Of a stretch of DNA of 64,000 bases, positions 1 through 64,000 are shown piece by piece. Numbering within the stretch: the first letter of the stretch is position 1; each line of letters opens with the position of its first letter. The stretch lies in NCBI GenBank assembly GCA_963693365.1, contig CAVNZM010000002.1, positions 744,001 to 808,000 of the forward strand, read 5' to 3'. The position numbers were made by a program, and so were the translations under genes. Under the pieces are notes generated by a model. It was not told where the DNA came from. It ran no database searches and saw only the letters and a list, made by a program, of their open reading frames with translations. The DNA comes from Amoebidium appalachense (Eukaryota > Protista > Ichthyosporea).

Positions 1-341
1 GTTAGTGACATGCAGTCCTGAGTGCTTTGGGAGTTTTCGAAGTTTCATCAACTACATCCCACACATCGGTGTGGAGTGTGTGAACCTTGCCCCCCCCCCC
101 CCCCCCCCCCCTCCCCCCCCTACCTCCCCCCCCCCTTCCTCCCCCCCCCTCCCCCCGTCTCTTCTCCCCCTCCCCCCTCCTCTCCCCTCCTCTTCCCCCC
201 CCCCCCCCCCCCCCCCCTCTCCTCCCGGACAAAAAGACAAAACAAAACGAAAAAGACTGTTTGCCTCCAACAAGACATATATTTAAAAAAGTACCGAGAG
301 CGCACCCAGAGTGGCACCCAAAGGGGTAAAACAGGGGATTG

Positions 342-375
<34 letters not shown>

Positions 376-1408
376 GGGGGGGGGGGGGGGACAAAAGAGG
401 AGTCTCCGGCCAGGAGGGAAGACAGCACAGTGGGACACACAGTGACTCCCCTCTGAGGACTAATAATATGCAGGCAGACACCAGAGCATGAAGGAATGCA
501 AAATTCAGCTCTCTCGGTCCCTCCCTCTCACCCTCCCTCCCTCTCCCTCTCTCGGTATTTCTTTGCGCGTGCAGACGTAAAACACGTACACGTACACACA
601 CACACTCTCTCTCTCCCTACCCCTTCACCTTCCTCCCTCTCTTTCGCAATCTCTCTCTCCCTTGCCTCGCTCCCTCACTCCCTTCCTCCCTCTCCTTTTC
701 CCTCTCTCTCTCCCTCTTCTCTTCGCTCCCCCTCACCCACGTGCACGCCTCTCTTTGTCCCTCTCCCTCCCTCTCTGTCTGTCTGTCGGTCGGTCGGTCA
801 CTCTCTCTCTCTCTACCCTCCCACCCTCACGCCGTCCACACCTCCCGTTGAACCCCCCCTCCCCCCCCCTCCCCCCCCTCAACACACACACACCCATCAT
901 TCCCCCTTTCAACCATTAAGTCGTGTTGGCTTCTCCCCTTCGCTCCTCTCCCTTCACCTGCTCTCAACTTCTCTCCCTCCGCCTTCCCCACCTCGACCAG
1001 CCCCTATCCCACACACGCACATGCACAAACTGCCTCCCGTCCATCATAAGCACAGACCTTTTTCAAAGTCATCCTAACACCCCCCCCTTTTCCATTCTTC
1101 ATGTGCCCAGCCTTGTGTCTCACTGTGAAACACCATTTCACTTGCCCCTTCCCCATGCCCTCTCCCCTCCCCTCCTTGCATCTCGCCCCTTCTTCTTTCC
1201 CCTGCTTTAAAGCTCTTCAACCCTACACCGCCCCCTTCATCACCCTCTTCCCTCTCCACGCGCTCTCATTACTTTTTTCCTTTTAACAACCCTGCCCTCC
1301 GCTTTTTCTTATCCCTTGACCACAAACACACACTCGCACACACACACACAAAGCACACACACACACAAAGCACACACACGCACATGCAGACACGCACAGG
1401 TAACCTAC

Positions 1409-1461
1409 AGGCTGTTGAACCGGAACATGTCGTCGCACGTAAAGCGCCGGATAGACGTCAT
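1409..1461 (-). CDS. NAA20: N-alpha-acetyltransferase 20 (NatB catalytic subunit), first coding exon only; the rest probably lies beyond the left edge of the window
   Basis: ATG at 1461 translates MTSIRRFTCDDMFRFNS(L), then a phase-2 GT donor (CT|gtaggt, 1408). This matches the conserved NAA20/Nat3 N-terminus (MTTLRAFTCDDLFRFNNI). The next exon (NLDxLTET) was not found in 1-1400. Confidence 0.8.
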
Positions 1462-1529
1462 GGTTGCAGCCTGTGTATGACCGTTTATGAAAAGTGTAGG
1501 TGTAAAGTGTGCAAGCCCCAACTACTAAT

Positions 1530-1656
1530 AAATAGTGGTCACTTAGTACTTCACAACTACTACTAAATAGTGGTCACTTAGTACTTCACAACTACTACTA
1601 AATAGTGGTCACTTAGTACTTAACAACTACTACTAAATAGTGGTCACTTAGTACTT
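1530..1656. repeat. 35-bp tandem repeat, ~3.6 copies (AAATAGTGGTCACTTAGTACTTCACAACTACTACT)
   Basis: Units start at 1530, 1565, 1600 and 1635; near-identical and contiguous, with no spacers. Confidence 0.95.
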
Positions 1657-2157
1657 AGTAAGGGTCGTGTGCACCGTGTGAGTCTGACACTTCATCTCAG
1701 TCAGCCTCGCGCTTAGGAATTGATTGCGCAAACGTGCACCCGGAATTCAAGCCGATGGCGCAAACAAAAGCTGCCACTCTACAGTCACCATGTGAGACTG
1801 CAAAGTAACGATGTTTTTGTGTTGCACACGTGCATTAACACACGTAGTCACGATGCCTTGAAAAAGCAGTAAGCCTTACATGGAACATAGCCACGTCAAA
1901 ACAGATCAAAATGTGTTGATGCTGTGGCTGCGATGAACGTCATGGCGCACATGTCCACATGTGATGTATACCACGTCCATGCACATGCCCACACCATCCA
2001 CACCGCACCTGTGTGCTAGACAAAACGTTTTGTCGCGGCACTGATTCGATGACAGGCTGTTTGTCCTCACCGTAACACTGGTGTGGGCTTGCGTGTGTGT
2101 GTGCGTGTCTGTGCATGTGTGGGTGTGTGGGCGGTGCATATGTATGGTGTGCGCACG

Positions 2158-2245
<88 letters not shown>

Positions 2246-2548
2246 TGTGTATGCATGTCTGTGCGCGTGCGTGTGTGTGAGTGTGTACATGTGTGTTCTT
2301 GAGTGTGTGTGTGTATGTATGTGTAAAAGAGGGCCGAGGGGAGAGGGGAGAGAGTGGAGGAGGAGTTGGGGGGGGGGGGGCAGGGGGAGGAAGGGGGGAG
2401 GGGAGTGGTAATATTATTCCTGGAGGCCATAGGGCAAAACCTCTGTTTTAATTCAAAGGCGCACGGCTGAAGAAGCCGTGGTATGAGGCATATGGGTGGT
2501 GCCCCCCCTCCCCGCCCCCACCCCCTCCCCCCACCCACCCACCCCACC

Positions 2549-2591
<43 letters not shown>

Positions 2592-2850
2592 ATCCCCCCC
2601 ACAAAAAAAAGAACAATAAAAAAAGAAATAGAATTCCTCCTGATCCTTTGTTCAATGAGATTAATCGATATGGTATCGATTAGCTATGTACATGTATTGG
2701 CTGTACTAAAGTCCTGCAAGTACCCGAAGAAACCATGATGCTTGTGTCACGGTATGTGGGGGGATGTGTGTACGGGTCGGGTTTGGGGCCCGGGGGGGGG
2801 GGGGGGGGGGGGGGGGTGCGGCTGGAGGGGAGGGCGGGAATGGGGTTAGA

Positions 2851-2886
<36 letters not shown>

Positions 2887-3037
2887 TTCATTCACACAGG
2901 TGATAGGAATTAGCCAGTGGCGAGTCCGTTCACGAAACAATTCGAAATTTGAATTTGCACATGCATTAATTCGTACATGTGTTAATTGGCACATATATTC
3001 TTGTTTTTTTTTCTTTTTTTCTTTCTTTTTTTTTTTT

Positions 3038-3068
<31 letters not shown>

Positions 3069-4073
3069 GGAGGGGAGGTGTGGGGCAAGGGGAAGGAGGG
3101 GGGGGGGGGGGGGGGGGGGGATGGAGCGGTCATGTGGGAAGCACCTAGGGAGAAAAGGCAAAAAGCAAATGTGGTGATCAGGTGCTGGTTGACTCGTTTC
3201 GAACCAAAGTTTGATAAGAAGATCATCATCTGAATGTGTTGTTCAAAGCAGCATTTTTTCATTTTTGAATAGTTTATTAAACTCCGCTCTCCTCCCCCCC
3301 CTCCTCCTCGATCCTCCCCTCCCCCCTCCCCCTCCCCCCCCTCCCCCCCCCCCCCCCCCCCCCCCAGCGCGCGCAAAAAAAGGCCCTGCGGTGCGACTGC
3401 GCAAAATGCTGTAAAAGGTCATCATAGTACCAGCCAAGACGGGATGCGAGTCTGGTGCTTCACATATGCAAAAGGAATCATGGGAGTGCAGAGAGCAAAT
3501 GGTAAAGGGTTAAACCGTTGGGGACATGAGTGAGTTCCGGTTCACCCCCACAGTGGGTGTCGTGTTGCATCTCACTTGTAAGCTTGTAAATCCGGTCAAA
3601 GCATCCACTTCTAGCCACACACATATGCACAAGGGACACAGCAAACCTGCCCCCCTCGCCGTGCCGTGTTAGGCATACCACCAACCCCCCATCCTCCCTC
3701 CTCCCTCCCTTTCTCCCCCCCCCTCCCCCCCCCCCCCCCTGCCCTCCCCGCCTGCCCCGCCCCCACCCCAACCCTAGCAGCCCTTCCCCTCGGTGCATGA
3801 GGGAGGAATACAACCCCGTTCAATAACCCCAAACTCTCCTCTCTCTCGGTTTTTTTAGGGTTGGGGGTGGGGGTGGTGGGGAGAAATTCTCACTTGGCCA
3901 TTTACCTCCTCCTACTCCCCTCCCCCCCCCCTCCCCCCATCCCTCCCTCCCTTCCCTTACTCGAGGTGTGTGTACTGTGTGCGCGTGACTGTATGCGTGT
4001 GCCAGTCCGTGTTGTGTGGGTGTGGGACCGTGTATTTGCGTGTGCTGTGTTTGTAAATGGTGTGTATGTGTGT

Positions 4074-4168
<95 letters not shown>

Positions 4169-7100
4169 TGTGTCTGTGTATGTGCGTGTTTGCGTGTGTG
4201 CATGTGTGTGTGTGCGTATGAGTGTGTGTCACACGTGTGTGTGTGTGTGTGTGTGTGTGCCTCTGTGTGACACTATGTGGATGCGTTACGGCCACCGCGC
4301 GCGCTTTTTTTTACGGGTACTGTGCACGTGTGCGTGTCTGTGGGTGTGGGGAAACATGCACCTTGGTACACGTTTGTGTCTTTTGTGAGGCCGCGCTTCA
4401 GTGCATGTGTGCATGTCGGTGTGTTTGTGGTGTGACTGAAGCACACACAGAGTACCGTAGTATGACCGTCACTCCTTAGCAAGTCTCAGTCTGGATCAGT
4501 ATGAGTCTGAGTTATTATTGTAACATACACATAAGGTCTTGCATTATTAAAGATGGGTCACAGGTTGAGACATACCCGAGACTCTATTAAGAGCACATAG
4601 CGCACAGGCCACCACAGAGAGCCCACCGAGAACCACCTCCACACATATAACATAACAGTGTTCACGCATGTGTACATGTGCACGTGCTGGTGTGTAAATG
4701 TGTACACGTGTTTTTGCCCGTAATCATGTGCAAGCATTTCTAACATGTTATCGTTCCACACATTCAGGAGCGGATCTGGATTGCATTTGCACACACCATT
4801 CTTCGCTATCGCTTCATTTCATCAAAGTATGCATCGCACAGCACTGGTCACGTGATCATGACATACTCATATATAGATCATGTGCAATCGTGTGGAAAGG
4901 ATTTCTTTCACCCAGCTGCAGATGCGCGAGCACTAGGCACCGAGAGCAAGCCCTGGCAGTAGAGCACAGAAGTGATCGGTGGTTGTTGATATCGATGTTT
5001 ATTGACTAGTGATTGAATGAGTCCCGTCATTCTGGTTCATATACCTTCGTAGCTGAGAGAGTCAAGATATGATTGGGTAACTCACAATCCAATCGGAACT
5101 AAGCTAAATAATAAACCAATCAGATCACCTTCTAAGAATGTTCTGCACGAATCAGGAATATGAATACATTGATCCGGATCTTGAATAGATCCCGGCGGTA
5201 CGCTAGTGTATGCACACAAGTCACACTATCGTAACAAGCCCTTTTGATCGCATCGATCATAGATATAGGAGCACATCACTACCCTAACATGGATGAGTAA
5301 ATATATCTATACGATATCGAGATGATTGATGTCTCCTGCAGGCTGGCATCTATGTCACAACCCGCTTACATGTCGGATAGGGCTAAACTTGAGATAATAC
5401 ATAGCTCTGCTACATGCACACACACTCACTCACTCACTCACTAACACTCAATCACTCGTACACTCCCTCCCCTCCCCCCCCCCGTCCCCTCGAGCTCTCT
5501 CTCCCTCCCTCCCTCTCTTTCACCCCCCTCTCTCTCCCTCCCTCCCCACCCTCCCTCCCCTCCCCTCCCCTCCCCTCTCCCCCCCCTCTCTCCTCCCCTC
5601 GTCCTCTCCCTCTCTCTCCCTTTCCCTCTCTAACGTTAACACAAGCATATTCACACCCTCAAATGCACACACACATGCACACCCACCAACACACGCGCGT
5701 GCACACACACACGCGCGCACGCACAGAAACACACACACAAAGACAGAGATAGAGAGATAGAGAGAGAGAGAGAATGTGCGTGTGTGTCCCGTACGCGTGA
5801 TCGTTTTCTTGTGTTTAGGTATATACTAAGAGCTTCATATCAGTCACAACTACTACCACATCGCGCGTTAGCGTTACATGTATACATATATTTTTGGGTT
5901 TCTCCGAAATCCGGATCCACAGCATCACCACAGAAGCTCGGAAGCAGCCCTTGGAGTGATACTCAGGAGCCGTCAGCCACTCAGAGAGGGCCACCTGCCT
6001 GACTTTTTTTTGGCAGTCAGTCTTAAAAGATGCGTGACGGGAGCCCCACTTGCCCGGTAATGTTAAAGAGTTGCTGATGGAGACAAAATAAAGTATGCAA
6101 ACATATTTAATGGTGCACCTGCCGATGAGTCATTGGTAGTTTAATAGCGACGTCAGGGTAACTGATGTCGTGCTGATGTGTACAATTCCCGAATGATTTA
6201 GTCATTTATATGAAACATATGTATGGCTCACATATAGATTGTAATGGTGCATTGCCCTAATGTATACATAGACACGTCCGTGGACACCTGCATACCCTGT
6301 GTAGGCTGGGCCTTCATTGTGCATGAAAGTACTGTGTGCGAGTGTGCGGTTACTGTCACATTCCTTGGGTGCGTTGTGCTCCAATCGCATACATTGTTTA
6401 CAAAAATCTGATACTTAAACAGCCAATAGGAATAGCTTTTGGCTCATGAGACATTCCTAAATTATCCTAATGGCCATGCTGGTACCGGCGGTCCGGCCAA
6501 TGCAAGTGATTGGCTTCGAGAGCACCAAGTAGGATCATGAATGTGTACACGCTCCTCGTTCAACCGCAGCGTACGCCCATGTTCATGAGTATGGGATAAG
6601 TAAGGTACATCGTGCACGCAACCACAGCGAGGAGTTGGGAGCATTATGCTACTGAATTCGAATAGAATAATGTGAGCGAACCATCCATCAAACATTCATA
6701 ATAAATGTATATGCAAAGCTGGGCCCCACCAACATGGAGAACCAAAAATAAATGAAAAAGGAAACAAATTTAGAGCTGTGCAATTATAATGCGTTGTCTT
6801 TTTGAAGTATTCTGTAACGGGTCGCCAGCGTCAATATGTTTTGATGCACGTGCCTAAACGTTGGCCACACGTCACGACTTTATTGGCGGTATGCTGTGTT
6901 ATCATTATTGTGTCAAGTCTGGCGGCCAGTACCCGAATTTCAACGATATCGATGGGGGTTGATTAACGTGAATGAATAGATGCATATGATGCAATGTTTG
7001 TCGTAAGTCTGGTGCCATGCATGTAATAACTGTAGTACAGCTAAGTATACTATGTAGTAATAGTAAATACACAATTCGATGGTGCGACCTGTTCTAGGGC

Positions 7101-7233
7101 AAAGTGCGCGGAAGCAACAATAATACATCCGCATGCATGTGGCCATGGTGCCACGGATTGATCATCAGCATGACGATCATTGACAAGTGGGCGATTGAAG
7201 CACTTTAGCAACGATAAGAGCTTACGGCAGGCT

Positions 7234-7284
7234 GCCAATCTCATACCATTCATAATGAGCGTTAATGAGCCCGCGCCTATAAAA
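7234..7284 (+). promoter_or_regulatory. Candidate core promoter (CCAAT box + TATAAAA) of the choice-of-anchor A gene
   Basis: GCCAATC at ~7234 and TATAAAA at 7278-7284, about 110 bp upstream of ATG 7392. Confidence 0.5.
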
Positions 7285-7391
7285 GGCCCTTCCAGGTAAA
7301 AAGTGTGCCAGACAGCTCCTGCATCAGTATTCAGTTGTCGTTCGAAAACCCTCCTCCGAGTAGCCCATCTGCGCAGTATTCGCCCACCAAA

Positions 7392-8748
7392 ATGTTCGGC
7401 AAGAACTTTCTGATGTCTGCCATGGTGGCAGCTGCAAGCGCCCTCGTTGGTGAGTAAAGTGTTGACGTGTTGCTTAGATTCATTTACACGACAGGTGTGC
7501 ACTGTGGAGTTTTTAAATAATACATACTTCTTTTTTGGACTTGCCAATGTCGTTTGTTGACTCTTGGCATGGCAGTAGTAACCTGTGTTTGCAACATTCC
7601 TTGTGATTGCAGTTTTCGTTACCAGGGTACAACAGTTGGTGCACCACTGTTCTGAGGGTGATCCTTTAGGCTATATATGTCGCCCCGCACTGTTCAGGCC
7701 CCTTCGGGGACAACGCAGGATTGATATTAACTAAAATGGTAAACAAAGGCATACCCCCAGAGCCAGAGCCTGACCAGATTTATTACTCTGAAACTCACTT
7801 AAGCATGACATTCGCCCCCGGCCCCCCCAGCCACTGCCCAGGACAGCGCATGCACCTGCCCTGTCCGCGGCTGCACGGCACCTCTGGAGGCCTGGGGCCC
7901 GCTCAGCGGCTACAACCTTGTGGCCCTTAATGATTTGTCTGCCGGTGCGGCCGAAATCGAGGGGCCTGTAGCTGTGGGGGGCACCTTTAAGGTGGTCACC
8001 ACCACCGGGGCCCAGGGAGGCATTGGTCACATGCTCTACTGCGAGCCGGGTGAATTCAACAACAACTGCCCAGCCAGCCTGACTAACGTGGCCAGCTCTC
8101 TGGCTCTGGGCTCACGCACGTGCAGTGAGCTAGCGAAGGACAGCAAGGTGACCAATGGGCTGACGGTTGCCGGGGCCATCCAGAACTACAAGAGCGGGCG
8201 GGTGCAGATGGGTCACATACTGGTCAGCACCGCAATCAAGGAGGCAAATGACCTGGACAGCCACCTGCCTAATGCCGCTGATACTGGATGCCAGGTGCGT
8301 GTGTCACTGCTGATGCGCTTTACGTACATATCTGCATTGGCCATGGTTAGCTGTATGTAGACGACTCGTGGCCTCGAGCGCCTCTCCGAAGCGCACCCCC
8401 GTAAACTATGCATGCAGTTACAGCTAGTCTCACCGTAACTTGATCACAATGAGGTGGTATGCATTTTACACCAGGCCCTTTGAAAATTCCCCCTTTAGAA
8501 TGAGCCCGATGCATCATCTGCCTATGGAAAAATATGCGTCGAAATGGCAATGTTTTAAAAATGTGCATCAAAATGGCAAGGTGCTCCGAGACTCCCTGTA
8601 AAGCTCCCTCCCCTATTTCCCTGGGTGTTCCCTTGCACCCCTTCTTTCTCTCTCTCCCTCTGACCTGCAAGAAACAGCACCGATTCCTCAAAAACATATT
8701 ACAATATTACCATGAAGGCACATAACTGACTCCCTCCCCCCCCCTCCC

Positions 8749-8782
<34 letters not shown>

Positions 8783-9349
8783 CAGGTGATTGGTGACGGC
8801 AGCCTGTTCACGCTGTTTGACGACCTACGAGCCAAGGCCAGTGAGCTAGTGGCCTACTACACCTCACTGCCTGCCTCTGGCATGGCCCCAGCAGCAGTCA
8901 ACAGCGGCTTCCTCCAGCTAAGGCCCCGTGCCACGGTGGCCTCTGAGGTGATCACCATCGACCCCAGCCTGGTCGGCAGTGCCCGGCAGGTCACGTTCTT
9001 CACCGAGCCAAACACGCAGTCGGGCCAGCTAGTCATCATCGTGCCCGGCACAGGCAGTGTGCGCATGCCTGCCGCAGCCGAAAATGCCCGTGTGCACAAC
9101 ATGGCTTCCAGAACCATCTGGGTGTTTCCAGATGCCACCGAGGTGGTCATGAACGTGCCTAGTGTTGGCTCTCCCCACGTGGGACACATTCTTGCCCCCA
9201 AGGCCACCATCAAGAAGTCTGGCCAGGGCATGTACATTGGCCGTGCTGTGGCCCGCAACATTGAAATTCTGACGCAGGTTAACTATCTGGTGGATAACAT
9301 TGCTCCTGTGTGCAAGGTGTCTCAGCGCACATGCGTTCAGTTTGCGTAA
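7392..9349 (+). CDS. Secreted choice-of-anchor A domain protein (~361 aa)
   Basis: Exons 7392-7449, 7831-8294 and 8786-9349, GT-AG with compatible phases. Signal-peptide-like MFGKNFLMSAMVAAASALVATA. Family-like motifs YNLVALNDL..EIEGPVAVGG, LVIIVPG, TIWVFPDAT and GHILAPKA..G.AVA. The end could alternatively splice at 9316. Confidence 0.75.
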
Positions 9350-11051
9350 ATGTGTGAATGTCGTATGCATTATAGTTATGGATACAAGGAGAACTATATT
9401 GTAATATAGTTCAACTGTACCGTTTAGGATTTTGGGATTTTGGTATCGGATAGGTAGTTTAATATATCATGAGTAGAACGGTAACCCCGATTGTATTGGG
9501 TTAGTGAAGTTGTCGTGTCTGTCTCTTACATACTCTACGCGAGAAGGAAAGACAAAAATATTCATCCGTATCGACCCGCTCTGAAATAAACTTATTGCAT
9601 ATGGCAGTGGCCACCGAGACACACACTTGCAGATACCAAATAATTAATTGCTGCCTTTTTATCCTCCGAAGCCCGGGCAGCATATGCATGTTTACATGCC
9701 GCTTAATACAACTTATGTTTGTGAGTACATAAGGCGTGTGGTGAGAGTGGGGGTGGGTGCACGTGTTATTCTTGTTTGTGTGCTACAGTCTATGTGTATG
9801 TGTTGTTATTGTAGGGGAGGAGGAGGGGGGGGGGGGGGGGGGAGTTTGGGGAGAAAAAGCTAAAGAGAAGTTTGAGCGGAATATTTACGCATGTTGAGCT
9901 TCACGTGCCTGGCTCTAATAGTGTGTGATTCCGTGTCTCCCCACGGTCTGTCTCTCTCTCTCTCTGCGTGTGCGTGTGTGTGCGGGTGTCACTGTGTTTA
10001 TGTTGTTTTTGTGTGTGTGTGTGTGTATGTTTTCTTTCTTGTGTGTGTGCGCGCAGTGCCTGTTGTTTCACGTTTGTGTGCGCTCGCACGTGTACGTGCC
10101 TGCATGCTGGGTGTCAGTAACAACTATGTGTGTGCGCATTTGTGTGCATACGGTATATTGGGTGTGTGTGTGTGTGCGGAATGTGTGGGCGTGTGCACGT
10201 GTGTGTCTGGGTGTGTGCGCGCGTGTGTGTGTTGGTATGGCCCAGTGCGGGAACGTGTGTGTTTGTGTGTGCGTGGTGGCACACTGTTTGCACGTGTGTG
10301 TGAGTGTGTGTCACGTGCGTGCGTGCACGTGTGTGTGTGTGCATGTGTGTTTAGATACGTCTTGTGTGTGCGTGCCTGTGCATGTGTGCATGTATGTGTG
10401 TGTAACGTTGATGTGTATGTGGGGGGGGGGGAGGGGGAGGGGAGGGGGGGGGGGAGAGCGATTTGGCTGGGTGTTTGTGGGCGCGTGTGGATGGGCCGGT
10501 GCCTCTGAATTGGAGAATTACCGTGATACTGGTAACTAGCTTTTTCCCATTCTTTTTTGGTTTGAGCTGGCTGGCTGGCTCAGCCTGGTCGTTGTATTAC
10601 TCGAACCTTGTTGTTGTTGTAACATTGCTTTGTGTGTGTGGGTAGTTTTCTCCTGCCCCGGGGAGAGAGGGAAAGGTGGGGGGTGGGGGGATGGGGGAGG
10701 GGGGGGGGGGGGGGGGGGGAGGGGGGGGGGGGGGGGGAAGGCATCCCCCTACCTGGCTGTAGCGCAACTGCAATTAGCAGAACCCAAACGAATGCAAGCC
10801 AAGCAGACCCAGGAAAGTTTTCAACCGTGCCCTCCCCCCCCCCCCCCCCCCGGGTGGATTTCTCTTAGTCAGAGTCATCACACGGTGTGCGCATGTGCCA
10901 CTATAGAGCTGCCAACCTGCCCATAAGGCATGCAAAAACAAAAAAAAAAAAAAAAAAATGTTCGTAATTCCCGGTCTGGTGGCATGCTTGCGCACGGTTG
11001 GGGAAGAAGTGCTATGGGGGGGGGGGGGGGGGGGGGGAGGGAGGGGGAGGG

Positions 11052-11086
<35 letters not shown>

Positions 11087-11095
11087 GGGGGGCGG

Positions 11096-11131
<36 letters not shown>

Positions 11132-11244
11132 GGGTGAGGGGTTGCTGTTATCGGAAGTTTCCATTCAATGATGAAGTGTGAAGCCCAGAGGAAATAAACG
11201 AGACTGCCGAGATTGCATTGCATGGTCAGGGTGTGTGAGAGAGT

Positions 11245-11298
<54 letters not shown>

Positions 11299-11316
11299 AT
11301 GTGAGCGCCCGCGCGC

Positions 11317-11407
<91 letters not shown>

Positions 11408-11442
11408 TGTGTGTATGCGAGTGTGTGAGCGCGCGCGCGCGC

Positions 11443-11481
<39 letters not shown>

Positions 11482-12119
11482 AGTATGTGAGTGTGTGAGC
11501 GTGTGTGTGTGTGTGTTTATTCAGGTTTGGTAATCGAGAGGCAGTTATCACGGGCATGCCACTCTGAATTTTCCGATCTCCTCCTTCTTCTGGCCAATCT
11601 TTTGCCCCCTCCCCCCTCCCCCCCCCCCCCCCCCCCGCCCTCTTTTTTTTTTTTTGTTGTTGTTGTTGGGGGGGGGGGGGGGGGGGGGGGGGCTGTTCTT
11701 GTGCATGTACATATACCGTCAGATGTTCCGAGGACTCACTCATGTCTAATGTACAAGTAAATTAGCCAGCACAACATGCCATATGTATGGAGATTCAAGC
11801 CCGAATATAATCTAAACCACGCCATGCACCCTGTGTATTCAGTTTTGTACAAGTAGCAGTTCTGATCACAGTTTTATTTCTGTGTGCTTGTGTATTAGTG
11901 TAGGTTGGCGCCGTTTCGCAAATCACATCACATCACTTTACAATACACATTCATTACTTTTGTTTAATGTGACAGCGCACACTCCGACTCTGATTTACAT
12001 AGAACTATACGGTCCGAGAACACTGGTGGTTAGGTGACTGCCCGTTGTACTCAACTAATCCACCCCTAACATAGGGGCTACTATATGCATACTTATCCCG
12101 TTCACACCACACACACACA

Positions 12120-12429
12120 TCACCGAGTATTATCTGCATATGGATCTTTAAATCCCAACACCCTACTCGTCATTATACCCCTACCCTCAATCTCTATGCA
12201 ATCGCTATGAAGTGTCACAACACCATGGCACGGTTTATCCCCCGTTTCCAACACCCCCTCCAACGTTACATAATGGCACACCCCCCCCGATGGGAGGGAC
12301 ACAGAAGAATAGCCCCCCTTGTGGTAGTGGCCACAGAAATAGGCAACACAGTGTGGGTGGCGGGAGAGAAACGAGACGACTTCCTCTCCGTTGTATGTTA
12401 GGTGGCGCTCGTGCGATGAGCCGGGCGCT

Positions 12430-12460
<31 letters not shown>

Positions 12461-12616
12461 GAGAGGGGGAGGGGGAGGGGGGGGGGGGGGGGGGGGGGAG
12501 GGGGGGGAAGTTGTGTTTGTGTGTATGTGTGCGTGTGCGTGTGCGTGTGCGTGTGCGTGTGCGTGTGCGTGTGTGTGTGCGTGTGCGTGCGTGCGTGCGT
12601 GCGTGCGTGTGTGTGT

Positions 12617-12652
<36 letters not shown>

Positions 12653-12957
12653 GTGCGTGTGTGTGCGTGTGTGCGTGTGTGCGTGTGTGTGTGTTGTGTG
12701 TGAAAGCGTTATTATTCGGCACTTGGTTTCACTAAAGAGTGATACAGCACTACCCTCCCTCCAGACCAAACATGCACCAAGCAATGAAAAGAAGGGTGGT
12801 TTTGTGGGATGCATGTCTACAAGCACACTAGGGGTGTGTGTGCAGGGAGAATTTAGGAGACTGGCATGTATGTTTGTTTCTTCTCCTTTCCTTTCATTTT
12901 ACCATATTCTTGCTCGTGTTATTTTTTATTTTATTTTATTTTATTTTATTTTTTTGT

Positions 12958-12996
<39 letters not shown>

Positions 12997-14058
12997 GGGG
13001 GGGAAAGGGAGGAGGGACGGGTGGACCCACCCACACACCCATGCACATCCACGCGCACGGACACATACTCGTGAGCCTCGACACATTCTAACACACAAAC
13101 ACACCTCCACCCACCCACCCACCCACCCACCCGCCGGTATGTGCCCAAACACGATGACTCTCTGCCGGGCTGCTGATGCAGCCTGCAGTTCCGACTCCAG
13201 CCAATCAAATTGCACCTGCATGACCATGGACCAATAAGGTTAATGCTTCTGCATTGTCACCTCGTGCTGACACAATGCAGCTGCTTTTGTGCTCCTTAGC
13301 TGCGGCCAAAAGAATTAGTCGCTGAGACTCGTGTACATACAGGGCATTCCAATGACAGGCACAGCGTCAACACGGATGAATGTGCCACGTGTGTGTGTGT
13401 AAGCAGGCAAGTTTGAGGGCATTCACACACACACGACTTACGGCCACACACACACACAAACACATCACACATGCCCCCCCCCCCCCCCCCCCCTCCCCTC
13501 CCCCCTCCCCCCCCCCCCCCCCCCCCCCCCCCCAAACACACACACACACAGCCATCTGTGATTGTGATTAAGCATACCTGCGTAATGCCGCCGTTCCATT
13601 CGACGGCATTTGGCCTGCCCTGATTGGCTGCCAGCCATTCCCTGGCCTGCTTGTGATTGGCTGTGCCTTCGGGCCACGTGGTGGCCATGTCCTGGCTGTC
13701 GATGACAATAAACCGCCACCCTGCATGGGGATTTGGATTTTAAGTCTAAAATCTTTAAAATTAAATAAACCGCCACCCTGCATGGGGATTTGGATTTTAA
13801 GTCTAAAATCTTCAAAATTATATAAACCGCCACCCTGCATGGGGATTTGGATTTTAAGTCTAAAATCTTGAATATTCGATCGATCGAAAAGGAAAGCGTA
13901 TAAACACATCATGTAAGAGGAAGAATAAGAGGCCAAGGCATTTGTATTGGTCGGTGCAGAACCATACATTGCAGCAGCACGTGTCCGTATACCGTGGGAT
14001 CGAGCACGTGTGTGTGTGTGTGTGTGCATGTGTGTGTGCATGTGTGTGTGCGTGTGTG

Positions 14059-14132
<74 letters not shown>

Positions 14133-15117
14133 GTGCGCGTACGTATGTGGGTGTGGGTGTGTTTGGGGTGGGGTGGGGGGGGGGGGGGGGGGGGGGGAGG
14201 GCTAAAGAGAGGGTGGAGAATAAGAGGTGGAAAAACTAGAAACCATGACGACGGAGGGGTGTCAGAATCGTTTCCAACAGGCAGGATGACATTTCCTCCC
14301 AAAATCACAATACATCCCCACCCCCCTCCCCCCGCCCCTGCCCCCTCCCTCCTCTTCATAATGAGTGAAAAATAGCGTCCTGCACGCGACACATGCAGAT
14401 GCACATGAACACACATACACAAACACACACTGCACATCACACACAGGATGAACCTACTCGGCAAGTACACACACCAAGACCCATTCCAACGACTCGAAAC
14501 CACAGAGCTAGCAAGGACTTTCGAAACAGGCAGAAGCAGGTTGACACAGAGAGCGAGGGGGGGGAAGGGGGGGGGGGGGGGGTGGACCTTTCACTACGAA
14601 GCTGTAATAGGGCCCAGGCATTTTCAACTCTCTGGTTTGGGGATAAATATGTGAAAGGGCATAGGTGAGATGGGTTAAGGTCGGAGCTCTTGTTTAAGGA
14701 GACTGAAGTGCTTTTAGTTACACACAGCGAGCACTTCCCTGCATTGTGTTGTTACTATGCACATGTCGTAAAGGAAGAATAATATCGACACGGGATAGAG
14801 AGAGCACTTGAACGTGGTTTCTTTAACGACGAAGTTGGCACTTCGTCATGGCAATATTTCCCTGGCCAACGCCTAAAAAAGTCAAGTGCCATATATGGAT
14901 AAAACCGGTCACTGCACTTTGTGACATACGGAGCGAAATGGGTGGCATAATCTGTGCCATTTCATACACTTCATAATGACATCACCTTCAAAATACCCAC
15001 CTAATCGTAGTTTTTCTGTCTGGAAAAGACAAGTGGTGCGGGTGAGCAAGGTAAGGGACCAGAACAGGCACCTAGGGGGAGGTGGTGTGTGTATGTGTGT
15101 GAGGGGGGGGGGGGGGG

Positions 15118-15181
<64 letters not shown>

Positions 15182-15251
15182 TACACACACACACACACAC
15201 ACACTTGGCCCACCAGTAGAAGATTGGGGGAGAGGGGGGGATTTGAATGCA

Positions 15252-15293
<42 letters not shown>

Positions 15294-15380
15294 ACTACCT
15301 GTAGAGAATGGGTCGTGGCAGAGACAGACAGTGGTTGCCGAGCACATTGTGGTGGGGGTGTTGCAGTGATCCCAGCAGGG

Positions 15381-15417
<37 letters not shown>

Positions 15418-15474
15418 ATGAACGTGGATGTGTGCTTGTGTGTGTGCACGTGTGTGTGTGTGCGTGCGCGCGTG

Positions 15475-15513
<39 letters not shown>

Positions 15514-16531
15514 ATGGGGGGGGAAAGGGGGGAGGGAGGAGGGGACACTGGGAAAGAGTTGGTAAGTTCCCCCACATCCCCTCTCCCCCCCTCTCCCGGT
15601 TCGCTTTCGCCTCCCTGTTTCTGCTCCATCGGTGCTGCTGGATGCCGGGGAAACAAAAGGTAATAAAGCCACACATGTGTTGGAAGAGAGAGACAGAAAG
15701 AGTAGGAGAGAGGGAGATAGGGAAGGGCACAGGGAGAGAGGGAAGTGGGGAGGGAGATAAGGGGGATAGTGAGGGGAAGAGAGGAGGGAAGGACAGAGGT
15801 TAGGAGAGAGTAAGAAAGAGATGAGCAGGAGAGAGAGAGAGAGAAAGGTTAGGAGAAAGCGAGACAGAGAAAGAGCAGGGGAGAGAGAGAGAGAGAGAAA
15901 GGACGGAGGTTAGGAGAGAGCGAGACAAAGAAAGAGTGAGAGAGAGAGAGAGTGTGTGTGTGTGAGGGAGGGAGGGAGGGATGGAGGGAGAGAGATGGCA
16001 ACAGCGAAGGGGAAAAAAGGGAGGGAGAGAGAGAGAGCGCACCCCCCTCCCCCCCCCCCCCTCCCCCCCCCCCCCCCCCCCCGCCCCCCTCTCCCCAGCA
16101 AAAAAAAACAAACAAACAAAAAAAAAAACATATGCCGTGCACACTCACCGTGACTCTCTCCAAGTCCGCCGCATCCTGCTTGTGATCCTTCCCCTCGCTA
16201 CCGTCAATAATGTCGCCTGCACAAACATAAACCCGATAAGGTGTTAAATTATGTGCGATTTGCGCTCAGCAAGATTAGGGCTGCGGCCAAAGAAAAAGAA
16301 AAAAGCAATAGCTGTGTACAACTATGATCTGCGATATTTGAGGCAGATAAAAATAGAAACAAAAAATTAAAAAAGAAAAAATTGAGAGCTCCTCACTGTG
16401 AGAAGACTCAATTGGAGAGACTTGATAAAGTGTGTGTAACTGGGCATAAGGAGCTGTGTACGTGAGAGAGACAGACTATGCAAGGACGTGTGTGCGTGCG
16501 TGCGTGCGTGCGCGCGCGCGCGCGCGCGCGC

Positions 16532-16583
<52 letters not shown>

Positions 16584-17508
16584 TGTGTGTGTGTGTGCGT
16601 GCGTGCGTGTGCGTGCGTGCACACGCACGTATCACAGCTCTTTCTTGTGTATGTAATAGAGTTTGCAGGCAGCAAGAAAGGACAACACAGGCTGGGTTGG
16701 ATCCTATTTGGCCGTACACAGTTCGAAGTATTCATGAACACGGGGTAGCATCATTCAGACGTATGGAAATGTCAACACACACAATATGCAACTTAGGTAG
16801 AGCTCATCCTGAAAGCAGGAAGAGGGGGGGGGGGGGGGGGGTAGAACAATCGGTAACAACAGAAGAAGGGGGGGTAACTTGAGCTACGACCTGTTCATGG
16901 GAACAACGATTGGGGGGAGGGGGGGGGGAGAAGGGGGGAGGAGGAGGTGAAGGGGGCTAAATGGGGTATGTATGTGACTCAAATGTCAAATGACTGGGAG
17001 GAAGGGGGGGGGGGGGGGGGGGGGGGGGGGTGGTCAATGAAAAGGTCACTGCAATATGTGCGGTGCAAGAAAACCCTACGTTGTCTTGTGGGTAAAAATC
17101 CCCTTTCGGATATTATTGGGTAGGTACGTAATTCTGGTTGGTATTGTGGGGTTTGGTGTCATTAAGGAACGAGAATTGATTGGGTACTCTAATTAAAGTT
17201 GTCGTTATCCACGAGACTCTCGACATGAAAGTGATCGAACCTTCAAGAGTCGCTATTTTTTGGGTGTTGAACTGTAATAAGCAACAAAACACCTCGTTAC
17301 TCTGTGTGATACATGTGGTTTACTTATTTAGGCGACAGATTTTTTCCCTTTAAAGGAAACATTTCCGAAGGCTTGGTTTATCATTGATACGGCAGGGAGC
17401 CGGTCGCAACAGAGTTCGTTTGGTCGGTTTTAGCCCAGAAGGACCCCTTCCCCCATCCCCCCTCCCCCCTCCACCCCCCTCCCCGCCCCCCTTCTCCCCC
17501 TCCAACTT

Positions 17509-17548
<40 letters not shown>

Positions 17549-18329
17549 ACACCACCACCACCACCACCAGGATAAGGTGAAAGCGGAAAGAAGTAAACAC
17601 GAAGGCACGTAGAACCAAACAAAGTACAAGAAATATGGTAGGACTGTAGTGGGTGTGTATGTGGGTGTGAGTTAGGGGTGGTTTTTTTTTTTGTTTTTTT
17701 TCTTTGGGGGGGGGGGGGGAGGGGGGTTGGGTTGGGGGAGGAAGGAGTGAGATAAAACACCAAAACAATAAACCCTGCTGTGTTAAAGCCAACTGCGAGT
17801 CCCCCCCCCCCCCCCTCCCCCCGCGCTACGCCAACCTCCTTCCCGCCACCCTCTCCCCCTACATAGATGTTTTTTGCTGTGTGTGTGGGGGGGGGGGGGA
17901 GGGGGGGGTAAAAGAAAGAGGAAACGAGCAAAGACACAGCAGGAGGAAATGAAAGAAGAGCAATAGTGTTGCAAGTGACGAGGAGGGGGTGGGTGGGGGG
18001 ACATGGAGAGTCCCTAGAGACAAATCAAGAGATTGGGAGACTAAGAGGGGGAGGGGCAGCGAGGGGCAGAAGGACGGGAGGGGAAGCAGGGGGGGGGGGA
18101 AGGCGGCCGCAGAGTGGGGGGGGGGGGGGGGGGGGGGAGAGGGGGGGGGGGGGGGGGAGGGGGGGGAGGGGGGGGGGAGTAAGTGAAATACACCTCAAGG
18201 GAGTTGAAGAGAGGACGGGAAGAAGGGAGATCTTGAGGTCGGGGAGGTAGGAAAGAAATGAGTGGGGAGATCGGAAGCACCACGGAGGCGAGAGGGGAGT
18301 TGGCGAAGAAAGACAAAGAGTAGACGGGG

Positions 18330-18368
<39 letters not shown>

Positions 18369-18728
18369 GCTGCACGTAACAGCTGCCCACTATAGTTGTG
18401 TGTCTGAATTTCAGATCCAGAAAAGGTGTGCACGGATGAGAGGCTGAAAGGATGTACAGGGTAGAACAGAAAGTAGGTTCAGGCGCCTGACTGGAGAAGG
18501 GGGAAGGGGGAGGGGAGACAGGGGAGACAGGAGAGCGAGAAAGGTTGGTGGGGGTGGGGAGAAGGGGGGGGAGGGGGGGGGGGGGGGGGAGAAGAGAGAT
18601 AGAGGGGGGGGAGGGGGAGGGAGGGAGGGGGGGGGGGGGGAGGGAGGGAGGGAGGGAGGCAGGGAGGGAGGGAGGGAGGGAGGGAGGGAGGGAGGGGGAG
18701 AGAGAGGGGGGGGAGAGAGTGTGCGTGT

Positions 18729-18759
<31 letters not shown>

Positions 18760-19113
18760 GAAGAGAGAGAGAGAGAGAGACGGAGAAAGAGAGAGAAAGA
18801 GAGAGGATGTAGGAAAGAAAGAGAGAAAGAGAGAAGGAAGGAAGGGAGGGAAATCCCCAAAAGACAAAAGAAGGGGGGGAGGGGGGAGAGGGGGAGAGGG
18901 GGGGGGGGGGGGGGGGGGGAGGGGGGGGAGGGAGGGAGGCATACCCAACTGGATGGTGAAGTCAAGGTCGCTGCGTGCGTTAAAGTCTGCCACCGCCTTC
19001 TTCAGCCACCCGTATGCACCTTTAAAGTTCTTGTATGCCTTTAAGGGGTCCGCATCCTTGTCCCCATACTGCACGTCGGTCACCACACCGAACCGAACGG
19101 CGGTGGTAGACAT
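12120..19113 (-). CDS. ADPRM: Mn2+-dependent ADP-ribose/CDP-alcohol diphosphatase (calcineurin-like metallophosphoesterase), ~299 aa
   Basis: Seven phase-compatible GT-AG exons: 19113-18945, 16216-16149, 15381-15299, 14631-14588, 13720-13578, 13215-13131, 12427-12120. Motifs [54 protein letters not shown] and [20 protein letters not shown]. Confidence 0.92.
13708..13872. repeat. 57-bp tandem triplication spanning the 3' splice site of ADPRM exon 5
   Basis: ATAAACCGCCACCCTGCATGGGGATTTGGATTTTAAGTCTAAAATCTT... starts at 13708, 13765 and 13822. Confidence 0.95.
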
Positions 19114-20623
19114 CGTCTCGGACCACAGAGAGGGAAACAACTATGTGGCCGAATGGAAGTGACCTGAGGTGTGATGGGCCGTGGCTGGGTGGAGAATGGG
19201 TTGGTCCGGAGGCTGAGGAAAGTCGATAACGAGTAGCGTGCAAGAGGGGACTGTGCGAGGGTGATCACATGGCAAGTATTATGACGTGGTGGCGCCGAGG
19301 CTTTTTTTGGCCCCCTTCCCCCCCCCCCCCCCCTCCCCAGGGGGGGGAGGACGAGGGGGATCTTCCTGTTGGACGAATAGGTCCATGTTGAAGAATATTA
19401 GTCGATCTTCTCAGTGTACGTACGGCTAATGGAAAGTGCACGTAAGCCAAAACGAAATAAGATGAATAAACGACAACTAATAACATATTTCATTCATTCA
19501 AGAAGAATGTGTTTTCTGAAAAACCGCATATAGTGAACTGGGATAGAGGTTTTTGCAACCTCTTCGATTCGAAGAGTTCGACTTCTCAAGCTGTAAATCT
19601 TGTACTCGGACTACCTCAGTTATTGGCTTTCATCGATTGGCTAAATGTCAAGAGGTGCAAGCTCACTTATCGCCGGTAACCAATTATAGGAGTCATTGTC
19701 AGGGAAGAAGTTATCCCTGAAATGTTAACAGAAAATGTATCAATAGTTTGTTTTCAAGATTTTTCTGTATCAATGATTCTGGGGCAACTATTTTGCATGT
19801 AAATAGAGGTTTATATATGGGCATTGAACAAAAGTCTGACAGAATGATAAAGCTTATATGGTCACTGCCCGGCAACAGCTTTGACTTATTTCTCTTTCTC
19901 ATTGGGTAAAAGATCGCCTATTCTTATTGTAGCCAATAGGTGGAATGGATCTTGCAACTGATTTTTGAAATCTTCCCAGGCTTCCGGTGGGGCGCAAAAT
20001 GTATCATATAGTTACTGGCACGATAATCCAAGCTTGATTAAATGAAGATAGATTTTGAAAGTAACGTCTTCACTACAGCTGTAACCACTTTAGAATGTTG
20101 CATATATGCGAAAACATGTGCCCTCGTGTTTTGAAGTTTGAACTCGGCCCGTCCTTGCATGCTGAGTCATACGATGGTTCGTTCACAGCCAATCAGTGTG
20201 TAGCGCCTGGTGTTCACCTTAGAGCAAAGATTATGGACCCCAAACTCGGGCCACGCTGGACGGAATGGTAGGAAGTTTGGTACGCTTGCCATTTATTGTA
20301 AAGAAATTATAGAAATAAAAACCAGCCCTAGAGCATGAATCTAAATTATTGTTTGAAGAATATATATGAAGCTCTTGAGGAGAGAGCTTTAAGGTATGCG
20401 CGTCTCCAGTAGTGAAGAAGTTTTTTGTAGAATCGCACATTTTCAGGAAGTTTAACCTCAGTCATCGAATCCTGCCGAAATATCCCCGGACAGCTGAGTG
20501 TCTGGGCCGCACCATAAAAATGCTACAATGGAGGCAGGCTGAGTCAAATTTTATTGTTGTAGCGTGAAGCCGTTTCCCTTTCTGATATTTAGCTGTTACA
20601 AGTCTTGTCTTCCTTTATCAAAA

Positions 20624-21583
20624 ATGGCACCCCACGCAAATGTGGACATCATCGATGCATCTAGTACAGATCTAGAGGTGACCTTGCATAACATGTGTGC
20701 AGATTTCGCCAAGGTCTCACTTGCCAAACAAACAGAAAAGCAAAACCAAACTCAGACGGTGTTTACGCACGAGTGCTCAAACGGTCACTCGCAGTCGTGC
20801 ATATGTTGTCTCCTCGACACCCATCGGCATCAGATTTCTACCCTTCGAACGAGTTTAAGGGAGACAGCCAAAACGGTTGATGATTTGTGGCTTCTGAGAT
20901 TTGTTCTCTCTTTCCCGGATGCGGCCGATGCTATTCAGGCTGCTACCAAAGCCGTAGAGTGGAGACAGGAGAATGACGAGCTTCTTAACTGGGCAAGAAT
21001 TGGAATTCCTCCCAAACACAATGATATTATTACACAGAACTTTGCCTCGGCCTTTCACGGATTCACGGAAGATGGATCACCCATCAACGTTACACGTTTG
21101 GGTTACATGACGCCCAAAAACATCAGTTCAACTGTCCCTGAAAACGAACTCCATGACTGGTTTATGTACCAGAAGGAGCGCTGTTTTTTGATGTGCGACG
21201 AAGCCACACGCAGAACGGGCCGCTTGGTGAAATCTGTAAATTTCATTGACTTCTCGGGTGCAAAGCTCCTTTCAGGCAGAGACAAAATGTGTGAGAAAGT
21301 ACTGAGCGAAACATCTAAACTTGGCGAGAGCATATACCCGCAGTTGGTTCATCAGAGTGTGCTCTTCAACATACCCACCGGGTTTGGATGGGCTGTTTCG
21401 GTTCTGAAAAAGCTACTCCCCAAGAAGATGGCAGATAAGATTGTTGTGTGTTCGATACCCACGTACTATGGTGGGGAGGAAATAGCAAAGTGTCCCGTTC
21501 TAAAGCCACTGGTCTGTCTCGACACACTTCCTAGTTCCCTAGGTGGGAGGTGTAAGTGTGCAGAGTGGGTGTGTGCCAAATAG
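20624..21583 (+). CDS. CRAL-TRIO/Sec14-like lipid-binding protein, single exon (~319 aa)
   Basis: DDLWLLRFVLS...A....EWR (CRAL-TRIO N), HGFTEDGSPINVTRLG, FIDFSGA, YPQLV....FNIP..F.WA....KKLLP....DKI and LPSSLGG.CKC. First ATG at 20624 in an AAAATG context. Confidence 0.88.
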   Translation: MAPHANVDIIDASSTDLEVTLHNMCADFAKVSLAKQTEKQNQTQTVFTHECSNGHSQSCICCLLDTHRHQISTLRTSLRETAKTVDDLWLLRFVLSFPDAADAIQAATKAVEWRQENDELLNWARIGIPPKHNDIITQNFASAFHGFTEDGSPINVTRLGYMTPKNISSTVPENELHDWFMYQKERCFLMCDEATRRTGRLVKSVNFIDFSGAKLLSGRDKMCEKVLSETSKLGESIYPQLVHQSVLFNIPTGFGWAVSVLKKLLPKKMADKIVVCSIPTYYGGEEIAKCPVLKPLVCLDTLPSSLGGRCKCAEWVCAK

Positions 21584-22715
21584 AAAGTAGGGTGACCTTC
21601 CCAGGTAGCGAAGCTTCGTAGCGTAAACTACTCAAGAGTGTGGCTAGGTGTTAGGGGATAGCTGGTTCTGTGATGGCGAATGTGGTTGGGTGTGTGCTGG
21701 GTATAGAGCACTTGTTTAAGTAAATTCTATCGAATGATTAATGTCGTGCTGCTGGCCGCAGGAGGGAGCCATGGTGAGCTGCACTTTGTTTGTGATGTGT
21801 CCATGGCAGTTGATGATGTATAAGCTACTTACTGTACATAGCCGAAGTTCAGTGATGCGAATAAATTTTTTTCTTTATGCCTGAAGTGGCGTCCTTTCAG
21901 ACGACAGCTTGAATAAAAGAAGTTGTTTTTTAATTCTAACTCGATACTTTCTGTGCATCATTTCCCACATCGGCACTGGTATCCTAACGTGCAGGGGAGC
22001 TGCTAGTGCTGGGGTGCTGAAGCTCAGGTGTATGCGCAGGAGCTACAAAGTAGACCTAGGGACACCGCGGCGCTTCGATTGAGGCACTTTTTCAATACAC
22101 CTGTGGTTTTAAATGTTAGCTGGAGAAAGAAAGCGGGAAATGTCAGCTTACACACTCCAACACGGGCATGTCTGTTCACCTCGGATCAGTCGACTGGCCT
22201 CCCTCGACCACGAGAACACAACTGACTGAGTACATGCATGGCATCTGTTTTAGTTTGCATATGGGTCTTGGGAGATCATATTGGTGCCGTTTTAGCCAAT
22301 GAACAAGGCTGATGCACCGGCAATTTTATAACTGCCCTTTGAACAGTTATTCATTTATGATTCGCTAATGTATAGCTATAACTGGCTAATAGTCAAATTT
22401 TTACGGTAAATTGAATACCGATTCGTTCAGTGTCATATATTGTGCAGAAGCACATATTTGTAGCCAACCATTTTGTATATAAGCGAGACAATTGTGGATC
22501 ACCCTGCTCATTTTTGACCAAATCACGGCGGCGCGCAGCCTTGCACCTGTCTGTGTGCATAGAATTTGCTGTACTGGGGCTTCTTCTCTCGTTTCCTAAC
22601 ACCAGTGAAGGAAAAAACGGAATAAATAACAGATATATTTAGCGGCAATATCCCGGATTCTCTAAAACAAAAACAAAACCGTTGGGCATCTAGCTAAAGT
22701 GATACGATTATAAAC

Positions 22716-24494
22716 ATGGATGAACAACAAGAATTCCCCATGGCCCCAGGTCCAGGCATCTCTAATTCCACCAATTGCACATGTACATGCTGTTGCCACA
22801 ACGAAGACAAGCACCTCGGGTCGGAGTTTATGCGGCTGGAAGGCCTTCTAAAGCGATGCATGGCCCTGCTATGTACAGTGCAGCGCTCTCGGGACGAGAT
22901 TCACTTCAGCCTCACACTCGCAGAAGAAACCGCACGGCAACGGGAAGCAGAACTGCAAAACGTCACACGGCAGCTACAGAGGCTGGAAAAGAGTTATAAT
23001 GATTTGAAAGTGGAGGCAGAGGCGCGTAGAAAGGCACTGCTCGAAGCCAACGAGCAACCTGCAAGCGCTAGCGCATCATCACACGTAGGCACACCGGGTT
23101 CTCGCAGGGGAACGGTGAACAGTCGACGCAACAGCCAAACGGCAGCACAGGAGGGGCTTATGGCCGAGCTGTTTACCAGCGACAGCTCGCCTGATATGCG
23201 TCACGTGTTTGATGCAGCGTGTGACTCGGTCGATAACGCTGCCCGCGGTTCGGCTGCAAGTGTGGCAGGCCCCGAGAGTACTGCTGGTGGCACAACACAT
23301 AACAGAAAGGGGAGTGATGTGTCCCTAATCGCACAAAACGAATCGTCCTCCAGCAACCCAACTCCCCAGGGGTCGCCCGTAACACAGCGCACACCTAACT
23401 TAAGCCCCGCAACCCGGCGCTCGATCATTGGTAACGTCACGAAAGTAAGCCGTCCACGTTCCATCAGCTTATCGCCACGCACTGCGCACGCAAATTCAAT
23501 GCAGAAGCCATTGAACGAACCACCTTCTAACTCGGACATCACACCACCACGAAGTGCCCCGTTCGACCAAACAACATTTGCGCAAGCTACTGGTGCCACC
23601 ACCGAATTTTCCGACGGAAGTCGGCAACAAAGCGGGGAAAACTCTACGACAAACATTAACCCTCTCACCACCGCTACTGAAGCAGTTACACGTACGGGGA
23701 GCATGGCTGCACGTGCGTTAACAGGCATCCTCAAGCGCTCCATGTCTGTGAGTTGGAAGGGCGGCCCGCCGAAAGAAAGACGGCACAGGCGCAATAAGAG
23801 TACGGAGGGGGTTGGTGAACCGGGGGATGAAACACAAACTGGCGCCAGCCCAGCAGATTCGCCCACCACGTTTAGAAACGGTAGTCGCGGGGCATTGCTG
23901 TGTGGACAGACACCCATTGCAGAGGAAGACGAGGACATCACTGAGTTACCTACCCGAGATATGGCTATGGCCGAGAGAACTGTGAGTGGCGTGAGAAAAT
24001 CAATATCTACACCGTCGGTTTCCAGCAGCAAATTCACAGTCGGCGATGAAAATTTGATGCCGCCGGTGGATGGTAACGGCGAGGAAACAGTGAGTAGTCA
24101 GGCCTTACCGGTCACAGAGGGTGTCTCTTCCGAGCAAGAACACGGTGCCCCAAGTCCAAAACAAAGGAAGGAAAAGGATTTTTCCAAACGGCGTTCCGGG
24201 AGTACGGCGCCGGGGGTTCTATTCACTAGCGGCAGGGGGTTACTATTAACGAAACCCCCACCCACAACCGAAAAACCGAATACGAACAACACTCGACCAA
24301 AGGAAGAACCACCGTGTTCCCCAGTCACCGGCGTTTGTGTTAACCCAATTGGGGATGACGCTACTGGTAGGGAAAATGCACGACACGCAGATCCACTGCG
24401 GGGCGTAAGGATGGAGTTGATTGGAAGGGCTGGCGGAGCGCACCTGAATGACACCCCACCCCCTCATCTACTTTTGCACAAAGTGAGGCCGTAG
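22716..24494 (+). CDS. Hypothetical protein (592 aa): N-terminal coiled coil followed by a long Ser/Thr/Pro-rich disordered region
   Basis: Long uninterrupted ORF in complex, non-microsatellite sequence, with a heptad-like segment (EETARQREAELQNVTRQLQRLEKSYNDLKVEAEARRKALLE). A possible donor at 24483 could extend the C-terminus. Confidence 0.7.
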   Translation: MDEQQEFPMAPGPGISNSTNCTCTCCCHNEDKHLGSEFMRLEGLLKRCMALLCTVQRSRDEIHFSLTLAEETARQREAELQNVTRQLQRLEKSYNDLKVEAEARRKALLEANEQPASASASSHVGTPGSRRGTVNSRRNSQTAAQEGLMAELFTSDSSPDMRHVFDAACDSVDNAARGSAASVAGPESTAGGTTHNRKGSDVSLIAQNESSSSNPTPQGSPVTQRTPNLSPATRRSIIGNVTKVSRPRSISLSPRTAHANSMQKPLNEPPSNSDITPPRSAPFDQTTFAQATGATTEFSDGSRQQSGENSTTNINPLTTATEAVTRTGSMAARALTGILKRSMSVSWKGGPPKERRHRRNKSTEGVGEPGDETQTGASPADSPTTFRNGSRGALLCGQTPIAEEDEDITELPTRDMAMAERTVSGVRKSISTPSVSSSKFTVGDENLMPPVDGNGEETVSSQALPVTEGVSSEQEHGAPSPKQRKEKDFSKRRSGSTAPGVLFTSGRGLLLTKPPPTTEKPNTNNTRPKEEPPCSPVTGVCVNPIGDDATGRENARHADPLRGVRMELIGRAGGAHLNDTPPPHLLLHKVRP

Positions 24495-24855
24495 TTGGCT
24501 GGGGAGTGGCATATTTCAGGTAGGCATAGATAGTGCGGCACAATATTGGCGCTACTGAGGCTGCCGCAGTAAATAAGGCATTTGTAGCAGCATCAAACAC
24601 AGAAGGCTGCAATACTGGTATGTAGGTAGAAGTGCCTATGAAAAACCAACGTGGTGGTAAATGTGGGTCGTGTGTCGCTTGTCGTATCTTCAAACTTTAA
24701 GTTTAACTCAGCGACCTAGCAATACAACAAACTAAGTAAAGCACAGTAAACTTGAGCGGCTAGCCTAATTCGGACCATCTACATAGCACGGTGTCGTACG
24801 TGGAAGAGGTGCACCGTGCACTGCACTGCTACAGCTGGTTAAGAACTTGCTGTGT

Positions 24856-24891
<36 letters not shown>

Positions 24892-25927
24892 GCACATGCT
24901 ATGATTTGAACCAACCAACCGCTTTTCCCATTTTAGCATCTGGGCGGTGAGCCATATTGAGCGTTGTGACTGTGTGTGTGTTGTAACTGTGTGTGCCCCG
25001 TGTGTGCGTGCGTGACTGTGTGTGCGTGTGTCTGTGTGTGTGTGTGAAGTCCGGTGGGTTTGTATCTGTATATTTAATTTGGGGTTGGTGAGTGTGGGGG
25101 GTGGGGAAGGGTGGGGGGGGGGGGGGGTGAGTTGTGTTCTCCATCACGGAACACACTGTTACGTATATACTGTTTAAGGGATTCTTGATTTTGAAACGGG
25201 GAGAGGACCGGGTAGTAGTAACTTTGCGGGAGGGGGAGGCCACCCTCCTCCTCCTTCCCCCCTCCTCCTCCCCCCCCCCCCCCCTTTGGATAGGTGCCCA
25301 CCCCCCCCCTCCCCCCCTCCCCTCACTCACACCTCCAGCTAGCAAGGGGAAGAGGGGGGAGGAGGTGGGGGGGTGGACCCACCACCCACCTGAGTAGGTG
25401 ACCCCCCCCCACCCAAGAGAGGGGGGAGAGGGGGGGGGGGGGGAGGGGGGGGAAGGAAACACCCACCCCATGGACTGTCATAATGTGACCATATCAGACA
25501 ACCCCTTGGAATAATACTATAATGTAGCAGCGGTGTAAATACATTACCAACTTCTGAAACCGTTATCATTGAGGCTAACTAATATTATATAGGATTCCTT
25601 GATCACCTGAAACCCACGCCATATGTCACACGGTCATGTCCTCCCCCTCCCCCCCCCTCCCCTCCCACTCATCTCAGTCTAGTCGTTCCACTGCGCGCAC
25701 ACACACACACTTTTCCCACTTATTTAATTCACACGTGCCTGCAAAAGCATGCACCACACATGCCCACGAGGTGTGCAAACTTTGACCAACGATGAGCACC
25801 CGGCATATGCACTCGGATACACTCACCCACACCACACACACATACATTCCCAGCCACATACGAACACTGCACGGTGGGCACGATAACCTTGCCCCAATCA
25901 TTTATAATATAAAGAAATAGTTGACCC

Positions 25928-25968
<41 letters not shown>

Positions 25969-25971
25969 TGT

Positions 25972-26018
<47 letters not shown>

Positions 26019-26110
26019 CGAGCCCGTATGCACGTGCATTTACTTGTGTAAATGAGCGGGGTGGGGGACTGGGGGGAAGAGGTAATTACGTGGGGCGGGA
26101 GGGGCCGGGG

Positions 26111-26150
<40 letters not shown>

Positions 26151-26339
26151 GAGGGGGGGAGGGGGGGAGGGGGGGAGGGGGGACCGGGGGAGTCGTTAAA
26201 AATTGTTATAGAGCATATAATACACATTTATTTGCGGTGGGCCACAGCGGTGCAACACAAAGAAAATTGCAAAGAGCACAAAATGAGACAGTCACTCAGT
26301 ATGCATCCGGCCGAAGAGCACCAGCACGAAGAGGTGGGA

Positions 26340-26385
<46 letters not shown>

Positions 26386-26425
26386 ATGGCCGCGTGACTG
26401 TGGTGTGTTTGTGTGTTTTAGGAGG

Positions 26426-26461
<36 letters not shown>

Positions 26462-26977
26462 AGGATATGCATCGGTACTGAGCCAAAGCGGAACTTGGGA
26501 ATTCCTCAAAAAAAAATTAACGAACACGACCTTTGGTGGGTGGAAAAGAGACTGCCATGATTACACACGTGTGCCACGCGGGTTGGGGGTGGGGTGTATG
26601 GGTGTGTGTGTCACGGGGGGGGAGGGGGGGGGGAGGACCCACCTGGGCAAGTGGGGTCACGTCCCCCCCCCCCCCCCCTCCCCCTCCCTCCCTTTCCCCG
26701 CCCCCCCGCAGGTGGCTACCCAAACTGTTGGAGTGGGTGGAGAAGGGGGCCCCGGTATCAAGAGAGGTATGTCGATCCTTAATACTATACTATGTAGAAG
26801 TCCCCCGTGTTACACCCCGTTTCAAATTCAAAAAACTCTGACGTCCATGCAGGTGTCTCATGCTGGCAGCATGCAAGTTTGTTTTTTTAATTCCGAGCGT
26901 TGCACGTAATTACTAGGCTGACATCATGATATGGGGGGCAAAAAATCATCTCTCTCTCTCTCTTTTTTTTTTTTTTT

Positions 26978-27023
<46 letters not shown>

Positions 27024-29139
27024 AACTGACTCATCAAAACATCGGGGCACTCGCGAACGCCATCGGCCACTTGACACTACCACGACCCGCCGGGGATCCG
27101 GGAACGTCTTCCTGCCCCCCGGGCCCCCCTCCGCCGCCTTCCGCGGCCACAACCCCCACCCCCGGCGGCCCCTCCTCCTCCTCGGGCCCATCTCGCGAAG
27201 AACGTCCCCACGTGTGTGCACTGCACCTCGAGATCCAGCTAGCTGAGGCCTCTTCTCCCAACCCAACCCCCTCCCCCCCCCCCCCCCCACCTCCCCCCTC
27301 CCTGCAAGTTCTGGGGGCCCACCCACCCGCCCACCGGTATGTACCCGGCCCTTCTTCCCCTTAAGGCTTCCCTCAAGCCATGGCCCAGCGCGCCCGTCAC
27401 GGAGGCCCGGCGATTTTTGAACTTCGAATCCCAGTCAGCTATCCCCCTTCCGAGAACTTGAAATCCGAAGACCCGGCCTGCGGCGGTGCGGAAATTTTTT
27501 TAGGGTGGATGGGAAGTTTGCCCGCATGTACACATGCACTGTCGGACACGTGCTATTATAGGCTATTGTACACAACATGTGACACATGTGTACTGTGAAA
27601 AATGTTTGTGTCTGGGTGCACGGTGTCTCTGCAGCAAGCTGCAGCTGCAGCATCAGTGGTTATAAATGGGAATCGTTTATTTTTCGCCTAGGATATGATT
27701 GTTCAAGCTCATTTAGTGAGCTAAATATCTTAGTGTGCCTCTGTAAAATAACAGTAATAAAAGGTAGCCATTGCACCGGACGAGGACTTCTTATTATTAT
27801 TTTTCTATTTTTAGGAAAATTTTCCGGTGGCGGCATTGGACAGTGCTAAAAATAGATTCTTGTTTTATCCTGCTGGAATGTGGTAGGAGCCCAGGGCTAC
27901 TGGCATCCTATATCATCGAATCGAGAAAATGAATCAGCAAAACTTAAAACTCAAATTTTCAGTGTACACACCCCCTACACCTGTATTTACAAATATAGAT
28001 TAAGCCCAATTTTTTAAGATAAAAATCTAATATCTAACGGGAATTAACAGCTTTATCGGTAAACAGAAGTTTGGAACGATCGAGGTGAACTCAGGAATGC
28101 AGCTCACATCCAAGTACCACAGTAGTCGAGTGGAACACCTAGGAGTATGCCTCGAGTAAACAGCGTAAACCCCTAGGAGTATAGCACCATCCAGTAGTAT
28201 TTTGAGGTTATAACAGGGTTTAAAACAAAGAGGTGTCTCTTTTCTATATTCTAAACTATGTAGGTGTGTGCCTCCCCCACTATTCAATCACACAGACTCA
28301 TTCGGACGAACGAAACGTTCGCCAAATTAAACAGTGTTGCGCACACAGGCACGGAGCAACATCAAACTGCGCACTGTAGGCATGGGGAAAGCGTGGAATT
28401 AGCACCACAAGAATATTTCTCTACTAGAACCTAGTTTGGACTTTGTTTGTTAGGGATATTGTTCAGTTTCCACACCCCGAAATCAATAGGATTCCTGTGT
28501 GTACGAATACTGCTCTAAGTCTGCAATACACGGTCACACGATTTGCGATTCCTTTTGTATTTTTGGCTGTTTTTGTTCAACAACTTTATACCTTGGTGTG
28601 TAAACTCAAGGCATAGAACACTCAAGGCAGGGTTACACATAAACACAAAGGCATTTTATTGAGGAGGGAAGAGAGTCGACGTCGTGTGCCAACAGAGAAG
28701 GCAGGTGTCTTTTGCCACAGTTCGACCACCTCTAGTTCTCAAATCGTGTCTCTGCACTGAAGGTCATGCCTCAAAAACCTAGTAATATCACGTGAAACGT
28801 GCTAGCATCTTCTAGTAGCAGCACTTATATCCGCATGTCACGCGGAAACCACGTGTATGGTTTATATTGCTGGTAGATAGACGAAATTTTTAGTGTGGTA
28901 GGCTCGCCAAAATAAACCACCCCGAGATTCGTCGTTCTCTTGGACTCTTCAGGGTTTCCCCTCTGAAAAACACCATAAACACATGTGTGAGGGTTTTTTA
29001 TATTCTCCTCCACACTACGACATATAGCTATCCAAAATATATCACTGTTACATATTTTCCGGCTCCCCTCACATATTATCATGCCGCGGTAGCTGATTTC
29101 CACCCAACCAAACAAGACACACCCACATCCTACCTGAAA

Positions 29140-29398
29140 ATGCACCTATTCAAGACCGAAGTGAAAGGGTTGGATGGGGCCGAGGGCGTTAATAAAATCG
29201 GCCGCCGGATCACCAGCCAGGCAGGCAGGGTTTTGCATCGTGCAGCCGACATACAGGGCACGTACACGCGCAGATTAAAGAAACTCTACGTAACTGAGAG
29301 TGTAAACTATGAGGAACTTGACTCGCCAGCGAGGCGAACAGCGGACCAAGAGGAGCCGACTTTGCATAAGTATGTGCATTCTCCCCTCTCCTTACCCC

Positions 29399-29470
<72 letters not shown>

Positions 29471-30062
29471 CCTCCCAACACACTCACGCAAACACACACA
29501 CCACAAACACCCAAACACAGAGAGAGGGAGGAGCGCAGATTCGCTGACAAACACAAGCACAAATCTCCACCCGTTACGCGCAATGAATGTTTGACCAAAC
29601 TCGGGACTTATTTTTTCATTATTTGCACGTTCCGTGTGTGTGATTGTGTGTGTGTGTGATTGTGTGCGTGCGTGTGTGTGTGTGTGTGTGCAGCAGTATT
29701 TCGTGTGTCTGTGTGTGTGCGTGTATGTGTGTGTCTGCGTCTGTGCCTGTGCCTGTGAATCCCAGCTCTCACTTTGTGGTGTGTCCTGGAAAGTTCTTAT
29801 TTGTACATAGCAGTCACGTGTGCCAGCTTCTGTGTCACTGCTGGTGTCATGCCTGCACATGAGTGCTGGTGACAATTCACTTTTTTCCATTTTTCATCCC
29901 TTTGCCCCCTTTTTGCTTATGATATCTCCCCTTTTATGATTCCAATCCTCAACCTCAAGCATAAATCACCCCCACACACCCTCCCTCCCTCCCTCAGTTA
30001 CACCCACCCACCCACCCTACGTTATGCACAAACACACACACACACAAAGCCAGGCACGCACG

Positions 30063-30106
<44 letters not shown>

Positions 30107-30227
30107 GGCGTCCCCCCCTACCCCCATCCGTCCTTCCCTCCCTCCCCCCCCCTCCCCCCCCCCTCCCCCACACACACACTAGCGCGTCCCCCCACCCCAC
30201 CCCCACCCGTCCTCCCCCTCCTCCCCC

Positions 30228-30282
<55 letters not shown>

Positions 30283-30467
30283 CGTGCTGCGGATCATCCT
30301 GTCCGTGGTGATTGGCTTCATCATTGCCTGCATTGTAACCCTGCTGGTGCTCGGTGCCCTTGTTGCTGCCGAGAAACTCCAGTTCATTTTATTTCACAAC
30401 ATTGTGCAGAACGAGTCAAAGCCCATCCTTGTACGGTATGCAATGGTATGTTCAAACTTCCCCATCC

Positions 30468-30543
<76 letters not shown>

Positions 30544-31866
30544 CACACACATACACACACATGCACATTCACACATACAAACACACGCACATCCCCCATC
30601 CCCCTCCCCAGCCTTTCCGATCTCTCCCCACACCGCTACCTAAGGGCTTAGATCGCTTTTCCCCTTCATTTTTTGTTATAATTAATAGTTTTATTCCCAC
30701 CATTACCATTACCCCCCGGATAATTTGTCTTGGTTTTACAGTTGTAACAACGCAACAGCAGAATGGGTAAAGTTGGTCTCTGTTAGGGAAGTAAGAGCTT
30801 CTTCTTTTTTTTTTTTTTGCAGGGGGGAGGAGGGGGAGGGAGTTGTAGTTTGATGGTATTACCTCCAGTCTTCCCGTGTTCCAGCCACGTTAAATCACCC
30901 ACGGGTCATCCTAAAGCCCCCCCCCCACCCCCCGCCTTCCCCCCCCCCCCCCCCCACCCCCCCCCCCCAAAAAAACCAACCCCCTTCTCCTCTTCAACTT
31001 CCTCCACAGCCCCTCCCCTCCCCCCCCCCCCCCCGTCGTTGGGCCCTCCCTGAGGATGGGCTCTGCTTATGACGCATACTGTGCGCATGGCTGATGTTGC
31101 ATACTTGAATGTTTGCCTTTGCATGTGTCCTTCGTGTATGCGTACTTCGTACCGTGTTCCGCATTCAAACCCCCCCAGTCTTCTTTCAGAGGTGTCCTTT
31201 CAGGACAGACCACTGTGTGGAGACCGCTTTACTTCCATGCAACCGGGCATGGTTGCTCTGTGTCGTGCATCTGTAAACACATACGCATTTTCCGCTGCAC
31301 TGCATTAGTTTGCACACACATATTCACCGTTTTGCTCACCTTGCTTGCATAAGCAACCCTGCTCGTCTTTGATCAAGACGGGTTGACCCTCCCAAGTTCA
31401 GTTGATGCTGCTGTCTGAGTTGGAGAGTCGTATATACGCGGGCTAAGGGGTCGAAACTCAGACGCAATTGATGACTTGGGCCCTCCCTGAGGATGGGCTC
31501 TGCTTATGACGCATACTGTGCGCATGGCTGATGTTGCATACTTGAATGTTTGCCTTTGCATGTGTCCTTCGTATATGCGTACTTCGTACCGTGTTCCGCA
31601 TTCAAACCCCCCCCCCGTCGTTCCCTCTTCTCTCGAACTCAAAGACCCCAATAATGTTGTACACACAGGTGTGTGTGCATGCCATATTGTTGTTTTCGCC
31701 TTGCATCTCTTCACTTTGCACCACGGAACACACATTAACCCTCCAACCCCGCTCTCCCCTTCCCCCCCCCTTTCCCCCCCCCCCTCCCTCCCCCCTCCCT
31801 CCCTTCCCCCTCTCCACACAACCACACACACGCGTAAACGTACATGTGCGCGCGAGCGTGATTCCA

Positions 31867-31956
<90 letters not shown>

Positions 31957-32570
31957 CACTTGCCTTTTCCATGGGCCTAGCCTGGGCCGGCTGTCTTCTC
32001 GTTCTCATCTACCCGGCCGTGGGTGGCTCGGGCCTGCCTGAAGTGCTTGCCTTCCTTAACGGTGTGGTGGTTAGACCATACCTTAAGTTTAGGGTGCTGG
32101 CGTTAAAGTCAGTCGCAATGATCCTTTCGTATTCGTCAGGGCTATTTTTGGACATGGAAGCACCAATCATTCACGTCGGTACGCTGGTGGCTGTGACGGT
32201 TGGACGTGTTTTCATCAACAATCCACAGCTGAGGAGGTTCTATTATCGTGTGACGGATTCGAGACTGGAGAAAGGTGTGTGTGGGGGGGGGGGGGGGGGG
32301 GGAGAGGGAGGGGGGAGGCGGGGAGGGGGGGGGGGGGGGGGGGAAAGGGGTGGTAGCACACAGTGGTGATAGGTGTATGTGTGATTTATTTCTTGTGTGT
32401 GTGCACCCCCATGTTGCCCATGAGAAAGGGGGTGGAGGTTGGTGTGTGAATGTTTGTGTGTGCGCGTCAAGGTGTGGTGGTGATGGTGGTGGGGGGTGGG
32501 GGGATGAGGGTCACCTACACACAAGTACACATGTACACATGCACACTAACCCGCAGCACACCAACACACA

Positions 32571-32631
<61 letters not shown>

Positions 32632-33073
32632 ACACACACACGTACACACGTACACACAGGTGGTGAGGCTATACGTGGTGCCGTCCACCAAGACGAAACA
32701 TTCCGCGTTTATGCCGCCGCTGGAGCCGCCGTCGGCATGTCGGTAGCCCTGCGCACCCCCGTAGGCGGTGTAGCATTTGTACTTGAGGAGGCCACGTCTT
32801 TCTTTAAGCCCCACATCATCATCCAGACCCTCTACATGACCATCGTGGCCTACTGGATCCTACTTGCGTTCTTAAAGACAGGCAACTTGAAGAACATTAG
32901 CAGGGACGTGCTGTCTTTCTTCTACGATGTGTCGTGCACCCAGGCCTTCCAGTACCACCATGTGCTGTGGGATGTGGTCTTGGGCCTGGCATGTGGCATA
33001 TTGGGCCGTGTGATCATCAGGGTCTACTTGTTCTTGCAGGTGCGCACACACATCACACCCCCCCCCCCCCTCC

Positions 33074-33110
<37 letters not shown>

Positions 33111-33453
33111 CACCACACCACCCCTTTCCCCTCCCCCCCAATACATATTTGCGTTGTCTTTGCCGTCAGGAAATGTATTGTTCGTAGGTACCCTGCAACA
33201 CTTCACTTACTGACTTCTCGCTTCCACAACAGGGGAATGAAGTTTGTGCTCTTTTTACCTGTACATATAATTAAAGAACCATCATTGTTCAGTAACGAAT
33301 GTGAGAATTCTCGAATTCAGTTAGAGATTTCTCGCCCCGTTCCCCTTCTGCTTGGTTTTGCCTGTGTTACACACTGTTTGTTTTTGTACTCTTCACCAAT
33401 CCCCGTGCTTCCTAGCATGTCCTTAAAACCTTCTACGGTAACTTATCCTTACA

Positions 33454-33502
<49 letters not shown>

Positions 33503-33534
33503 CACACCACCACCCCCTCCTCATGAAACCTCCT

Positions 33535-33582
<48 letters not shown>

Positions 33583-33615
33583 ACCACACCACCACCCCTC
33601 CTCATGAAACCTCCC

Positions 33616-33665
<50 letters not shown>

Positions 33666-36072
33666 AAAAAAAAAAACACCCACACATACATTATACACCC
33701 CCTCTTCCCCCCCCCCCCCCCCCCCCCCCCCCGGCGCCCCCCAAACACACAAACATACATTACACACCCACACACCCTCCCCAAAAACCAGGATTTCCGC
33801 AAGCAAGTCATCCGGCCCCGTGTGCTGTACCGGTTCCTCGAGCTGACCCTTTTGGTAATCGTGACCACCTCGGTGTGTGTCTTCATCCCCGTCCTGCCCG
33901 GACTGGACACCTGCCGGCCCATTTCCTCAGCATTCCGGTCGCAATTTAACCGGATTGGCGACCTGTGTGGGGGGTACTGTATCGATAAGACCCCCAAATA
34001 CAACAAGACGTGCTTTGCGTCCAACCTGTGGAACCAGTGCAACACCCACACCATGGAGACCGAAATTAGCCACCAGGTAAAGACCCCCCCCCCCCCCCCA
34101 AAAAAAAAAAAAAAAAAAAAAAAGCCGCCCCACCCCCTTCCTTGACCCTTCCTTTTGCATGCCCCCCCTCCCCCCCCCCCCCCCCCCTCCCCCCTCTCCC
34201 TCCTCCCCTCCCCCCCCCCCCCCTCTCCCTCCTCCCCTCCCCCCCCCCCCCCCTCTCCCCTCCCTCCCCCTCCCCCCCCCCCCCCCCCCCTTCCCCCATG
34301 TTCCCTCTCCCTTCTTTTCCCTCCCTCGATACTGCCCTAGCTTCCCTCACTAAGCTACATTTCTTCTGTACCCCCCCCCCCCCCCCCCCCCCCCCGCCCT
34401 GCCCCCGGCCCAAATGCTGAGCCACAATACTTTCTTCCAGAGTCCCCCTCTCCCCCCTCTCCCCCAACACTGAGCCACGTTTCTTCTGCTCACCGCCCTA
34501 ACACCCTTCCTCCCCCCTCCCCCCCCTAGGCCATGACCCAGCTCTTCCTGACGGTGTTTGACAAGTGTGACGGCTACTCAGGCAACTTTTCCTATTTTGG
34601 CAAAGGCCAGCGGCTCAGTGTAGCCCAGCAGGCCTTCAAGGACGTCAACCTTAACCACATGGTCGTTAAGTTCGCCACCCCCACACACAATTCAGCGACA
34701 GCCCTCGCCCACTCAGGCGGTGACGAAGGCAAACCGGAATTGGCTGGAGCCAATCACGGAGCCCCAGTCGCAGCATCGGATCACAAGGCGGGCACGGTGG
34801 GAATCGCTCAAGCCCATTCGTCGCCTCCGGAAATCGAAAGCGGCCGGACGATGATTTCCCAAATCGAGAAAGACGATCACCAGGAGGAGGACGAACACCA
34901 CGAGGCAACCAATCATGCGGCTGCAGGTGAAAAGAACGAGGCCGAGGAAAAGGGAGAGGGGAGTGGACACGGCGCTGCGAGTGAAAAGAAAGAGGAAAGC
35001 GGCGAAGGAACCGGTCACGGTGCTCCAAGTGAAAAGAAAGAGGAAAATGGAGAAGGAAGCGGCCATGGTGCCCCAAGTGAAAAGAACGAGGTCGAGGAAA
35101 AAGGTGAGGAAGCCAACCACGGCACTCCAAATGAAACCAACGAGGAGAAGCCCCCTGCAGCCCAATCCCCCGATACCCCTAGCACGAGGCAATCTCTCGA
35201 ACCCGAACACAGTGCACCGAACAACACCACGAACCCCCCCGCCAATGTTGCGCAGCCCGCCCTTGGTGACGGTCCCACAGAGCAGAACCCAGGGCTTGAA
35301 AATTCGGCAAAAAAAATTGCACGGGCCCCCCATTCATGCGGCACTTGTACAACCAGGCCCTATGGTGGATTTGGTGAGTGAGGAATTTGGTTTTGAGCTG
35401 CAAGAATCCCCCCTCGCCGACGCCAAAGAAGGTCAGCAGGCGAGCAATCCTATTGGTGGGCACACAGCTGAGCCTGGTGTGATTGATGGGCCATCACGTA
35501 TTGGGCGGTCAGCCGAGCAACTGGGTGACTTTGTGGCGTTGGCCCACATAGCTGGTGCCACTGGAGTGACGGACGGCCTGCCAGATGACCTCAAGGTGTG
35601 TTAGAACAACCCGCCCCTCTTCTTTCCCCATCGGAGCATTCTGTATGTGTGTGCTTTGCAAGGACCTGTATGGTGTTGTCCACCGTGGACGTGTGCTTTG
35701 CTTCTATTTCAACCCCCCTTCACCCCTTTGCGGCTCATCTGTTCTTCTTTTCCCAGGTGTGTTTGTGCTTCCAGTCCATCGCCCCTCCCCCATCCCCCCA
35801 TCCCCCGTGTACTACTGTTATGTATTGCACAGTGTCACAGCCACACGTACGATTTGTATGTTGTGCTAAGCTGGTTTGTGTTCTCATACTGCGTGAACAC
35901 CCCCCCCCCCCCCCCCCCCCCCCCCCTCCTTTTTTTTTTTAACACTTCGTTACCCAAACACTCCATTCCTTACCTTCACAACACCCACCCTCCCTTCCAC
36001 ACCCTCCCGAAGGCAGCCACACATGCGGCTACAACCCTTCTTCACACAACAAATCCCTTAGCCCGTTCCAAG

Positions 36073-36106
<34 letters not shown>

Positions 36107-38123
36107 CCCCATGGATGATATTAAAACTTTACCATCCAATCAGTCTGCAGTGCGTACACGTCGTTCCGGTGCCGCCGCTGGCCCACCGGCATGCTTCTAC
36201 GAGCTTCGATCCCTTCTGTGGGTCAGCAGCCACGGCACGATCAAACACCTTTTCTCGATGGGCGTTTACGATCTCTTCTCGTTTGGATCGCTAATCGTGT
36301 TCTTATCGGTGTATACGCCCATTGCCATTGCCACCAGCGGGGTGGCCCTGCCTGCCGGTATGGTGGTGCCTGTGATGTTGATTGGGGCGGCGGGCGGCAG
36401 ACTGATGGGTGGGTGACGTCATGACACATTCTCTCTCTGTCCGTGTCTCTTCTCTTTCTAGTTTTCTCTCTCCCTTCACCCCCCACCCCCCGTCTCTTTC
36501 CTTCTCTCGCTCTCTCTCTGTCTCTAACTCTTCTCTCTCTCTCTCTCTTGCCTCTCTCTTCCGCTCCTGTCTCTTGCTCTCTCTCTAACCCCCCCCCCCA
36601 CACACACACACCACCCCACTTCACCCACCCAACCACCCACTCACTTGCTCTCTCTCATTCTGAGGATGGGCTCCAATTATGTTACTTATTTTGAGTCTCG
36701 GCTACATCTCCTCCCCTTCCCATAACCTAACCCCATCCCCCCTCCCCCCACCTTTTTTTTCCTCCTTCGCCCATACAGTCTTTGCTCACATTATGCTGTT
36801 TCATTCTTTGTCTGTGACCTAACCTCATTGTGTGTCATTGCCGTTAAATTCAATCCCCCCCCCCCCCACCCCCCCCCCCCCTCCCTCCCCCCTCCTCCCG
36901 CGAATACCCAAATATGGAACTCCCACCGCTATGGTGGAAATCCACGACTACAGCGTCACCCCTCCCCCCCGTTCCCCACCTTCCCTTTCTTTCTCCACCT
37001 GCTGGTTGTGTGCTGACTGGCTCCCTCCTTCCTCGTTTATTTCACAGGCATCGGGCTCAACGTTCTTTACGAGGAGGTCGGAATTGCCCCCATCGACCCA
37101 GGCGGCTACGCTATCCTTGGCGCATGCGGGCTGTGGACGGGGGTCATGCAAATTCCGTTCACTGTGTGCATCATCATGTTTGAAATGACGGGGTTCAACG
37201 TCACCATGTGGGGTCCAGAGCTATTGGTGGTGGTTTTGGTGTCGACGACGGTCTCTAGATGGTTCGGGCACTCTCTATATCACATGGAAATGCACTTGAA
37301 CCATATCCCGTTCTTGGGCTTCGACGCACCGAAAGAACTCGGAAAAATGGATATACAAGAGATAGCCTCAAAACCCGTAATTTCGCTGAAAGCCGTCGAG
37401 GGGTTGCAAAGGGTGCGCAAGATATTGTCGGAGACCACCCACAATGCTTATCCATTGGTGGACGAACACGGCGTTCTGATTGGTCTGGTGCTCAGGGAGG
37501 AGTTGGAAATTTCGTTCCTCGAGGTGGTTAGGCAAATCGGTGGACGATGTGAGTTTACCTGCACCCCCCCCCCCCCCCCCCCCCCTCCGCCCCCTCTTTC
37601 CCCCAGGGGAATAGGTCGAAACTCGGGTACTGTGGATGACGTGGGCCCCCCCTGAGGATGGGCTCTGCTTATTATGCATACTCTTTATGTATGGCTTGCA
37701 TTCTGCATCGTGTTATCCGTTTGTTCTTGTGTACTTCGTACTTTTTGACGCATTCAAAACCCCCCCTCCCCCTCCCCCCAACTTCCTCCCCTCCGCTCCT
37801 CCCGCTCTCCCGAGAACACCCCCCCCCCCCCCCCTCCCTCCCCCCTCCCCCCCCCCCCCCAAAAAAAAAAAAAAAAGAAAGAAAAGAAAATAAAAGAAAA
37901 GAAAAGAAAAGAAAAGCAACGATAACTAAGACGTTGATGAGCACCCACACACCACCACCAACTTTGCATCTCCTCCATCCGTTTCCCTTATGCAGATGTA
38001 GAACCAAAACAATTGGGAAGCTTAGGCACCGGCATTTGAATGACGGGTTATACCATTGTATGTAGACTATTTGCTGATTCCACACCCACAAAGGCATATC
38101 CATTGTTCTGTTTTGTTTTCACA

Positions 38124-38164
<41 letters not shown>

Positions 38165-38609
38165 AAGAGTGAAAATAAGTTACCAGTTCTGTTGCATCCT
38201 CTATTGCAACTAAACCGACCAATCACATGCAGGGTGGGACAGCGACGAGCCAATCAAAATCCACGAATACCACCACAGCCCCACCACCGTTATGCCTACA
38301 GACCGGGCGAGCCACGCATACAACATGATACGTCAGCTGGGGTTGAGGTATCTGGTGGTGGTCGATTCGAATCACCGACCCGTGGGTATTGTGACCCGAA
38401 AAGACCTTCAGATTCACCACGGGGAACACGGGCATGGGGGCCACGGCGATTCACATGGCGGTCATGGAAATTCGCATGGGGGGAACCATGATGAGGTGAA
38501 CCATGATGAGGTCGTCCGGGGTCTAAGACATTTGGATTCACTGTCGAATCTGTCTGTAATTTCGCATATTGATGGGGTAGAAAGCGGAAGGGAGGGAAAG
38601 AAGGAATAG
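29140..38609 (+). CDS. CLC-family chloride channel / Cl-/H+ antiporter with two CBS domains (CLC-6/7-like, divergent), ~1120-1190 aa
   Basis: Exons 29140-29369, 30283-30445, 31956-32274, 32660-33039, 33792-34076, 34530-35373 (or to 35595 with a 1-nt indel), 36151 (or 36144)-36408, 37048-37548, 38233-38609. Motifs [28 protein letters not shown]...[55 protein letters not shown] and [10 protein letters not shown]...GIVTRKDL. Confidence 0.92.
31039..31606 (+). mobile_element. Non-autonomous, non-coding retroelement-like repeat: 437-bp monomer plus a 131-bp partial tandem copy, flanked by a C10-GTCGTT target-site duplication
   Basis: 31039-31169 is repeated at 31476-31606 (period 437). CCCCCCCCCCGTCGTT occurs at 31025-31040 and 31607-31622. 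Further copies occur elsewhere in the window. Confidence 0.8.
37611..37758 (+). mobile_element. Diverged, 5'-truncated copy of the same repeat family (last CLC intron)
   Basis: Retains GGTCGAAACTC, GATGAC.TGGGCC, CCTGAGGATGGGCTCTGCTTAT, GTACTTCGTAC and the terminal GCATTCAAA + C-tract. Confidence 0.7.
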
Positions 38610-39113
38610 GCTAGGTGGGGACACCTGTGTGTGTGTGTTAATGTTTTTGTGTGTGGCGCTATATCTCTCTATATATGATTGGTTTTCTCTTCCTCTCTCT
38701 CATCGGAATTATGGGTGTGTGAGCGTGGTGGGGGGAGGCGGGGAGGGGAGGATGTGAACCTGATACTTTTGGTACTTTTGATGCAGTGTTTTGCTACTGG
38801 TACATGGGCAGTGTATGCTAAATGTGTTTGTACCATTCAACAATGACGATCTCATAATCTTTCAATCAGTGTTAACAGGCTTTGCATGTTCGTAGTTATG
38901 CTTATAGGTTTTGCATCACCTGTCGTGGCGTTCTTTGTACTATCTGGGATACTTACCTAGTAGGTATAGCATATATAAAAAGTAACAAGCTAAGATGAAG
39001 TTATAAATGAGATGATCCTTATTAGTTACAATGGTTAGCATCCGAGTTCATCGTAATCATGTGGCTCTGTTGCCCCATCTATTTCCAGTATTGGTGTGTC
39101 GGAGTCTCGTACA

Positions 39114-39324
39114 TGATATTTTGCTCTGTAATCGTATTTTGATGATCATGATTGAGATTGGCAATCCGATAGGCCCATGTACCCCCTGAGCAACATCTAA
39201 TGATAGCAGCAGAAAGCTGTCCATTTTGCTCTATCAATTCTTCCGATTTTGGGGGAAACTTGCAATTGTTCATGTGGTTGAAGTTCGAATCAAAGCCTTG
39301 GACTTTTATCTTCCCCTCCCCCCC

Positions 39325-39360
<36 letters not shown>

Positions 39361-39462
39361 CTACCCCCTCTCCTGATATTTTGCTCTGTAATCGTATTTT
39401 GATGATCGTGATTGAGATTGGCAATCCGATAGGCCCATGTACCCTCTGAGCAACATCTAATG
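39114..39462. repeat. 89-bp near-identical direct repeat with a 260-bp period
   Basis: TGATATTTTGCTCTGTAATCG...GAGCAACATCTAATG at 39114-39202 and 39374-39462, with about 2 mismatches. Confidence 0.9.
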
Positions 39463-40570
39463 TGTGTGGAGAGCAAGCCGTGGAGAGAAAGCCGTGGAGT
39501 GAAAAACCGAAAAAAAAAGAAAAAAAAAAAAGGAAAAAAAAGATGAAGGGAGCGGGGGAGGGGGGAGAGACCTTCGATCCCTTGTTACAATTTGCATCCA
39601 TTCCCCCCCCCCTCCCCAAATGTCCCCCGTCACACACACAAACGTGCACACACACATGGCCCAAACACATATCAGGCTGCCAATATCACACGAGCGCAGG
39701 CCCCCCCCCCCCCCCTCCCCCCCCCCTCCCCCCTCCGAATATCCCCCGGCCCCCCAATATCACAACTAATTAACGTAACACCACACAGTCCCCACACACG
39801 AAAAGCAAGTTCGGATTCATTCGTTTCCATCTGCTTGGTGTATTTTACCACCAGAACAGGTGTACAGCAGTCAACCGCGGTCGGAATATATCCCTATCCC
39901 CCCCCCCCCTCCCCCCCGCCCCCCCTCCCCCCCCCCCGGGCCCCCGCCCGCCCAACACAGACACACAACCATCATCACCTACCCACCCACCCACCACCAC
40001 CACAAGAAACTTGGCGTAATCATAGCCAACGCACCCAAAGGCACCAACACAACCCATGAACCAACACAGCCGGTGAAAGAAAAATAAAGGGGCTCACGTT
40101 GTGAACTCGAAGCACAGAGATCAGGCTCAGGGGAAGGCCGGGGGAAGGGGGGGGAGGGGAGGAGGGAAGGGGAATGGGGAGGAATAGTCCGTATTGTGAG
40201 TTTTTTTGCAGGACTGTTACCCACCCAATTACCATGGCGTGGGGCAAAACGTGGATGAACACGGCAAAAGGGCAGAACGGGGATTAGCTATTTAATTAAG
40301 GGGCATGCCTGAGGCAAAGTGAACTGGATGATTTGTGTAGAGCCTGCTACAACTACAATACGTGGTTTGTGGTTCCTGTTGTAATGTTGCGGGCGGGGAG
40401 GGGGGGGGGAAGGGTGAAGAATACGAGATAATAAGCATTTTGCGAGAAAGTAGTTTGAAGACGATGGTGTGGGGCGGGAGGTTGCCCTTTAGGGCTTGAA
40501 GACTTCGTCGAAGCCGGACATACCCCCCGACCCCCCCCCCCCCCCCTCTCCAACACACACACACGGACAC

Positions 40571-40624
<54 letters not shown>

Positions 40625-41022
40625 GTGACACACACGCACACACACGCACACATCCTCCCCTCCCCCTCCCCCCCCCCCCCCCCCCCCCCCCTTTGCCTCT
40701 ATCCCTTTAACTCCATCCCCTTTCCGCACCGCAGACGTTTTCACTGGGGTAACAATTAATGCTATTTGTGTTTTGTTCGTATTTTGGCATTCATTTTAGA
40801 CTTGTTCTCCGGGAAAACTCCTTTGTAGTAACCGCTATTTTTGTCCCCGTCAACAAGGCTAGAGCTCTCGTCTCGTAGTTGTTAGAATTCCTTCAACTAG
40901 TTTTTCTGAGTTTTTCTAAAGAGGAGCTAGAGTGACGTTAGTGGCAGGTGAAAGAACCCGGGGTGGGGGGAGTCACCGGGGAGGGGGTGGGGTGGGGTGG
41001 GGAGGGGAGGGCACGGGGGAGA

Positions 41023-41057
<35 letters not shown>

Positions 41058-43217
41058 GGGGCCTCGGAGGGTTCTTGGGATCTGATGAACCAATAAACAA
41101 GAAAAAGAACCGTTTGGTTTATGTTACTGGGGGATCCGTATCATGTAAAGTGTGAAGTGTAAACCATCTGCCGATCTGCTACAGTAACTGTAACAACTGT
41201 ACGGACGGAAAACGCTATCATTCCACTTCCCTAGAAACCGAGACAAGCCTGGGTTTCATACATGGTGTGGTCTACACGGTCTATGTTCTAGGACACCGAT
41301 AAAGGAGTTATGTACCCTCTGTGGTGCATGCATGATTGGCAGCATTTTCTTGCACAAACACATCCTAGGCGAGTGGTGCCGCACACACCCCCCAAAAAAC
41401 AACAACCGTTCGGAGATATGCAGGCCTTGAATGCACCACCTCTGATAAACTATGAATTTCTAATTGGGTGTAAGCCCACTAAAACTACACAGAGCTGATT
41501 AAGAAAACCATCACTGAGAATCCTCCAGGTCAGAGTGTCAGTTGGGAGGGAATCTACGTAGCTACGAAAGGGAGCTAATATCTCCGGGAGCAAGGGAACT
41601 TAACTACTATTAATAGCCTACATACTCCAGCTTAAGACCACAAGCAATTACACCAACCCTAATAAGGGTACCAGAAGTCGCGCCCGTTATATATGTGGGC
41701 CTGTGAGTTTCCTTACTGCAAACGACTACAAAAACAAAGATACTCAGGGGATCCATGCAGCAAAACTACACGAAAACTCTTCAAGGCAAACACACACGTA
41801 CCAAACTCAGGATGAGCCTCCAAGGTCCACACGTATGGAAACGAAATGGCTGCCTGCAACAAACAGAGATGTTACACTCGTAGCCATTGGGTTAAGGCAA
41901 CTGTGCCAGAGCAAGCCTTAGCAAACTACACGGTCATTCTCGTGGGAGTTGAACATGGCTTGCTGTGAAGTGCGGAGGCCTTGTTCTGTCATTTAGAAAA
42001 ACCCGTTGCTGATCATGAAGGAAGGCTTTGTTGGCAACTTGCCACGGGAGGCTCGAGCTCATGATGTTTTGGCCAAGTACGTTCTTATGCAGGGATTTTT
42101 TGTCTGAAGTACTATGAAACGCCAATCAACTGTGGAATTTGCTGTCATGTGGTCACATTGTGGTGACGTATACACCAATGAAAAACTGTTGCGATTTGGG
42201 CTGGAATGCGTGGCTCACTTTGTTTCGCCATGCGCGCCAATCAAACGCGTGTGGGGCTGTCGCCCAAAAAAGCTGCCTTCTTTATAAACTTACTAAACGT
42301 TGGACATACTGTGCCACAAAGAGCGATGAAAACAAAGACTCTGAAAGAGTCTGAAAGAGATTAACTCTGTATGTATTCCTAATGCTTTGCGGCACAGTAT
42401 TTCATGATATTTGGACATCATAGCCAATTGCGTGTGGGGGATTATCAGTAATTTATCAATTTATTGGCTGCTCATTTTGATCCACTAACAAGATCCGTGA
42501 CGAAGGATGATGTGATGATGTCACTATAATATTGCTGATGTGTGTGTATATACGTCAAACAACCATTTGCAATATGCCCCATGTAACAGTCAATAAAATG
42601 ATTTATTCCAAACTACTATGATGAGTGATTTGATTGGCTGTATGTTAACAATGGCCAGAGAAACCATGCTAATAACACCATCTTTTGAATTTACAATTAT
42701 CTGAGACTGACCGGTGCTCTTCGAGACACACATGTACCTGATGTGCGCCCAATAGCGTCGCGACATATGATTATGGTGGTCTAAAATGGTGATCTATGAG
42801 TCGAGTTGTCAAATTGTATTGCTCTAAGGGGAGTGCAGAGTCGCCGGATTCTATGTGACAAACGTTTTCGCCCATGCCCCAACAGTCGACAAGTATCAAC
42901 GTGATTCAGCGTTAATGAATAGTAAGGGGCAGGGGGCTTTCATAAAGCAAATCGCTATATTTTGGTATTTTAGGTACTTCCAGTTGCTATGTAAATCTTC
43001 TGTTGAGTTCTGTATCACCTTCACAAGCTGGCGCAAGATAGTCTGCAGTCTCTGCACAGTGTCCTCAGTTCACGGTATGCAAGCGAGCCAATTCCTCCGC
43101 GCCCATGTGACCCTTAACCAATCAGCAGCTGGCATGCAACTATCACCTACTATATAACCATTGCACATGTTTTTCTGTCCTCAGTTGCCTTTGTTTTCTA
43201 TCGAAGGCCAAAAAAAC

Positions 43218-45971
43218 ATGAAGTCCCTGTTCACTGTTGCGGGCGTGGCTGCCCTTTCCGCCCTCGTTGCGGCCGATGTGCCCATCGACTGTGCGCGCAC
43301 GGAAGTCGAAGGCGACTGGATCTTCTTCCGCTCGCCCAACAATTTCGACAGCCGTGTGAACTGCACCGGCTACTTCGAGAAGAATGGCTATGCAGAGTCT
43401 GTTGCTTTGCGGCTAGCCCACCCCGATGTTGTTGTCGGACCGGACAATGTTCTGGGCCGGTGGACGATGGTCTACAACGAGGCCTTTGAGGTGCGCTGGG
43501 GCGGATACATCTACATGGGGTTCTTTAAGTACCGCCAGATCCCCGGCAGCAACAACACGTACAGCTACTGTGGCCAGACACAGGAGGGCACCTTCCACAC
43601 CCACATGGGTGACTACTGGGGTTGCTTCCAGGCCCGTTTCTCAGACCCTGCCGAGGCTGAGAAGGAGAAGATCTCTGAGCCCGACCCAGTTCCGGGCCCT
43701 GTTAACGATGACTACGACGATAAGAACGGCTTGACGGACTACATGAAGTATAAGATGAGCCAGAGGCTTGCACGTGTCCCCGCGAAGGAGCCCAAGACAC
43801 AGGGGGAAACGGTGGCTCTCATCAACAAGGTGCAGAACTCGTGGGTGGCTGCAGAGTATCCCGAGGACCTGATGGAGACCATTGGTGCCTCTCTTTCCAT
43901 GAGCAAGCCCTTCAACCAGGGGTTCAAGATTGCAAAGGGTAACATGGACTTCACGCACAAGCGTCACCGCAGGTGTGTAAACGCACACTATCTCCCCCCC
44001 CCCCCCCCCCCCCCCCCCCCCCGAAGTTTCGCTGCTCTCGGCCCCACTCTCACGCCTCTCACTCTCCCGCCAAAACACACGCATTCTTATAACCCCCCCC
44101 CTCCCCTCCCCCTTTACCCCTGCCCCCCACTCCCGCCCACCCCTCGCACACGTTTTTCAAAAAGCAACTGTGGCCCTCGATCTCTACAGTACTTGCACTT
44201 GCGTCCGGCTTTTCACCGCTTCACACCTCCCTAGGAATGGGTCTGCTCATTTGCATACTGCACACACACTTCGTGTGTGTATCGTGAAGTTGCATCGTCC
44301 AGTGTGTTGTCGTGCTGTTTGGAATCTCTTCGGCTCACTCTCCTCTCCTCCCCCCTCTTTCCCCCCCCTGCATTGCTCACTACCCCCCCTCCCCCCCCCC
44401 TCCTTCCCCTCCGCTGCGCCCAAAAGTCCTGGTTTTAGAATACTCTTTTCCAGTACATCTTCTCCCCGATTCCCACCTCACAGGAGTCTTGACAGGGGCT
44501 TTGGTGAATGTTCCCTCTGGTCCCCTCCCCCCCCCCCTTCCCTCAACCAGGCCCCTGTTTCGTGCTGCCCCCCCCCCCCCCCCCCCCCCGCCCCGCCCCC
44601 CTGCTTCGTGCTCTCCCCCCCCCCCCCCCCTCTCCCCCCCCCCCCCGGCACACTACCTTTTACTTACCCTCGCCTACTTTACAGGGAGCTCGACAACATC
44701 CCCTCCGAGGCTGCCGATGCCTACCTCCCGGAGAGCTTTGATTGGCGCAATATCAGTGGGGTCAACTACGACTCGCCCGTGCGTGACCAGCAGAAGTGCG
44801 GCTCGTGCTATGCCTTTGCCTCGGCCTCTCTGCTCGAGTCCCGCTGGCGCATTTACACAAACAACCGCCAGCAGCCCATCCTCTCCACCCAGGACGTGGT
44901 CAGCTGCTCGCCTGTGAGCCAGGGCTGTGCCGGCGGGTTCTCCTACCTCACTGCCGGCAAGTACGCCCACGACTACGGTATGGTGGATGAGTCGTGCTAC
45001 CCGTACGAGGGCAAGGACTCGCCCTGCGACATGAACCGCCACCTGAACTGCCCCAAGCACCACGTCAGCAACTATTACTACATCGGTGGCTTCTTTGGTG
45101 CCGGCAATGAGAAGGCTATGATGCGTGAGCTTGTCACCAACGGGCCTATTGCCGTGGGGATCGAGGTGTTCTCTGACTTCCGCAGCTACAAGAGCGGCGT
45201 GTACCACTACACGGGGGTGCAGGGTGAATACGGCCGCCTGGTGACCAAGGATGGCCGTGTGACGGTCAACCACGCCGTGGTGGTGGTCGGTTATGGGGTG
45301 GAGAATGGCGAGAAGTACTGGATTGTCAAGGTGTGTGTGATATGTCCCTTCAATCCCTTTCTCCCCCACCCCCGGAAGTTCCCCACCCCCCACCCATCCC
45401 CCGTCCCCCTCACCCACACACACACACACGTGCACCCCCTCTTTCTCCTAGTATTGCCGTCATCACTGATACAGAACCCTTCAGTTCCCGGCCGGTGTTT
45501 CCTCCACGCACACACAACACACACACACACTCACATTGTGGATTATGCCTGATGCGCAAGCCTGCTCTGTGCACACCAGCAATCACACACTTCGCGCTGT
45601 GCACATGCGCATTCAACACGAAGCAACCCTCGCCATTCACACACACACACACACACACAATGTACACACATGCACCAACCCCCCCCCCCCCCCCCGGGCT
45701 GACCCGCCCAAGTTCAGTTGATGCTGCTGTCTGAGTTGGAGCGTCGTATATACGCGGGCTAAGGGGCCGAAACTCAGACGCAATTGATGACTTGGGTCCT
45801 CCCTGGGGATGGGCTCTGCTTATGACGCATACTGTGCACATGGCTGATGTTGCATACTTGAATGTTTTCCTTTGCATGTGTCCTGCACCATGCTTCTCGT
45901 CGTGTATGCGTACTTCGTACCGTGTTCCGCATTCAAACCCCCCTCCCCCCCACCACCACCACCACACACAT

Positions 45972-46014
<43 letters not shown>

Positions 46015-46325
46015 GTACAAACACATACACCATCCCCCCCCCCCCCCCCCCCCCCCCCTTGCTTCTTCCATCCCCTCCTCTCCTCCTCCTCCCTCCTCCG
46101 TTCCCCTTCCCCCCCCCCCTCCCCCCCCTCCCCCCCCCCCCCCCCCCCCCGGGGATCCCCACCCTTCTTTCATACGGCACACCAATACGTCATTCATAAC
46201 TCTTTTGTTCTTCACAGAACTCCTGGTCGGACAAGTGGGGTGACAAGGGCTACATCAAGATCCGCCGTGGAAACGACGAGATTGGCATCGAGAGCATGCC
46301 CGTGGCCACATTCCCGAAGGTCTAA
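43218..46325 (+). CDS. CTSC: Cathepsin C / dipeptidyl peptidase I (papain family C1A with exclusion domain), ~502 aa
   Basis: Exons 43218-43972, 44685-45330 and 46218-46325. Signal peptide followed by DVPIDC (equivalent to DTPANC), GRWTMVYNEAFEV, LPESFDWRN.SGVNY.SPVRDQQKCGSCYAF, SQGCAGGFSYLTAGKYAHDYG, NHAV and KNSW...WGDKGY.KIRRG.DE.GIES. Confidence 0.96.
45696..45937 (+). mobile_element. 5'-truncated copy of the same repeat family (cathepsin C intron 2), between C-tracts
   Basis: Near-identical to 31380-31606 apart from a few substitutions and a ~15-bp insertion. Ends GCATTCAAA-CCCCC. Confidence 0.85.
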
Positions 46326-47237
46326 GCACGTGATTTCCTTATTAGGAAGGGGCCACGTGGTTGGCAGCCAATCATGTGGATGTGCTAGACGGATAGGTCT
46401 GGGCACGTGATTTGGACCCAATCAGTTTGGTGCTACCAATAGTTTTAAATATGTAGGATTATGGCGTGAGCTCATGTATGTATTTTTCTTGTGAATATCA
46501 CCTCGAATCTGCGAATCTAGTCGAAAGTAGTCGTGTGAAAGCCGCTGTAAAGTACCGCGGTTTATATCTTTTTCTTTTTTTTTTTTTAACCCCATCTGGG
46601 CTGGAATGTGCATGGTGCCGTGCCTGGAGCTGCACTGGCTGGCAAATGAAAAAAAAGGGAGTCGGGGAGATTAACCCCAGCCCCTAATACGTTTCAAACT
46701 GCAAGTGCATGTGTCATCTCTGCCCTCCTCCTCCCCCCCCCCCCCCCCCCCCCCTCCCCCCCCTCCCCCCCACCCCACCCCAACGCACCCCCCAACCCAT
46801 ACACACACAAACACGTATCAGAGTTGGGCTTCGCATGCGAGGTGTCATGTGTCTGGGTTGTTACTTTGGTATTGCAATTGTGGATGTGGCTTGGGCCAGC
46901 TTGAGCCCCTCTCAAAGATAATGTGCTATACAGACACACGCATGCACACACCCACTTGAGAAAAAGGAGGGGGAAGCCGTCCGTGTAGCAAGGAGTCTAT
47001 TATCTGTGAGCTCTCACACGCATGTGGCATGTGATACCCGGACATCAGCTACGACTCACGAACACACCCACACCCACCCACCCACCCAACAAAAGACACA
47101 CAAACGCACACGAACACACACATCACACGCACACACAGGGATTATGCACAATAACTATATATGCAATGCATATGGTAACACCAAATACATGCATATGGGC
47201 GGAGGAAGACGGGTGGGCGGTTTGGGGGGGGGGGGGT

Positions 47238-47272
<35 letters not shown>

Positions 47273-47910
47273 AGAATTTGCGGTGCGTACAGAGTAACTT
47301 AAGAGCAAGATCTACACATGCAGAATAAAACCAAAAAAAAAGGAAAAAAAAAAAAGTAGGAATAAGCTTTATAACAAACAAAAAGTATATTGCAGAGCAC
47401 ACAAAGAGTATACGCATCCTGACCCGAATCCATCCACAGGTGGGGGCCAAATCATCATGAATAGCTTTCCGGGGAAGAGGCTAAGGGTAGATACGGAGAC
47501 TGGGTAGACAGACGTGTATTCACGGTAGTAACAACACGTATGAGTGCCATGTACGGACCAAATATATACAGTATGTAACCGTACCCACACAAGTAGGCCT
47601 ATGTACATGGTACTGTGCAAATTTGAACATCACATGGATATGCATGCCCAAGTATATAGTCAGATATCCATCACCCCCACTATTACACAGATAGGGTAAA
47701 CATATGGCAAGGGTTCCAGGGTGTATATACAGCATGGCATGTTATGCATTCACCACCATTACAGCCAACTTTTTTCAAAAACCTCCAACGTATACGCTAG
47801 CAAGCATGATCGATACACTCATTCACCCCATATACAGCTAATGATAAATACATTCTCACCCACATGCAGTTACCTAGGGTCGGCCGGATAGGTGGTGGTC
47901 ATACCGGAAT

Positions 47911-47955
<45 letters not shown>

Positions 47956-48103
47956 TGTGTGTGTGCGCGCGCGTGCGTGCGTGCGCGCGCACGTGTGTGT
48001 GTGTTTTGTGCGTAAACGGACTAAACACACGACCATTGCATTGCTGACACAACAACATCAACTCATTTCCTCTATTCATTATTTCTACAATCATCAATGC
48101 ATA

Positions 48104-59462
<11,359 letters not shown>

Positions 59463-60042
59463 GCTTGCTGCCACCGTGTCGGTGTTGCTGACAAGACCAA
59501 GAATTAATGATGTTAAACTCTACAAGTACCTAACCCTACGTGTGTTTTTTTCTAGTTGTAGTGGATGTGCCAAATACACGATCTGATAAGCTATATATGG
59601 TTATATTTGGAGTAAAACGTTTGGCCGTTGGGACCACAACAACCGCAACCAATCAATGATAAGATAATGACGTCACATGATGCTTGCTCAGCCAATCAAC
59701 ATAGACCACAATTCTGCTTTGATTTTTTGTGCCGTGTTCAAAAACTGCAAAACTGACCTAAAACAGAGTAGCACACTCAACACCCCTATAGCATTGCCTA
59801 TATCCATGTTGTGTTGTATTAAAAAGTGGGATCTTTGGCTTTATTTGTCAGCAGCTAAGCATAGTTTACGGTGGCGTACCGGTTGCCTCGACAGTAAGTA
59901 GGCGGGCGATTATGACAAGTTGGACCTTCGGCCTGAAGCTGGGCTTCACGTCACCTTCTCCTCTCACCTTTGCTCTGTATGATGCTACTCACACAAGACC
60001 ACTGCCTTTCAAGTAGATTAATAACTCTTAGGTTACGTCAAC
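59463..60042. promoter_or_regulatory. Candidate bidirectional promoter
   Basis: 580 bp of microsatellite-free DNA between divergent ATGs (59462 on -, 60043 on +). CCAATC at ~59649 and ~59692, and TGACGTCA (CRE-like) at ~59668. Confidence 0.55.
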
Positions 60043-61030
60043 ATGCAGCGGCTTTCAGCTTTATGGACCCTTGCGGTTACCACTTTTCTATTTCTGGCTG
60101 CTGATGTGCATGGCGATGAGGTGAGCTCTCCCTTTCAGGCCCCCTTCAAAATTTCTTCCGACGCATCTGCAAACATTGAGCACTTGTTTTTGGTTACCAT
60201 TCAAACCGTGGAATGTCTTGTGACCGTGTCTCCAGCTGGCACTTCTATTTTCTATCTCACACCACCGCACCCTTCTCACGTCTACGTCGTGTCCGCTCTT
60301 CAGACCACTCGTGTTATTGCTGTCGATGACCAAATTCCCTCTCTTGGTTTAATCCATTCTCCGCCAAAACGTCTGTCCTTTCCCTCTTGTGCTCACCCCA
60401 CCTTACCTGCCTACAGGTCAGGCTCGTACCGGGCGTCGAGCTGCTGCACCAGACGCTCTACCCAAACGAAAGTGTTTTTTACTTTCTAGACGATCTGGTG
60501 AGTTTGCCCTGGGGAATACAGGCTGCTGCTGGTGGTTATGGGAAAGAATCCGTAACACAGCACCTTGTAAAAAGGACCACAACCAGGGAAATAAGAAGGG
60601 GAGGAGGGGGGTGGTGGGAGAGGAAGGAGGAGGGGAAGGAGGAGAGAGATGGGGGGGAGGGGTTAAGGGAGGGAGGAGGGAAAGGAAGTAAGCAGGAGCT
60701 GACGAGGCGGAATTGTTGACTGGGTCGGGAGAAGGGGAGTGGTTGTTGGAGGGGAAGGGGGCAGAGGGTGCAGAGAAAGATCGGAAGATGGTTTGTAGCA
60801 GAAACGGACAGGGGAGTAACGGTACTGAAATACTGCACCTTCTCTCTCTGGAAAAACGAGACGATAAGGATCTACTGCAGATCCACTTATATGGGAAAGA
60901 CGTGTTAGTTTCTCGTGGATTGAAAAACCAACCACCTCACCAACCCATCCAACCTCACTTCCACCACTCCCCCCACATACACACACGGATATGCAAAAAC
61001 ACACAAACACATACACATACACGCACACAT

Positions 61031-61091
<61 letters not shown>

Positions 61092-61308
61092 CTATTGTTT
61101 ACATGAATATCCACAAGCACACACATACATAGTGACACACAGACATACACACCCGCATGTGTGCGCATGCATACACACACACACACACATAATTACACAC
61201 ACCCACGCACACACATACACACACCCACACACACCCACACACACACACACACACACCACACACACACGAGCGCGCGCACGCATATGCATGCACAAACATG
61301 AACGAATC

Positions 61309-61393
<85 letters not shown>

Positions 61394-62091
61394 CCAACCA
61401 CCGTCCCACTTCCTTGGTGCCATCTCAGCATGTTCTGGACTTTTGAATTCTCCTAACCCTCTGCCAAATTGTCCGTGTGGTATCAGCCACGTTGCAGGAG
61501 GAAGGAGGGGCACGATGCACGGGTGGAGGGGGGAGGGGGGGGGAGGCACAGAGAACAAGACGAAGGATAAGCACTTGCACGCAATGCCCAGCCTTTCTTC
61601 TATTCTTTAGGATGCATTCCTCCTCACGTAATGTACACGTACGAGCCTACAAACTTTCATAGTGTCATTGGCTGATGGTGCCTGTATGCAGGACCCATCT
61701 ACCTCCTATGAGCTGCGCATATCCTACCCGGCTACGGTGTGTCCCTCTCCCCCCTCCTCCCCTCCCCCCCCTCCTGCCTACCTCCCCCACGCCCACTTCT
61801 TCTCACGTAACCGTTGCCTCTTTTTCTGCCTAGAGGGGGAAGGCGGCAGACCGGAATGGAGTTGGGGTGGGTAGCTAAGGCCCGAGGGGGAGGGGGGGGA
61901 GGGGAGAGGGGCGGGGGTAGGGGGGGAGGGGGGAGAGAGACGGGGGGCAGGGGGGGGGGGGGGGGAGGGAAGACATCGAAAGAAGGATTTACAAGTACTC
62001 GTCTCATAGTTGCACAGTTACCGTATGATATGCTTTGCAGGCACGTGGGCGCCGACAAACACACTCACACGCATGTATGCGCGCGGGTACA

Positions 62092-62175
<84 letters not shown>

Positions 62176-62501
62176 ACAGCCTGTTTCCCCAAACTACCAC
62201 CACCGCTACGCGCCTTGCTTGCCAGCAGATTTCTTCAATTGTGGTCGGCTTATTGTATCATTGCATCTCGTATCGCAATAACCACCCCCCCCCCCCCCCC
62301 CTCCCCCCCTTTCCTGCAACCCCTTTCCCCAAAACCCCCTTCCCCCCCCCCCCCCCCCCCCCCCCCCCGACCCCCTGCGCAAATACCCTTCGGGTGACTG
62401 TCACAACCTGCATATAGTCTCCTCTTATGGATTACTTACTGAGAGATGTGCAACACGCATTCACACACGCACGCATGCGCATGCACACGCACGTCTGCGC
62501 A

Positions 62502-62551
<50 letters not shown>

Positions 62552-62982
62552 TGCCTACCGACTTTGAGATGGTCATCATAGATCGGCCAAAGGAAGTGCC
62601 CTCGAACCCAACGAGACGGAGACTTCTCAACACTGAAAGAATACGAATAGACCCCCCAGACACCCAAATTTCCGTAAGTTTATTTCTAATGTACCGTATT
62701 TCTTTTCCTCTTTCACTGCACATAGGCCCTGCTGACGCCCAATTATCAGCAGGTGTATTGCTCTTTCACTGCACACATGCACACAGAGAAACGCATTTAC
62801 ACCTTCCCTCTCCCCCCCTTCTTCCCTCGGGGACACACGCACACAAGGCTTTTGAACACAATCATACACCATTGAGGGTGTACTTCATACCAAGATGTAC
62901 ATACACCTTCAAACACCCCCCCCCCCCCCCCCCCCCCCCGGCGCCCTCACACCACCACCACCACCACACACACACACACTTA

Positions 62983-63036
<54 letters not shown>

Positions 63037-63353
63037 CATGCACAAACAGACACACGCACACACAAGCACACACAAACACACGCACATACACACAAACAGG
63101 CACACCACCACCTTAACACACTCGTGCGCTGTTGTGATGTACTAGATACTGTGTACCACACCCTATCAAACCCCCCACACCCTATTACACATTTGCCCCC
63201 ACACCCTTCTAAACCCCCGACACCCTTTAATTATAAAACCTATTTAATAGGCCGGCAGTCAGAGGCACCAGTGCTGGGTTCGTGTCACTGCCCGCCACAC
63301 TGGTGTGTCTTTCCGTCCTGAGTTGCAGAACCCCCCAGTCGTCTACAACATTG
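60043..63353 (+). CDS. Pga1-like protein (GPI mannosyltransferase II accessory subunit-like), 3'-partial
   Basis: Exons 60043-60120, 60417-60497, 61692-61736, 62551-62673 and 63251-63353. Signal peptide, then YFLDDLDPSTSYELRISYPATMPTDFEM, RRLLNTERI and VRVTA..TGV......VVYNI. Recalled as similar to plant/fungal Pga1-domain proteins (YEVKISYPASIPASF...RRLLNTEK). The C-terminal TM exon was not found in the window. Confidence 0.65.
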
Positions 63354-64000
63354 GTGCGCTTAAACCCCCCCCCCCCCCCCCTCTCCCCTCCCCCCGCGCG
63401 CGTTTGCTCTTTGGGTATGGCCTGGTACCTGTGTGTACGTGTCTGCATTTACTCTGACTTTAGTGCTAAGCGTTGTTCTTTGATGCCTTTGTGCTTCATA
63501 CTGCCTGTAATAGTATATTAGAGGACGACCCCCCCCCCCCCCCCCCCCCCCCCCCTCACCCACCCCCCACTCCAACCCACCCACCCACCCACCCACCTGC
63601 GGCGGTACCACGCAAACAAAAACACCAAACAAGGACCATCTAACCGAGACACAAGATTAGCACGAATGCACCCACGTCCCAATGCCCGTATGAGCACACA
63701 CATTCGCCTCTCTCTCCCCCCCCCCCCCCCCTGATGAAGATGATTTCTTATTATAATTTACATGCATGCTCACACAACAAACTGAGCACACGTGTGTGCA
63801 AATATAAAACATGCAAGTACTTTCCAGCGTGCACCGATGTCGTGTTAGACACACACACATAAACACACATACACACGCACAAACGTGAGTGCAGGGCGAC
63901 TGAGGCGTGCACGCGCACACGTATACACGCACATAATCAAGCCAAACCCTTGCCACCGGTGGGTGGGAGGGGAATCGAAGCCGGGGGAAAGGGGGGAAAT

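What the first reader, a model, noticed from the sequence alone, without database searches (positions are those of the whole stretch)
31025..31622. Poly-C-targeting, non-coding retroelement family living in introns: fixed 3' end, 5' truncations, 1.3-mer tandem and TSDs
Seen: at least five segments (31039-31169, 31177-31606, 37611-37758, 45696-45937, 52323-52251 on -) share the 3' terminus GCATTCAAA followed by a C-tract but begin at different 5' points. The composite 31039-31606 is one 437-bp monomer plus a 131-bp partial copy, bracketed by C10-GTCGTT on both sides, and the TT is also a microhomology with the element. There is no poly-A tail, TIR, TG..CA LTR or credible ORF. Every copy is intronic and in the host gene's sense orientation. 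Established: 5' truncation with a fixed 3' end and TSD is the signature of target-primed reverse transcription, and partial-tandem structure is typical of Penelope-like elements and retrozymes. Inference: a non-autonomous RNA parasite whose own C7 tract (31170-31176) anneals to nicked G-strands, exploiting this genome's abundant poly-C/G tracts and possibly copied from a circular or multimeric RNA.
Basis: partly seen in the sequence, partly recalled or inferred. Interest (0 to 1): 0.85.

Follow-up and report, generated by a model that had tools for sequence, protein, structure and literature searches.

The report
Poly-C-targeting non-coding Penelope-like retroelement
A 437-base non-coding repeat sits in runs of C inside introns of what is likely an Amoebidium-type protist, and it likely spreads by reverse transcription with a borrowed Penelope-like enzyme, a habit already described in green algae.

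Summary
Five segments at four loci, plus a 9-nt remnant, share the 3' end GCATTCAAA followed by a C-run and start at different 5' points. Clear target duplications flank 2 of 4 loci (16 and 12 bp) and the remnant. Contigs of public runs show a high-copy family with more 5' start points and poly-C behind the 3' end. The tail-C6-8-head junction is family-wide, so the 1.3-mer is no misassembly. The anatomy fits target-primed reverse transcription into (C)n. It is not a new kind: non-autonomous Chlamys Penelope-like elements (MRC1, Chlamys-N4) already show (C)n targeting, 5' truncation, pseudo-LTR tandems, intronic sites and no hammerhead. No ribozyme was found, so it is not filed as a retrozyme; transcription and a circular RNA are unshown. 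The sense orientation is expected from the strand bias of C-tracts. What is new: the host is likely an ichthyosporean, where my searches found no such element described, and an unread 3,391-nt contig of a low-copy relative shares the 5' end and is a candidate autonomous partner. Verdict: new member of a known kind; interest 0.42.

The parts
31025..31040 (+). Left target-site duplication C10-GTCGTT, inside a C15 run; the last TT is shared with the element (microhomology)
31039..31169 (+). 5'-truncated upstream copy (pseudo-LTR), monomer positions 300-430, 130/131 identical to the downstream copy
31170..31176 (+). C7 linker between tail and head; element-encoded, C6-C8 across the family
   Evidence: tables 3, 4; tables 5, 5c
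31177..31606 (+). Full monomer body, 430 nt, non-coding, ending GCATTCAAA; lies in CLC-gene intron 30791-31955
31179..31266 (+). 5' segment shared (9 differences in 88 nt) with the start of an unread 3,391-nt contig of a low-copy relative, the candidate autonomous partner
   Evidence: table 8 (X10 record 2, X9 record 25) and table 3; tables 3, 8
31607..31622 (+). Right target-site duplication C10-GTCGTT
37607..37766 (+). Copy of a second subfamily, 5'-truncated, ending GCATTCAAAA-C7; in CLC-gene intron 37549-38232; no clear duplication
   Evidence: the same diagnostic letters appear as loose ends in 42-90 contigs a run
45695..45943 (+). 5'-truncated copy (start 203) with a 15-nt subfamily insert, between C17 and C6; in cathepsin C intron 45333-46217; no duplication beyond C
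52251..52323 (-). 73-nt 5'-truncated copy (start 358) with a 12-bp duplication C6-TCTCTT and TT microhomology; in a predicted intron 52408-51908
15241..15250 (-). Probable ultra-short remnant: GCATTCAAA plus T, with C7-TCT on both sides; in an intron of a minus-strand phosphoesterase-like gene

Best explanation
This is a high-copy, non-coding repeat family with a fixed 3' end, ragged 5' ends, a C6-8 tail-to-head linker and 10-16-bp target duplications at poly-C tracts, and it is likely a non-autonomous Penelope-like retroelement of the Chlamys type, copied by target-primed reverse transcription with the enzyme of a longer partner. Steps: (1, inferred) an RNA that runs through tail, C7 and head is made from a partial tandem. 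(2, inferred) The partner's endonuclease nicks the G strand of a C/G tract. (3, inferred) The freed G-run anneals to the element's C6-8 and primes cDNA at the fixed 3' end. (4, shown in DNA) Synthesis mostly stops early, giving copies of 9, 73, about 150 and 243 nt here; sometimes it reads past the head into the next tail and gives the 1.3-mer. (5, shown in DNA at 2 of 4 loci and the remnant) A second nick a few bases 3' of the tract and joining over 1-2 shared bases leave a duplication that begins with C's. Copies are intronic and mostly sense because the C-tracts are. The partner is likely the low-copy relative of 3.4 kb or more that shares the 5' end (inferred; its sequence is unread).
For: Fixed end with C-run in 6 of 6 matches; five different 5' starts in the window. 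In public contigs 7 of 15 listed joints (of 126) link a C-run to 6 further internal start points, and 79, 107 and 39 contigs end in poly-C behind the 3' end. Duplications of 16, 12 and 10 bp with rare non-C letters. Tail-head joint in 4 of 4 runs (tables 5 and 5c), linker C6-C8; depth at the head's first base, covered from the tail side, is about 50-77% of the depth 48 nt inside in the three DNA runs (table 3). No ORF, no Pfam or Rfam match, no tRNA. Precedent with the same set of traits: Chlamys elements target (C)n, are often 5'-truncated, form pseudo-LTRs and mostly lack hammerheads; their non-autonomous families form head-to-tail copies (PMC8557442 sections 9, 10, 15); new Chlamys-9/Chlamys-N4 insertions have median 128 bp and are all intronic at (C)n (PMC9977147 section 7). 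Athena and Coprina PLEs attach to G-rich telomere ends with complementary stretches of their own (PMC8557442 introduction). A 3,391-nt contig begins with the element's 5' 88 nt; its diagnostic letters have depth 497 in one contig against 31.6 for single-copy flank in X2, about 16-fold; Chlamys bodies are 3.3-8.2 kb.
Against: No reverse transcriptase or GIY-YIG protein was seen: none among 93 window frames, no whole genome is held, the long contig is unread, and no search with a PLE protein query was run. The long contig is shown to share the 5' end, whereas non-autonomous Chlamys share mainly the 3' end with their partners. Chlamys are reported from green algae, streptophytes, spike mosses and a slime mould, not from Holozoa. 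2 of 4 loci show no duplication beyond C-runs. No inverted 5' copy and no 30-40-bp 'tail', both frequent in PLEs, is seen at the four loci. The joints that mark other 5' starts have only 21-25 letters on the short side, which the tool flags as repeat-prone. No empty site was seen, so recent mobility is unshown.
Confidence: 0.68

Rival explanations
1. A SINE-like or LINE-derived non-autonomous element moved by an ordinary LINE whose endonuclease cuts G-tracts; the tandems come from template jumps.
For: 5' truncation, 10-16-bp duplications and a homopolymer tail that pairs with the target are LINE traits (established knowledge). Monomer positions 236-283 hold motifs that resemble Pol III A and B boxes with one mismatch each (consensus recalled, read from the sequence), and GGTCGAAACTC is kept in the second subfamily.
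Against: One precise tail-head junction is family-wide, which is a PLE trait. The box-like motifs lie mid-unit, copies extend 225 nt upstream of them, and T4 runs at positions 112 and 154 would stop a Pol III transcript before a full unit. ARAGORN and Rfam find no tRNA or 7SL part.
Confidence: 0.16
2. A retrozyme-like element: a 437-nt circular RNA cut and closed by a ribozyme of a kind not yet described, then reverse-transcribed rolling-circle fashion into monomers and multimers. This differs from the best reading in the RNA intermediate, not necessarily in the enzyme.
For: The unit size is inside the 150-450 bp range of non-LTR retrozymes (PMC7229834 passages). The joint is in all four runs laid, one of them guessed as RNA. 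A long hairpin at monomer 213-304 folds with z about -2 in 2 of 30 windows.
Against: No hammerhead: the sense strand has one exact CUGANGA, downstream of its only GAAA, and no GU between them. The HDV-like descriptor gives 0 hits on the sense strand and one AT-rich, overlapping set on the antisense strand. Rfam gives two chance lncRNA matches only. The whole unit folds no better than shuffles, z -0.83. Contigs cannot tell a circle from a tandem.
Confidence: 0.1
3. A non-autonomous rolling-circle DNA transposon (Helitron or Replitron type) that makes tandem and 5'-truncated copies.
For: A fixed 3' end with a small subterminal hairpin (GTAC-TTC-GTAC) and tandem copies; Replitron-1 makes variable duplications (PMC10288648 passages).
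Against: Replitrons have a defined left end, short direct terminal repeats and fuzzy right ends, and most leave no duplication; here the left end is ragged and the right end exact. Helitrons end in CTRR and leave no duplication (recalled).
Confidence: 0.04
4. A miniature LTR element (TRIM): two 138-bp repeats around a 299-bp interior, with solo LTRs elsewhere.
For: The 31039-31613 composite has that outline.
Against: No TG..CA ends; 'solo' copies start at 203, about 264, 358 and 422, some upstream of the supposed LTR start at 300; duplications are 12-16 bp, not 4-6.
Confidence: 0.02

Closest known systems
Non-autonomous Chlamys Penelope-like elements of Chlamydomonas reinhardtii (MRC1, Chlamys-N4_cRei), partners of Chlamys-9_cRei and kin (PMC8557442, PMC9977147, PMC9940879)
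   Same: (C)n target, strong 5' truncation with short copies, pseudo-LTR partial tandems, intronic sites explained by where the target lies, no coding capacity, no canonical hammerhead.
   Different: Host is likely an ichthyosporean, not a green alga. Duplications are readable here at 2 of 4 loci, whereas the paper says they often could not be discerned. The partner protein is not identified, and similarity to the candidate partner is shown at the 5' end only. Sequence kinship to any Chlamys family was not tested.
Non-LTR retrozymes of animals (PMC7229834; bioRxiv 10.64898/2026.07.22.740005)
   Same: Non-coding unit of a few hundred bases, head-to-tail junctions, longer duplications when present, probable dependence on PLEs.
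   Different: No type I hammerhead; here mostly dispersed, truncated intronic copies, whereas those elements are reported as tandem arrays depleted from introns.
Telomere-associated Athena/Coprina PLEs
   Same: An element-encoded C-rich stretch complementary to a G-rich priming strand (PMC8557442 introduction).
   Different: Those lack an endonuclease, sit at chromosome ends and carry hammerheads; this family is interstitial with duplications.
L1/Alu-type TPRT with a poly-A tail (recalled)
   Same: Geometry: a homopolymer at the RNA 3' end pairs with a nicked homopolymer strand; the duplication begins with the homopolymer.
   Different: C/G instead of A/T; the homopolymer is a short templated linker, and tail-head tandems are the rule.

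Membership tests
Non-autonomous Chlamys/Naiad-type PLE | Frequent 5' truncation with a fixed 3' end | tested here: met
Non-autonomous Chlamys/Naiad-type PLE | Partial tandem (pseudo-LTR) with a precise tail-head junction | tested here: met
   31039-31606; junction in 4 of 4 runs
Non-autonomous Chlamys/Naiad-type PLE | Insertion at (C)n or (CA)n microsatellites | tested here: met
   C-runs on both sides at 5 of 5 sites; poly-C loose ends and joints
Non-autonomous Chlamys/Naiad-type PLE | No canonical hammerhead | tested here: met
Non-autonomous Chlamys/Naiad-type PLE | Autonomous partner with N-terminal GIY-YIG, CxC motif and PLE RT in the same genome | not testable with these tools
   No genome held; none in the window; the candidate contig's sequence is not returned
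Non-autonomous Chlamys/Naiad-type PLE | 3'-end similarity to the autonomous family | tested here: inconclusive
   The long contig shares the 5' 88 nt, and a related contig in X9 also matches 9 of the 12 letters of tail and linker before it; its 3' end is unread
Non-autonomous Chlamys/Naiad-type PLE | Inverted 5' copy or 30-40-bp tail (frequent, not obligatory) | tested here: inconclusive
   Not seen at the 4 window loci; too few loci
Non-LTR retrozyme | Type I hammerhead in each unit | tested here: not met
Non-LTR retrozyme | Circular RNA and self-cleavage | not testable with these tools
   All runs laid are contigs
tRNA- or 7SL-derived SINE | Pol III head at the 5' end derived from a small RNA | tested here: not met
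   No ARAGORN or Rfam match; box-like motifs lie mid-unit
TRIM / LTR element | TG..CA LTRs of fixed length with 4-6-bp duplications | tested here: not met
Replitron / Helitron | Fixed left end with direct terminal repeats, or CTRR end without duplication | tested here: not met
   against PMC10288648 passages; Helitron traits recalled

The most novel reading that the evidence does not exclude
A hammerhead-free circular 437-nt RNA parasitises a (C)n-cutting Penelope-like retrotransposon in a unicellular relative of animals. Its own C7 linker is the priming site on nicked G strands, it has seeded thousands of poly-C tracts, and the roughly 15-copy, 3.4-kb relative seen in public contigs is a Chlamys/Naiad-type enzyme donor from a lineage where none is described. 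The partner part alone (a PLE in an ichthyosporean) I put near 0.5; the full reading with the circle is less likely.
Probability: 0.12. Interest if true: 0.75.

Novelty: new member of a known kind. Interest (0 to 1): 0.42.

Why it matters
The mechanism is not new, but the host is. If the 3.4-kb relative encodes a Chlamys/Naiad-type protein, it fills the gap between the algal and slime-mould Chlamys and the animal Naiads with a unicellular holozoan. The family also offers readable duplications and a fixed C6-8 linker over what are likely thousands of sites. That would let one map where a PLE endonuclease cuts a microsatellite and how pseudo-LTRs form, which PMC8557442 (section 15) names as open. 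In practice it names a major intronic repeat of this genome.

Tried and rejected
No whole genome is held, so the genome-wide table of ends was replaced by contigs of public runs. No RNA holder is on record; X9 is RNA by the tool's guess only. X9 has no cover on intron flank 30660-30791, where three DNA runs have 10-32, but the silent flank had no cover in the DNA run either, so that control failed and expression is not claimed. No empty-site joint among the 15 of 126 joints listed; the flanks are poly-C and partly skipped, so this says nothing. Summed contig depth (up to 1.7 million against 31.6 in X2) is not a copy number; I take from it only 'high copy'. Exact-pattern scans found 0 matches in metagenome contigs and viral contigs. 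Rfam: 2 chance matches on 30900-31750, 0 at gathering score in the window. Ribozyme descriptors: hammerhead cores and HDV-like on the tripled unit, both strands; twister, pistol and hatchet only through Rfam and by eye. Resemblances to the SRP S-domain, the hairpin ribozyme and a tRNA D/T arm were seen by eye and dropped, as no model supports them. The 22-nt match at 36660-36681 (E 0.28) has no 3' end and is not counted as a copy. Misassembly of the 31039/31476 repeat is rejected: the copies differ at one base, where the family letter is that of the upstream copy (31573 A>G in about 98% of depth), and the junction is family-wide. An idea that the nick always leaves 6-10 C's on the right fits 5 of 5 window sites (right runs 10, 7, 6, 6, 7; left runs 15, 22, 17, 14, 39) but many contigs carry longer right-hand runs (table 7), so it is not claimed. 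The cathepsin C homolog search did not place the host. Earlier findings of this scan: 3 look-ups, nothing returned.

Full report
Observation. They share the end GCATTCAAA and start at monomer positions 1, 300, 203, about 264-273 and 358. All 6 of 6 occurrences of that 9-mer in the window are followed within one base by C6-C10, against 0.4-0.65 chance occurrences of the 9-mer anywhere. The sixth is a 9-nt remnant at 15250 (-) with C7-TCT on both sides. The composite is 131 + C7 + 430 nt, 1.30 units. Target duplications with informative letters are C10-GTCGTT (16 bp) and, new here, C6-TCTCTT (12 bp) at the 52-kb copy. GTCGTT follows 2 of 384 tracts and TCTCTT 3 of 384. Both end in a TT shared with the element. 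The 45-kb and 37-kb copies show no duplication beyond C-runs. There is no ORF above 79 aa, no Pfam match in the element's frames (93 window frames scanned; 8 matched host-gene families), no tRNA and no Rfam family.

Host context. Two copies lie in introns of a CLC chloride-channel gene (30791-31955; 37549-38232), one in a cathepsin C intron (45333-46217), one in a predicted intron of an unnamed minus-strand gene, and the remnant in an intron of a phosphoesterase-like gene (label from recalled motifs). The only protein found for a CLC exon is 75% identical and is an Amoebidium parasiticum entry of EukProt, so the host is likely an ichthyosporean; this rests on one gene. The window holds 384 C/G tracts of 6 or more, and in genes they are mostly C on the sense strand (35:3, 15:0, 34:8, 16:10). 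Four copies in the first three genes would all be sense with probability 0.69 from the targets alone. 'Intronic and sense' is therefore a property of the target.

The family beyond the window. No genome is held, so I laid contigs of public runs, 6 of the 24 listed. Depth over the element is about four orders above the single-copy flank in three DNA runs; this is summed contig depth and not a copy number. Depth is higher over the 3' third than over the 5' third (about 2.7-fold in X2). Behind the 3' end, 79, 107 and 39 contigs run on into poly-C. 7 of the 15 joints listed (126 in all) link a C-run to 6 further start points (31389, 31391, 31423, 31485, 31569, 31585), each at about single-copy depth and with only 21-25 letters on the short side. 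The tail-to-head joint is in 4 of 4 runs, with C7 or C8 and A or T as first base; C6 occurs in X1. The only loose ends listed before the head are tail letters (24 of 298 rows shown). So the 437-nt unit and its linker are the family's own. Separate, single-copy joints show copies that landed in the C-tail of an earlier copy (31614 to 31456 or 31481 with three spacer letters). Loose ends define at least two more subfamilies, to which the 45-kb and 37-kb copies belong.

A candidate partner. In X10 a 3,391-nt contig (depth 74.8) matches 31179-31266 at its positions 17-104 with 9 differences and then goes on unlike the window. The same diagnostic letters (31224, 31225, 31227) occur in 5 of 6 runs laid (not X12). 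In X2 they sit in one contig of depth 497 against 31.6 for single-copy flank; X1 and X8 give at most 171 against 11.9 and 190 against 10.5, that is roughly 10-18 copies. A low-copy, multi-kilobase relative that starts like the monomer is what an autonomous parent would look like, and Chlamys bodies are 3.3-8.2 kb. The tool does not return its sequence, so it may also be a larger non-coding form or another repeat that carries a fragment.

Mechanism. Fixed 3' end, ragged 5' ends, variable duplications and 1-2-nt microhomology are the marks of target-primed reverse transcription (established knowledge). The duplication begins with C's and the element ends in its own C6-8. So the simplest reading is a nick in the G strand, pairing of the G-run with the element's C-run, and cDNA synthesis that usually stops early and sometimes passes the head into the next tail (inferred). 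The RNA must hold the junction or the enzyme must jump templates. A linear transcript that starts in the upstream copy is enough: Penelope and Chlamys-3_cRei start transcription in the pseudo-LTR (PMC8557442 section 10). A circle is possible but not needed. No hammerhead or HDV-like ribozyme is on the sense strand, and the unit folds like its shuffles. Transcription is not shown.

Comparison with what is known. PMC8557442 (seen: abstract, passages, sections 6, 9, 10, 15, and word searches of its supplement) describes Chlamys PLEs with (C)n and (CA)n targets, 5' truncation, pseudo-LTRs, mostly no hammerhead, and non-autonomous families such as MRC1 with head-to-tail copies. PMC9977147 (passages, section 7) reports new Chlamys-9/Chlamys-N4 insertions of median 128 bp, all intronic, in line with their (C)n target. 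PMC9940879 (passages) confirms the reclassification of MRC1. This family works like those. Membership is met on structure and target and untested on the defining protein. Retrozymes (PMC7229834, passages; bioRxiv 10.64898/2026.07.22.740005, first of five parts) need a hammerhead, which is absent. Replitrons (PMC10288648, passages) differ in their ends.

Is it in print? Searches for a poly-C non-autonomous retrotransposon, for ichthyosporean repeats and for Penelope with ichthyosporeans (3 papers, seen as listings only) showed no description of this family. An Amoebidium genome paper (PMC11244446; passages and a word search of 2 supplementary text files) has 0 hits for PLE or SINE and gives automated repeat classes only; its repeat library and figures were not seen. 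Repbase, Dfam and subscription journals were not searched, so an unnamed consensus may exist.

Verdict. A real, high-copy, non-coding retroelement family that inserts in poly-C; most likely a non-autonomous PLE of Chlamys type (0.68). It is a new member of a known kind, in a lineage where I found none described. Interest 0.42; reading the 3.4-kb contig is the step that could raise it.

Noticed in passing
window 1-64000: Extreme homopolymer load: 384 C/G tracts of 6 or more covering 4,913 bases (7.7%), with 260 C/G runs of 7 or more against 52 A/T runs; C-rich on the sense strand of introns.
   Followed up: partly
window 13707-13876: Three 57-bp tandem copies (96% alike) that triplicate an intron end and its 3' splice site in the minus-strand phosphoesterase-like gene.
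   Followed up: no
window 39114-39462: An 89-bp direct repeat (97.8%) around 171 bp that contain a C33 tract; could be a long target duplication or a local duplication; unrelated to the family.
   Followed up: no
window 33455-33774: About three 80-bp tandem units, each built around a C33-39 tract, in a CLC intron.
   Followed up: no
window 31412-31463: Motifs like Pol III A and B boxes (one mismatch each, consensus recalled) inside a long hairpin; GGTCGAAACTC is kept in the divergent subfamily and may be a promoter or protein-binding site.
   Followed up: partly
window 36660-36681: A 22-nt match to monomer 311-332 (E 0.28) without the 3' end; possibly an old fragment.
   Followed up: no
window 7809-9349: An intron-split gene with a Pfam pAdhesive_15 (ice-binding-like adhesive) domain, E 1.6e-15; a family I recall mainly from bacteria.
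   Followed up: no
window 34530-35381: The CLC gene has a long acidic, repetitive exon ([15 protein letters not shown] units) between membrane segments.
   Followed up: no
run X10, place 31613 (table 7): Four contigs continue behind the C7 with a head-like but different sequence, a hint of a further subfamily or of another element that uses the same tail.
   Followed up: no
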